A stretch of DNA of 48,556 nucleotides from a virus. Its lineage: Duplodnaviria > Heunggongvirae > Uroviricota > Caudoviricetes. Positions within the stretch are counted from its first letter, which is position 1, and the number at the start of each line of letters is the position of its first letter. The translations under genes and the position numbers were made by a program. This document shows, piece after piece, positions 1-48,556 of the stretch. The stretch lies in the IMG/VR virus record IMGVR_UViG_2706794697_000013. One strand, written 5' to 3'. The notes under the pieces are model-generated. The model was not told the origin of the DNA. It made no database searches and saw only the letters and a list, made by a program, of their open reading frames with translations.

Positions 1-137
1 CACAACATCCGAGGACAGCATCGTCCGCTGGCCCACAGAAGTCCGGAAAGTCATGGAAGGTCGTTGTTGGGAGGAGGTACAAATTCTCTCATGCAAAAAA
101 TACGTAAAATCGATAATAGCTGGAAATAATTCAATAC

Positions 138-198
138 ATGCACTCTCGAAAGTGCATCAGCCAACCGCAGAACGTTATTGCATACAACGTTTCTGCGG
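138..198 (-). terminator. Two adjacent hairpins 3' of tfa (candidate end of late operon)
   Basis: Inverted repeats ATGCACTCTCGAAAGTGCAT (138-158) and CCGCAGAACGTT..AACGTTTCTGCGG (166-198) just past the tfa stop; no clean U-run, so weak. Confidence 0.25.
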
Positions 199-212
199 CA
201 TAATCCCAATGA

Positions 213-797
213 TTACTCCCTGACAGGGTTCGTAGGCCACTCAATATCAGGTGCAGTTGACGTATCAACACGGTTCAGCAATACCCGATACTTTTTCCAT
301 GCTTCCAGCAACGAGATTTCTTCCTCCGTTGCAATTTCCAGATCTGCAGCATCCTGAAGCGGCGCAATATGCTCACTGGCTACCTGCATCAGGTTGTTTT
401 TTGTTTCTTCCGCCTCCCGGATCCGGAACAGTTTTTCTGCTTCCGTATCCTTCACCCAGGCTGTGCCGTTCCACTTCTGAAACTCCCCTTCCGGCGATAA
501 CCAGGTAACATTTTCCGGTAACGGACCGAGTTCAGAAATAAATAACGCGTCGCCGGAAGCCACGTCATAAACCGTTTTACCCCGATGATCTTCAACGAGA
601 TGCCACGATGACTCATCACTGTTGAAAACAGCCACGAAGCCAGCCGGAATATCTGGCGGTGCAATATCGGTACTGTTTGCTGGCAGACCTGTATGAGGCG
701 GAATATATGCATCACCTTCACCAATAAATTCATTAGTTCCGGCCAGCAGATTATAAATTTTTATGGTCCGTGGTTGTTCACTCATTCTGAATGCCAT
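213..797 (-). CDS. tfa: Tail fibre assembly protein (lambda Tfa / TfaR-like)
   Basis: 194 aa ORF immediately after the stf stop (shared boundary at 797); sequence pattern as recalled for lambda Tfa. Confidence 0.85.
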
Positions 798-3757
798 TAT
801 GCAAGCCTCACAATATAGTTAAATGCGATGTTTTTGACGGTGTTTTCCGCGTTACCAGCAGCGTTAACGGTGATGGTGTGTCCATGTGAACCAATCGCAA
901 CGGAGTGCGTATGAGCACCAATACCGACAGTATGCGCGTGTGCACCTGCAGATGCTGCTGTGCCGGACAGTGAATGGCTATGATTACCATCTATACTGGT
1001 ATTCGCTAACCACCCCGTAGACATACCTACTGAGCCTTGTACACCCCAGGTATTTTGACCTGAGCTTGTATAACCATATTGATAAGTATCTTTAAAAACA
1101 CTGGGGTTAAATCGACGGCCATCTCTATGGCTGTGATTACCAGCTGCATTCGTGCTGCCACTTAAACTATGGGTATGCGCACCAGTGTTATTCGTGGATT
1201 TAGTGCCGTAATCAAACGACGATGTGGTTTTCGTCCCCAAATCCGTACTGGATGCGCTGGCGCTGTGGGTATGCGATTTAATGCCGTCCTGTTCCTGAGA
1301 CAATACGGCCCGACCACTGGCAGGTTTGCCCTTAATCGTCCAGCCACGCATATCAGGGATCACGCCTGACGGATAAGCCGCTGCAAGTTTCGGGTATGCA
1401 GATTTGTCAAAAGCCTGCCCCTGCATCAGGGCATAGCCAGACGGAACGGTATCTGATGGCCACGGGATTGGTGCGCCAGGCGGATAAAACTGCTCTGATG
1501 GCGTATAGAGTGAATAAACTGTACCGTCCGTTAACCCTTCCGGCTTATTAGCAGAATATGCTGGTGACGTATGAATCGTCACGCTGGCATTACTGGTATA
1601 ATCCCATTGAATATTTACACCAGTCGCATAATTTCCGATTGCAACGTAAATATCGTAAGTATCACCAGATGTATTAACCCAGGCAAAATTTGTAAACCCT
1701 GTCAATGTGCGCTGCCATAAAGCACCAGTAATCCCCTTCGGATTACCATTACCTGCACGTAAAACAAGTTCAGATATACCTGCCTGTTGAGGTGACCCCA
1801 CGTTAAATCCAGCGCCACCAATCAACGTAATTGAAACAACAGAACTCGCCTGTGGCATGGTTACCGTTGCTAATTTGAACCAACCAGCACCACCGCTGAA
1901 TGACATTGTTGTTGAGTTAAGCGTACCAATATCTTTCGGCGTCAGTGTTATATCCGCTGAAAGCGCCTTACCATTCACCTTACGGGCAGAAGGTACCCGA
2001 CCATTCGCATTGTCATTAGCTGCTTTCACTGCTTTCGGTGTCGCAGCAAGCGTTTCAGATGTGCTGTTGGTTGCACTACTGAGCTGGACAATTCCTTTTT
2101 GTGCTGTCGTAGCGTCCTGTGCGGTGTATTTCCCGTTAGCCAGGTCATACGCGGCCTTAACGGCTTTTGGCGTTGCCGCCTGTGACTCGGAAGTGCTGTT
2201 AGTCGCACTGCTGAGCTGAACTATCCCTTTCTGTGCTGTCGTTGCATCCTGTGCGGTGTATTTCCCGTTAGCCAGGTCATACGCGGCCTTAACGGCTTTT
2301 GGCGTTGCCGCCTGTGACTCGGAAGTGCTGTTGGTCGCACTGCTGAGCTGTACTATCCCCTTTTTCGTCGTGCTCGCATCCTCAAGCGCCACGGCGGATG
2401 CAATATCCTCTGCCCGTTTTGCTGCTGTCTCGGCGCGCGTTGCCGCGGATTCCGCCGTACTTTTGCTCTGTGCTGCCGCTGCCGCACTGCCAGCAGCCTC
2501 TGTCGCCTTCGTGGATGCCGTCGTGGCGCTGCCCCTCGCTGCTGACGCCTGTCTGGTCGCCTCATCTTTTGAAGCAGACGCAGATGATGCCGATGACGCC
2601 GCCGAACTGGCGGACGATGCGGCAGCCGTTTTTGAGGATTCTGCGCTGGTTTCCGACGCTTTCGCGTTCGTTTCGGATGTCTTCGCTGCGGAAGCAGACC
2701 TCGCTGCTGCGCTGGCCTGTTCAGTGGCTTCGCCAGCCTTCGTTGTGGCTGTTGAAGCGGATGATGCGGCGCTTTCTGCCGATTTTCCGGCGGCGGTGGC
2801 ACTGACTGCTGCCTCCTCTGCCTTAATGGACGCCTCACGGGCCGATGATGCAGCTGCTGTCTCAGAGTCTGCCGCAGCTGAGGCGCTCTGTTCCGCTGCC
2901 GTTTCAGAAGACTTAGCATTCGTCTCGGACGTTTTTGCCGCCTTCACGGAATTTCCTGCCGCCGTTGCCGAGGAGGCTGCACTGCTGGCGCTTGTGGAGG
3001 CGTTCGTTTCTGATGATTTTGCCGCCTCTTTGGAGGCCGCCGCATCTCTGGCTGAAGTGGCGGCTTCTGACGCTTTCGTTGTCGCAGTGGATGCAGAAGT
3101 GGCTGCTGATTTTTGTGACGCTGCAGCATTCGTTTCTGACGTTTTCGCCGCACCGGCACTGGTGGCCGCCGCGCTTTTTGAGGACTCTGCAGCGGCAGCA
3201 CTTTTTGATGCTTCAGTGGCCTTTGTTGATGCCGTTCCTGCGCTGGAAGACGCCTCCTGAGCCGAAGTCGCGGCCTGTCCGGCTGACGTGCTGGCTGCAC
3301 GCGCTGAGCCTGCAGCATCAGTCGCATGGGTTGCCGCCTCACGGGCAGATGTGCCGGCATCACTGGCTGACTTCTTCGCGGCTGCCGTGTTCTGTGCCAC
3401 CGCGGACGCGTTACGCGCCACCTCTTCCACCATCAGTTCAAAACGGCGCAGAGCCTCCGGACGGGCATCATCCTCCGTCATGGCACCGAGAAAATCATTC
3501 AGCGTACCGGGTCGGGAATCTTCATACACAGTGATGGTCCCGGCATGTGACGGCGGGAATCCTTCCACCAACAGAATAACGCTGTACTGACCGTACTCAA
3601 CGTCCATGCTGTAACGCCCGGCTTCATCCGGATTTTCTGAGGCCAGCGTGTTCACCACCACCGTGGTGCTGTTACGTTTTGCTTTCAGCTGGATTGTGCA
3701 GTTCTGTACCGGTTTTCCTGTGCCGTCTTTCAGTACACCTGAAATCTTTACTGCCAT
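797..3757 (-). CDS. stf: Side tail fibre protein (lambda Stf / StfR-like)
   Basis: N-terminus [20 protein letters not shown] as in lambda Stf (ORF track starts 2 codons earlier at a GTG); long Ala/Ser-rich shaft; C-terminal part differs from lambda. Confidence 0.85.
1990..2350. repeat. Tandem 132-bp repeat inside stf (44-aa fibre repeat, 2 full copies plus a diverged third)
   Basis: gcggtgtatttcccgttagccaggtcatacgcggccttaacggcttttggcgttgccgcctgtgactcggaagtgctgtt recurs at 2121 and 2253; protein repeat [44 protein letters not shown]. Confidence 0.8.
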
Positions 3758-3764
3758 ATTCACC

Positions 3765-3795
3765 CCACAAAAAAGCCCGCCTGAACCGGCGGGCT
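3765..3795 (-). terminator. Rho-independent terminator after lom
   Basis: Minus strand AGCCCGCC-ggttca-GGCGGGCU followed by UUUUUUG, between the lom stop and the stf start. Confidence 0.6.
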
Positions 3796-3821
3796 GTCAT
3801 AACACTGTGTTACCTGGCTAA

Positions 3822-4473
3822 TCAGAATTTATAACCGACACCCACGATGAAACCGTCAGTGCGCCAGTCGCCACTGCCGGAGCCTTCATAAGCAATATCA
3901 ATGGCCACGGATTCGGTCGGGTTAAACTGCACGCCAGCTCCCCACGCCAGAGACGTGTTGCTGTGGCGACCGTCATCACTTCCGGTCAGCACGTCGTGCG
4001 TTTTCCCCTTGTTGTCAGTTACGCGGAGATAATCCCCGGAGAAAGTCGACACACGGCTGTAAGCCACACCCGCCATCGCATACGCGCTGAACCATTCATT
4101 CACGCGCACAGACGGCCCCGCCATTACGCTGAACCAGCGGTTACGAACGGAATCTTCATGCCAGCGGGTATCGCTGTAACGGGTCAGCTGGCGATTCTTG
4201 TCTCCTGCATAGCTGAATGACGTCACCAGCCCCAGNNNNNNNNNNNNNNNNNNNNNNNNNNNNNNNNNNNNNNNNNNNNNNNNNNNNNNNNTCCGTAAAC
4301 TCATAACGGTATTTCACGTTAATCCCGTTCAGATCATCACTGCCGGGAACGTTGGTCCGGGCATGAAGATACCCCGCGCTCAGCGTGGACTGATGTTCAG
4401 ACGCCCATGCAGGCGCACCGGATACGGCCAGACAAATGGCTGCGGACAAAATTGCTGCACAAACTTTACGCAT
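3822..4473 (-). CDS. lom: Lom-like outer membrane protein (interrupted by an N-run at 4236-4291)
   Basis: N-terminus MRKVCAAILSAAICLAVSGAPAWASEHQSTLSAGYLHA and C-terminal beta-barrel sequence as recalled for lambda Lom; two ORF-track pieces are in frame across the N-run. Confidence 0.75.
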
Positions 4474-4495
4474 AATTACCTCTCGCTTTTCTGCA

Positions 4496-4521
4496 ATAAA
4501 AAAGGCGTCATTCCTGACGCC
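4496..4521 (-). terminator. Rho-independent terminator after J
   Basis: Minus strand GGCGUCA-ggaa-UGACGCC followed by UUUUUUAUU, then the lom RBS GAGAGG. Confidence 0.6.
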
Positions 4522-4543
4522 CTTTATTGGGGTTATAAATATT

Positions 4544-7500
4544 TCAACGAATACTGATGCCGGAAGCCGCTTTTTTGGTCACAATCACCGTACAGTCGGT
4601 GATATTGCCTGCCCCCTGATTGCCTTTCTGGAAAATCTTAAACTCCAGAGTGACGCTACCACCACCACTAGGCATATCAATAACTGCACTGTAACTACCG
4701 GGAATGGCCCCTTTAGTTTCTCTGGATGCGATTAATACGCCGTTTTTGCGAACTTCAAAACCATAACCCGTGTATCGCGTGCCTCCTGGGTTATTTCCGC
4801 TCCCCGGATCGTCATACGCTATACCGTTAAAAATAATGGGCGGAATAATAATCTGGCGGTCAAAGTTATGATCATCGCTGATGGTGACTGTAACCGTACC
4901 GTCTGGTGTTTCCGTGTTACCCCACGTACCGACTTTTTTCGGGAAGGCTTTTGATACAGCTTTAACGAAATCCCCTCTGACCTGGGTCGCCTCCAGCATG
5001 CCCTTAATCGTACAGTTCTGGTTAATCGTGACATTGTTGAGCGTTCCTGAGTTCGCATTCACACTACCACTGATATCCGCATTTTTAGCGGTCAGCTTTC
5101 CGTCTGATGTCAGGGAAAATACCGGAGGACTGCCACCGCTGGTAATGGCGGGGGCTGTCAGGCGCTTCAGGAACACGTCGTTCATGAATATCTGGTTGCC
5201 CTGCGCCACAAACATCGGCGTTTCATTCCCGTTTGCCGGGTCAATAAACGCGATACGATTGGCGGCAACCAGAAACTGGCTCAGCTTGCCTTCCTCCGTG
5301 TCCTCCATGCTGAGGCCAATACCCGCGACATAATGTTTGCCGTCTTTGGTCTGCTCAATTTTGACGCCCCACATCGCATTCCATTTATCGTTAGCGTCCT
5401 TCCACTCTTTCGAAAACTCATCCAGTCTGCTGGCGTTATCCTCCGTCAGATCAACTTTTTCCAGCAGCTCTTTACCGAGATGGGATTCGGTTATCTTGCC
5501 TTTGAAAAAATCCAGGTAACCTTCCGCATCATCGCTCGCCCGACCGACGGCCTCCACGAATGCCGATTTGCCAACGGTGTTCACACTGCGGATATAAAAG
5601 TAATAATCATGGCCCGGTTTGATATTGATACTGGCGGCTATCCAGTACAGCCCCGCGCCAAGGTAGCGGGCTGTGGTTTCAACCTGCCTGATATCGGTAA
5701 TCCGCGTTTCCGAGAACCAGAACTCAAACTGTACCGTCGGATCATAAACCGCAAGATGCGGCGTGGCAGTTATCTGAAAATAGCCCGGCGTCAGCTCAAT
5801 CCGCGACGGTGCTACCGGTGCGGCAATCCTGAACGATACCGACGCCGGATCGCCCTGCTGTCCCCAGGCATTTACCGCCCGGACTGTCAGCGTGTACCGT
5901 CCCAGCGCCAGTTGCGTGAAGCGGTATGTGGTTTCCGTCGTCCGGGCCGTGCTGACCAGCCGCTCACTGCCGTCATCCGCTGCCACGGTCAGGCGAAGCA
6001 TAAAGCTCACCCCCTTCACCACCTTCGGCGTGTCCCAGCGCGCCAGCACCTGATATTCCCCGCTGTCTGCGGTGACTTCGGCAGTCAGGTGCTGCACCGC
6101 TGGCGGCGTGACACCATTCACCGTGCCGCTCTGGTCGCCGTCAAAGTGCGCCCCGTTATCCACGATGGCTTCTTTTTCCGGTACATGCTGCACGGCAGTG
6201 ATGGCATACGTGCCGTCATCGTTCTCACGGATACTCACACAGCGGAACAGGCGCTGGCGCAACGTCGGCAGCTTCAGCCCCCACACGCTGTATTCAGCAA
6301 CGCCGTCAGGAACACGGCTCACTTTCACCTTCACGCCGTCGGTGACGGACTGAACCTCCACGCTGACCGGATTGCCACTTCCGTCAACCAGGCTTATCAG
6401 CATGGTACCGGAGGATGGCAGCGTGATTTCACGGTCGAGCGTCAGCGTCCGGGTCTGGCTGTTTACCGCCAGCACGCGCCCGCCGATGCTGATACCCGCA
6501 TAGTCATCATCACAGATTTCAATGACATCGCCCGGCACATGGCGAAGCCCTTCTGCGCCCACGCTGAAGTCCACGGTCTGCGTTTCCAGCAGTTCTGTTT
6601 TAATCAGCCACAGCCCGGCGCGGTGTGCCTGCCCCCGGCTGGTACAGCCAAAAGCATCCATCTTCGTGACGTTACGACCGTAACGGGCAATGGCCTGCGT
6701 ATCCTCCACAAGCTCTGTCGCCGTCTCCCAGCCGTTATCCGGGTCAATCCAGTTCACCTCAACGGCATTATGGCGGTCTTTCAGGGCGCTGAAGCTGTAG
6801 CGGAACGGCGCGCCATCATCCGGCATCACCACATTACTGCGGTTATAGGTCCACACCTTATCCGACGGTCGGTCCTGCACGAACGTCAGCGTCTGCCCGT
6901 TCCATACCGGCATACAGCGCATCGCCGAGCAGAAATCACTGAGCACATCCCACGCCTTGCGCTGTGTGGTCAGGTACGCATTACAGGTGATGCGCGGCTC
7001 CGTGCCGCCAAAGCCGTCCGGCACTGACTGGTCGCAGTACTGGCCGATGACATACAGCGCCCATTTGTCCACATCCGCCGCACCAAGACGTTTCCCCATG
7101 CCGTAGCGCGGGTGGGTCAGCATATCCCACAGACACCAGGCCATGTTGTTGCTGTATGCTGGTTTTAACGTTCCGTCCCAGATACCGCTGTATTGTCGCG
7201 TCTGCGGGTTATAGTTCGACGGCACCTGCAGAATGCGCCCGCGAAGATGATAATTACGACTCACCTGCTGGCTGCCGAACTGCTCCGAGTCCACCTGTAC
7301 GCCGACCAGTGCAGTGTTCGGGTAGCACTGTTTCACATCGATGATTTCGGTGTATGACGACCAGAGCGTTTTGTTCTGCAGCTGGTCTGTGGTGCTGTCC
7401 GGTGTCATCCTGCGCATCCGGATACTGAACGGGCGCGGAGGCAGGTTATCCACCACCACCGAGACCAGATACTGCGAGGTGGTTTTGCCCTTAATGGTGA

Positions 7501-7957
7501 TGTCTTTTTCCGTCACCCAGCCACCGTTACGCTGTATCTGAACCAGCAGGCGGACTTCCGACGGATTCCTGTCTCCCTTTGAGGTGGTTTCCACCAGTGC
7601 CTGTACACCGAAGGTAAAGCGCAGACGGTCGATGTTTGCCGACGTGATGGTCCGGGTGATCGGCGTGTCATATTTCACTTCCGTACCCAGCACCGTCTCG
7701 GAGCCGGAGGATTCAAACCCCTCCGGCGGTGACTGCTCCTGCTCACCTGCCCGGAACACCACCGTGACGCCGGAGATGTTGGTATTCCCCTCATTGTCCA
7801 GCACCGGCGTACTGTTCAGCAGCACGCTTTTTAATCCATCCACCGGACCTTCAACCGGCCCTTCACTGATGGCATCGATCACACTCAGCAGCTGCGTGGA
7901 CTTCAGGTTGTCCTTCGCTTCGCGCGGGGTATGCCCCTTACTGCTGCCTTTACCCAT
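4544..7957 (-). CDS. J: Tail tip host-specificity protein J (lambda J-like, divergent C-terminal receptor-binding region)
   Basis: 1137 aa; N-terminus [24 protein letters not shown] and most of the length follow lambda J as recalled; last ~150 aa differ. Confidence 0.9.
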
Positions 7958-8017
7958 TCCTCACGCTCCATAAACGACAAAACCGCCCGCAGGCGGTTTC
8001 TCATAAAACATTTTGCA

Positions 8018-8665
8018 TCAGCGACCAATCACCACAACCTGACCACCATCCCCTTCGTCTGCCGTGCTGATCTCCTGAGAAACCACACGTGACCCCACGC
8101 GCATTTCCCCGTACAGAACAGGCAGAACATTACCCTGGGCAACCATGTTATCCAGTGACGAGAAATACGTGTTCTGTTTGCCGTTATCTGTACTGGCTGC
8201 CGTGGGCGTCCTGGCTTTCGGTGCCAGCATCTGCGCCACACCACCCAGGATCATACTGGCCCCTGCTGCATACATACCCGATACAGCCGCGGCCCCCAGC
8301 CAGCCCACAGGGTTCCACCATGCCACCGCAATCAGCGCCGCACCCAGCACCGCCTGAAACACACCGCCACTTTTGGCACCCGCCAGACGCGGAACGATGT
8401 GGATCACGGCACCATTTGCCAGCGGTTCATTAAGACGGGCAGATAATTCATTTTCGCCTGCATCACGCCCGGCAATGCGCACCTGATACCAGCCGTCGCT
8501 CAGTTTCTGACGAAATGCCGGGAGCTGTGTGGCCAGTGCCCGGATGGCTTCGGCCCCCGTTTTCACACGAAGGTCGATGCGGCGGCCAAATCGCTGCAAA
8601 TCCCCGTAAAGGCAGATGCGTGCCATGCCCGGTGACGCCAGAGGGAGTGTGTGCGTCGCTGCCAT
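8018..8665 (-). CDS. Tail assembly protein I-like
   Basis: 215 aa ORF between J and K in lambda gene order; start overlaps the end of K. Confidence 0.7.
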   Translation of the reverse strand: MAATHTLPLASPGMARICLYGDLQRFGRRIDLRVKTGAEAIRALATQLPAFRQKLSDGWYQVRIAGRDAGENELSARLNEPLANGAVIHIVPRLAGAKSGGVFQAVLGAALIAVAWWNPVGWLGAAAVSGMYAAGASMILGGVAQMLAPKARTPTAASTDNGKQNTYFSSLDNMVAQGNVLPVLYGEMRVGSRVVSQEISTADEGDGGQVVVIGR

Positions 8666-9291
8666 TTGTCGGTGTACCTCTCTCGTTTACTCAGTTGTTC
8701 AGGAATATGGTGCAGCAGCTCGCCGTCACCACAGTAAATGGCGGCATGATTCGGCACCGATGAACCAAAACAGCACAGCAGCACATCGCCCGGCTGCGCC
8801 GTTGACAACGGCACCTGATACAGCCCTGTAGCCTCCAGATTATCCAGATAGAGATTCTGACCATTACGCCACCAGTCGTCCTCACGATGAAAATCTGGCA
8901 TCTCAATTCCCGCCAGATGGTAAGCGTCCCGGAACAGCGTGTAACAGTCCGTCACCCCGTGCTCAAAGCGCCGCCCGGTGAGATGCGGCACACAGCGGAA
9001 CTNNNNNNNNNNNNNNNNNNNNNNNNNNNNNNNNNNNNNNNNNNNNNNNNNNNNNNNNNNNNNNNNNNNNNNNNNNNNNNNNNNNNNNNNNNNNNNNNNN
9101 NNNNNNNNNNNNNNNNNNNNNNNNNNNNNNNNNNNNNNNNNNNNNNNNNNNNNNNNNNNNNNNNNNNNNNNNNNNNNNNNNNNNNNNNNNNNNNNNNNNN
9201 NNNNNNNNNNNNNNNNNNNNNNNNNNNNNNNNNNNNNNNNNNNNNNNNNNNNNNNNNNNNNNNNNNNNNNNNNNNNNNNNNNNNNNNGCAC
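8563..9291 (-). CDS. Tail assembly protein K-like (NlpC/P60-type); N-terminal part masked by N-run 9003-9287
   Basis: Unmasked C-terminal part (..VPNHAAIYCGDGELLHHIPEQLSKRERYTDKWQRR..) resembles lambda K as recalled; boundaries uncertain because of masking. Confidence 0.55.
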   Translation of the reverse strand: MXXXXXXXXXXXXXXXXXXXXXXXXXXXXXXXXXXXXXXXXXXXXXXXXXXXXXXXXXXXXXXXXXXXXXXXXXXXXXXXXXXXXXXXXXXXXXXXXFRCVPHLTGRRFEHGVTDCYTLFRDAYHLAGIEMPDFHREDDWWRNGQNLYLDNLEATGLYQVPLSTAQPGDVLLCCFGSSVPNHAAIYCGDGELLHHIPEQLSKRERYTDKWQRRTHSLWRHRAWHASAFTGICSDLAAASTFV

Positions 9292-9339
9292 ATCGCCGGG
9301 CGTGCGCCAGAATCGCTGATTCTGTCTGTGTCATGGGAT

Positions 9340-10038
9340 TTACTGCGAAAGTTTGTTAATGGAAAGGAAGCCGCCAAAGTTGCCGACGTTATTGCGGAAC
9401 TTACAACCGCTCAGGCATTTGCTGCATTTATCCTTCGTGATATCGGACGTTGGCTGGTCATATTCATCCGCGACAGCCGGACCGTGATAACCGCACTCAT
9501 CACCGCGATAGGTCCAGGTGCAGGTATTAGCAAGCATGATGCGCCCCGGAAAAACAGCGCCGTCCGTTTCCGTCGGCGTGGACAGTACAAAGGAGGCACT
9601 GACCGCGCTCAGTTCGCTGCACTGCTCAATACGCCAGCGGCTGATCACCTCCTGCTCCGGATCGGCGTCACTGTTTCCGTTGACGAAGTTCACCGCATCC
9701 AGAAAACGGGCGTAAACCTTACGCCTGACCACCGTTCCGCCGACCAGACTCTGCAGGTCTTCCGCCATCCCGGTGACCATGCCGTGCAGATTAGAGACTT
9801 TCAGCGTTGGCCTTGCACTGGCACCTTTGCCGTTCATCTCAAATCCACTCCCCTGAATGGGATAGGCCTGATACTGCCGACTCTGCCAGGTGACAGACTC
9901 TCCTTTCTCGTTCTGCTCATTGCAGAAAAAGTAGCGATCCCCGCCTACCTCGGTCAGGTCGATTTCCCAGAGCACCACGCTGGCCGACTGCTCCGCACGA
10001 ATGCATTCATTCAGCGTTTCCTGTTGTATGTCCTGCAT
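9340..10038 (-). CDS. L: Minor tail protein L
   Basis: 232 aa, [33 protein letters not shown].. closely follows lambda L as recalled, same length. Confidence 0.85.
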   Translation of the reverse strand: MQDIQQETLNECIRAEQSASVVLWEIDLTEVGGDRYFFCNEQNEKGESVTWQSRQYQAYPIQGSGFEMNGKGASARPTLKVSNLHGMVTGMAEDLQSLVGGTVVRRKVYARFLDAVNFVNGNSDADPEQEVISRWRIEQCSELSAVSASFVLSTPTETDGAVFPGRIMLANTCTWTYRGDECGYHGPAVADEYDQPTSDITKDKCSKCLSGCKFRNNVGNFGGFLSINKLSQ

Positions 10039-10376
10039 CAGATCACCACTTCGTCAAACTGACACGAAAAATCGGTATAGGTGATATGTTCTGTCGCTGA
10101 CCACGTTCGACACACCACTCTGATTTTTCTGTTAATACCCGGCGGGCGCCAAAAAAAAGATTTATAGCCTTCATGCCGGGCTAAAAATTTTTCAAATGAA
10201 TCACGTTCATTCGCCTCAACTTTGAAATCACAGGTGAAAACGCGCAGAGAATGATTAAGTCCATTTGGACTTCGTTGCTCATAACCATCACCAAATCTTA
10301 CAGTTTTTATCGATGGTTTATTTTCTGTTTTCATTCCATCCTCTGGTAACCAGTGAAATTCTTCCGTATTAGCCAC
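10038..10376 (-). CDS. Minor tail protein M-like
   Basis: 112 aa with the [10 protein letters not shown] motif, positioned between tape measure and L. Confidence 0.7.
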
Positions 10377-13300
10377 TTAACATTCCCCCATCACGTCGCA
10401 TATTTAACAGATTGCCCTGCACCCGCTGATCAACCATCCCCATAAGTGCTTTTATTGCCTGAGGGCCAATCTCTCCATTCTGGCCGTCATTTTGAATAGT
10501 GATTTGGTATACAGGGGCATAGGTAATATCTCCGCCTCCATTACCACTTTTACTATTAATAGCTCTGACACCAAGAGAACCATCGGAAGTTCGTGTTAAT
10601 GGCATAATGGCTTCCGGTCCAGCCTCACCAAAAACACCAGCCCCTTTTGCAAAAGCAAAAAATTGCGGGGAATCATAAATACCGTTCGAATACGTGCTCA
10701 ATGACGGAGACTCATAAACACCGCCCTTTGCATTCGGAATAAATTTACTAATAGCACTCCCGATAGTTCCTAAAATCCCCCCAGAAGAACTGTTACTAAT
10801 GCTGTCGAAAATCCCAGTAATTGAAGCCTTTAATGCTATTCGACTAAGATCCGAAATCACGGAAGTAGCGAAAGAACGAAAATTTGCCTTGCCTGTCGTG
10901 ACAAAATCACCCAGCGCATCGGTCATCCCATCAAACATCTGAGTCGTGGTTGATTTTATCTGCTCACTGATATCCTTAGTGTCATCCAGCCAGTTATTGA
11001 ATCCCTGGGAGGCACCACTAACCCAGTCTCCTGCCTGAATATCGAGCTGCTCGTTTTTCTGTCTGACAATTTCTTTTTCCCGTTCCAGAGCATCATTCAG
11101 AGCCTGCATTTTCTCTTGAAAAACATGATCTGACATTCCACGGGATTTATCTGCATAGTCACGTTCAAGTTGCAGACGCTGATTGTTATATCCATGTTCA
11201 ATCCGCAGTAATTCCTGCTGGCGTTGCTGATTTTTATCGCCAACCCCATAACCAGCAATCTGAATATCATACCCCTGCTGACGATTATCAATCGAAGCCT
11301 GCAATGAATCACGCCATGCTGTTATTTCGGCGGATTCCTTGATTAGCCTGTTATTTTTTTCAATCGCAACATTTTTCTCCATCAACGTGGTTATTTCTTC
11401 CCGGTGTAAGAGAAGCGATTTCTGATCCTGGGTTAATTTCGATGATGGTCGTGACTCTAGGTCGGCAATCCGCTGACGCCACTTAACCAGTTCCTGTTCA
11501 GAGGAACTTAATTTAACGGTCAACTCAGCTTGTGAACTTAGTAACGCATTCTGTTGATTCAGATGATCAATCATTCGTTGGGCTGCATCATCAGAATAAC
11601 CTTTCGCCTTTGGTTGCTTTGGATCTTTATAACGCTCATTTATTTGAGCGATAAGATTATTATATTCTTCCTTTGAATACTGATTCTTTAGCTTTTCCAG
11701 TTTTGCAAGTTCACTAGCTCTCTGCTGCTCCCGGGTCTGATATTGTTTTGAAAAGGCATCTGCTCTCTGTCTGAGTTCAATTCCTTCCTGTTGTCGCTTG
11801 TTGTAATCGTTTATTGATGAATTTAGTACGTCCTGAGCAATTTTTTCTGCTTGAAGTACGCCCAATTGCTGCTTTAATCGTGCCAGCCTTTTATTTTGAG
11901 CTCCGCCATCTCCAATGCCACCTAACCCGAAAACTCCGGGTCGGGTATTTTTTTCTATTTCATCAATTTGACGGAGAACATCTGAGATTTTTTGATCAAG
12001 GGAGGCCTCACGGCCAATATCCAGCATGGAATCCCATGCCCATTTTGCGGAGTCTGCGACAGCTTTCCATGCAGTCTCAAGATAACCAAGATTTTCTTTA
12101 ATCTGGTTGGTGCGCTGGATCATTGAGGATGAGTATTCTTCTGTCGCAATGCGGGCGGCCTCCTGCTGGTTCCCTTCATCCTGTAGCGCCTTAATCTGGT
12201 TATAAGTCGCAAGTGTCAGAAAATGGTACTGATCATTAAGTTTTGATATGGCACTGACAGGATCCTTTGCAATTTCATTGAAGTCATTAACCAGTTGTTC
12301 GGTTGATATTCCTGTTACTTCGCTCGTTTTTACTATCGCTGTCGTCACTTGCTCCAGCGAACTGCTCGCTACCTTTCCCGAACGCACAAGCTGATTTAAT
12401 ACTGCCGCCGCAGCACCAGTTGTCGAATCAGCCGCATTCCCGGCACGTTGAGCTATATCGCCCAATTGCCCGCTGGTTGTCCCCAACTGATTTCCGGTAA
12501 GAATAAGAGATTTATTAAATTCGTCCTGCTCCTGAGAGCCTTTATAGTAAGCCAGTCCTAAGACCCCAACGGCTGCTGCGGCCAGGGTAAAAGGATTAAT
12601 TAATCCCAGCACATAAGAACCTACACCTTTGATCGCCGGGCCAATCCCACCGAACATATCTTTTAGCTGGCCGCCCTGCTGCATTAACACCATAAATGGC
12701 GACTGACCAGTGGACAACCCAACAACAATATCCGTCATTTGTACAGGCAACATGCGCATAGCAAAAGCCGTTTGTTTTGCCGACATTCCGGTTTTGCTTA
12801 ATTGTGATTGAGTAACCTCAAGCTCACTCCGCATAGCACGAAGTTTTCCAGAAAGCTCCTCATACATTTCAGGAGAAAGCATCCCCTTAGCTTTTGCTTC
12901 ATTGAGCTGTTTCTGTTGTTCTACCAGACGATTAAAAGCAGTTCCGACAGGATCAAGTTGAGCAATCAGACGTTGCAAAGCAACAACCTGTTCATCATGC
13001 GCTTTTGCTGCTTCTCGCTCTGCCTGAGCCTCTCCGGTAAGCTCTCGCCGTGTTTCCTGTATTTTTCGGCTATAATTCTCAAACTGAGAACCATTTATTT
13101 TCCCGGATGCAAACGCAGCATTAAGTTCATCATGCTGTTGTTCAAGATTTCTTAGCGCCGCAGCCAGAGGGTCGATCTTGTCCAGCATTCTTTGAAAGGC
13201 CTGAGCCTGCGCTTCCTGCTGGGCGGCAGCAAGTTTTCCGGCCTTCTCGGCTTCTCTCTGCGCTTGCGCAACCCCGCTCAATTCCTCTGTGGTTTCATTA

Positions 13301-13602
13301 AGTTTACGGACAAGAAATTCATATTCTTCTTTATCAATAAGCCCTTTATCGAAAAATTTCTTTAATTCAGAATAGCGTCGACCGACAGTATCAATTGCGG
13401 CACCAACTGGATCAATAGCTGCTTTTAATTTTGCGAGCGCGTTCTTCTCATCTTCTGTTGCCTTAGTCACTTTCCCTGCGCTATTTGCAGCAGTTTCCCC
13501 AGCCTGCGTCATTTTGACTAATGAGGAGGTCAGATTGTCAGCATTATTTTTCGCTCCAGTGCTATCAATAATTATTGCGAGACGCGAGGTTTGCTCTGCC
13601 AT
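10369..13602 (-). CDS. Tail tape measure protein
   Basis: 1077 aa, coiled-coil-rich with a Gly-rich hydrophobic core, directly downstream of the G/T chaperone pair. Confidence 0.85.
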
Positions 13603-13767
13603 TTATTAAAACTCCTGACAACAAAAAACCCACCGCGAAGTGGGTTTCAGGCGACATAATAGTAGATATAGCGATTACGAGGCCACGCAATGCTTTTCTC
13701 CAGGAGCATCATCGATTTAATTAAAGACACCATCACATCTCTGTAACAGAGTGTACGTAATTAACAA

Positions 13768-14086
13768 CTACACACACTGCTCCTGAAAATACTGGTCATC
13801 CAGTGCAAAGATCACTGCTTCAAATTCATCGCGCTCAATCAATACCGGATGAGTGGCTAAATATTCATTTATCTCTGTCAGAGATAAAGGCAAAGGCACC
13901 CCAGCCATTCCAGCATAACGTCGGGCACGGGATATTACCGAATAGGCGTACAACAACTCCTTAAGCACCGGGTCTATTTCTGGTTCCGGTATCGGTGGCA
14001 ACCTGAGTTTTTCTCGCTTCCATCTTGCCTTTTCCCCCCTTTCTCCCCCGAACTCCGATAACCACCGCTGGGCAGCTATGGCTTTT
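13768..14086 (-). CDS. T-frame extension of the tail assembly chaperone (G-T fusion by -1 frameshift)
   Basis: ORF in the -1 frame relative to G, lying between G and the tape measure; ORF track shows only the part after an internal TTG. Confidence 0.55.
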
Positions 14087-14537
14087 TTATCGTATCCTGC
14101 TTCTGCTGCTCTTTACCCTGGGCGATGCTGGCTGCTTCTGCAAGGATCTGCCAGTACAACTCTGGATTCTGCTTAAGCAGCGCGATCCCTCGTTCTGCCG
14201 TATATTCCAGTGCAACCTCAACACCATTAACCAGTTCACCAACCCCTTTCCAGTCTTTCAGCAGATAACGAGCGGCATTATCAATGAGTAAATCATCAAC
14301 AGAATCCACCTCGGAAACCTTTGAAATATCAAACTCCTTCGTTCCGACGTGCAAACTGGCATCCATTTTCTCAATGTGGCGACGGATTAATGCATTACGG
14401 GAGCGATACTGATCGTTATCGCTGCTTGCCACCAACAGTTTTAACCCGTCTACAGGTTTTAAGTCCTTCATTGGCGTAAACCAGCGTTCTCCACCAATGA
14501 TAATTTTCTGATTAAGAATAAACATCCATAACCTCAT
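14076..14537 (-). CDS. Tail assembly chaperone (G-like)
   Basis: 153 aa acidic protein between major tail and tape measure genes, with slippery site at its 3' end. Confidence 0.7.
   Translation of the reverse strand: MRLWMFILNQKIIIGGERWFTPMKDLKPVDGLKLLVASSDNDQYRSRNALIRRHIEKMDASLHVGTKEFDISKVSEVDSVDDLLIDNAARYLLKDWKGVGELVNGVEVALEYTAERGIALLKQNPELYWQILAEAASIAQGKEQQKQDTIKKP
14082..14088 (-). other. Programmed -1 ribosomal frameshift slippery heptamer A_AAA_AAG
   Basis: G reading frame ends AUA AAA AAG CCA UAG; the heptamer A AAA AAG sits three codons before the stop and the -1 frame continues into the T ORF. Confidence 0.6.
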
Positions 14538-14585
14538 TCAATGCGTCCCCCTGTAGGGCAGTACCACAGGAGGAATAACGGAAAA

Positions 14586-15548
14586 TCAACTAATCGCCTC
14601 AGCACTGGCTTTTGCGATCACGGCAGCCGGGGAATTTTTTTTTCTGGTTATCGTAGGTGCTTCATCTGCTGCGGTAATGCTCAATTGAACCTGGATAATG
14701 TCGCTATTACCCCCATCAGGCCATTCACCTGACACCTGAACCTTCGGGAAACTGAAAGTGTATGCCCCCTCTCCATTCGAAAGCGTGAAGCTGAACGGAA
14801 CTGTTTCTCCAGTCAGTGTTTTACTCCAGATTTCCCACGCGGCTTTAGACCATGAAAGCGTCACCGTACCGGACGGTGTAAAAGTAGTCGGAATATTTGC
14901 TCCTGCATAAGGCGAGCCAGTCCCGATACAACGCTGTGTCTGGAGTTTGTTATCGAACTGAATATCAAAACTGTCGATACAAAAACCGTTACCTCCGGCA
15001 ACACCATTCAGGCTTACTGCTGAAACCTCCTTAAACGAATAACGTAGCTTTCCTGCACTATCCACAGGTTCGCCTTTGATAAAATTCGTATCATCGGCCT
15101 TTGATTCCCAGTCCAGTCCGGCAAAGGTTACGGTCGCTGTAATATCGCCGTCGTTAGGGATCTGCATTTTCCATGAGCCAACCTGCGCTCCTCTGACGAC
15201 AGAGGCAATTCCGACATCGGACGCATAGGTCGCCAGAGAAAATGTTATTCGCTCATTCCCCATTGTCAGAGAATCGCCTGACCATTCCGCGCCGAAACAG
15301 GATGCAAGAAAATCATCATGTTGACCCCAGCGAAATTTGGTACCAACATCACCGCCGACATCCACAGTGCCAGGCGTCGCCCCCTGAGCCATCCGGGAGC
15401 CACCAATCTCATTATTTTCGCCTTTATTCTGGGTGGGTTTTACTCCCCAGCTTGTGCGTTTTAATAAACTCCAGTCACCACTTGCTGGCGTAGTGCCTGC
15501 AACCGTCTCCCGGATAAATGCCGAGATAACCTTTGCACCTGAACTCAC
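14586..15548 (-). CDS. Major tail protein
   Basis: 320 aa ORF upstream of the chaperone in conserved siphovirus order; not lambda V-like in sequence. Confidence 0.65.
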   Translation of the reverse strand: MSSGAKVISAFIRETVAGTTPASGDWSLLKRTSWGVKPTQNKGENNEIGGSRMAQGATPGTVDVGGDVGTKFRWGQHDDFLASCFGAEWSGDSLTMGNERITFSLATYASDVGIASVVRGAQVGSWKMQIPNDGDITATVTFAGLDWESKADDTNFIKGEPVDSAGKLRYSFKEVSAVSLNGVAGGNGFCIDSFDIQFDNKLQTQRCIGTGSPYAGANIPTTFTPSGTVTLSWSKAAWEIWSKTLTGETVPFSFTLSNGEGAYTFSFPKVQVSGEWPDGGNSDIIQVQLSITAADEAPTITRKKNSPAAVIAKASAEAIS

Positions 15549-15574
15549 AGGAGCCTCCTATGTCATTAATTGCG

Positions 15575-15967
15575 CTAGAGCGCGCGATATGGAATTTGAA
15601 GATTAAGCTGGAACCAGCCATTCTTTTCGCCAACGGCTATTGAGGAAACAGCCTGGTAACTGAGACGATCGTCATCCTGAAACTCAAACAGTTCCCGCAA
15701 TTTATCGGCTGTCTCAGTAATGAGTTTTGAACCAGAACCTGCGGGGACAAATAACTGAATAATGATTATCCCCGTGCGATAAACAACCGGCCCCGCGCCA
15801 ATTTCATTAACTCCAGCCTGCCCGGGAATATTACTTAACCGCGCCCAGATTAACTTACCGGAAGGATCGAACGTTGGCCCGTTCGGATACAATACGTCTT
15901 TTCCATCAATAATCGTCTGTGCCGTCATTCTGGAAATAACCGTATTTCTGATTTCAGTAAACTTCAT
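15575..15967 (-). CDS. Tail terminator / tail completion protein (candidate)
   Basis: 130 aa ORF immediately upstream of the major tail gene; call is by position only. Confidence 0.5.
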   Translation of the reverse strand: MKFTEIRNTVISRMTAQTIIDGKDVLYPNGPTFDPSGKLIWARLSNIPGQAGVNEIGAGPVVYRTGIIIIQLFVPAGSGSKLITETADKLRELFEFQDDDRLSYQAVSSIAVGEKNGWFQLNLQIPYRAL

Positions 15968-16344
15968 TTGTAAGCCTGTAAAACACCATGAAAAGCGTTG
16001 GCATACACGCCAGTTGGCGCTTGTTGTGAATGACCGTTTTCAAGAGCCTCTGCATAAGGAAGGTTATTCTGGATATAAATAACCCCGTAATTTGCAGCTT
16101 TCGAAATAACCCCGATCCCACGCTGAACAGCAATCGTACCGTTCGGATCCACGTTATCAGATATACCAAAATCGGGATGCTGTAACGACACCAGGTTGTT
16201 ATTTCTGAAACGTCCGGTATCAACCGGAGCAGCAATATCAATAGCAGTAAGAATCTGCATAGCGATGTAGCGAATCTTCAGCCCTACATCTTCCTCAATC
16301 ATCCCGGCAAATATTGACGGTTCTATATCCCATGCCTTTGCCAT
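15964..16344 (-). CDS. Head-tail joining protein (HK97 gp10-like, candidate)
   Basis: 126 aa, translationally coupled within the head-tail connector cluster. Confidence 0.5.
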   Translation of the reverse strand: MAKAWDIEPSIFAGMIEEDVGLKIRYIAMQILTAIDIAAPVDTGRFRNNNLVSLQHPDFGISDNVDPNGTIAVQRGIGVISKAANYGVIYIQNNLPYAEALENGHSQQAPTGVYANAFHGVLQAYK

Positions 16345-16728
16345 TTACGCTCTCCTTAACTGGATAGAGTAAACTGATGCGGAAGGATCTACACTTGCTG
16401 TAATTACCTCGTATCGTTGTAACTGCCTTGATACAGGATCATAAATCTCAATAATATGGTCGACAGCTGGTTTATCCGTAACCTCGCATACCAGAGCGGT
16501 TAATTTAAGGTCACCATGCAAAATATTAATCCCATCAATTCTGCCCAGCTTATAACGTGTCAACACGCCTCGCCCGGTATAGATTGCGGTTGATTCGCCG
16601 CCAGTTTCCGTCACAGGATCCCAGTGCCGGTGCGTAACGTAAGAACCAGAAAAATCACTCACGGCGTCCGCTAAATCCTCATCAAAAGCAGCGGCAACCT
16701 CTGACTGAATCTCTTCACGAAGCCCCAT
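16345..16728 (-). CDS. Head closure / head-tail adaptor protein (candidate)
   Basis: 127 aa, abuts neighbouring connector genes. Confidence 0.5.
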   Translation of the reverse strand: MGLREEIQSEVAAAFDEDLADAVSDFSGSYVTHRHWDPVTETGGESTAIYTGRGVLTRYKLGRIDGINILHGDLKLTALVCEVTDKPAVDHIIEIYDPVSRQLQRYEVITASVDPSASVYSIQLRRA

Positions 16729-17123
16729 TATCCCCCCCTCACAACCCTGACTTGTGAGCGACTAAGTCCGTACGGTTTCAGCAGTGCTATCGCAAGCTGT
16801 AAATCGGGTTCAAGCAATGCAGTGCTGTTTGCTGGCAACTCAGAAAATGATTTCGATACACTGACCCCGTCAGCCGACACGGCTTTACTGATAACAACGC
16901 CAGAATCATTTTTCTGCTGAAACAACTTACCGAATGAGGCAATTCTGGCTGCATATGCTCCCGCAAGTTTTACCTCTTCCGGAATACGGGATGGGTTAAT
17001 TTTCAGGTTGAAGCCATTAAGCCAGGCATTAGCCATTAAAACAGCTTTATTTTTAGCGTTCTCACTCGTCCAGGCGTTCCCAAACGCATTATCAACGTCA
17101 TCACAGGTCACGTAAGTGATCAT
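16728..17123 (-). CDS. Head-tail connector protein (gp6-like, candidate)
   Basis: 131 aa, first gene of the connector cluster after the capsid gene. Confidence 0.5.
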   Translation of the reverse strand: MITYVTCDDVDNAFGNAWTSENAKNKAVLMANAWLNGFNLKINPSRIPEEVKLAGAYAARIASFGKLFQQKNDSGVVISKAVSADGVSVSKSFSELPANSTALLEPDLQLAIALLKPYGLSRSQVRVVRGG

Positions 17124-17126
17124 GTG

Positions 17127-17303
17127 TTACTCCTGAGTTTTCCAGCCCATAGCCTTCCAGTTGTCAACTTCATCAGGATGAACATTAGCGATAGTTGGTG
17201 CGCCGGGAAACATCTGATAATCGGTCACCATAACCACTAACTCAATTTGCGTTTTTTGTGCGGCTTCACGCTGTGCTCTTTGCTCTTTAGTTAATCCGGC
17301 CAT
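17127..17303 (-). CDS. Small hypothetical head-module protein (58 aa)
   Basis: ATG start at 17303 with stop at 17127, filling the gap between capsid terminator and connector gene; RBS spacing is short; below ORF-track size cutoff. Confidence 0.3.
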   Translation of the reverse strand: MAGLTKEQRAQREAAQKTQIELVVMVTDYQMFPGAPTIANVHPDEVDNWKAMGWKTQE

Positions 17304-17313
17304 ATGCCCCCCA

Positions 17314-17337
17314 TTAAAAATGGGGCCGAAGCCCCGT
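17314..17337 (-). terminator. Hairpin terminator after major capsid gene
   Basis: Minus strand GGGGC-UUCG-GCCCC followed by AUUUUUAAUGG, immediately after the capsid stop. Confidence 0.6.
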
Positions 17338-17345
17338 TTGAATGT

Positions 17346-18485
17346 TTAACCAAGAATCAGACAACCATGTGCCGGCTTCACTGATGAAACACCCCATGCC
17401 AGTCCAACTTCATAGCGCACCTGGCGATACTGACGATACAGTGCAATCTGGAACGTAATCCCTGAAATCGGGTCCGTAACATTCATTACATCATCAGCAT
17501 TATCGCCACCTTCCGGCATTGCCGGAGTACGGGATGCCAGCAGAAACGCGTTGCGATCAAACGCCATATTTGCAGTAAAGGCCCCAACAACTGTGATGGC
17601 AGTATCATCGGCCAGATCCTGACGCAGTCCGGGCGCTGCAAGAGTAATCAGATTGCTGGTCGCTGCTGCCACAACATACTGATTCGGATCACCAGCGAAC
17701 GTAACAATCTGACCTGCAGAAATACTCCCCGAACCAGTATCAATGGAAATAAGAACATCGCCTTCTTTTTTCTCTCCATTCACGAGATAACCAGTTGCAG
17801 CAACCTTTGGCGCTCGTTTCACACCTGCCGAACTGTGAATATTGAATCCCTCCAGACGCCCCAACACGCCCTCACGCAGTAGCTGTTCAGTGCCGGATTC
17901 ATTCACTTTAAACAATACAGACTGTTTTCCGCGCAAATTAGCAATGGCAGTGGAGCCAAGCACCATCTGCAGATCGGTTGTCGGTGCGCCGTTATCCTCC
18001 AGAACCTGACGAGCCAGAGCAGCATCAGAAAGATCATCTTTAACACCAAACGGCGTTGTCCCTGCGGTTCCCACGGCGCGGGAAGCACCGAAATACAACG
18101 CACCAAGATCAGCCTCAACCTCGTTTGCAAGGGCGCGAAAAGCCTGCTTGAACTGATCAGCCAGAATGGTGTTGTAAGTCCCTGAAGGGCCAAGAGCCAG
18201 TTGTTCTTCACCATTCCATTTAACCGGTGCCATTTTGGATTTAGTAATTTTTACATCAACAGTGCCAATATTTTGATCACCGGTATTCGGAGCTGACGGC
18301 CCCGGTACGATATCTTCGGTTTTCGCCTCAGGCGCAACTGGCGCGGTTACCGTCTGATCTTTTGCTGCGGCGTCAGCTTTTGCGTTTTTTGCTACCGCAG
18401 GGATAAAACCTACCTGCTCACGGGATACAACATCCAGGGCGGTATAAATAGTCGGGATCAACCCGGTCAGGGTATTTCCAGCCAT
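17346..18485 (-). CDS. Major capsid protein
   Basis: 379 aa from ATG at 18485 (MAGNTLTGLIPTIY..) with an AGGA RBS; follows the scaffold gene. Confidence 0.75.
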   Translation of the reverse strand: MAGNTLTGLIPTIYTALDVVSREQVGFIPAVAKNAKADAAAKDQTVTAPVAPEAKTEDIVPGPSAPNTGDQNIGTVDVKITKSKMAPVKWNGEEQLALGPSGTYNTILADQFKQAFRALANEVEADLGALYFGASRAVGTAGTTPFGVKDDLSDAALARQVLEDNGAPTTDLQMVLGSTAIANLRGKQSVLFKVNESGTEQLLREGVLGRLEGFNIHSSAGVKRAPKVAATGYLVNGEKKEGDVLISIDTGSGSISAGQIVTFAGDPNQYVVAAATSNLITLAAPGLRQDLADDTAITVVGAFTANMAFDRNAFLLASRTPAMPEGGDNADDVMNVTDPISGITFQIALYRQYRQVRYEVGLAWGVSSVKPAHGCLILG

Positions 18486-18583
18486 AATTAAATATTCCTT
18501 AAAAATTTGCGTAATTGTGAATAGATGGAGTAATGAGCTATCCAGCCCTGACACCAGCTCCCATCCGGAAGCTGACAAATGTG

Positions 18584-19348
18584 TTAATCAACGATTGTGA
18601 TACCGTCTTTCAATGCGTTTTGCTTACCTGCAACATCCAGTGCATCAAAAGCAGAGCGTTTCATCGTTTTCTGACCAATATCATGCTGTGTCGGACGGGA
18701 GCCGCCGCCATTGTTGCCACTGGCTTTCAGGATGTAGTCTTTCTGAGGGTAATTTTCGACAAGGAACTCCAGCGCCTCATCAAACTGCGCCAGTTCGCCA
18801 GGCTTCGCGCGGGAATAAATTTTGTTGCCGGAAGCGTCATAAGCAACGATCCTCCCTTCTTCCACTTTGAATGCCTGCCCGAAGCGGGCTTGTAATAAAT
18901 CTGCCGGGATCGCAATTTTATCGGCAATATATTTTGAACCCGCAAAACTACCGCCAATCATAGAATCGTAAAGCTGCTTCTCCAGCATCTGAGAGCGTTG
19001 CTTTTCTTCATCTAATTGCTGCTGAAAATTTTTCGTAATTTCTGCCTTAACCTGGTCAACCTGTCCCGCATCGAGCAGCTTTTTCTGGTCGATTTTTGAC
19101 AGCATTTCCAGTGCCTCGATCGCCTTCTTCGGGTCTTCGATAGCGGCAAACTTAGCCAGTTTTTCCTCTGCAGCTTCTTTAGCCAGGCGATGATTTTTTG
19201 CCTCGCCATTAAGCTCTGTAATTTTTTTTGTCGCCAGCGGTGCATCGAAGCCAATTTCTTTACCATCGTCGTGCACATAAACTGGCAGGCCAGCAGTATC
19301 AATTTCTGCGTATTGTTTTCCGTTAATCTCGACCGTTTTCAGTTTCAT
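18584..19348 (-). CDS. Scaffolding protein
   Basis: 254 aa from ATG at 19348 (MKLKTVEINGKQ..), coiled-coil Lys/Glu-rich, directly upstream of the capsid gene. Confidence 0.6.
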   Translation of the reverse strand: MKLKTVEINGKQYAEIDTAGLPVYVHDDGKEIGFDAPLATKKITELNGEAKNHRLAKEAAEEKLAKFAAIEDPKKAIEALEMLSKIDQKKLLDAGQVDQVKAEITKNFQQQLDEEKQRSQMLEKQLYDSMIGGSFAGSKYIADKIAIPADLLQARFGQAFKVEEGRIVAYDASGNKIYSRAKPGELAQFDEALEFLVENYPQKDYILKASGNNGGGSRPTQHDIGQKTMKRSAFDALDVAGKQNALKDGITIVD

Positions 19349-19404
19349 ATTAGTACCTGGTTTAAGTCTTCCGACAGTTACGCTGCTCACCATCCGGATC
19401 GCAG

Positions 19405-19432
19405 CAATAAAAAAGGCCACCCGAAGGTAGCC
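19405..19432 (-). terminator. Hairpin (UUCG loop) with U-run between head morphogenesis and scaffold genes
   Basis: Minus strand GGCUACC-UUCG-GGUGGCC followed by UUUUUUAUU; one G-U wobble in the stem. Confidence 0.4.
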
Positions 19433-19452
19433 TGTTGTAATAAATGATTTAT

Positions 19453-20568
19453 TTAAATCCCTGCTTTTCTGAATACCTGTGCATCACGCTCACGGAGCTG
19501 CTTCAGCGTCAGCCATTCGCCTTTATCGGTGTAAAATTCATCTGGCGACATACCACCATCCCGAATCAGCTTTGCTCGGCTTTCCCCCACAATCTGTTTT
19601 TGTCTGGTGTAAGGCTGACGCAAAAACCATTCCCTGTAGGTTGTATCTCCGGCCACCACGCCATCCATGCTGGCCCGCTCAGCCGGGGAAATATCGCGAA
19701 CATCAATACCCAGTTCCTTCGCTGATTTCAGAATGAACGTTTCCGTTGAGCGGCAGCAGAAATGAATTTTTCCCGGCCCCTGCAAATAAGGCACGCTGTG
19801 ACCTACAGGTTTATTATTCAGCGTATATTTGAGGCGATCCCTGATTCGACATTGTGGCGTAGTACGATTATCAAGCGTTGATAACCATTGCTTACCCTTA
19901 ATCAAATCATTATTCGCGCTGGCAAAACTCTCACGGGCAGTAGCAGCAAGATGTCCAACCGCTGTTTTTGCAATGCTGGCCGCATTAGCCCGGCTCATCT
20001 GCAATGCACCATCCTGAAATCCCTTACTGACATGTCCCCGAATTTTTCTTGCGATCTGCTCATTGGTATCCCCCAGCAAAAAACCCTGACGCACTGTATT
20101 TGTTATGCGTCTGAGCCGATCCGCCTCAAGATCTGAGGCCCACTCACTGAGCAGTCGTCCCTGGAATGGTCGCGCCATTGCAGCGGCATAAAGTGCATCA
20201 GGAGAGATACCAACCAGAGGGTGAACATCAGCAACAAAATCAGGTAGCATAGAATCAAACAGACTTAACTGATAACCAGCCTCATAAATTGCCAGCTCGT
20301 TCAGCTCTCCGGAGAGACTGGTAAACATGCTGTTAATAGCAGTGCGGTTAACCTCTCTGACGCTCGCCAGAAGTGACTCCAGGCGCTTAACGGTAAAACT
20401 ACCTGGATCGAGGCTGTCCAGTGCTATCAGCAGGCGAGCAGTAAGTTCCGCATCGCTGTCATTCAGTATTTTCACCATTCTGGCAGCCACGCCAGTGCTA
20501 TAGCGGGATATCCAGACTGCATGAGCAATTGATTCATCACGCAGCCGTTCATTCACGGTTTGCATCAT
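19453..20568 (-). CDS. Head morphogenesis / minor head protein (Mu gpF-like)
   Basis: 371 aa ORF directly downstream of and overlapping the portal gene. Confidence 0.6.
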   Translation of the reverse strand: MMQTVNERLRDESIAHAVWISRYSTGVAARMVKILNDSDAELTARLLIALDSLDPGSFTVKRLESLLASVREVNRTAINSMFTSLSGELNELAIYEAGYQLSLFDSMLPDFVADVHPLVGISPDALYAAAMARPFQGRLLSEWASDLEADRLRRITNTVRQGFLLGDTNEQIARKIRGHVSKGFQDGALQMSRANAASIAKTAVGHLAATARESFASANNDLIKGKQWLSTLDNRTTPQCRIRDRLKYTLNNKPVGHSVPYLQGPGKIHFCCRSTETFILKSAKELGIDVRDISPAERASMDGVVAGDTTYREWFLRQPYTRQKQIVGESRAKLIRDGGMSPDEFYTDKGEWLTLKQLRERDAQVFRKAGI

Positions 20569-21955
20569 TGATTTCCATCAGCATTACACTCTGATTTTTT
20601 AATTCATCGATCACTTCCTCTGGACGGGAATCCTGATCGATAAATTTCAACGCCTGCAACACCCGAACCGCATCAATCTGACGTATATCACCGCCCTGAC
20701 GCAATGACTGAACAGCCAGCGCGGAGGATGAGTCAAACACCTGGGCAGATACATCCAGTTCAGTGCGCACATCCACATTGCCACCGCAACTCTCTCCGAT
20801 CCATTCCGCCATTATCTGGAGAATATTATCGAGGGCATCTTCGAGGGAGTTCGCCATTGTATAAAGCGGCGAGTTTTCCTGCATTCGCTCTTCATTAGTC
20901 TGATCAACAGATTTGGTGGATGTATTTTCAGCACGCAGAAGTTTAGCGCCGGCATGACGCATCTGATTTTCCAGCTTCTCAAGTGATGTTTCGCCAGATT
21001 CTATCGCTGCGCCACTATGTTCAACATATTCGAGGCCATTTTTTGTTCTGTCCTCAAAAATCGTAGCGGTGGATGCACCAACCGTCAGTTCTTCATTCCT
21101 GTCCAGCCCGTAGGCCACCAGCAATGGAACGCGGGCAACATGAAGAATATTGTCCTGCTCGCTCTGGCTTTGCCAGTGCTTGATATTCAGCAAGCCAAGA
21201 TTAAGCAATGGCGGTGTACCACGCATAAATCCTGTTTTCTTCGTGTACAGTGTTACCAGAGGAATATCATCACGGCTGGTATTCCATGACTCATGAAGCG
21301 TCCAGACAGATTCGCCATTAGTGCCTTCGCTACGTCGATAAATTTCAACTCGACGGGGCATAATATGGCGGATCTGCTCCACCTTCTTCTGCCCGAAATC
21401 ATCACCATCAATAATGATGACCTCTTTTATACGCAAATCAGTGAGAACAACTTTCCCTTTTTCAACTTTCGATTTCCATCCAATAACCTGGCGTGGATTC
21501 AGCATCGTAACGTACGGACGACCACCGGTCGCGTTTTCATCGGCTTTTGTCCGAATCTCTTTCATATCCGTTCGTGGATAGTCCACCAGCGCATGTGCCA
21601 CACCATACTGAAATGCGAGGCTGAAAAATTGCTGCGCCCACACATCCAGTCGGCTCCCCTCCATGTCGATATTTTCTGCATATTCCCTGATTTTTGCCGG
21701 CGTTTCCTCACTCAATACTGTCGGCTCTGCAAATATGCGCCCAATATTTTGCTTGATGCTTTCTTCATACACAGGAAGTAGCGTAGCCACAGACAGGCGT
21801 TTTTTATAAGCGTCTTCATCTTCGTTAGGCCATTTTGGGAGATAATTTTCCCCCTGCCTGCGCATTTCAAGCGTACCGCCCATCAGTGCGTCGTTAATAT
21901 CCCACGCCTCCAGCATATCGTTATAGTCGAGGTTGGGTGTTGATATATCAGCCAT
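20549..21955 (-). CDS. Portal protein
   Basis: 468 aa ORF immediately downstream of the large terminase gene. Confidence 0.7.
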   Translation of the reverse strand: MADISTPNLDYNDMLEAWDINDALMGGTLEMRRQGENYLPKWPNEDEDAYKKRLSVATLLPVYEESIKQNIGRIFAEPTVLSEETPAKIREYAENIDMEGSRLDVWAQQFFSLAFQYGVAHALVDYPRTDMKEIRTKADENATGGRPYVTMLNPRQVIGWKSKVEKGKVVLTDLRIKEVIIIDGDDFGQKKVEQIRHIMPRRVEIYRRSEGTNGESVWTLHESWNTSRDDIPLVTLYTKKTGFMRGTPPLLNLGLLNIKHWQSQSEQDNILHVARVPLLVAYGLDRNEELTVGASTATIFEDRTKNGLEYVEHSGAAIESGETSLEKLENQMRHAGAKLLRAENTSTKSVDQTNEERMQENSPLYTMANSLEDALDNILQIMAEWIGESCGGNVDVRTELDVSAQVFDSSSALAVQSLRQGGDIRQIDAVRVLQALKFIDQDSRPEEVIDELKNQSVMLMEINDANRE

Positions 21956-21957
21956 AA

Positions 21958-23268
21958 TTAAATCCGAAGTGATGTGACTCTTCCGGTCGGTTTGACAATA
22001 GGGAATTGCTTAACGATGAAATAACCTCCGGCATCATTCGGGTGATCATTGCCAGATTTTTTATCAGGCTCCCCCTTCTCATCCCAGACCTGTTGCTCCA
22101 GAGATTCGGCATATAACGGGCAACGCTTCACATTAACTTTATAGCGACGCTCACCATTGGCATTGCAGAACATTGCATTCATTGAGTTAACGCGATCTTT
22201 TACTGGCGGGTTCGAGCTGTTCACCACAACGTTAAAACCAGCCTGCTTAAGCTGGGCTATATCCGTCGTACTTGCGTTACTTGATTTTCTGGAATCCCCG
22301 GAAGCATCTGGATAAATATAAATTTCCCTCACTTTCCGGTAATCATTCCCATCATACAGCCAGAAGCGTTCTTTAATGATGCGGATCATATCCGGCGTAT
22401 CGTAGGCATTGATGATTTCAGTTACCGCACATGGAAGCCCCAAACGCAGCACATGGACGATTCCCGCCATCTTTCCAACGTTAAAATCCATCCCAATATA
22501 AATCGGCTCCCCTGGCTGCTCCACTTCTTCGCAATTATTCAGTTTCCGGTCAAACTGATGGTAAACAGTACCACTTGTCAGGTTAGTAAACTGTCCTCGA
22601 AGATAGGCTTTAATCAGCTCTGGAGGGTATGATTCAAGAAGCGAAGGAATGTAATCTGCTGGCAGGTTCTTTTCATTATCGAAAGTAGATGCCTGCACCA
22701 GACCATACAGTGAGGCCAGCTCTGTTTTTTCACGCACGGCTTTAACAAACTGCTCGTAGACAAATTTGAATCCTTCCGGCGTGGTTGTAACGTCAATACC
22801 GTTGCGAAGTCCATCAATCTTATAACGCATACGTGCAATTATCTTGCGCCACGCCGTTCTGGCTTTTTCCTTCGGCAAAATGTCCAGTTCATCCACCAAC
22901 GCATTACCAATTTTGAAACCGACGATCGTTTGTGGCTTCTCCATCGATCTGCAGATAGTGGTTCCCCGATACTGGCGTCCGTAATAAAAGTGAACCTCTT
23001 TATTTCCCTCATTAATTTTTACGTTCAATCCCCAGTCAGCAGCAACTTCTTCCACTGTAGGGTAAAAAATATCGCGAATTTGGGGATACGTTGGCGCAAA
23101 ATATCCCTGATTTATACCTGGATGCTCCCAAATCCCCTTGCATATGCCGCCACACCCAACCCATGTTTTGCCCGAGCCAAAACCAGCAATATAGGCTTTA
23201 AATTTATGGGGCATTGAAAGAAATCGCGCCTGAGGCACATTAAGCGTCGGAGAGATCATCTTCATCAC
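21958..23268 (-). CDS. Terminase large subunit
   Basis: 436 aa with Walker A-like AGFGSGKT near the N-terminus and acidic nuclease-like C-terminus; not lambda A-like. Confidence 0.8.
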   Translation of the reverse strand: MMKMISPTLNVPQARFLSMPHKFKAYIAGFGSGKTWVGCGGICKGIWEHPGINQGYFAPTYPQIRDIFYPTVEEVAADWGLNVKINEGNKEVHFYYGRQYRGTTICRSMEKPQTIVGFKIGNALVDELDILPKEKARTAWRKIIARMRYKIDGLRNGIDVTTTPEGFKFVYEQFVKAVREKTELASLYGLVQASTFDNEKNLPADYIPSLLESYPPELIKAYLRGQFTNLTSGTVYHQFDRKLNNCEEVEQPGEPIYIGMDFNVGKMAGIVHVLRLGLPCAVTEIINAYDTPDMIRIIKERFWLYDGNDYRKVREIYIYPDASGDSRKSSNASTTDIAQLKQAGFNVVVNSSNPPVKDRVNSMNAMFCNANGERRYKVNVKRCPLYAESLEQQVWDEKGEPDKKSGNDHPNDAGGYFIVKQFPIVKPTGRVTSLRI

Positions 23269-24334
23269 TCCTTACTCTGGCATCAACCACATTAATATTG
23301 ATCGCCACAGGCTGGGGATGTTCATTATCTTCCACCGTTTCGATCTCTTTGCGCAGCTTCTGGTTTTCCATTCTGCGCCGTTCAATTTCCAGTTCCCGTA
23401 GCCGCTTATCTGCACATAAAGCCCCGCCAGCAGAAAACAAACGCAACAATTCACGCCGGGCGGCAGCCTTATCCTCCAGCAGGATCTCAACGCCGAATTT
23501 TCCGAATTTTGCCCCTGCATATAATTGCCGCGCATCCCCATCAAGCAGAGTGGTATCAGCCATATAAAGCTGTCCCGTTCCCTCACCGCAGCACTTCGGG
23601 CAGTCCGGATTGGGTATGGCGTTATCAACAAAGCCGAGGCCTCCATATTCCGGTTCGGGTTTGCCATCTCTGGAAGCCTGCGCCGCTGCCTTGTCGAATT
23701 CTGCTATATCGCGCCACTGGTAGAGATGATTCTCGCCCCAGCAATAACGGCAGTTAACACGGCGAAATTGTGCAAGCTGATTGGGGTCGGCCAGGACAAT
23801 AGCCATCAACTGACTCACTAGTAAATCCAGGTCTGCGGTATAGCGTTTCTGGTACTGATTGCGGAAGTAGCTGATAGCGCGAAAAACCCTGGCATTTCTA
23901 AGCATACGACTGGCGTTGCTGTTAGCTGTCGCACCTTGCCCCTCATAACCGGCTAGTCGGTACGCCTCTGTCGGCTTTTTACCCTGAGCAACAAGCATCG
24001 CAAACTTAGCCTGCTGGTCAGAAATGCCGAATTCATCGGGACAGAACGAAAATTCCTCCGCGTCGCCCTCATTCAGGCCCGCATCGAATACTGGCTTTTT
24101 TTCCTGAGATTTTTCGTTCCGCTTTTGTGCAGTCTGCGCAGATTTTTTCTGCGCACTTTTTTGCGCAGTTTTGCACATTTCTGTCTGCGCATTTTTCGGA
24201 GTTTTTTTGATGTAACGACGGGCTGTTGCGTAATTCAGTCCCCTTGCTTCACACCATGCCACCGGAGATATACCGGAGCGGGTGTATTCAGCAATATACT
24301 CCTGCTGCAACGCCCCCCAGTCCGGTCTGCTCAT
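23240..24334 (-). CDS. Terminase small subunit (N-terminal HTH, internal Terminase_2-like motif)
   Basis: 364 aa; N-terminal HTH-like stretch; internal AYRLAGYEGQGATANSNASRMLRNARV resembles small-terminase signatures; overlaps the large subunit start. Confidence 0.6.
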   Translation of the reverse strand: MSRPDWGALQQEYIAEYTRSGISPVAWCEARGLNYATARRYIKKTPKNAQTEMCKTAQKSAQKKSAQTAQKRNEKSQEKKPVFDAGLNEGDAEEFSFCPDEFGISDQQAKFAMLVAQGKKPTEAYRLAGYEGQGATANSNASRMLRNARVFRAISYFRNQYQKRYTADLDLLVSQLMAIVLADPNQLAQFRRVNCRYCWGENHLYQWRDIAEFDKAAAQASRDGKPEPEYGGLGFVDNAIPNPDCPKCCGEGTGQLYMADTTLLDGDARQLYAGAKFGKFGVEILLEDKAAARRELLRLFSAGGALCADKRLRELEIERRRMENQKLRKEIETVEDNEHPQPVAININVVDARVRSDEDDLSDA

Positions 24335-24337
24335 CAG

Positions 24338-24589
24338 TTAGTCCTGATTTTTATCCACCCTGAGTAGTTCGCGCAGAGCAAAGGCATCCCCTTTTCTGGC
24401 AAGCTTAAACAATGCCGCTCGTAACTCGGCTTCACCTTTCGCTCTGCCCTTACGGATGGCCGCATAAAAATCTGTCATTGCTTCCCGATTTTCTTTCAGT
24501 CGGTTCAGATCAACATCCAGAACGTCAGCGATTTGTTGTGCAGTCATCCGGCACGCTGCCAGAGACTCGACTTTCGAATACGGAATCAT
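24338..24589 (-). CDS. Hypothetical small protein upstream of terminase
   Basis: 83 aa ORF; function not recognised. Confidence 0.35.
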   Translation of the reverse strand: MIPYSKVESLAACRMTAQQIADVLDVDLNRLKENREAMTDFYAAIRKGRAKGEAELRAALFKLARKGDAFALRELLRVDKNQD

Positions 24590-25475
24590 TTGTCACCCCC
24601 ATTGATATGCAGGGTGTCTTCTTCCTGTATTTTTCGTGAAGGATTTTTACTGCAGCGTTGTTCCAGGTGACCTGATGGTGAATGCGTTTATGACTGGCAC
24701 CCATAAGTGAGATTTTTACGCACGACGGCGCATACATGACGGAGTAAAAACTTTTAACGTAGGTTCCGGAATCCAGATACAGCTCGGTCATTCCGCCGCT
24801 GTTTTTCTGCGTCTGTTTCTGCCCTAACTGGACAGCACCGATCGTCATAAACAATTCACCACAGCGACCGAGATTCGTGTACGTATTCACATCCTCGTTA
24901 ATGCGCCCCATGAATGAGAACGGTCGATCAACCGAACAGATAAAGCTGTTCATTGCCTTGCGTTTCACCCACGAAGCATGGCCGCCATTGTCACCAAGAA
25001 AATCCCCGCCCTGCGACATAGCGATGGAAAGAGCAGGTATTGATTCGTAGTACGCAAGCATTTCAGAAAGGATCTCATCCAGTTTCCTTATCGGGAAATA
25101 GGCCTGGTCATAGTTGCGATCCACCCGAAACTGGAACTCGTGATAATCATCATCGAGCTGAATGAAGTATTTACACCCGACCAGTTTTGCCTGGTCGAAA
25201 CAGGCATTACGGGCGTAAAAAATTGAGCGGCGGTCACTAAAATTATCGGCTTCGTCAAAACGACTAGCAATATCGGCTTTGGAAAATACCAGCACCTGTT
25301 CACCAAATTCAGCCATGTACTGATGCCGTGTCTTATCTTCATCATCAACAACGATAAAAATTTTCCCGGTATAGCCAGCACGACGCAACGTCCGGTAAGT
25401 CAGAACTTTGTCCGGTCGCCCGTGAGTCAGAATAAAGGCGCAAAAATCATCACGCATATTCCTCCTCCCCGCCAT
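24525..25475 (-). CDS. Hypothetical protein with acidic DxD-like motifs
   Basis: 316 aa ORF with IFIVVDDED and YFIQLDDDY; overlaps the end of the ParB-like gene; family not recognised. Confidence 0.45.
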   Translation of the reverse strand: MAGRRNMRDDFCAFILTHGRPDKVLTYRTLRRAGYTGKIFIVVDDEDKTRHQYMAEFGEQVLVFSKADIASRFDEADNFSDRRSIFYARNACFDQAKLVGCKYFIQLDDDYHEFQFRVDRNYDQAYFPIRKLDEILSEMLAYYESIPALSIAMSQGGDFLGDNGGHASWVKRKAMNSFICSVDRPFSFMGRINEDVNTYTNLGRCGELFMTIGAVQLGQKQTQKNSGGMTELYLDSGTYVKSFYSVMYAPSCVKISLMGASHKRIHHQVTWNNAAVKILHEKYRKKTPCISMGVTNDSVFESRVSGSVPDDCTTNR

Positions 25476-26238
25476 GCATGATCTCCACCATGCGCTGCGT
25501 CATTCGGACAAATCCATTTTCAATAGCCTGCTGATAATCAATGATCACCAGCGCCGACTCCTCGAAAAGGCACTGAATTTCAGCGGGGGCATGAGCGTAA
25601 TAGTCCGCAATTCTGCTGAAATTAAACACCGTGTGACGTTCTGCTGCACACAGGAGGAATTTCTCAATATCAGGATCAAGGGACGCCGAACGTATCCGGC
25701 TGATCAGCTCCTGAGTTTTCGTATCGTCGTACAGTTCACTGATATCCGGTTTACCGCCTGACGGCTCATAAACAGGCGTATCAATTTTCGTCGTATACGG
25801 CTCCTCCTCATTTCCTGTACCGGGCAAAACATCCGTCAACAGTTCATCAATTTCTGCCGGGATGAAGCCTGTCAGGGAGACATCAAAATCAGCATTGATT
25901 AGGTCCGACAGCTCCATCCGCAACAGATCTTCATCCCAGCCAGCATTCATCGGCAGGCGATTATCTGCCAGGCGGTACGCCTTTTTCTGCTCATCCGTCA
26001 GGCCAGACAGAACAATGACCGGAACAGAATCCATTTTGAGCATTTCAGCCGCCATAACACGACCGTGACCCGCAATAATTTCGCCCTTTTCGTCAATCAG
26101 CACCGGATTAGTCCAGCCGAATTGCTTAATACTTTCTACCAGTTGTGCCACCTGCTCAGTACTGTGCGTCCTGGCGTTGTGCGCATACGGTGACAATTCT
26201 TGTAATGGGCGATAGACTATCTTTAATTTCTCGCTCAT
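25450..26238 (-). CDS. ParB-like nuclease domain protein
   Basis: 262 aa; N-terminal region carries a ParB/Srx-type motif (..GHGRVMAAEML..). Confidence 0.6.
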   Translation of the reverse strand: MSEKLKIVYRPLQELSPYAHNARTHSTEQVAQLVESIKQFGWTNPVLIDEKGEIIAGHGRVMAAEMLKMDSVPVIVLSGLTDEQKKAYRLADNRLPMNAGWDEDLLRMELSDLINADFDVSLTGFIPAEIDELLTDVLPGTGNEEEPYTTKIDTPVYEPSGGKPDISELYDDTKTQELISRIRSASLDPDIEKFLLCAAERHTVFNFSRIADYYAHAPAEIQCLFEESALVIIDYQQAIENGFVRMTQRMVEIMHGGEEEYA

Positions 26239-26375
26239 ACAGCCTTGCTTTATGAATAAAACGCACCCCAGCAGCCAGTGCTACTGGGGGCGGAGGTGTT
26301 GCTGGTAAAGTTAGGTATTGGATCAATGAGTGAGTCAACATAATATTAAACTCACAATTATAAATCAGCCATATA

Positions 26376-27833
26376 TTAGGAGCGCCAAAAAAAACCTGAA
26401 AACAATATAATAACAGGATAAATTTCAAGGCGACCAAGAATCATAGCTATGCACATTAAATATTTTGCAATGTCATTAAGCACTCCGAATGACGATGCAG
26501 TAGCCCCAAAACCTAATCCCATATTATTAATACATGCAGCCACTGTTGCAAATGATGTAAGAAAATCATATCCCATACCATTTAACACCAGTATAAAAAA
26601 CACCGTGAAGAGAGTATAAAGAAAAAAGAAACTCCATACAGACCTCATTACACGATCTGTAACTATCTTCCCTCCTACATTTACACTCAACAACGCTCTG
26701 GGATGAGAAAGCTGATTTATCTCGTGTTTGCTTTGTTTGAAAAGTATAAGAAATCGAAGTGACTTAATTCCACCACAGGTTGAACCTATACATCCCCCAA
26801 AGAAACTTGACAACAGCAAAAACACTATCGTGTGCGTGGGCCAGTTTGCATAATCCTGCGTAGCTAAACCATTATCAGTGAGCATGGAGCTGGCAAGAAA
26901 AAACGAATGAATAAAACTTCCATGCAAGTCATACATACCTATATGCCAGACCTGGAAAGAGGTAACAATGATCACCCCTAAGGCTATTAACAGAAAGAAA
27001 CGAAGTTCAATATCTCTGATTAAAGGTTTTATCGTTTTTCTGCTAATAACAATATACCAAAGAGTGAAGTTGAAAGCCGATAGCAGGGAAAAAGAACCAG
27101 CCACCAGCTCAACCAAATAGTTATTAAAATATCCGATACTCTCGCTATGAGTTGAGAAACCACCAAGCGAAACTGTGGAAATCCCGTGACAAATAGCATC
27201 AAACAAAGGCATTCCTGCAAGTCTATAACAGACAATACAAGCAATACCTAATAAAGAATAAGTTATCCACAGTGTCCGTGACGTATCGGCCAGGCGGGGA
27301 GTGAGTTTGTCATCCTTAAATGGCCCCGGCATTTCTGACTGATAAAGCTTTGCACCACCAATACCCAATAATGGCAATACTGCAACCGCCAGAACAATAA
27401 CTCCTAAACCACCTATAAAATTTAACTGTGACCGATAGTACAAATATGCCCGAGGTAATGAACTAACATCATCAATTACAGTTGCTCCTGTTGTTGTTAT
27501 TCCAGAAACCCCTTCAAACAGAGCATCAATGAACGTTAAATTAAGTTCTGAGTCAATCCATAAAGGGAATGCACTAATAACAGAAAACAAAATCCAAAAC
27601 ATTACAATTATAATAAACCCATCACGGGTACGTAATTGAATGCCAGATTTCTTAGTTGTATACCACGCTCCGCCACCAATGCAAAAAAATATAACGAAAG
27701 TTATAAAGAAAACGAACAGGCTTTTTTCTTTATAAAACAATGCTACAACCATTGGTGGCAACATTGAAAGACTATAGAGCCAAACCAGGAACCCACACAT
27801 ATGAGTAACAACTCTTACATGAGATGTATTCAT
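26376..27833 (-). CDS. trkG: Trk-system potassium uptake protein TrkG
   Basis: 485 aa polytopic membrane protein from MNTSHVRVVTHMCGFLVWLYSL.., recognised as K-12 Rac TrkG; gene is visibly AT-rich. Confidence 0.85.
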   Translation of the reverse strand: MNTSHVRVVTHMCGFLVWLYSLSMLPPMVVALFYKEKSLFVFFITFVIFFCIGGGAWYTTKKSGIQLRTRDGFIIIVMFWILFSVISAFPLWIDSELNLTFIDALFEGVSGITTTGATVIDDVSSLPRAYLYYRSQLNFIGGLGVIVLAVAVLPLLGIGGAKLYQSEMPGPFKDDKLTPRLADTSRTLWITYSLLGIACIVCYRLAGMPLFDAICHGISTVSLGGFSTHSESIGYFNNYLVELVAGSFSLLSAFNFTLWYIVISRKTIKPLIRDIELRFFLLIALGVIIVTSFQVWHIGMYDLHGSFIHSFFLASSMLTDNGLATQDYANWPTHTIVFLLLSSFFGGCIGSTCGGIKSLRFLILFKQSKHEINQLSHPRALLSVNVGGKIVTDRVMRSVWSFFFLYTLFTVFFILVLNGMGYDFLTSFATVAACINNMGLGFGATASSFGVLNDIAKYLMCIAMILGRLEIYPVIILFSGFFWRS

Positions 27834-27970
27834 ATCTAAATATTCTTTCAATTATAACCACCTTGCTGCAATATTATGATTATACTGTATAAAATTTAAC
27901 TCCTCTTAGATCTTACTTCACTGTTCCTTATGAAACAATCATCAAAATGAATCATATTGTAGTTAAGATT

Positions 27971-28435
27971 TTACTTTAAACACTGCTCGGTTATGTATTG
28001 CTGAGCACCTTCAAGTTGGGCCTGCATCATTACCAGTCGTTCCCGGAGGGTGAAATAATCCCGTTCAGCGGTGTCTGCCAGTCGGGGGGAGGCTGCATTA
28101 TCCACGCCGGAGGCGGTGGTGGCTTCACGCACTGACTGACAGACTGCTTTGATGTGCAACCGACGACGACCAGCGGCAACATCATCACGCAGAGCATCAT
28201 TTTCAGCTTTCGCATCAGCTAACTCCTTCGTGTATTTTGCATCGAGCGCAGCAACATCACGCTGACGCATCTGCATGTCAGTAATTGCCGCGTTCGCCAG
28301 CTTCAGTTCTCTGGCATTTTTGTCGCGCTGGGCTTTGTAGGTAATGGCGTTATCACGGTAATGATTAACAGCCCATGACAGGCAGACGATGATGCAGATA
28401 ACCAGAGCGGAGATAATCGCGGTTACTCTGTTCAT
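27971..28435 (-). CDS. Spanin inner-membrane subunit (Rz)
   Basis: Single N-terminal transmembrane segment then coiled coil; ATG at 28435 overlaps the endolysin stop (ATGA). Confidence 0.75.
28030..28215 (-). CDS. rzoR: Spanin outer-membrane lipoprotein (Rz1, RzoR-like), embedded in Rz
   Basis: 61 aa in the +1 frame inside Rz; lipobox VVGC and proline-rich [15 protein letters not shown]; matches K-12 RzoR as recalled. Confidence 0.8.
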
Positions 28436-28929
28436 TGCTGACCCCACAAACAGATTTCACGCTCAATCTCACGACGAGTCATGAGACCTTTCCATTGCTT
28501 ACCGCCAGCATATGTCCAGCGACGTAGCTGATCACATGCGCCTTTGATATCGCCCTGGTTTATTTTGCGAAGAAGCGTCGATGTTCTGAAATTGCCAGCA
28601 CCCACGTTGTAAACGAATGAGTAAAGAGCGCCGCGCGTTGTTTCCGGTATATCGACTTTGATGTACGGGTTAATTTGTCTGGCGACAGTGGCAAGGTCTT
28701 TATTCAAGAGTGTTTTGCATTCTGCTTTGGTATACGTTTTACCGAGCATGATGTCTTTTCCTGTATGCCCGTGACATACAGTCCATACACCAACAATATC
28801 TTTGTATGGTATGTAGCTGACACCTTCCAGACCATCGTTACCACTTGGGCCAGTGATTAACACTGATGCTATAGCAATTGCTCCGCCACCAATAGCAGCA
28901 GCAACGACTTTTCGTAATGATGGAGGCAT
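28432..28929 (-). CDS. SAR endolysin (phage 21 R-like lysozyme)
   Basis: 165 aa; N-terminal Gly/Ala-rich signal-anchor-release segment; stop overlaps Rz start, start overlaps holin stop. Confidence 0.8.
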
Positions 28930-29144
28930 TATTCACCTCTCGCAGCCTTGCGCTTATCTTCTTTAATCTTGAAATAAAGGTTTGTCAGGTACGTCAGCAG
29001 GCCAAATACCAGACTACCCAGCACACCGATTGCAGCCCACTGTGACGGAGTTACTCTATCGAGCAACTGTAAAAACCAGTAGCCAGCACTGCCTGCGGAG
29101 GTGCCGTAGGCAATGCCTGTTGAAATTTTGTCCATGGATTTCAT
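28929..29144 (-). CDS. Pinholin (phage 21 S-like) with dual-start motif
   Basis: 71 aa from [14 protein letters not shown].. with GGAGGT RBS 7 nt upstream; two TM segments; ORF track extends 19 codons further upstream. Confidence 0.8.
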
Positions 29145-29246
29145 AGCCTCACCTCCGCACGGAACGGATGGCATAGTTATTATGTGTAGGCTTTCAGACA
29201 CATCAATCAGAGCCTTAATTGATATATATGCTGGAGACGATGCAAT

Positions 29247-29270
29247 ATAAAAAGCTCGCCGTAGCGAGCT
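29247..29270 (-). terminator. Rho-independent terminator after the lipoprotein pair
   Basis: Minus strand AGCUCGC-uacg-GCGAGCU followed by UUUUUAUAUUG, between lipoprotein 2 stop and holin start. Confidence 0.6.
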
Positions 29271-29395
29271 AATAAAATGTATTTCTCTGATATTATGTTT
29301 ATTTGTATTAGCTCAGACTTGACATCACAGGTTTCGTATATAGAACATCATCAAATCTGTCAGTTTGCTATGAATGAGATATAGTAATTGAAGAG

Positions 29396-29791
29396 CTAAC
29401 CTCGCATGTCAAAGCCAGATTTCTGAAAATCTCTGTAGACTTCCGGATTGTTGAAGGCCGGAAATTTGGCTTTATGAGCTGCGGACTTTATCGCTTCGCA
29501 ATAGGCTTTATCACCGTTACTGGTAGATATTTTTAACGCCGTGCCATCCTGAGAGAATTCCATATGCAACCTGCATTTTTTCCCTTTCCAGTTATGCGGC
29601 TCATCAAGTTTGGCATTAATTGCAGCTCTGATTCCCCGCGCTTGCGCCCCCCATTCATCCTGATCATCCCAGCGTCCTGAACTGCAACTACCTGTAGCAG
29701 TAGTTTTGTGGCAATCTGAAGGGTGTAAAGGTGTGCATCCCGCAACAAAACCGACCCAAAAAGTCAACATAACGATTTTCTTTAATCCCAC
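29396..29791 (-). CDS. Lipoprotein with TolA C-terminal (domain III)-like domain, copy 2
   Basis: Probable GTG start with GAGGAG RBS; lipobox VAGC; C-terminal ..KKCRLHMEFSQDGTALKISTSNGDKAYCEAIKSAAHKAKFPAF..PEVYRDF.. resembles TolA domain III as recalled. Confidence 0.65.
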   Translation of the reverse strand: MGLKKIVMLTFWVGFVAGCTPLHPSDCHKTTATGSCSSGRWDDQDEWGAQARGIRAAINAKLDEPHNWKGKKCRLHMEFSQDGTALKISTSNGDKAYCEAIKSAAHKAKFPAFNNPEVYRDFQKSGFDMRG

Positions 29792-29941
29792 TTCTTGCTC
29801 CTCAATCCATTAAAATCTCAGCAATAGTAGTTGTTACGTCCGCCACTGGCTCAGAGCTGACTATCCGCTAAATTTAGCTCAGTGCCGTAGCTGTGTCAGA
29901 ACAAACCTAAGCCGAAACCGTTTATTACAAAACAATAAATA

Positions 29942-30370
29942 TCAGGGTTTAAAATCCAGCACCCCATTTTGAAATACTTTATATACTTCCGGCGAAGGGG
30001 GGGCAGGTATATCAGCATTCTTTATCGCATTCATCGCTTCACGACATAAATCGAGGTCTCCACTTTCTCTTTTAACCTCCAGTAGAAGGCCATTCGGGGC
30101 CATATGCATTCTCAGTGTACACTCTTTTCCTGAATACTTACTCGCATCCCCGAACTGTTTTTCGATGGCGCTCTTGATTTGATGGGCATACAGACGGATA
30201 TCCTCACTAACATCAGAAGTACGTTCAGATGAACTCACATACTGTGTCTCTATTGCTTTATCGGAGTAATATGATGTACGGTCATGATAATTTGTCGATA
30301 CAGCATCAGTGCACCCGATAATAATCCCACTAATAATCAACGTAAGAATTGATGCGCTACGAAAACCCAT
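29942..30370 (-). CDS. Lipoprotein with TolA C-terminal (domain III)-like domain, copy 1
   Basis: ATG with GAGGAAAA RBS; lipobox IIGC; C-terminus YAHQIKSAIEKQFGDASKYSGKECTLRMHMAPNGLLLEVKRESGDLDLCREAMNAIKNADIPAPPSPEVYKVFQNGVLDFKP closely follows the E. coli TolA C-terminus as recalled. Confidence 0.75.
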   Translation of the reverse strand: MGFRSASILTLIISGIIIGCTDAVSTNYHDRTSYYSDKAIETQYVSSSERTSDVSEDIRLYAHQIKSAIEKQFGDASKYSGKECTLRMHMAPNGLLLEVKRESGDLDLCREAMNAIKNADIPAPPSPEVYKVFQNGVLDFKP

Positions 30371-30960
30371 TTTTCCTCACATATGTCATATAGTAAAGGA
30401 TTATATATACCGTTGTTTTGGACGCTCAAACAGCGAATCAGATCAAATAAAACGCACATTTGTTAACATTTACACAAAGTCTGCGTGGGATATTCTGAAA
30501 GAATATCCATAATGTGGAGAGAATCTATTGAAGTGCATGGTGCCGGGTGCCTCCCGGTGAACAAAATGTTCGTGATACCTGTCGGCGACAGAAAAGGTTA
30601 ATGGTATCACCCCACCGCACAGGGGGATTCACCATGCAGGAGTTTTCTTAGCAAACTCACTGCGCGCCCGGCAACTCCCAACCACATAAAATGCGGAGTT
30701 TGTGGCATTTATGCATATAACTCGCAGGAATTATCTTAAAAAACTGATGTCGATCCGGATTAAAAAGAAGCAGGTCATCATCAGATGACTGGAAAAAAGG
30801 AAAACAAAAAATACTCATCATACAGTTTTGATTGCAGGGATGAGCCTGCTATGCACAATATGCAGAATATAAGCAAGATAAAAATATGCAGGCATATTAT
30901 TTCGGATCTTGTTATTAACACAACCTTTTTAATAATCATTTGGCATACAATAAACCAGCC

Positions 30961-30987
30961 CAAAAAGAACCGCCTAAACAGGCGGTT
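30961..30987 (-). terminator. Rho-independent terminator in the Q-to-lysis intergenic region
   Basis: Minus strand AACCGCC-uguuua-GGCGGUU followed by CUUUUUGGG. Confidence 0.5.
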
Positions 30988-31307
30988 GGTCAATACAAAG
31001 GATGCTTCGTCTTTATTATAGTAATCTGAGGCGTCGGGTGTCTTGTATCAGACAACATATTGTCCCGCTAAACAGCGAATTACAAACCACCCTGCAATGA
31101 TCTCTCATCTCATTTTATATGAGTTGACGACATCAGGATAACGCATCATCAGCCCCTGCCAAGAAATATCAAAACTCCCGCCAGCAATGTGTTATCACAA
31201 TATTGTAAAAAAAACACAGCACCGAAACTATAACTGGTCTCTGTTATAATTTGGAGCAGAAAGACCAGTTGCCCAACTAGCAGCATTCTCCCCTGCTTTC
31301 CTGACGT

Positions 31308-31334
31308 AAAAAAACCGCATTAAGCGGTTTTTTT
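31308..31334. terminator. Bidirectional hairpin terminator downstream of Q (candidate tR')
   Basis: AAAAAAACCGC-ATTAA-GCGGTTTTTTT, symmetric A-run and T-run flanks, about 80 bp past the Q stop. Confidence 0.6.
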
Positions 31335-31414
31335 ACGATGTCCATGTCTGCAATCCGCCTCGCGATACAGCTTTGCGAAGCATAGCAAAATTGAAGCAGT
31401 TTATACGTAAGAAA

Positions 31415-31957
31415 TCAAGCCATTTTCTCAGCAAATGATTCACGCATGGGAATATATAGGGCATACTCAGCAACAGCTAACCAATTAGCAATCCGTTTTT
31501 CGCATGTGCTAAAACACCACTCTGGGTGTGCATCATTTAGCAATTCAGCCATTTTGCGCTTAGTCATCCCCCGCCCTTCATAGCGTTGCCGGAGAATGCA
31601 AATCAATCCTGGATGCTCTGCCAGCACCTCACTTATGACTCGATCAATACATAACGCCTCTGCATCAGTACAATGCGCCAGCCAGCTCTTTTGCTTGCCG
31701 TTGATCATCTCTCGCAAAAACGCTTCCAGCTCAGCTTTCTCTATTCCCGCTTTTTTCATTCTGCGCAGGGCTTCATTAATGGCTGTTTTCGTCAGTTTTT
31801 TGGATGCCAACAACTGATTGAACATATTCCCTGACCTGCCACCGCCAATATACGACCAGCGCCCCCACATACGTAGTTTTCCCTGAATCCAGACACTTTC
31901 CAGCGTGGTGAGGCGAAGGTGTTCTCCGCTTTTTCCTGTATTCGTTGGGTAAATCAT
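31415..31957 (-). CDS. Late gene antiterminator (Q-like)
   Basis: 180 aa ORF directly upstream of the late region, after nin-type genes; family call is by position and general resemblance. Confidence 0.5.
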   Translation of the reverse strand: MIYPTNTGKSGEHLRLTTLESVWIQGKLRMWGRWSYIGGGRSGNMFNQLLASKKLTKTAINEALRRMKKAGIEKAELEAFLREMINGKQKSWLAHCTDAEALCIDRVISEVLAEHPGLICILRQRYEGRGMTKRKMAELLNDAHPEWCFSTCEKRIANWLAVAEYALYIPMRESFAEKMA

Positions 31958-32244
31958 AAATGACCTTTCTTTCTCCAGATTTCTTGTGTGCGAAAAACCC
32001 CTTCAGCATGCATCAGGCGCAATTCTTCTTTGGTGTAATCGCTGGTTTTTACCCGCCCGTCGATTAGATCGTGGCATGAGCTACAGGCTATCGCCGCCTG
32101 CATATCATGTGGTTTTGTCGCTGTTCCGCACGTCCCCGCCAGCCTGTAATGCGCCAGCACAGAGGTTTCGGGATTGTGATTGCAGTAGCCAGGGATTCTG
32201 ATCTGGCACATCTGGCCTTTAGCCGCTTTACGTAAATTCACCAT
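31954..32244 (-). CDS. YbcO-like (DUF1364) Cys-rich putative nuclease
   Basis: 96 aa with ..LRKAAKGQMCQIRIPGYCNHNPETSVLAHYRL..CGT..KP..IACSSCHDLIDGR.. resembling DLP12 YbcO as recalled. Confidence 0.6.
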   Translation of the reverse strand: MVNLRKAAKGQMCQIRIPGYCNHNPETSVLAHYRLAGTCGTATKPHDMQAAIACSSCHDLIDGRVKTSDYTKEELRLMHAEGVFRTQEIWRKKGHL

Positions 32245-32954
32245 TACGCAAACTCCAGTAGTTGTGCGGCCACATTTTCAACTTCCTCCTGAGAGGAGAA
32301 TTTACGGAACAGAATCCAGTTCCACAGCACATTCAGTACAGATTTATAAACCTGCTGAAACTCGACTTCGTCCATATTCGCAAAAGCGATGGATTTTGCC
32401 CGACGCCCACGGCTACCGTCCGGATAAATATGCTCGGTGTAAAATCCGGCCTGAATGGTTACCCACTCGCGGAAAGCCTCAAACGACTTTAGCAACGCCG
32501 TATCCCGGGTTCTACGAGTCGCAACGGTGTTAAGGTATTGCTCTGCGGCATCACTCAGGGCTGGCGTGTGTTCCCGACCAACTGATTCGCACAGGTAATC
32601 AACGAAACCAGACAGCAGTTCTCGTTCGCGAGGCGTGATCGCCCCACCGACCGGAGTCCAGTAATCGAATCCCAGTTGCNNNNNNNNNNNNNNNNNNNNN
32701 NNNNNNNNNNNNNNNNNNNNNNNNNNNNNNNNNNNNNNNNNNNNNNNNNNNNNNNNNNNNNNNNNNNNNNNNNNNNNNNNNNNNNNNNNNNNNNNNNNNN
32801 NNNNNNNNNNNNNNNNNNNNNNNNNNNNNNNNNNNNNNNNNNNNNNNNNNNNNNNNNNNNNNNNNNNNNNNNNNNNNNNNNNNNNNNNNNNNNNNNNNNN
32901 NNNNNNNNNNNNNNNNNNNNNNNNNNGGTGTAAAGCCCCACATAGCATGAACAA
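32244..32954 (-). CDS. Nin-region protein (DUF1367-like), N-terminal part masked by N-run 32680-32926
   Basis: Unmasked C-terminal ~145 aa in frame with the masked stretch; lies between replication genes and ybcO-like gene. Confidence 0.4.
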   Translation of the reverse strand: MFMLCGALHXXXXXXXXXXXXXXXXXXXXXXXXXXXXXXXXXXXXXXXXXXXXXXXXXXXXXXXXXXXXXXXXXXXXXXXXXXXXXXXXXXXQLGFDYWTPVGGAITPRERELLSGFVDYLCESVGREHTPALSDAAEQYLNTVATRRTRDTALLKSFEAFREWVTIQAGFYTEHIYPDGSRGRRAKSIAFANMDEVEFQQVYKSVLNVLWNWILFRKFSSQEEVENVAAQLLEFA

Positions 32955-33128
32955 ACACTACATATCAAATAGCTGGTACAAGGATAGAAATACGACACTT
33001 ATTATTAAAAACGATTAGATAAATTACATTTTAATGTTATGCAAAAGTTCTTTTTTATCATAACATTTCAATAAAAGCATTACAGATGCAATCATCCCGT
33101 CATCATCAATTATTTAAGGTGGTTAAAC

Positions 33129-33215
33129 ATGGAAAATAACAAGTTCGCACATCTCGCTCCTTTTTTATCCGTAATCCTTTTCGCTTGTTGTTTTATATGG
33201 GCATTATTTTTATAA
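33129..33215 (+). CDS. Small hydrophobic peptide (28 aa, candidate membrane peptide)
   Basis: AAGGTGG RBS 6 nt upstream of ATG; MENNKFAHLAPFLSVILFACCFIWALFL then TAA; sits in an AT-rich non-coding stretch. Confidence 0.3.
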   Translation: MENNKFAHLAPFLSVILFACCFIWALFL

Positions 33216-33606
33216 AGTAGCCACATGATAAGTTGCTGGAATCATATTTCCCACTCAAGTCATTAACATTTGATAAGATATATCTAAAAGGACGCCTTTA
33301 CATTATTTATGCGTATATAATTTATTTATATACACAGTAAAGGTATCCTGGGAAAATATTTATCGTTAAAAAATACATCATAAATAATTAAGCTGAAATT
33401 TCAGAACACAACTAATACACACAATAAGGTTCAGTAACAGTAATCTATGTGGACTACATCGAGATTTTTTGATTAAACTTTAATAACTTATTCCTAACAC
33501 ACAGAATGCATAAACTAAAAGTAAAACAAATAGTTATACGAAAAACAACCATATTTATTCTATCTTCTCCTCTAATCAACATATCAATTATGTGTTTCAT
33601 AACAGC

Positions 33607-33646
33607 TTGACATAACCCTCCAAAAGATGCATTTTTAATGCATGTT
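33607..33646 (+). promoter_or_regulatory. Candidate promoter with NsrR-type operator upstream of the yeaR-like gene
   Basis: TTGACA at 33607-33612; AAGATGCATTT-t-TAATGCATGTT at 33624-33646 matches the 11-1-11 NsrR inverted-repeat consensus (AAGATGCATTT n AAATGCATCTT) at 20 of 22 positions. Confidence 0.55.
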
Positions 33647-33661
33647 TTGGAGGAGGTGGTT

Positions 33662-34000
33662 ATGACACACAAGAGAATTCCTAAAGATTGGGTAATCAAA
33701 CGCTCAACTCCGTTCTTCACAAAAGAGAACGTACCTTCAGCGTTATTAACACATCATAATACAGCAGCAGGTGTTTTTGGGCAGTTGTGCGTAATGGAAG
33801 GCACTGTAACATATTATGGTTTTACTGATGAGAATGCTACTGAACCGGAGATAAAAGTAGTCATTAATGCTGGCGCTTTTGCAACAAGCCCACCACAATA
33901 CTGGCACCGTGTTGAACTAAGCGATGATGCTCAGTTTAATATTAACTTTTGGGTCGCTCCAGACTTTTCGGGCGAAAAAGTCTATAGCACCAAAAAATAG
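33662..34000 (+). CDS. YeaR-like DUF1971 protein
   Basis: GGAGGAGG RBS before ATG at 33662; ..RSTPFF..GV..L.VM.G.V.Y.G..DE...EP...VI.AG.FA..PP..WH..D..FNI.F.VAP.. follows K-12 YeaR as recalled. Confidence 0.65.
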   Translation: MTHKRIPKDWVIKRSTPFFTKENVPSALLTHHNTAAGVFGQLCVMEGTVTYYGFTDENATEPEIKVVINAGAFATSPPQYWHRVELSDDAQFNINFWVAPDFSGEKVYSTKK

Positions 34001-34029
34001 ATGATCATATTAAAAATGCTTTAACAGTC

Positions 34030-34067
34030 AGACCCGGCAGGGCTATCCCCGACGGGTCTCATTTTTG
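34030..34067 (+). terminator. Rho-independent terminator after the yeaR-like gene
   Basis: AGACCCG..CGGGTCT inverted repeat followed by CATTTTTG, 30 bp after the stop. Confidence 0.55.
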
Positions 34068-34620
34068 TAAATATATTGGTTCTACATTGACAGGAGACTT
34101 CAACCATAAGAAGTAATCTGAATACTTGAGCAATAAATTTACTTAAGATTAATGAGCGCACCTTGCCGGACAAAGATAAACCAAGGTAACACCTTTTTTC
34201 TAGCCAGTATGTAATCAATCAGAAAGCCGCTCCATAAGAACAACAGCAAGACAATAAATTGCCATTACAGCCGCAATAGCCAGCGCACATTTGAGAACCA
34301 GCACGACAACCCCCTGTATTAGACGCACACCAGTCCTGATAAATATGAGGCTGTCTCGTCAGTGATTCAATACAACTATTGGGTATAGTTTCTGTGATTT
34401 TATTCTGTAGAAATGGAACACAACAACCAGTCACCACCAGCACTTCCTTAAATGCTCTAAGTCAGAAACAAGCCAACATTTTAGTCCGCTTTGAGCGATC
34501 TGCAGACATTGCTAGCAGCCTTCTGTGTGAATTCTCAGGGAGCAGGTCGGCATAGCATCACGTTGAGGCTCTTACCCTACTTGTTCACACCAACCCTAAC
34601 TCCACAGACTGATTCATAAA

Positions 34621-35622
34621 TTAGTAATCTGCGTGTTTCGCACTTTTCAGAAATGCTTTCATATTTTCATTAGGTCGCTCAATTTCGAAGTTACTTCCAT
34701 ATAACTCTTGTAATTTTGGCCATAACTTACTTAATAACCCTCTCCTGCGATAAAATGGATGTATCCAAACGGTAGATAGGTACGGAGAATTTGCATTTGA
34801 ATTGTTTATTGTGACCAGCCCAACTAAACATTGTCGATAACCACTATTATCCATTGATTGTATTTCTTCGACGAATGGATACGCGATTACATCAGTCCAA
34901 CCATGATCGGTTGTATCCCATTGCATTCCGTCATGACATTCCTTCGACTGATAGCGGCGTAAAGCTACACACGCGAGCTTTTGCCAATCTGGAGAATTAA
35001 TTGTGATCTCTTCATCGTATGACGCGCCTATTGGAGCGGGTATTGGTCTGATTAATCCAGCATGGCATTCATCATAGAACTTCATGTTTCCCTCAGAAAC
35101 GTTGTGTACGTTGGGTTGCTCCATGTGTGCGCCATTCAAAAATAGCTCTGATAGTAGTGTATCTACACTGTAATCTTTATTGATTATTGTCGGCTTAGAG
35201 TTTTTCTTATTAAGGCCGCGAGTAACGATTTTTTGATCAATGTTAACAACATGGAATAATCCGTCGGGGAGGCTAGCGAACCACGATGGGGCATCGGACC
35301 AGAATAGCATGCCTTTTGTACTTCTTAAGAGTTTAATTAAGTTAATACAAGCTTCTTCACTAGTCTTGCCGTTGATGCGAAGTATGTTAGGACTAAAGTA
35401 ATATTCATCCATATCAGGGAATGCAGCTTCGCAAAACTCCTGTACATAATTTAGCACCTGGATTCTACAGAGATCATCATAGCTGGTAATAACTAAGGGG
35501 GTATCTTCATTACTATTATGATTATCAATAATGCAATCTATAGCGAGACTTACTGCTTTGCGTATCACTTCAGTTGAATCTAACGACTCTAAAAATTTTG
35601 TCTTTCGTGTGCGAATATCCAT
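34621..35622 (-). CDS. Hypothetical protein B (333 aa) with GNAT-like C-terminal motif; second gene of AT-rich cassette
   Basis: ATG at 35622, 15 nt after protein A stop; C-terminal ..LSTVWIHPFYRRRGLLSKLWPKLQELYG.. resembles GNAT motif A; AT-rich. Confidence 0.6.
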   Translation of the reverse strand: MDIRTRKTKFLESLDSTEVIRKAVSLAIDCIIDNHNSNEDTPLVITSYDDLCRIQVLNYVQEFCEAAFPDMDEYYFSPNILRINGKTSEEACINLIKLLRSTKGMLFWSDAPSWFASLPDGLFHVVNIDQKIVTRGLNKKNSKPTIINKDYSVDTLLSELFLNGAHMEQPNVHNVSEGNMKFYDECHAGLIRPIPAPIGASYDEEITINSPDWQKLACVALRRYQSKECHDGMQWDTTDHGWTDVIAYPFVEEIQSMDNSGYRQCLVGLVTINNSNANSPYLSTVWIHPFYRRRGLLSKLWPKLQELYGSNFEIERPNENMKAFLKSAKHADY

Positions 35623-35637
35623 GTATGACCTGCGCTA

Positions 35638-36660
35638 TTAAAATTCATGAATGAACGGTTTGTCATCTGGTTGCAAAATGGTGGTTTTATTCGTTGCTAC
35701 ATTTAAACTGTTGTAGAGCATAATTGCCAGGTTCGATGCATTTTCAATCAGCGTTTCAAGATCCTGGTCTGTAATCACTACGAGGTTCCCTTCTTTATCC
35801 TTTCCACCACGATGCACTAAGTGATTTCGATTGAGGGTTGCCAATTCAATAGCTTCTATCGGACAGTCTTTTTGTACTTTTATATCGAATGTAGCTTCAT
35901 AGCGGTCGATTACCTTTTTAGTGCTATGCCAGCTTGCACTGATCAAGTGTTCCTTGATTGACCTGATTAGCTCTCCCCTAATTTTCTCGATGGGTTCACC
36001 CTTGAAAGGCAACGCAGCAATATCTTTGCTTACTTTAAATTCAGTCTTACCTTTTTCTATACAATTGGCTATGTAGACATCATCTTTCTCTATAGAATTA
36101 ATGAATAGCTCAACATAAAGCGTTTCCAAAGCTGTAATAACATTCGTGTAGAGCAAACTAAGCAAGTGGTTTTTTTGCTGTTGTTCAGTTTTATCTTTTG
36201 CAAGTTTTTTTATTTTATCGATATTATCAATGAATTTTAAATACGGATTACCGGAAGACGTTACAGCGTCGTAGATATCATCATCGTACCAATCATCTAT
36301 ATTATTTGAGTTTCCAGACCAGTCAAAACATTGTGTTTGTAATTCATCTACTAATTCCTCAATATACTCAGATTTAACATATTGACCGAAGATGGATTGT
36401 AGTTCTTCGCTCGCATCATACGGCCCGCCATATATGTAAGCATAGCCACCTTCTCTACTTTCATACGGACAAGCATTTGCCGGATCTTCAAAGTTTTCAA
36501 AGAACCAGTTTTTCATTACTTCGAGTTGATCTTTTTTGCTTATGTATTTTAAAGATTTTAGTGGAACTTTCTTTCCATTAACCTCGAAAACAATTTTCAC
36601 GATGTAACGCTCCCTTGTATCAATTGCGCAACTATTATACCACAGCGAAATACAGGGCAT
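35638..36660 (-). CDS. Hypothetical protein A (340 aa) with C-terminal HEPN-type Rx4H motif; first gene of AT-rich cassette
   Basis: GGAGG RBS 6 nt upstream of ATG at 36660 (ORF track extends 23 codons further); C-terminal ..ELATLNRNHLVHRGG.. fits R-x4-H; about 36 percent GC by hand count. Confidence 0.6.
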   Translation of the reverse strand: MPCISLWYNSCAIDTRERYIVKIVFEVNGKKVPLKSLKYISKKDQLEVMKNWFFENFEDPANACPYESREGGYAYIYGGPYDASEELQSIFGQYVKSEYIEELVDELQTQCFDWSGNSNNIDDWYDDDIYDAVTSSGNPYLKFIDNIDKIKKLAKDKTEQQQKNHLLSLLYTNVITALETLYVELFINSIEKDDVYIANCIEKGKTEFKVSKDIAALPFKGEPIEKIRGELIRSIKEHLISASWHSTKKVIDRYEATFDIKVQKDCPIEAIELATLNRNHLVHRGGKDKEGNLVVITDQDLETLIENASNLAIMLYNSLNVATNKTTILQPDDKPFIHEF

Positions 36661-36798
36661 AACCTGCCTCCTTAAACTAACATACCATGAGCCAGCAATG
36701 TCCGCTATTGGCACAAAGCGGACAACCACGCTAGCTCTCCCCTGTGCCAGAAAAATGTCAATTTACATATGAACTAATGCTCTTTGATCTAGTAACGT

Positions 36799-37215
36799 CT
36801 ATAAATACCGAAGATTTCCTTGATAAAATGCCAGTACACGTTTCATAACTTCACTCTTCCGGCACTCGCGACAGATTATGTTCTGACGCCTGTCATAGCG
36901 GCGTATTTCTCCGTCTGGTAATGACCAGATAAGGTCAGGATCAACCACAACCGTTTTTTTCACCTTTGCCCTGGATAGTTTTTTGCGGGCGTTTTTCCAA
37001 TCCTTACGAGCCTGTTCAGACGGGAATAACCCATAGCCAGAGTTGTATACATCGCCACTGGCAACCAACTCTCTGGCAAGAATGCTCATCAGATATCTTG
37101 TCGCACCTGTCTTGGCCTCCAGTTGCCTTAACGTCTCGCGCCCACTCTGGCGTACCAACTCAACAACCTGCTCCTTAATTTTTTCACGCTCTTCCTGTGT
37201 AAAAACTTTTGCCAT
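36799..37215 (-). CDS. Hypothetical protein (138 aa)
   Basis: ATG at 37215 directly after the upstream stop; basic C-terminal half with CRECRK; family not recognised. Confidence 0.45.
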   Translation of the reverse strand: MAKVFTQEEREKIKEQVVELVRQSGRETLRQLEAKTGATRYLMSILARELVASGDVYNSGYGLFPSEQARKDWKNARKKLSRAKVKKTVVVDPDLIWSLPDGEIRRYDRRQNIICRECRKSEVMKRVLAFYQGNLRYL

Positions 37216-37230
37216 AAGCGCCTCCGGCAA

Positions 37231-37992
37231 TCACTTTTCCGACACAATACGACTGGAGGAATCGACAATCTGTCGGACAATATCCCGGTGCTTGTTCAGC
37301 TCCCGCAGCGCGGCGCAGACTCGCTCCCACTTCTGGACATGATTTTTCGCCCGACGCAGTTCGCGGTTTGCCATATGCAGCGATGGTAAAACTAGGTCAT
37401 CCGCTTGCGTTTCAGTAAACGATGGCAGCGACTGCACAATGTCCGCCACAGTTTCTGTTTTAATATCTTCCTGTGTTGCCGCTTCCTGTACTGGTAACGC
37501 AACACCGGCTGGCTGAGGAAAGGCTTTACCATCAGTTTCCGCTACCGATGCAGCTTTCGGCTCTGCTGGTAAATTATCGCCCGGCATGCAGTAACGAAAT
37601 TTACTGTTCTGGTTTACGCGAATCAGGCGTCCTTTGCTGATTGCCATTGCCAGCGTTGAAGCAACTTTGCGGGATGTTGTACCGAACAGCGTAGCCAGTT
37701 CATCCGCCGTTTGTGGTCCGCGTTGTTCAATCGTCGCGGTTAAATCGCACTCTGAGATTTTCACTACAGTTGCCGTGGTGGTTTCTTCCGGCAGTTCTGC
37801 CTGCATTGGCTGTTCCTGCTGAACGTTGTTATCAGCCACACGCCAGGTGTACGCGCTTTTATCAACGAAACCAGCTTTTTTCAGTTCCCATAGTTCGTTC
37901 AGCACTTCTTCACGACTGATATCAAGTCGCGCAGCAAGTTCTATGGATGTGGCTTTTCCCATTGCTTTCAGTGCGTCAAAAACAGTCTCCAT
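37231..37992 (-). CDS. Hypothetical protein with two winged-helix-like segments (253 aa)
   Basis: GGGAGG RBS before ATG at 37992; ..[26 protein letters not shown].. and ..[31 protein letters not shown]..; follows ydaV. Confidence 0.45.
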
Positions 37993-38014
37993 AAAAATTT
38001 CCTCCCGGTAAAAA

Positions 38015-38761
38015 TTACTTCTCAATTCCTGGCTGGACGACATTCGGACGCCAGCTCTCCCAGTTAAAATTCACCCATCGCCCGCCGTTCATGGTCATGC
38101 GATCCATAATCCGCTCGCCGAGCAATGTTTTCATGGCCTCATAGTTCAGGTTTGTCAGCATCCCCACGCTGCGCATCGACGCTGTCCGGCGATCAACAAT
38201 CTGGTGCAGCACCACCTGCTCGTTTTTCGTCTCGCGCTGAATGCCAATTTCATCAAGAACCAGCAGATCCACTTCGCATAGTTCCCGCAAAAATTTTTCG
38301 CCTGACTGCCCATCGTCATAGCTGGCGTGCAGGGCACTCATAACATCAGCCACGGTAACCACAATCACTGTCTGACCGTCTTTCAGCAGGCGATTCCCGA
38401 TAGCTGCCGCTAAGTGGTTCTTCCCGGTACCAGGTTTTCCGCTGAACGCAAAATTTGTACACCCGGTCATCAGTTCATCAGCGATGGATTTCGCCTGACT
38501 CAACGCGTATCGCTGCGCTTCGTTCTGCACCTGGTAATTCGAAAACGAGCATTTGCGGTGCAATGGCTGGATGCCAGAGCGATTCAGAATTTTTTCCACC
38601 CGCAACTGACGATTCTGACGGTTGATCTCCTCACAACGTTTCTGGCCTTCGGAAAGTTGCCACTCGCGCCACTCCGCTACCGTCTTGAATGGCGCGGTTA
38701 CATGTGACGGGGCCAGTCTGCGGATACGTTCAAGAACGTCGCCTGTCGCAATATTTTTCAT
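38015..38761 (-). CDS. ydaV: DnaC/IstB-like replication ATPase
   Basis: 248 aa with Walker [16 protein letters not shown] and Walker B LLVLDEIG; same length as K-12 Rac YdaV. Confidence 0.8.
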
Positions 38762-38767
38762 GGTCAG

Positions 38768-39625
38768 TTACCCCCTGAAGCCTGGCGGGATCGCACTATC
38801 CGGTAACGAGACGGTGTTAACCTGTCGGAGTAACGTCTCAGGTCGAACACCTTTCGGCGCGAACAAGCCCTGGTATTCATTGGCGATGCTGTGTCGAATC
38901 ACCTGCTCAGGTGAAAAACCCTGCTGGCGGAATTTTTCCAGCTCCCGTATCGCCCCGTTAGCGCCCTGCTCCGTTCGAATCGGTTTTCGCAATGCCTGGC
39001 GAAATTCAACCCACTCACGCCAAAGCGAGACAGAAATCCAGTTCGGCAAAGCAATATCCAGAGGGTCAAACTTTTTGACACCTCGATTCCCCCGGGGGGG
39101 ATTTAGGGGGGGATCTGTTTTTAGATCTTTATCTGTATCTTTATTAGTTGCCTTTGTGTTGACATCATGTTCAAACACCACTTCAACATCTGTTTGAACA
39201 CCTGTTAAATTTCTCTCTTGTTTTGTTTGAACATCTGCTTCCTTTCTGCTTCTTCTGGCCTGAACAGATGCTTTTCCTGCGGCTGATTTTTTGGTTAATT
39301 TTTCCCTGACTGATGCCAGATCTTCCTCAATCCGAAGATGCACCCATTCCTCGCCGTTATCGCAAAAAAACTCCTGCAAGGATGGTTCAACATCAGCCCA
39401 TCGCTCGTTAGTCAGACGGGCAATTTTTGCCAGCCTGTTTTTAGGTATTGGCTTTCCTGTTTGCCAGTAATTGAACATCAGCAACAAATACGCACCATGC
39501 TCCTCTGCTGACAAATGCATGGTGTCAGCCAGGTAATCAGCTATGTACAGTTGCATGTATGGTAATGCGGCCATAATTGCCCCGTATGATGCTGCCCGGT
39601 GGCTTAGAATAAGCACAAACAGCAT
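38768..39625 (-). CDS. ydaU: Replication initiation protein (O-like, DUF1376)
   Basis: 285 aa ORF upstream of the DnaC-like gene, same length as K-12 YdaU. Confidence 0.7.
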   Translation of the reverse strand: MLFVLILSHRAASYGAIMAALPYMQLYIADYLADTMHLSAEEHGAYLLLMFNYWQTGKPIPKNRLAKIARLTNERWADVEPSLQEFFCDNGEEWVHLRIEEDLASVREKLTKKSAAGKASVQARRSRKEADVQTKQERNLTGVQTDVEVVFEHDVNTKATNKDTDKDLKTDPPLNPPRGNRGVKKFDPLDIALPNWISVSLWREWVEFRQALRKPIRTEQGANGAIRELEKFRQQGFSPEQVIRHSIANEYQGLFAPKGVRPETLLRQVNTVSLPDSAIPPGFRG

Positions 39626-39637
39626 GGAAACTTTTGC

Positions 39638-40060
39638 TTAATGAACAATGACAGAATCGTCGGAAGACCCGCCGCCGCTGAAATGCGCTTTCCGGTAAAC
39701 GGCTTGGACTGCATCATCATGCGCATCAATTGCCGTACTTAACGCTTCCTGCGCCGCCAGTAATGCACGGCGTTCCAGGGTATCGAAGATGCAGAGTCGG
39801 TGACGCAGCTCGCGCGGAAGGATTGCCAGAATTGCTGGGATCAGCTTCTGAATTTTTTCTCTTTGCGTTTTCGTTTCACCTTTCAACCAACGGTGATAGA
39901 TATTCTGCTGATTATTCCAGTCCTTGCCTGGTACCAGGGGCAATTCGCCGCCCCCCTGGCGCAGATATTCTTCAGTAATGGCATTGGCTACCCATGCCTG
40001 CCCTTTTTCGGCTGCCAGGGCTAACAACACTGACTCGATGTGCTCATGCTTGATTTTCAT
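39638..40060 (-). CDS. ydaT: CII-like regulator / toxic protein YdaT
   Basis: 140 aa ORF immediately downstream of the cro-like gene; matches Rac gene order and length. Confidence 0.7.
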   Translation of the reverse strand: MKIKHEHIESVLLALAAEKGQAWVANAITEEYLRQGGGELPLVPGKDWNNQQNIYHRWLKGETKTQREKIQKLIPAILAILPRELRHRLCIFDTLERRALLAAQEALSTAIDAHDDAVQAVYRKAHFSGGGSSDDSVIVH

Positions 40061-40311
40061 GAATCAACTCCCATCAGCTTTTTCGTAGTAGTTTTATTTC
40101 TGCCAATAGTTAAAATTACATCAGCAGAAAATAATCCGTTTGATGCATGAGCGATTTTTTCAGCGTAATTTGTTTCGCCGGTATATTCTGTGCGAGGCAA
40201 TTTTCCGTTATCCATCCATTTGTAGATTGCTCTTTGGCTGACACCACAAACGTCGGCCACAACAGAAACGCGAACAGTTTTGATTACATCTTCAAGTGTT
40301 TTCTGGTTCAT
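40057..40311 (-). CDS. ydaS: Cro-like HTH regulator YdaS
   Basis: HTH ..DVCGVSQRAIYKWMDNGKLP..; ATG at 40311 with GAGGGTG RBS; divergent from the repressor gene; exact start uncertain. Confidence 0.65.
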   Translation of the reverse strand: MNQKTLEDVIKTVRVSVVADVCGVSQRAIYKWMDNGKLPRTEYTGETNYAEKIAHASNGLFSADVILTIGRNKTTTKKLMGVDS

Positions 40312-40372
40312 ATCACCCTCACAATGTGAACTTTGAGTACATGCTATAACAGAACTGACAGTACATTCAAGA
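40312..40372. promoter_or_regulatory. Divergent promoter/operator region between racR and ydaS (OR analogue)
   Basis: 61-bp spacer containing AGTACAT twice (40335, 40360) and a TGAACT..AGTACA near-palindrome; plausible TTGAAT-16-TATAGC promoter on the minus strand. Confidence 0.5.
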
Positions 40373-40810
40373 GTGAATATCATTGAACTTATGGTTCATG
40401 AAGATAAAGCGCGTAAAGAGTTCGCCAGTAGGCTTGCGCTAGCCTGTGAAAACGCTGGTTATGAACAACATGGAAGGCAGGCAGAAATTGCCCGTCGAAT
40501 GAAATTAACACCAAAAGCGGTTAGCAAATGGTTTAATGGCGAAACAATTCCTCGCCGAGAGAAATTAAGGGAATTAGCAACACTCATTGGAACAACACCA
40601 ACCTATCTTTTGGGAGAGGATACAGAAGAAAGTGGACAGGTACGTTTCTATCAGGAGTTAAATCCAAGACAAAAAATCATCATTGACCTTCTGGACGAGC
40701 TCCCTGACAGTGAGACAGATGAACTTTTAAAAACTCTTGAGGAGAAAAAACAGAAGTACAATGCAATTTACGAAGAGCTAGCACGAAAGAAAAAACAAAA
40801 AGCCTCTTAA
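40373..40810 (+). CDS. racR: Prophage repressor (CI analogue)
   Basis: 145 aa with N-terminal HTH (..QAEIARRMKLTPKAVSKWFNGETIP..); divergent from cro-like gene; Rac gene order. Confidence 0.75.
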   Translation: MNIIELMVHEDKARKEFASRLALACENAGYEQHGRQAEIARRMKLTPKAVSKWFNGETIPRREKLRELATLIGTTPTYLLGEDTEESGQVRFYQELNPRQKIIIDLLDELPDSETDELLKTLEEKKQKYNAIYEELARKKKQKAS

Positions 40811-40879
40811 ACCAGCATAAATCCGGTAGCGTCCCCCTCCGGGTTTGTGCTTCACTTTATCCCATCTCATTTTTTTACA

Positions 40880-40935
40880 CACAAAATGTACTTATAGTAC
40901 TTTACATCAATGAACACAAAGTACATTATATACCT
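40880..40935 (+). promoter_or_regulatory. Early-left promoter with operator-like repeats (OL/pL analogue)
   Basis: ATGTACTTATAGTACTTTACAT and AAGTACATTATATA carry the same GTAC(A/T)T motif as the OR side; TTTACA-17/18-(C)ATTATA promoter-like spacing. Confidence 0.45.
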
Positions 40936-41100
40936 ACCAACCCACCCCGCCCCACAGAACGCAGGGCAATACTTCGAGTTACCAGGCAGTGGTCAGGGGT
41001 TAAGTAGCCAGCCCGAGGCGTATGAACATGACGGCAGGGTTCAGATTTTGCAGTGCAGCAGGTTTCAGTTCCGCCACCCGGCGTTAAGGGGAGAGATAAG

Positions 41101-41235
41101 ATGGTGCATTACGAAGTAGTTCAGTATTTGATGGATTGTTGCGGTATCACTTACAACCAGGCTGTGCAGGCTTTACGCAGCAACGACTGGGATCTCTGGC
41201 AGGCAGAAGTCGCTATACACAGCAACAAGATGTGA
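41101..41235 (+). CDS. ydaG: Rac early small protein YdaG
   Basis: 44 aa MVHYEVVQYLMDCCGITYNQAVQALRSNDWDLWQAEVAIHSNKM, recognised. Confidence 0.7.
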   Translation: MVHYEVVQYLMDCCGITYNQAVQALRSNDWDLWQAEVAIHSNKM

Positions 41236-41245
41236 GATTCGCAAA

Positions 41246-41401
41246 ATGCAAAAAATCGACCTCGGCAACAACGAATCCCTGGTGTGCGGCGTGTTCCCCA
41301 ACCAGGATGGAACGTTCACTGCCATGACGTATACCAAAAGCAAAACATTTAAAACCGAAACTGGTGCGCGCCGATGGTTGGAGAAGCACACAGTAAGCTA
41401 A
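41246..41401 (+). CDS. ydaF: Rac early small protein YdaF
   Basis: 51 aa MQKIDLGNNESLVCGVFPNQDGTFTAMTYTKSKTFKTETGARRWLEKHTVS; below ORF-track cutoff, read from DNA. Confidence 0.65.
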   Translation: MQKIDLGNNESLVCGVFPNQDGTFTAMTYTKSKTFKTETGARRWLEKHTVS

Positions 41402-41886
41402 CGATTAAAACGTCTACTCCTGCTGTTCCAGAATAACTTCATAAAATGGGAGTATTTTTCGGTGACGAGATAATAAGAACAGTTTGCGCTATCACTCTGA
41501 TGTTGAATGATGCCCTTCCGTTCTAATTTTTTCATAACCGGGTTACGGCAAGGAGAAGTGATAATAAGATTTCCTGTTTTAAGGAAATCTTTAAATACAG
41601 CGATTTCTTTCTCAGATAAACGAAGCAATACTCGTTGCTCTGGTAGTAATGAATAATGCTTTTGAATATGTGCTCGCAATCTTGAGAAGGAAATGGCGAC
41701 CACGAAAGAAAAGGCAAAAACGATAATCTGAAAGAGCCAAGGTATTTCAGTATAAGCATTGAATGCGACAGTAAACTCTTTCGGTATCAGCCAGAGAGTG
41801 AGACCAAAAATGATAATCGTATACATAAGTATTTCGAGTGGCTCGTTAGCAAAAAGTTTCAACAATGGAGTAAATACATCCAACAT
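41398..41886 (-). CDS. sieB: Superinfection exclusion protein B
   Basis: 162 aa from ATG at 41886 (MLDVFTPLLKLFANEPLEILMYTIIIFGL..), membrane protein, opposite strand to flanking early genes as in Rac. Confidence 0.8.
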   Translation of the reverse strand: MLDVFTPLLKLFANEPLEILMYTIIIFGLTLWLIPKEFTVAFNAYTEIPWLFQIIVFAFSFVVAISFSRLRAHIQKHYSLLPEQRVLLRLSEKEIAVFKDFLKTGNLIITSPCRNPVMKKLERKGIIQHQSDSANCSYYLVTEKYSHFMKLFWNSRSRRFNR

Positions 41887-42103
41887 ATCAATAACTCTCA
41901 ACTGTAAGGGTATTGAAATGTTAACACAAGCTCTCGCTGTAGGGGTATAGCCGAGACCACCGAAGCCCGGAGGTGGTGAAATAAAACCGGGCACAACACG
42001 AAGGCGCATTTCCGATATCCATAAAGAGTCGGTCTTGTCTGTTAAATTTAAATGGTGGGAGTGCGCCTCCGGTTGTAAATAACGACATTGCTGTGTGTAG
42101 TCC

Positions 42104-42160
42104 TGGCGGCATCAGTTTTTTTCTTGAAGTTCGGCTGATGTCCGCCCTTTTTAAAGTGAA
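42104..42160 (+). terminator. Hairpin with T-runs in the sieB-kilR intergenic region (candidate early-left terminator)
   Basis: GGCGGCATCAG..CTGATGTCCGCC imperfect inverted repeat followed by CTTTTTAAAG; imperfect stem, low confidence. Confidence 0.25.
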
Positions 42161-42327
42161 TTTTGTGATGCGGTGAATGCGGCTAAGCGCACGTGGCACA
42201 GTTAAAAGTCATGTTAGTCCTTATTGGTTTGGGTGGGAAAGCCGACTGTAATTGTTAACTGGTTGCAGTCACCTGGAGGCACCAGGCACCGCATCAACAA
42301 AGTTCATTTGTAAAAATGGAGATAATT

Positions 42328-42549
42328 ATGATTGCACATCACTTCGGAACTGATGAAATACCACGTCAGTGTGTGACTCCTGGCGATTATGTTCTTCATG
42401 AAGGCCGGACATATATTGCCTCGGCAAACAATATTAAAAAGCGAAAACTATATATTCGTAACCTGACCACAAAAACATGCATTACTGACCGCATGATTAA
42501 AGTCTTCCTCGGTCGTGATGGTTTACCTGTAAAGGCGGAGTCATGGTGA
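42328..42549 (+). CDS. kilR: Cell division inhibitor KilR
   Basis: 73 aa [73 protein letters not shown], recognised. Confidence 0.85.
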
Positions 42550-42719
42550 TGACTAAGAAAATAAAATGTGCTTACCACCTTTGCAAAAAAGACGTTGAAG
42601 AAAGCAAAGCTATTGAAAGAATGCTTCACTTCATGCACGGGATTTTATCAAAAGACGAACCGAGAAAATATTGCAGTGAAGCTTGTGCCGAAAAAGACCA
42701 GATGGCACATGAACTTTAA
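42549..42719 (+). CDS. ydaE: Cys-rich small protein YdaE
   Basis: 56 aa [56 protein letters not shown]; start overlaps kilR stop (ATGGTGATG); below ORF-track cutoff. Confidence 0.7.
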   Translation: MTKKIKCAYHLCKKDVEESKAIERMLHFMHGILSKDEPRKYCSEACAEKDQMAHEL

Positions 42720-42793
42720 TTAATTGACTATTCGAAACTGAATTTATGCCAGAAATGGCAGGTATTCGCTCAACCTTAATTAAGGAGAAAAAC

Positions 42794-43069
42794 ATGATTA
42801 CCAATTATGAAGCCACTGTTGTAACTACCGATGACATTGTTCACGAGGTGAATCTGGAAGGAAAGCGCATTGGCTACGTAATTAAAACAGAAAATAAAGA
42901 AACCCCATTCACTGTGGTTGATATCGATGGTCCATCAGGCAACGTAAAAACACTTGATGAAGGTGTCAAAAAAATGTGCCTGGTGCATATCGGAAAGAAT
43001 CTGCCCGCAGAAAAAAAAGCCGAATTTCTGGCAACTCTAATTGCAATGAAATTAAAAGGTGAAATCTGA
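42794..43069 (+). CDS. racC: RacC
   Basis: 91 aa from MITNYEATVVTTDDIVHEVNLEGKRIGYVIK.., recognised; sits upstream of recE. Confidence 0.75.
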   Translation: MITNYEATVVTTDDIVHEVNLEGKRIGYVIKTENKETPFTVVDIDGPSGNVKTLDEGVKKMCLVHIGKNLPAEKKAEFLATLIAMKLKGEI

Positions 43070-43170
43070 AAGAAATAGCCTGCGTATGGCGCAGGCTATG
43101 AACAGTGTGTATCCGGCAAGATCATTCACTGAACAAAACGAATTTTAATCTGAGTTGAGGTTAAAAAACA

Positions 43171-45771
43171 ATGAGCACAAAACCACTCTTCCTGTTACGG
43201 AAAGCGAAAAAATCATCCGGTGAACCTGACGTCGTCCTGTGGGCAAGCAACGATTTTGAATCGACCTGTGCCACTCTGGACTACCTGATCGTTAAGTCAG
43301 GTAAAAAACTGAGCAGCTATTTTAAAGCTGTTGCCACGAATTTTCCTGTCGTTAATGACCTGCCCGCTGAAGGTGAGATCGATTTTACCTGGAGTGAACG
43401 CTATCAACTCAGCAAAGACTCCATGACATGGGAACTAAAACCGGGAGCAGCACCAGACAACGCTCACTATCAAGGCAATACCAACGTCAACGGCGAAGAC
43501 ATGCCTGAGATTGAGGAGAATATGCTACTCCCAATTTCTGGCCAGGAACTGCCCATTCGTTGGCTTGCTCAACACGGCAGCGAAAAACCGGTAACGCACG
43601 TTTCACGCGACGGACTCCAGGCATTACACATTGCTCGGGCTGAAGAACTACCGGCTGTTACTGCCCTGGCTGTTTCCCACAAAACCAGCCTGCTCGACCC
43701 GCTGGAAATTCGCGAACTCCACAAACTGGTTCGTGACACTGACAAAGTTTTCCCTAATCCTGGTAATTCAAACCTGGGACTGATAACTGCTTTTTTCGAA
43801 GCATACCTGAACGCTGACTACACCGATCGAGGACTGCTGACAAAAGAGTGGATGAAGGGTAATCGTGTTTCACACATCACTCGCACGGCTTCCGGTGCTA
43901 ATGCTGGCGGCGGAAACCTCACCGATCGCGGCGAAGGTTTCGTACACGATCTGACGTCACTGGCGCGGGACGTAGCCACTGGCGTACTGGCCCGTTCAAT
44001 GGATCTGGACATCTATAACCTTCATCCGGCACACGCTAAACGCATTGAGGAAATTATCGCTGAAAATAAACCGCCCTTTTCTGTTTTCCGCGACAAATTC
44101 ATCACCATGCCTGGCGGGCTGGATTATTCCCGCGCCATCGTGGTTGCGTCCGTAAAAGAAGCACCAATTGGGATCGAGGTCATCCCCGCGCACGTCACTG
44201 AATATCTGAACAAAGTACTGACTGAAACCGATCATGCCAACCCTGATCCGGAAATCGTGGATATTGCCTGCGGTCGCTCCTCTGCCCCGATGCCGCAGCG
44301 AGTAACAGAAGAAGGAAAACAGGATGATGAAGAAAAACCGCAACCATCTGGAACAACGGCAGTTGAACAGGGAGAGGCTGAAACAATGGAACCGGACGCA
44401 ACTGAACATCATCAGGACACGCAGCCGCTGGATGCTCAGTCACAGGTAAATTCTGTTGATGCGAAATATCAGGAACTGCGGGCAGAACTCCATGAAGCCC
44501 GGAAAAACATTCCATCAAAAAATCCTGTCGATGCCGATAAATTGCTTGCTGCATCACGTGGTGAATTTGTTGACGGAATTAGCGACCCGAACGATCCGAA
44601 ATGGGTAAAGGGGATCCAGACTCGCGATTGTGTGTACCAGAACCAGCCAGAAACGGAAAAAACCAGCCCGGATATGAATCAACCTGAGCCAGTAGTGCAA
44701 CAGGAACCGGAAATAGCCTGCAATGCCTGCGGCCAGACTGGCGGGGATAACTGCCCTGACTGTGGTGCGGTGATGGGCGACGCAACATACCAGGAAACAT
44801 TCGATGAAGAGAGTCAGGTTGAAGCTAAGGAAAATGATCCGGAGGAAATGGAAGGCGCTGAACATCCGCACAATGAGAATGCTGGCAGCGATCCGCATCG
44901 CGATTGCAGTGATGAAACTGGCGAAGTCGCAGATCCCGTAATCGTAGAAGACATAGAGCCAGGTATTTATTACGGAATTTCGAATGAGAATTACCACGCG
45001 GGTCCCGGTGTCAGTAAGTCTCAGCTCGATGACATTGCTGATACTCCGGCACTGTATTTGTGGCGTAAAAATGCCCCCGTGGACACCACAAAGACAAAAA
45101 CGCTCGATTTAGGAACCGCTTTCCACTGCCGGGTACTTGAGCCGGAAGAATTCAGTAACCGCTTTATCGTAGCACCTGAATTTAACCGCCGGACAAACTC
45201 CGGAAAAGAAGAAGAGAAAGCGTTTCTGAGGGAATGCGCAAGCACAGGAAAAACGGTTATCACTGCCGAAGAAGGCCGGAAAATTGAACTCATGTATCAG
45301 AGCGTTATGGCTTTGCCGCTGGGGCAATGGCTTGTTGAAAGCGCCGGACACGCTGAATCATCAATTTACTGGGAAGATCCTGAAACAGCAATTTTGTGTC
45401 GGTGCCGTCCGGACAAAATTATCCCTGAATTTCACTGGATCATGGACGTGAAAACTACGGCGGATATTCAACGATTCAAAACCGCTTATTACGACTACCG
45501 CTATCACGTTCAGGATGCATTCTACAGTGACGGTTATGAAGCACAGTTTGGAGTGCAGCCAACTTTCGTTTTTCTGGTTGCCAGCACAACTATTGAATGC
45601 GGACGTTATCCGGTTGAAATTTTCATGATGGGCGAAGAAGCAAAACTGGCAGGTCAGCTGGAATATCACCGCAATCTGCGAACCCTGGCTGACTGCCTCA
45701 ATACCGATGAATGGCCAGCTATTAAGACGTTATCACTGCCCCGCTGGGCTAAGGAATATGCAAATGACTAA
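43171..45771 (+). CDS. recE: Exodeoxyribonuclease VIII (RecE)
   Basis: 866 aa, [41 protein letters not shown].., same length and sequence as K-12 RecE as recalled. Confidence 0.95.
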
Positions 45772-46573
45772 GCAACCACCAATCGCAAAAGCCGATCTGC
45801 AAAAAACTCAGGGAAACCGTGCACCAGCAGCAATTAAAAATAACGACGTGATTAGTTTTATTAACCAGCCATCAATGAAAGAGCAACTGGCAGCAGCTCT
45901 TCCACGCCATATGACGGCTGAACGTATGATCCGTATCGCCACCACAGAAATTCGTAAAGTTCCGGCGTTAGGAAACTGTGACACTATGAGTTTTGTCAGT
46001 GCAATCGTACAGTGTTCACAGCTCGGACTTGAGCCCGGTAGCGCCCTCGGTCATGCATATTTACTGCCTTTTGGTAATAAAAACGAAAAGAGCGGTAAAA
46101 AAAACGTTCAGCTAATCATTGGCTATCGCGGCATGATTGATCTGGCTCGCCGTTCAGGTCAAATCGCCAGCCTGTCAGCCCGTGTTGTCCGTGAAGGTGA
46201 CGAGTTTAATTTCGAATTTGGCCTTGATGAAAAGTTAATACACCGCCCAGGAGAAAACGAAGATGCCCCTGTTACCCACGTCTATGCTGTCGCAAGACTG
46301 AAAGACGGAGGTACTCAGTTTGAAGTTATGACGCGCAAACAGATTGAGCTGGTGCGCAGCCAGAGTAAAGCTGGTAATAACGGGCCGTGGGTAACTCACT
46401 GGGAAGAAATGGCAAAGAAAACGGCTATTCGTCGCCTGTTCAAATATCTGCCCGTATCAATTGAGATCCAGCGTGCAGTATCAATGGATGAAAAGGAACC
46501 ACTGACAATCGATCCTGCAGATTCCTCTGTATTAACCGGGGAATACAGTGTAATCGATAATTCAGAGGAATAA
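45764..46573 (+). CDS. recT: Single-strand annealing recombinase RecT
   Basis: 269 aa from [23 protein letters not shown]..; start overlaps recE stop; ORF track extends upstream in frame. Confidence 0.95.
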
Positions 46574-46628
46574 TTCAGCCTGGCGGTGTAATGCACCGCC
46601 AACTTGAAATATTTTTATGAGAAAAATT

Positions 46629-46823
46629 ATGAGATATGACAATGTTAAACCATGTCCATTTTGTGGTTGTCCATCAGTAACGGTGAAAGCCATTTCAGGA
46701 TATTACCGAGCGAAGTGTAACGGATGCGAATCCCGAACCGGTTATGGTGGAAGTGAAAAAGAAGCACTCGAACGATGAAATAAACGAACCACTGGAAATA
46801 ATAATGGAGGTGTTCATGTATAA
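46629..46823 (+). CDS. ralR: Restriction alleviation protein RalR (Lar)
   Basis: 64 aa MRYDNVKPCPFCGCPSVTVKAISGYYRAKCNGCESRTGYGGSEKEALERWNKR.. read from DNA. Confidence 0.8.
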
Positions 46824-47004
46824 AATTACCGCCACTATTGAAAAGGAAGGTGGCACTCCTACTAACTGGACAAGATATTCAAAATCTAAACTAACGAAAT
46901 CAGAATGCGAAAAAATGCTCTCAGGTAAAAAAGAAGCAGGCGTTTCCAGAGAGCAGAAAGTAAAACTGATAAATTTTAATTGCGAGAAACTTCAGTCCTC
47001 GTGA
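46816..47004 (+). CDS. ydaC: YdaC
   Basis: 62 aa from MYKITATIEKEGGTPTNWTRYSKSKLTKSECEKM..; ATG overlaps ralR stop. Confidence 0.6.
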   Translation: MYKITATIEKEGGTPTNWTRYSKSKLTKSECEKMLSGKKEAGVSREQKVKLINFNCEKLQSS

Positions 47005-47103
47005 ATTGCATTGTATTCAAATTAAAACTTCATAGCTGATTATTAATAATCAACATCGGGCGTCAATTTAAGTCTAACATTGGCGCCTGCCAGAGGTGAT
47101 GCG

Positions 47104-47319
47104 ATGGCACAAGTAATCTTTAATGAAGAGTGGATGGTTGAATACGGCCTGATGCTTCGCACTGGTCTGGGGGCCAGACAAATTGAAGCATACCGCCAGA
47201 ACTGTTGGGTGGAAGGCTTCCACTTCAAACGAGTATCTCCTTTAGGGAAGCCAGACAGTAAGCGAGGGATTATCTGGTATAACTATCCAAAGATAAATCA
47301 GTTTATCAAAGACTCATGA
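47104..47319 (+). CDS. xisR: Excisionase
   Basis: 71 aa [71 protein letters not shown], immediately upstream of int. Confidence 0.85.
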
Positions 47320-47320
47320 T

Positions 47321-48556
47321 ATGTCTAAATTACCAACAGGTGTCGAGATTCGAGGTAAATACATTCGCATCTGGTTCATGTTTCGAGGAAAACGATGTCG
47401 GGAAACATTGAAAGGCTGGGAGGTTACTAACAGTAACATTAAAAAAGCCGGGAATTTAAGAGCGTTGATAGTTCATGAAATCAATTCCGGTGAGTTTGAG
47501 TATTTAAGACGTTTTCCCCAGTCCAGCACTGGGGCAAAAATGGTGACAACGAGGGTCATAAAAACGTTCGGGGAGCTTTGTGATATCTGGACAAAAATTA
47601 AAGAAACAGAGTTAACAACAAACACAATGAAGAAAACGAAATCACAATTAAAAACACTCAGGATAATAATTTGTGAGAGTACTCCGATATCGCATATTCG
47701 TTATAGCGATATCTTAAACTACCGGAATGAACTGCTGCATGGAGAAACGCTTTACCTGGATAATCCAAGATCCAACAAAAAAGGAAGAACCGTGCGCACA
47801 GTTGATAACTATATCGCCCTGCTCTGTTCGTTGTTACGTTTTGCGTATCAGTCGGGATTTATATCAACCAAACCATTTGAAGGAGTAAAGAAATTACAGA
47901 GAAACAGAATAAAGCCTGACCCGTTATCTAAAACAGAATTCAATGCATTAATGGAAAGTGAAAAAGGACAGAGCCAGAACTTGTGGAAATTTGCCGTATA
48001 CTCCGGGCTTCGTCACGGGGAACTGGCTGCTCTGGCGTGGGAGGATGTGGATTTCGAGAAGGGAGTTGTGAATGTCAGAAGAAACCTGACGATACTGGAT
48101 ATGTTCGGTCCCCCAAAAACAAATGCGGGGATCCGGACGGTAACACTACTGCAGCCTGCTCTTGAAGCACTGAAGGAGCAATACAAACTGACCGGGCATC
48201 ATCGCAAAAGCGAAATCACTTTTTATCATCGGGAGTACGGCAGAACCGAAAAGCAAAAACTGCATTTTGTTTTCATGCCCAGAGTGTGTAACGGAAAACA
48301 GAAACCTTATTACTCGGTAAGCAGTTTGGGTGCGAGATGGAATGCAGCAGTAAAACGTGCTGGTATTCGCCGCCGTAATCCGTACCATACGCGGCATACT
48401 TTTGCCTGCTGGCTGTTGACGGCAGGAGCGAACCCGGCGTTTATAGCCAGCCAGATGGGGCATGAAACTGCGCAGATGGTGTATGAAATTTACGGTATGT
48501 GGATTGATGACATGAACGACGAACAGGTAGCCATGTTGAATGCGCGGTTATCGTAG
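47321..48556 (+). CDS. intR: Tyrosine integrase
   Basis: 411 aa with C-terminal catalytic region (..RHGELAALAWEDVD..HTRHTFACWLLTAGANPAFIASQMGHETAQMVYEIYGMW..); stop at window end. Confidence 0.95.
   Translation: MSKLPTGVEIRGKYIRIWFMFRGKRCRETLKGWEVTNSNIKKAGNLRALIVHEINSGEFEYLRRFPQSSTGAKMVTTRVIKTFGELCDIWTKIKETELTTNTMKKTKSQLKTLRIIICESTPISHIRYSDILNYRNELLHGETLYLDNPRSNKKGRTVRTVDNYIALLCSLLRFAYQSGFISTKPFEGVKKLQRNRIKPDPLSKTEFNALMESEKGQSQNLWKFAVYSGLRHGELAALAWEDVDFEKGVVNVRRNLTILDMFGPPKTNAGIRTVTLLQPALEALKEQYKLTGHHRKSEITFYHREYGRTEKQKLHFVFMPRVCNGKQKPYYSVSSLGARWNAAVKRAGIRRRNPYHTRHTFACWLLTAGANPAFIASQMGHETAQMVYEIYGMWIDDMNDEQVAMLNARLS

Follow-up and report, generated by a model that had tools for sequence, protein, structure and literature searches.

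The question raised by this locus is whether the two adjacent, AT-rich genes found within the window (the whole stretch of 48,556 nucleotides analysed here) represent a new anti-phage module and, if so, whether their products work together. The earlier note had proposed that a HEPN-motif protein (A) and a GNAT-like protein (B) form a candidate defence or toxin-immunity system. The two linked ORFs are indeed there, both on the minus strand, with A upstream of B and a gap of 15 nt between them (Table 1). Their GC content (36.1% for A and 39.1% for B) is lower than that of the window (47.2%) and of the adjacent replication genes (50-55%). As previously placed, the pair lies between replication genes (DnaC-like, DUF1627, DUF977) on one side and the DUF1367/DUF1364/DUF1133 genes on the other, according to the RefSeq annotation of an identical prophage. 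The carrier is a Rac-like prophage, of which the pair, DS-33 (see below), is a 2.24-kb cargo cassette.

Table 1. Features of the two-gene cassette (positions are those of the window).
Feature	Position	Strand	Remarks
Gene A, ATG reading	35638-36660	-	340 aa; ATG preceded by GGAGG
Gene A (DS-33A), GTG reading	35638-36600	-	320 aa; same sequence (100% identity) as WP_014639476.1, cloned as DS-33; AF2 pLDDT 86.8
HEPN/RES-NTD1 domain of A	36256-36600	-	N-terminal, about aa 1-115 (320-aa form); Pfam PF18870; presumed sensor or regulatory domain
HEPN domain of A	35677-36246	-	about aa 119-308 (320-aa form)
Catalytic motif R-N-H-L-V-H-R of A	35809-35829	-	R258...H263-R264 (320-aa form), R278...H283-R284 (340-aa form)
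Gene B (DS-33B)	34621-35622	-	333 aa; sole difference from published WP_000354965.1 is P289 (L in the published clone); AF2 pLDDT 90.6
Alpha/beta domain of B	35113-35622	-	N-terminal, aa 1-170; family not recognisable
GNAT-fold domain of B	34624-35100	-	aa 175-333; includes motif-A-like VWIHPFYRRRGLLSKLW (34720-34770) and the P289 codon (34756-34758)
Leader upstream of A	36601-36690	-	presumably the cassette's own promoter and a GGGAG ribosome-binding site for the GTG start
5' boundary repeat GTCCGCTTTGTGCCAATAGCGGACATTGCTGGC	36691-36723	-	holds hairpin GTCCGC-N12-GCGGAC; inverted partner of 34484-34516
3' boundary repeat GTCCGCTTTGAGCGATCTGCAGACATTGCTAGC	34484-34516	+	as read on the + strand; inverted partner of 36691-36723

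The idea that each gene has a ribosome-binding site of its own holds for the ATG of A, whereas the site of B is weak. Similarly, the 340-aa reading of A exists as an ORF, but the true start is most likely the GTG, since the homologs begin there, residues 1-17 of the longer form have a pLDDT below 50, the ORF cannot be extended past 320 aa in six diverged cassettes, and the shorter form is that of both PGAP and the published clone. The leader preceding this GTG is kept with the cassette in every context. Three derivatives in which A is deleted (L101, L102 and L123) have it too, fused to the 3' end of A in front of B. The scan of the leader gave no consensus sigma-70 promoter, so that the promoter assigned to it is a presumed one; more generally, the scans for consensus promoters and terminators yielded no more sites than shuffled controls.

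The search of family databases was of little help in naming the two proteins. In PADLOC-DB v2.0.0, A has matches only at E ≥ 0.01 and B has none; searches of PADLOC, NCBIfam and PDB sequences found no significant match to either protein, and the PHROGs matches are confined to families of unknown function (phrog_17908 and phrog_16994). Text searches of the literature for the WP accessions and for HEPN together with GNAT also returned no match, and DS-33 surfaced only through supplementary tables. All 320 residues of A coincide with those of DS-33A, B coincides with DS-33B in 332/333 positions (P289L being the sole difference), and gene order and spacing are the same. Judged from its sequence, the cassette is thus the already known DS-33 of DefensePredictor (Science 2026, PMC13092281), so that the pair, left unplaced in the earlier note, does belong to a named defence system. 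In that paper, DS-33 (working name 'GNAT') is present solely in tables and absent from the main-text discussion.

According to these tables, a low-copy plasmid with the cloned DS-33 locus under its native promoter lowered the plating of T7, T3, Bas67 and Bas26 on MG1655 by 2-6 logs (PMC13092281). Expressed as -log10 EOP in two replicates (Table S7 of PMC13092281), the wild-type locus gave 3.8/2.6 for T7, 3.3/2.4 for T3, 4.0/2.0 for Bas67 and 5.0/5.9 for Bas26. Defence was abolished by deletion of HEPN or by R258A (about 0, at most 0.8), R258 being the R of the RNHLVH stretch pointed out in the earlier note. The strain deleted of GNAT was viable and kept full defence (T7 4.8/4.3, T3 3.3/3.3, Bas67 4.0/3.3, Bas26 5.0/4.9), the B allele tested in that work being P289L (PMC13092281). 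The experiments that had been suggested for this locus, i.e., cloning with the native upstream region, a phage panel, gene deletions and a mutant of the R, had therefore already been carried out, with protection as the outcome; the proposed defence function stands, while the novelty does not, DS-33 having been published in 2026. On this basis, the locus is very probably the anti-phage defence DS-33, with A (HEPN) as its working part and B as a separate module.

Protein A is a single polypeptide in which an N-terminal HEPN/RES-NTD1 domain precedes a C-terminal HEPN ribonuclease domain of the RiboL-PSP/MAE_18760 clade, the RNase activity, metal-independent in the HEPN superfamily, being predicted, with the loss of defence in R258A as indirect support. 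The match of PF18870 (HEPN_RES_NTD1) to the A of the window (21.8 bits, E 2.5e-4) is below the 27.4 cut-off; the same model matches 60/64 A homologs at E ≤ 0.01, and the domain also occurs alone with other C-termini in Alphaproteobacteria. As for HEPN_RiboL-PSP (PF18735), the A of the window has no match at E ≤ 1 and half of the homologs (32/64) do at E ≤ 0.01, the best one at 7e-11. The HEPN assignment is confirmed by the four-helix up-and-down HEPN fold that was found. The RNHLVH stretch occupies aa 278-283 of the 340-aa form (35829-35812), and R278, H283 and R284 are invariant in the 64 homologs, hence the R-x4-6-H motif is not a chance one.

The same two-domain layout, a HEPN/RES-NTD1 domain with a MAE_18760/RiboL-PSP-type HEPN, was described by Anantharaman et al. 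2013 (PMC3710099), who predicted this HEPN clade to be catalytically active and a distant kin of AbiD/AbiF; that work, however, was done by computation alone and linked the architecture to no partner gene or phenotype. A remote match (HHblits, probability 96.1, coverage 0.55, in the DefensePredictor table) joins A to a RiboL-PSP-HEPN protein labelled PD-T4-2_B, PD-T4-2 being a validated E. coli defence system (Vassallo et al. 2022); the comparison concerns this component, and the PADLOC models of PD-T4-2 do not match A at E ≤ 1. ApeA, DS-11 CBS-HEPN and DARNA, like A, combine a regulatory or sensor domain and an R-x4-H HEPN nuclease in one polypeptide, and require the catalytic residues for defence, but their sensor domains and domain order differ from those of A. 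DARNA, for instance, has its HEPN domain at the N-terminus, that of A being C-terminal, and ssDNA presented by the SSB of the phage is its activator.

Protein B has two domains. The N-terminal one had no match in Pfam, NCBIfam and PDB sequence searches, and in a library of 1.84 billion proteins it is confined to the family of B. Foldseek against the PDB did not place it, the long alignments with HAT1 reaching a TM of only about 0.25, and its origin from a tandem GNAT was rejected (hhalign probability 0.3%). The C-terminal domain shows the GNAT alpha/beta fold, in agreement with the GNAT-like character previously ascribed to B. In the putative motif A (aa 285-301), which is not a chance one, R292 is invariant in 45 homologs; as for the Q/R-x-x-G-x-G/A that would bind the pyrophosphate of acetyl-CoA, G295 (present here) is R, Q or E in several homologs and the last position is L instead of G/A. 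Pfam Acetyltransf_1 scores 19.9 bits against B, below the gathering score of 20.7, and matches 17/45 homologs at E ≤ 0.01. The GNAT fold is shared with the toxins TacT/AtaT/KacT (having DUF1778 antitoxins), from which B differs in being twice as large, in its unique N-terminal domain and in having neither a DUF1778 partner nor a match to the family models; unlike these toxins, B gives no sign of toxicity, because it persists alone.

The relationship between the two proteins can be evaluated from their distribution. Across the cassettes, the spacer is exactly 15 nt while the pair co-diverges (A from 100 to 83% and B from 100 to 78% identity), which argues for some functional coupling. One form of coupling, by analogy with HepT/MntA (HEPN-MNT), would be a toxin-immunity or toxin-antitoxin pair in which a constitutively toxic A is neutralised by B, for example through acetylation. 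The tight single-operon linkage, the fixed spacer and the co-divergence would fit this scheme, HEPN toxins countered by a modifying enzyme have already been described, and the equal or slightly stronger defence reported after GNAT deletion (up to +1.7 log on T7) might reflect a damping of A by B. However, the same construct is viable and protective in the published tables, so that B, which has a GNAT fold rather than that of a nucleotidyltransferase, differs from MntA also in being unneeded for viability or defence. Moreover, two natural E. coli strains carry an intact A beside a B interrupted by IS1 (SF-173) or frameshifted (GENOMIC23-002), and the reverse case, a broken A with an intact B, also exists among E. 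coli strains. The relatives of A at ≤ 76% identity are encoded at 50 loci across phyla (L004-L053), all without B and all of full length with the catalytic motif, and the clustering of neighbours at 78 loci disclosed no recurrent or small conserved partner beside A relatives; the solo genes adjoin defence genes (ApeA-like, AbiJ-NTD3, SIR2, PD-T7-5, PD-Lambda-4_A, PD-T4-3, McrBC, CBASS and R-M). Conversely, B occurs without A in the three A-deleted derivatives and at L134-L147. Since the relatives of A and the distant ones of B occur solo, and either gene can be disrupted singly in E. coli, co-occurrence is not obligate and a toxin-immunity pair is unsupported; this model, already largely refuted, appears very improbable.

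A different kind of coupling would be that native B is a functional partner that the published test missed, either because of a crippled P289L allele or because the panel did not include the relevant phages; B would then tune the threshold of A or widen its range, acetylation of A, of a host protein or of a phage protein being a conceivable means. The residue concerned, P289, is kept by 44/44 B homologs and by 22/22 standalone relatives, and the 61 nt around codon 289 match the window at ≥ 99% in all the 209 complete E. coli genomes bearing the segment, none of which has therefore the P289L substitution. The published DS-33 thus differs from the window and from every complete E. coli genome checked at an invariant position, which is a new point, and the dispensability of B may not extend to the native allele. 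The joint movement of the two genes between replicons, together with their co-divergence, and the presence of protein acetyltransferases (alpha-TAT, ESCO1, NatD, HAT1 and MYST) among the best structural matches of B are in line with such a partnership. Yet the CoA-binding R-x-x-G-x-G/A has a glycine that varies within the family of B, the relatives of B at ≤ 56% identity are never accompanied by A, and three lineages have lost A precisely while retaining B. On the whole, this explanation seems unlikely.

Alternatively, B might be an independent single-gene conflict module, for defence or counter-defence, that merely shares the cassette with A. Distant homologs of B stand alone in defence islands, near a PDC-S06/PrrC-like ATPase, CBASS, R-M, PD-Lambda-1 and HerA. 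The GNAT domain also has standalone relatives of about 160 aa, which follow mor in a Mu-like phage, are carried by an integrative element or adjoin a PIN_12 protein; in viral contigs, the search for them returned only the same E. coli prophages and one weak match. The A-deleted derivatives, in addition, retain both the leader and B. On the other hand, none of the five phages retested was blocked by the published HEPN-deleted construct, in which B (P289L) is still present, the DefensePredictor log-odds are only 1.08 for B against 9.45 for A (PMC13092281), and no member of the B family has a known phenotype. An independent conflict role for B is possible, though doubtful. Taken broadly, B is most likely an independent or modulatory accessory that co-travels with A.

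As regards the mobile unit, the extent of 34621-36800 previously assigned to the pair was nearly right, the unit itself being slightly different (34484-36724). This cassette of 2,241 bp is bounded by 33-nt inverted hairpin repeats, and A and B move between replicons as a single unit, the homology starting at the 5' boundary repeat in an IncF plasmid, a phage-plasmid, a Serratia island and metagenome contigs. The ends of the cassette show no target-site duplication, and for this reason a classical cut-and-paste transposon is unsupported. Among complete E. coli genomes, about 4% have the cassette (UTI89, S88, APEC O1 and the type strain are examples); it is absent from deposited phage genomes, where A has just three weak matches in metagenomic phage records. 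Further new points are the hairpin inverted repeats and the site that the cassette occupies, a hotspot of variable cargo located downstream of DUF977. A tentative and rather improbable extension would be that native B (with the invariant P289) is an active acetyltransferase tuning or extending the HEPN defence (its target might be DS-33A or a protein of the host or phage), that its apparent dispensability derives from the crippled, private P289L allele, and that many swappable cargo units, the cassette among them, are delimited by a shared hairpin repeat at this hotspot in Rac/Qin-like prophages.

Returning to the preferred reading of DS-33 as a defence in which A does the work, A would be kept inactive in uninfected cells and infection would be sensed through its N-terminal domain. 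The HEPN domains might then pair to form a composite R-x4-H active site, and the active protein would cut RNA (tRNA, mRNA or rRNA), stopping translation and phage production. B, a two-domain protein whose GNAT fold is divergent, would be a module separate from A and not an antitoxin for it.

The discovery value of the locus is small, as DS-33 has already been named, cloned and mutationally dissected. Its interest is mechanistic and concerns the trigger and the RNA target of the HEPN/RES-NTD1-HEPN protein, the role of the conserved and co-diverging GNAT-like neighbour, whose sole test was made with an allele altered at an invariant residue, and the way in which a cassette that has hairpin inverted repeats but no transposase moves among prophages, plasmids and islands.

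The cassette, i.e., the mobile unit holding the genes for a HEPN-motif protein (A) and a GNAT-like protein (B), is an already known defence system. The PGAP accession of A led, through the DefensePredictor supplementary tables (Science 2026, PMC13092281), to DS-33, whose working name is "GNAT" and which is composed of WP_014639476.1 and WP_000354965.1. This system, taken from an E. coli strain in the mostly ECOR panel of that study, is marked as a replicated, validated and predicted-novel defence system. Protein A of the window is identical to that of DS-33 over 320 aa and B differs by one residue, so that the novelty proposed in the earlier note does not hold. DS-33 is absent from the main-text discussion of the paper, which offers no mechanism for it.

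For the assays of that study, each system was cloned into a low-copy plasmid together with its native promoter, and the MG1655 carriers were exposed to 24 phages (PMC13092281). DS-33 protects against T7, T3, Bas67 and Bas26, in agreement with the defence role that had been suggested, and the experiments that the earlier note had proposed are already there: deletion of the HEPN gene and the R258A substitution (corresponding to R278 of the 340-aa form, the arginine of the RNHLVH motif singled out in that note) abolish defence, which is maintained when the GNAT gene is deleted. According to these published data, defence needs A and its catalytic arginine, and A is sufficient without B; the GNAT deletion is, if anything, slightly more protective, a difference lying within the assay noise.

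Protection by DS-33 and its variants (-log10 EOP, two replicates; Table S7 of PMC13092281)
Construct	T7	T3	Bas67	Bas26	T5
Wild type	3.8/2.6	3.3/2.4	4.0/2.0	5.0/5.9	0.8/0.1
HEPN deletion	-0.5 to 0.5	-0.5 to 0.5	-0.5 to 0.5	-0.5 to 0.5	-0.5 to 0.5
R258A	<=0.8	<=0.8	<=0.8	<=0.8	<=0.8
GNAT deletion	4.8/4.3	3.3/3.3	4.0/3.3	5.0/4.9	1.7/0.5

The two genes are minus-strand ORFs separated by 15 nt, and their GC content (36.1% in A, 39.1% in B) is below that of the window (47.2%) and of the replication genes directly upstream (50-55%), which confirms the linked, AT-rich pair previously observed. An identical prophage, a Rac-like element, is present in E. coli FORC_081, where A and B are preceded by intR-xisR-recET-kilR-sieB, repressor genes and ydaT-ydaU-DnaC-DUF1627-DUF977, and followed by DUF1971, DUF1367, DUF1364, DUF1133 and the lysis genes; this order shows that the pair had been correctly placed between the replication and nin/Q modules. 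The true start of A is probably a GTG at 36600, giving 320 aa, since homologs start at the matching MK-VF, the model of the 340-aa form shows disorder over residues 1-17, the ORF reaches at most 320 aa in six diverged cassettes and the PGAP call is also 320 aa.

Beside the cassette lies a very AT-rich stretch (22-32% GC) devoid of long ORFs, and after it comes a DUF1971 gene; the two are likely to represent a second foreign insert. Three runs of masked sequence are present in the window, one of them breaking the DUF1367-like gene region directly left of the cassette. Between the Q-like and lysis regions, Rfam finds a match to the sRNA STnc100 (86.6 bits, E 6e-18), and another ORF is trkG, judged by its position in the annotated identical prophage; trkG encodes a potassium transporter and is already known as cargo of Rac.

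Features and their coordinates (window unless another sequence is named)
Feature	Position	Strand	Remarks
Gene A	35638-36660	minus	340 aa from ATG behind GGAGG; longest ORF reaches 36729
Gene B	34621-35622	minus	333 aa
Codon 289 of B	34756-34758	minus	P289
Cassette	34484-36724		2,241 bp
Boundary repeat	34484-34516	plus	33 nt, imperfect inverted
Boundary repeat	36691-36723	minus	33 nt, imperfect inverted
AT-rich stretch	32930-33600
DUF1971 gene	33638-34000	plus
N runs	4236-4291; 9003-9287; 32680-32926		the last in the DUF1367-like region
STnc100 match	30481-30667	minus
trkG	26376-27851	minus
B-only loci	L101 7817-9075; L102 6380-7690; L123 1422-2682		A deleted
DnaC-B fusion	L106 7644-8606		P0148
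P. rettgeri plasmid copy	AP025671.1 3337-5302
Boundary-motif copies	L190 6001 and 7217; L191 6001; L192 6001		other prophages
Boundary-motif copy	L189 3501-3533		K-12 Qin, upstream of relBE, inside "ydfV"

Both folds had been correctly recognized. Pfam HEPN_RES_NTD1 matches the window's A weakly (21.8 bits, cut-off 27.4) and is found in 60/64 A homologs, HEPN_RiboL-PSP being found in 32/64 (best E 7e-11); the alignment shows no variation at E179, at W244-H245 or at R278, H283 and R284 of the RNHLVHR stretch. HEPN domains dimerize to build a composite R-x4-H site. On the basis of what is known of the family, A would be held inactive before infection, its N-terminal domain might sense infection, and the activated protein would cleave RNA, stopping translation.

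B has a degenerate CoA-binding motif: all aligned homologs keep R292, but G295 is poorly maintained among them and L takes the place of the final G/A. Residues 1-170 matched nothing in family-model or PDB sequence searches, and the idea that they form a second GNAT was rejected by comparison with the GNAT domain. When 1.84 billion representatives were searched with a profile, only ~10 clusters of full-length B were retrieved, plus a wider set of standalone ~160-aa proteins homologous to its C-terminal domain. These relatives (P0192-P0224; L184, L185, L188), most of them without a Pfam match, share the S-P-x-W-Q, RRY and W-I-H-P-F-x-R motifs and were found downstream of mor in a Mu-like phage, beside a PIN_12 protein and within an integrative element. 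In some degraded prophages, for instance at L106, the DnaC-like gene is fused in frame to B residue 133 by a deletion that takes out DUF1627, DUF977, A and the beginning of B.

The residue distinguishing the two B proteins is at position 289, where the published one has L. P289 is shared without exception by the B homologs (44/44) and the standalone relatives (22/22), and in all the 209 complete E. coli genomes holding the segment the 61 nt around the codon are >=99% identical to those of the window, so that P289L occurs in none of them; hence, native B lies outside the published assay.

Whether A and B are a coupled two-component system was also considered, and more evidence speaks against it. 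The pair co-diverges within the cassette's sub-lineage (from 100% identity down to 83% in A and 78% in B), the spacer measures 15 nt in all intact pairs but one, and the unit ends identically in an IncF conjugative plasmid, a phage-plasmid, a Serratia island (where it adjoins McrBC) and several metagenome contigs. However, B is never present beside full-length A relatives of <=76% identity (50 loci, many phyla), A never accompanies B relatives of <=56% identity, and neighbour clustering over 78 loci disclosed no recurrent partner of A. Moreover, three B-only loci of other Enterobacterales (B 86% identical in amino acids, ~90% in nucleotides) are precise deletions of A, with the 5' leader of the cassette joined to the last ~80 nt of A; PD-Lambda-4_A is directly upstream of one of them. 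The cassette is carried by 211/5,426 complete E. coli genomes; A is intact in SF-173, with IS1 inside B, and in GENOMIC23-002, with B frameshifted, whereas in B20123 B is intact and A truncated by IS1. Such solo and disrupted-partner loci indicate that neither gene needs the other for tolerance. Since each persists alone and the GNAT deletion still protects, the toxin-partner logic falls with the novelty, while the folds and the defence role remain of the earlier interpretation. A cassette copy on a Providencia rettgeri plasmid has A in three pieces and B intact (85% identical). Defence genes abound around solo A and solo B (ApeA-like HEPN, AbiJ-NTD3, SIR2, PD-T7-5, PD-Lambda-4_A, PD-T4-3, PD-Lambda-1, CBASS, R-M and a PDC-S06/PrrC-like ATPase).

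Sequence comparison placed at the cassette ends two repeats, each containing the hairpin GTCCGC-N12-GCGGAC, at which homology among prophage, IncF plasmid, phage-plasmid and genomic island begins and ends exactly; no transposase is present inside the cassette and no target-site duplication is visible at its ends. Other Rac/Qin-like prophages have related single copies of the motif ~100 nt 3' of their DUF977 gene and differ in cargo, namely a RelA/SpoT-domain protein, a DUF4209 protein, unannotated/hypothetical genes or relBE; blastn with the 33-mer at a permissive E<=10 gives 4,896 places, spread over 3,522/5,426 E. coli genomes. Such a distribution suggests that the interval between DUF977 and hokD-rem-ydfU-ydfT is a hotspot for variable cargo, punctuated by a common putative boundary element.

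What is new is L289 in the published B allele, the inverted-repeat ends of the cassette and the motif copies near other prophage cargo. The residual interest is modest and concerns the role of B, sensing by A and how the cassette moves.

Follow-up and report, generated by a model that had tools for sequence, protein, structure and literature searches.

Several kinds of prophage immunity region and repressor offer a framework for the locus described here. In phage lambda, three operators lie over the divergent promoters PR and PRM, with the centres of OR1 and OR2 about 24 bp apart; PL is found downstream of cI, and the cI mRNA is leaderless. In the 933W/phi24B-type region, where OR1 to OR3 and OL1 and OL2 have been mapped experimentally, the operators are 15 bp long with a critical G(A/T)AC at positions 2-5, and a T at position 3 increases the affinity of the 933W repressor more than 3-fold (PMC3317979). 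The 235-aa CI of HK022 carries an S24 self-cleavage domain, and the 933W repressor, likewise equipped with an S24 domain, can be cleaved in the SOS response. DicA of the Qin prophage and GfoR, GfhR and GtgR of the Gifsy prophages are smaller proteins (∼135-150 aa) in which a helix-turn-helix is followed by a helical C-terminus lacking Ala-Gly/S24; cleavage does not occur in DicA and the Gifsy repressors, which are released by antirepressors (PMC3121763; PMC10448788). [quoted passage not shown]

We have analysed a stretch of 48,556 nucleotides of viral DNA (IMG/VR record IMGVR_UViG_2706794697_000013), hereafter the window, in which an immunity switch with repeats on both sides of racR had been proposed at 40312-40935. 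Our results indicate that this is very probably the immunity region of a Rac-like prophage in which an HK022/933W-type repressor/Cro/operator cassette stands instead of RacR/YdaS, working by the mechanism outlined below, which was reconstructed throughout from homology and position. The locus is a further example of a known lambdoid switch type and adds no new principle of gene regulation.

An immunity cassette within a Rac backbone

Comparison by blastn showed 98-99% identity to K-12 Rac over window positions 37543-40066 and 40935-43057, with no match between the two segments. The DNA of the cassette that lies there (Table 1) shares 96% identity with phage Tritos and ∼70-82% with HK022. Among 5426 complete E. 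coli genomes, 1047 contained it and 1085 the K-12 racR-ydaS cassette; the two are alternative modules of about equal frequency in the species. A Shigella flexneri genome that gave a 100% protein match differs from the window, the DNA identity being 98.4%. Prophage backbone, position in the gene order, ydaT and YdaT-box are shared with K-12 Rac, and so is the general architecture, namely a divergent region with three operators, of which the third covers the repressor ATG, a main repressor promoter with a leaderless transcript (in K-12, PMC9638921; probably also here) and, 3′ of the repressor gene, two further palindromes that surround a strong promoter. By contrast, neither the repressor nor the Cro-like protein nor the operator sequence is related to its K-12 counterpart.

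Table 1. Features of the immunity region, with positions in the window; operator scores were obtained with the 933W-type matrix
Feature	Position	Strand	Remarks
Immunity cassette, 868 bp	40067..40934		In place of K-12 racR-ydaS and operators (blastn)
ydaT (CII-like regulator)	39638..40060	-	139/140 residues identical to K-12 YdaT; Pfam YdaT_toxin match
YdaT-box TTGATTCATGAAAATCAA	40050..40067	-	Over ydaT start codon; fits CP-933P consensus TTGATT-N6-AATCAA
Cro-like gene, 84 aa	40057..40311	-	62% identity with HK022 Cro (E 2e-34); start as in RefSeq
OR1-equivalent operator TGAACTTTGAGTACA	40327..40341		Score 15.5; just downstream of PR -10, over expected PR start
PR -10 hexamer TATAGC	40343..40348	-	Preceded by TGT (extended -10); positional equivalent of annotated HK022 pR -10
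OR2-equivalent operator AGAACTGACAGTACA	40351..40365		Score 15.9; in PR spacer, over PRM -35
PRM-like promoter CTGACA-17-TATCAT	40355..40383	+	Promoter scan, 10/12 matches
PR -35 hexamer TTGAAT	40365..40370	-	Positional equivalent of annotated HK022 pR -35
OR3-equivalent operator TGAACTTATGGTTCA	40384..40398		Score 16.9, window maximum; centred on repressor start codon
CI-like repressor, 139 aa	40391..40810	+	HK022/933W-type helix-turn-helix (residues 1 to ∼75) and DicA-type helical tail (∼81-138)
OL2-equivalent operator TGTACTTATAGTACT	40887..40901		Score 16.2; perfect GTACT/AGTAC arms; adjoins PL -35
PL-like promoter TTTACA-17-CATTAT	40901..40929	+	Promoter scan; matches annotated HK022 pL -35/-10 positions
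OL1-equivalent operator TGAACACAAAGTACA	40911..40925		Score 10.6, rank 7; in PL spacer, overlaps -10

The Cro-like stop codon overlaps the ATG of ydaT (ATGA, 40057-40060), and ydaT appears to be the first Rac-backbone gene under PR. In the Tritos annotation the Cro-like ORF has 108 aa, with a start upstream of the predicted PR. The YdaT-box is, judging from its sequence, the CII-like arm of the switch, retained from the Rac backbone.

Operators and promoters

The repeats on which the original prediction relied do flank the repressor gene, AGTACAT being located at 40336-42, 40360-66 and 40920-26, ATGTACT at 40886-92 and AGTACTT at 40896-902. GTACWT is not enriched in the 48.5-kb window (23 matches versus 31 expected); eight of these 23 matches are clustered inside the 624-bp region 40312-40935, which also holds 7 of the 109 GTAC cores, with 1.4 expected (Poisson P ∼6e-4). 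The full repeat unit is longer than GTACWT and consists of a pseudo-palindrome of 13-15 bp, G(A/T)AC(T/A)-N3-(A/G)GT(A/T)C, whose 15-bp form, (T/A)G(A/T)AC(T/A)-N3-(A/G)GT(A/T)C(A/T), has the GTAC(A/T)T repeats as half-sites. Of the five such pseudo-palindromes found, three lie between the divergent genes and the other two 3′ of the repressor gene; the motifs noted before are real, though the third site of the divergent region (40384-98, over the start codon) had been missed. A pattern derived post hoc from these already seen data, GWACWNNNWGTWC, has five exact matches in the window versus 0.5 expected, four of them within the two intergenic regions. An independent matrix, with the five operators annotated in GenBank GQ499361 (933W-type) as sole input, gave its four top scores in the window at 40384, 40887, 40351 and 40327, in this order (Table 1). 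The best score after them was 10.7, and the fifth site, 40911, came seventh.

The oR, oL, pR and pL features annotated in HK022 (X16093) map position for position onto the window. The half-sites of the OR1-equivalent, which aligns with the HK022 oR feature 430-444 (L049 locus coordinates, record X16093), are invariant across 20 taxa, and the distance of 24 bp between the OR2- and OR1-equivalents is the same in HK022 and in most of 43 related loci. The OR3-equivalent is identical in sequence to both OR1 and OR3 of HK022; located 33 bp from OR2 and beginning 7 nt 5′ of the ATG, it shows the commonest geometry of the family. On the other side of the gene, the OL2-equivalent could be aligned to the oL site of HK022 and to 14 further taxa, and the OL1-equivalent lies 24 bp from it, as across the family. 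The latter is probably the weakest of the five predicted sites; its left arm has an A at position 6, a substitution that reduces the affinity of the 933W repressor (PMC3317979). At the expected position of a third OL site no score of at least 5 bits was obtained in the window.

As had been proposed, the repeats overlap promoter hexamers on both flanks of the repressor gene, which is borne out by the promoter scan together with the HK022 alignment. The PR -10 is poor, the family consensus being CATAAT, and was missed by the consensus scan because this demands T at position 6. The -10 of PRM, in turn, is kept as TAnnnT across 20 taxa at a constant distance from the repressor ATG. Since this hexamer ends only 7 nt before the ATG at 40391, the predicted repressor mRNA is probably leaderless, and no Shine-Dalgarno was seen in the sequence upstream of that codon. 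The ATG at 40391 is the RefSeq start and is conserved in the family as M-V-H/Q, while the alternative GTG at 40373 is located upstream of the predicted PRM -10; the divergent region therefore spans 79 bp (40312-40390) and not the 61 bp given originally. The PL-like promoter is conserved in the taxon alignment and points to ydaG, ydaF, kilR and recET. No Rfam RNA families were detected in or near the region.

Comparison with described immunity regions

HK022, whose operator and promoter positions were taken from the GenBank annotation (X16093/AF069308), is one of the closest described counterparts of the locus: the operator half-sites are alike, the spacings are 24 and 33 bp in OR and 24 bp in OL, OR3 covers the cI ATG, and the PR, PRM and PL hexamers occupy equal positions. 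At DNA level the two are ∼70% identical between cro and the 5′ portion of cI and 82% identical across OL, and the N-terminal domain of the repressor is 47.5% identical to that of HK022 CI. HK022 differs, besides its longer self-cleaving CI, in an extra operator, GGTACTAAAAGTACA, located ∼300 bp beyond OR, at the expected place of which the window has no score of at least 5 bits, as well as in its flanks, which are cII, O, P and nun in HK022 but Rac-type here (ydaT, ydaU and ydaV; ydaG and ydaF).

With the 933W/phi24B-type region the locus has in common operators of 15 bp carrying G(A/T)AC at positions 2-5 of each half-site, the three OR sites with OR3 over the cI ATG and the presence of only two OL sites, without OL3; the N-terminal domains are 50.7% identical. 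The 933W-type sites, however, have C as their first base (CGTAC, CGAAC), and the recognition helix of 933W reads S-S-K. In the window, as in HK022, most sites have T as first base and the helix reads T-P-K, with P41 in place of the S41 of 933W. Residues K42, S45, K46, W47, F48 and N49 of this helix, as well as E51, are invariant in the alignment of HK022/933W-type domains. In the 933W repressor, K42 has been implicated in DNA binding by a structural model, and K46A is one of the two binding mutants that were built (PMC3317979). The lambda-style OR/OL layout of the original prediction stands, with operators flanking the repressor gene over divergent PR/PRM and over a downstream PL of the same orientation as in lambda. 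The locus departs from lambda in the operator sequence, in having just two OL sites, in an OR2 that covers the PRM -35 rather than abutting it, in a repressor without S24 domain and in YdaT holding the role of CII.

The comparison was extended to 43 loci from other bacteria encoding a related DNA-binding domain, from Enterobacterales to Vibrio, Haemophilus and Pseudomonas. Within the 110 bp upstream of the repressor ATG at least three sites were present in 36 of the 43 loci and at least two in 42, the commonest geometry being that of the window (24 bp, 33 bp and 7 nt to the ATG); 121 of the 171 operator matches fall in 3.7% of the sequence. In the operator alignments the half-site columns are invariant and the centres variable. 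The operators are equal whether a relative has an S24 tail or the short tail, while at the dicA locus, where the tail is shared but the helix-turn-helix is different, no G(A/T)AC-type operators were found; DicA and K-12 RacR each have their own palindrome. Operators hence track the DNA-binding domain, and neither the tail nor the prophage backbone. The functional phage Tritos has equal operators and a repressor, annotated as 'CI repressor', that is 100% identical to that of the window; its CI expression in the lysogen was 24-fold above background (PMC9928086).

The repressor protein

The repressor stops at residue 139 with three helices, and Pfam gave no Peptidase_S24 match in it. Because the S24 domain is missing, the region is to be considered as an HK022-type module of operators and DNA-binding domain, not as one with a full HK022-type CI. 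Its size and general build are those of the DicA and Gifsy repressors, although the DNA-binding domain and the operators are of HK022 type and not of DicA type. BLASTP against K-12 DicA gave E 5e-15 over 112 aa, covering the tail, and the NCBIfam DicA model matched residues 29-137 with E 2e-15, its 56.8 bits remaining under the 101-bit cut-off; the motif LxP(K/R)(E/Q)..LLeLF..LP.SE.D is common to the tails of both proteins, and PHROG 5736 also matches the repressor. In a representative search the DicA-type tail was found on ∼40 small proteins, 15 of which were retrieved and show several visibly different N-terminal helix-turn-helix sequences. A sequence search of the PDB returned as sole match the P22 C2 N-terminal domain (E 0.006), and a fold search with an AlphaFold model gave generic XRE-family matches only, too weak for an assignment of the tail. 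Far down the list of the fold search were SinR, the SPC32H repressor and an arbitrium-phage repressor.

Proposed switch and its release

In the mechanism that we propose, the CI-like repressor would be made from the PRM transcript, probably leaderless, and would bind as a dimer to the 15-bp pseudo-palindromes, with the G(A/T)AC of each half-site as key bases. Occupancy of OR1 and OR2 would cover the PR start, spacer and -35 and block this promoter, leaving the cro-like gene, ydaT and the replication genes silent. Occupation of both OL sites would bracket the PL -35 and cover its -10, which would silence ydaG, ydaF, kilR and recET. In agreement with the idea that the repeats are a control point, this role appears very likely from the sequence for the rightward (cro-like, ydaT, ydaU, ydaV) and leftward (ydaG, ydaF, kilR, recET) operons, though not for ydaS, which is absent. 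The location of OR3 over both the PRM start and the repressor ATG suggests negative autoregulation, and OR3 is also likely to be the first target of the HK022-like Cro. With OR2 over the PRM -35, bound repressor may either activate or repress PRM. Cooperativity differs even between the HK022 and 933W repressors and, as the C-terminal domain is different here, that of neither can be assumed.

Since a DicA-type helical tail replaces the S24 domain, lambda-like self-cleavage would be impossible as the route of induction, and release would most likely occur by an antirepressor acting in trans or by stochastic flipping through Cro. The antirepressors of DicA/Gifsy-type repressors are small proteins such as Rem and GfoA, often controlled by LexA. 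As for candidates in the window, K-12 Rem gave no tblastn match, no GfoA-like antirepressor was found, and neither Ant nor Rha nor KilAC was found between the replication module and Q (Pfam, PHROG); a gene of this kind could lie elsewhere in the genome. The ImmA/IrrE gene of Tritos is absent from the window, which contains no ImmA homologue, and PADLOC gave no match for the neighbouring accessory genes. The LexA box CTGT-N8-ACAG has no exact match in the window; matches with one mismatch are mostly GC-rich, many of them within ORFs, and one AT-rich intergenic match of this kind lies at 42246-61, upstream of kilR.

Alternative explanations

The original prediction took the sites as operators of a K-12-type RacR that holds ydaS-ydaT off, a natural reading where the Rac backbone on both sides is 98-99% identical to K-12, ydaT is 99% identical and the gene order is that of K-12. 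Nevertheless, the identification of the window genes as racR and ydaS is refuted at sequence level. BLASTP between the repressor and K-12 RacR aligned 12 identical residues out of 33, in the helix-turn-helix only, and the NCBIfam RacR model did not match the window repressor; the similarity of the divergently encoded protein to YdaS was not significant (E 0.028), with no match to Pfam YdaS_toxin (PF15943), which K-12 YdaS matches at 2.6e-31 as a control. Moreover, TAGGC-n3-GCCTA occurs six times around K-12 racR, on both sides, and is absent from the corresponding intergenic regions of the window, where the lone nearby match has two mismatches and falls within coding sequence, the window total being below chance; at the K-12 racR locus, in turn, there are no G(A/T)AC-type operators. 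RacR control of these sites is consequently very improbable. A similarly small chance is given to the possibility that the sites mainly serve the CII-like YdaT instead of the divergent repressor, even though K-12 YdaT footprints ∼100 bp of the racR-ydaS intergenic region in addition to its own box (PMC11879457) and the YdaT of the window is nearly the same protein. The YdaT recognition sequence, (A/T)TGATT-N6-AATCAA, is unrelated to G(A/T)AC-N5-GT(A/T)C (PMC11879457), and the sites, which follow the CI-type domain, recur in HK022, in 933W, in Tritos and in dozens of loci, ydaT being absent from at least some of these.

That the repeats arise by chance, or as a by-product of AT-rich promoter DNA without any protein partner, could be argued from the GC content of the two intergenic regions (0.35-0.38 versus 0.47 in the window), the lack of window-wide GTACWT enrichment and the modest clustering of GTAC. 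This is the least credible of the alternatives, as 400 Markov-1 random windows had on average 0.078 matrix matches of at least 15 bits and at most one, against the four observed, and the same geometry, with invariant half-sites and variable centres, recurs in 36-42 of the 43 distant loci. Slightly less remote, though still highly unlikely, is that the operators are real but flipped by RecA-stimulated self-cleavage of the repressor in the SOS response, as in lambda, HK022 and 933W. HK022 CI and 933W CI, the closest characterised relatives in the DNA-binding domain, and many relatives with N-terminal domains 62-72% identical to that of the window do carry Peptidase_S24. Against it stand the short repressor with its three terminal helices and no S24, the likeness of its tail to DicA, which together with the Gifsy repressors is released otherwise, and the behaviour of Tritos, which with an identical repressor was not over-induced by trimethoprim but fell 3.4-fold, and which does not figure among the prophages reported to be induced by ciprofloxacin (PMC9928086).

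Implications

The HK022/933W-type cassette, located at a Rac-like or Qin-like prophage in about one-fifth of the complete genomes of E. coli, is easily mistaken for racR-ydaS; RefSeq provides only generic labels ('helix-turn-helix domain-containing protein' for the repressor). What has been found in K-12 on the essentiality and the operators of RacR, and on cross-talk with C proteins, should not be carried over to cassette strains. As regards essentiality, which had been invoked for this locus, only ydaT (99% identical) is shared with K-12 and the argument would transfer only through it, racR and ydaS not being present. Cassette strains may be immune to HK022-type phages, and induction would be expected without dependence on RecA-stimulated cleavage.

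A bolder reading, which we regard as tentative and rather unlikely, is that the repressor is a natural chimera joining an HK022-type DNA-binding domain to a DicA-type C-terminal module that is also found behind other helix-turn-helix domains. If the tail of such a chimera were a shared surface for dimerisation and antirepressor docking, induction would proceed solely in trans, via the antirepressors of other resident prophages, and would be blind to RecA, and if this reading were true the operators would confer cross-immunity with HK022-type phages. The cassette of this possible chimera is present in ∼19% of complete E. coli genomes.

Predicted operators and promoters

The GTAC(A/T)T repeats of the region 40312-40935 had been proposed as lambda-style OR/OL operators through which RacR silences ydaS-ydaT. 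The motifs listed in that original prediction are found at their positions, but S3 had been overlooked, and GTAC(A/T)T corresponds to a single half-site plus flank of a longer element. The predicted operator unit is a 15-bp pseudo-palindrome, (T/A)G(A/T)AC(T/A)-N3-(A/G)GT(A/T)C(A/T), present in five copies: S1, S2 and S3, equivalent to OR1, OR2 and OR3, and S4 and S5, equivalent to OL2 and OL1, with a spacing of 24 bp for both S1-S2 and S4-S5 and of 33 bp for S2-S3. The hexamer GTACWT shows no enrichment over the whole window (23 found, 31 expected), and GTAC cores are clustered, with 7 of 109 inside these 624 bp against 1.4 expected (P ~6e-4). A repeat finder returned a three-copy 22-nt family, TGAAC...AGTACAT, at 40327, 40351 and 40911, and paired 40384 with 40887. 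When the window was scanned with a symmetrised matrix made solely from the five 933W-type operators annotated in GenBank GQ499361, the four best scores of the 48.5 kb were S3 (16.9), S4 (16.2), S2 (15.9) and S1 (15.5), followed by a next-best window score of 10.7, S5 reaching 10.6. Four matches of at least 15 bits compare with a mean of 0.078 and a maximum of one in 400 Markov-1 random windows, and the same matrix found no site at K-12 racR or at Qin dicA. Judging from 933W affinities, the repressor would be expected to bind S4, whose two arms both contain GTAC, most strongly and S5, with A at position 6, most weakly.

Features of the immunity region and other annotated elements of the window
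Feature	Position	Strand	Remarks
ydaV	38015-38761	-	
ydaU	38768-39625	-	
ydaT	39638-40060	-	
YdaT-box (predicted)	40050-40067	-	TTGATTCATGAAAATCAA; spans ydaT ATG
Cro-like gene	40057-40311	-	84 aa
S1	40327-40341		TGAACTTTGAGTACA
PR -10 (predicted)	40343-40348	-	TATAGC, TGT before it; HK022 position
S2	40351-40365		AGAACTGACAGTACA
PRM-like promoter	40355-40383		CTGACA-17-TATCAT; consensus scan
PR -35 (predicted)	40365-40370	-	TTGAAT; HK022 position
S3	40384-40398		TGAACTTATGGTTCA
Repressor gene	40391-40810	+	139 aa
S4	40887-40901		TGTACTTATAGTACT
PL -35 (predicted)	40901-40906		TTTACA; HK022 position and consensus scan
S5	40911-40925		TGAACACAAAGTACA
PL -10 (predicted)	40924-40929		CATTAT; HK022 position and consensus scan
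ydaG, ydaF, sieB, then kilR and recET			Beyond repressor gene in gene order
IS009 RNA	256-454	-	Rfam, above gathering score
STnc100 sRNA	30481-30667	-	Rfam, above gathering score
RalA antitoxin sRNA	46822-47000	-	Next to ralR; Rfam, above gathering score

The layout is that of HK022 (X16093), in which three oR sites, the pR -10 and -35, two oL sites and the pL -35 and -10 are annotated and cI starts 7 nt into the third oR site; shifted onto the window, its oR and oL features fall on S1, S2, S3 and on S4, S5, respectively, and S3 has exactly the sequence of both OR1 and OR3 of HK022. The -10 of the PRM-like promoter ends 7 nt before the repressor ATG, and S2 covers its -35.

Conservation in relatives

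A one-genome-per-species scan yielded 43 loci whose products are related to the N-terminal domain; they range from Enterobacterales to Vibrio, Haemophilus and Pseudomonas. In the 110 bp preceding the repressor ATG, at least three sites occur in 36 of the 43 loci and at least two in 42. The arrangement seen most often, with spacings of 24 and 33 bp and 7 nt to the ATG, is that of the window, and 121 of the 171 matrix matches lie within 3.7% of the sequence. When 20 OR and 15 OL regions were aligned, the half-site columns proved invariant and the variation lay in the central bases; both the PRM -10 (TAnnnT) and the PL hexamers are conserved. The invariant N-terminal M-V of the protein coincides with ATGGT in the centre and right arm of OR3. 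The same sites accompany S24-tailed and short-tailed relatives alike; the operators track the DNA-binding domain.

A cassette exchanged relative to K-12 Rac

The window covers a Rac-like prophage almost in full, in the orientation opposite to that of K-12, and its YdaT is 139/140 identical to the K-12 protein. The role and layout proposed for the switch agree with our data, but the identity of its proteins does not. The supposed RacR can be aligned to K-12 RacR across the helix-turn-helix only (12/33 residues), and the supposed YdaS, a Cro-like protein, has no significant match to YdaS (E 0.028) and no Pfam YdaS_toxin match (K-12 YdaS, 2.6e-31). A blastn comparison with K-12 Rac gave 98-99% identity over 37543-40066 and 40935-43057, with no match between. 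An 868-bp immunity cassette (40067-40934) has thus been swapped; it ends at the last base of the YdaT-box (breakpoint 40066/40067) and just past the PL -10. The cro-like stop codon overlaps the ydaT start (ATGA, 40057-40060), and the K-12 ydaS-ydaT gap is 22 bp. Of 5426 complete E. coli genomes, 1047 have the cassette of the window and 1085 the K-12 racR-ydaS cassette. The former is also present in an isolated phage, where it already bears the annotation CI/Cro.

Footprinted K-12 RacR operators read (T/A)TAGGC-n3-GCCTA(T/A), with O3 over the racR ATG and a leaderless main promoter (PMC9638921). Six such palindromes flank K-12 racR, four in the divergent region and two downstream of the gene, and thus the OR/OL idea holds for Rac generally; none was found at the corresponding places of the window, which appears to carry a repressor-operator pair different from that of K-12 Rac. 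The discussion in the RacR study is confined to the racR-ydaS intergenic region (PMC9638921). The downstream K-12 pair, TAGGTAATGCCTA and TAGGCTATGCCTA (2131-2143 and 2156-2168 of locus L001, NC_000913; 25 bp apart), brackets a near-consensus promoter, TTGACA-17-TATAGT, in an OL/PL-like manner.

The repressor is 100% identical to the 'CI repressor' of Escherichia phage Tritos (tblastn, phage genomes), and its N-terminal domain shares 47.5% identity with HK022 CI over residues 4-102 and 50.7% with 933W-type CI over 1-73. K42, S45, K46, W47, F48, N49 and E51 of the recognition helix are invariant; in 933W, K42 is modelled contacting conserved bases and K46A is one of two binding mutants built (PMC3317979). 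Between the Cro-like protein and HK022 Cro the identity is 62% (E 2e-34). Tritos Cro is annotated as a 108-aa ORF (OV696610, L005/L051, 31285-31611) starting within the operator region, upstream of the predicted PR; the shorter form of 84 aa, which has the RefSeq start and aligns with HK022 Cro from residue 1, is more likely correct.

Proposed regulation and induction

From the sites, their statistics, the HK022 correspondence and the conservation observed here, we infer the following regulatory roles. Repressor dimers at S1 and S2 would occlude PR (cro-like gene, ydaT, replication genes) and those at S4 and S5 would occlude PL (ydaG, ydaF, kilR, recET), while S3, over the PRM start, would mediate autorepression and is the probable Cro target. 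HK022 CI shows cooperativity and OL-OR looping (PMC8053113), and the 933W repressor binds OR1-OR2 without cooperativity (PMC5977221). YdaT at its own box would provide a CII-like establishment input, with K-12 as precedent (PMC11879457); the box fits the CP-933P consensus and not ATGATT... of K-12.

The 139-aa repressor lacks a Peptidase_S24 domain, and in its AlphaFold model (pLDDT 82.6) a short linker joins a DNA-binding domain of five helices to three helices at the C-terminus. The tail resembles K-12 DicA (BLASTP E 5e-15, 112 residues, including LxP(K/R)..LLeLF..LP.SE.D), and the NCBIfam DicA model covers residues 29-137 (E 2e-15, below cut-off). Among 1.8 billion representatives, the 64-aa tail was found C-terminal in ~40 small proteins, and the 15 carriers retrieved include several visibly different N-terminal helix-turn-helix sequences; the DicA-type tail looks like a portable repressor module. 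Its recurrent motif (40616-40807, residues 76-139; proteins P0045-P0072) is LxPRQ..LLdLLdeLPdSE.DeLLktLEEKK..Y, and the helix-turn-helix of one carrier, P0050, weakly matches the NCBIfam RacR model (E 1.7e-4, below cut-off).

Short repressors such as DicA and Gifsy GfoR/GtgR are uncleaved and are released by antirepressors (PMC3121763; PMC10448788). Tritos is produced spontaneously, its yield falls 3.4-fold with trimethoprim, and it is not among the prophages reported as ciprofloxacin-induced (PMC9928086), behaviour consistent with this class. Since the window contains no exact LexA box (CTGT-N8-ACAG), Rem homologue or ImmA, release by an antirepressor can be proposed only by analogy. Of 25 matches with one mismatch, only the near-LexA box CTGTAATTGTTAACTG (42246-42261), upstream of kilR, is both AT-rich and intergenic.

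Other features of the prophage

Masked (non-ACGT) runs at 4236-4291, 9003-9287 and 32680-32926 lie inside tail-fibre genes and an early-region gene, and ORFs across them are unreliable. Two adjoining ORFs of 333 aa (34621-35622, minus strand) and 363 aa (35638-36729, minus strand) are located between replication and late-regulation genes. They gave no PADLOC match and weak Pfam matches only (GNAT; HEPN/RES N-terminal domain 1), and may represent accessory or defence cargo. In the prophage of E. coli strain 1428, which is 99.5% identical elsewhere, a KilA-N gene and a hypothetical gene take their place.
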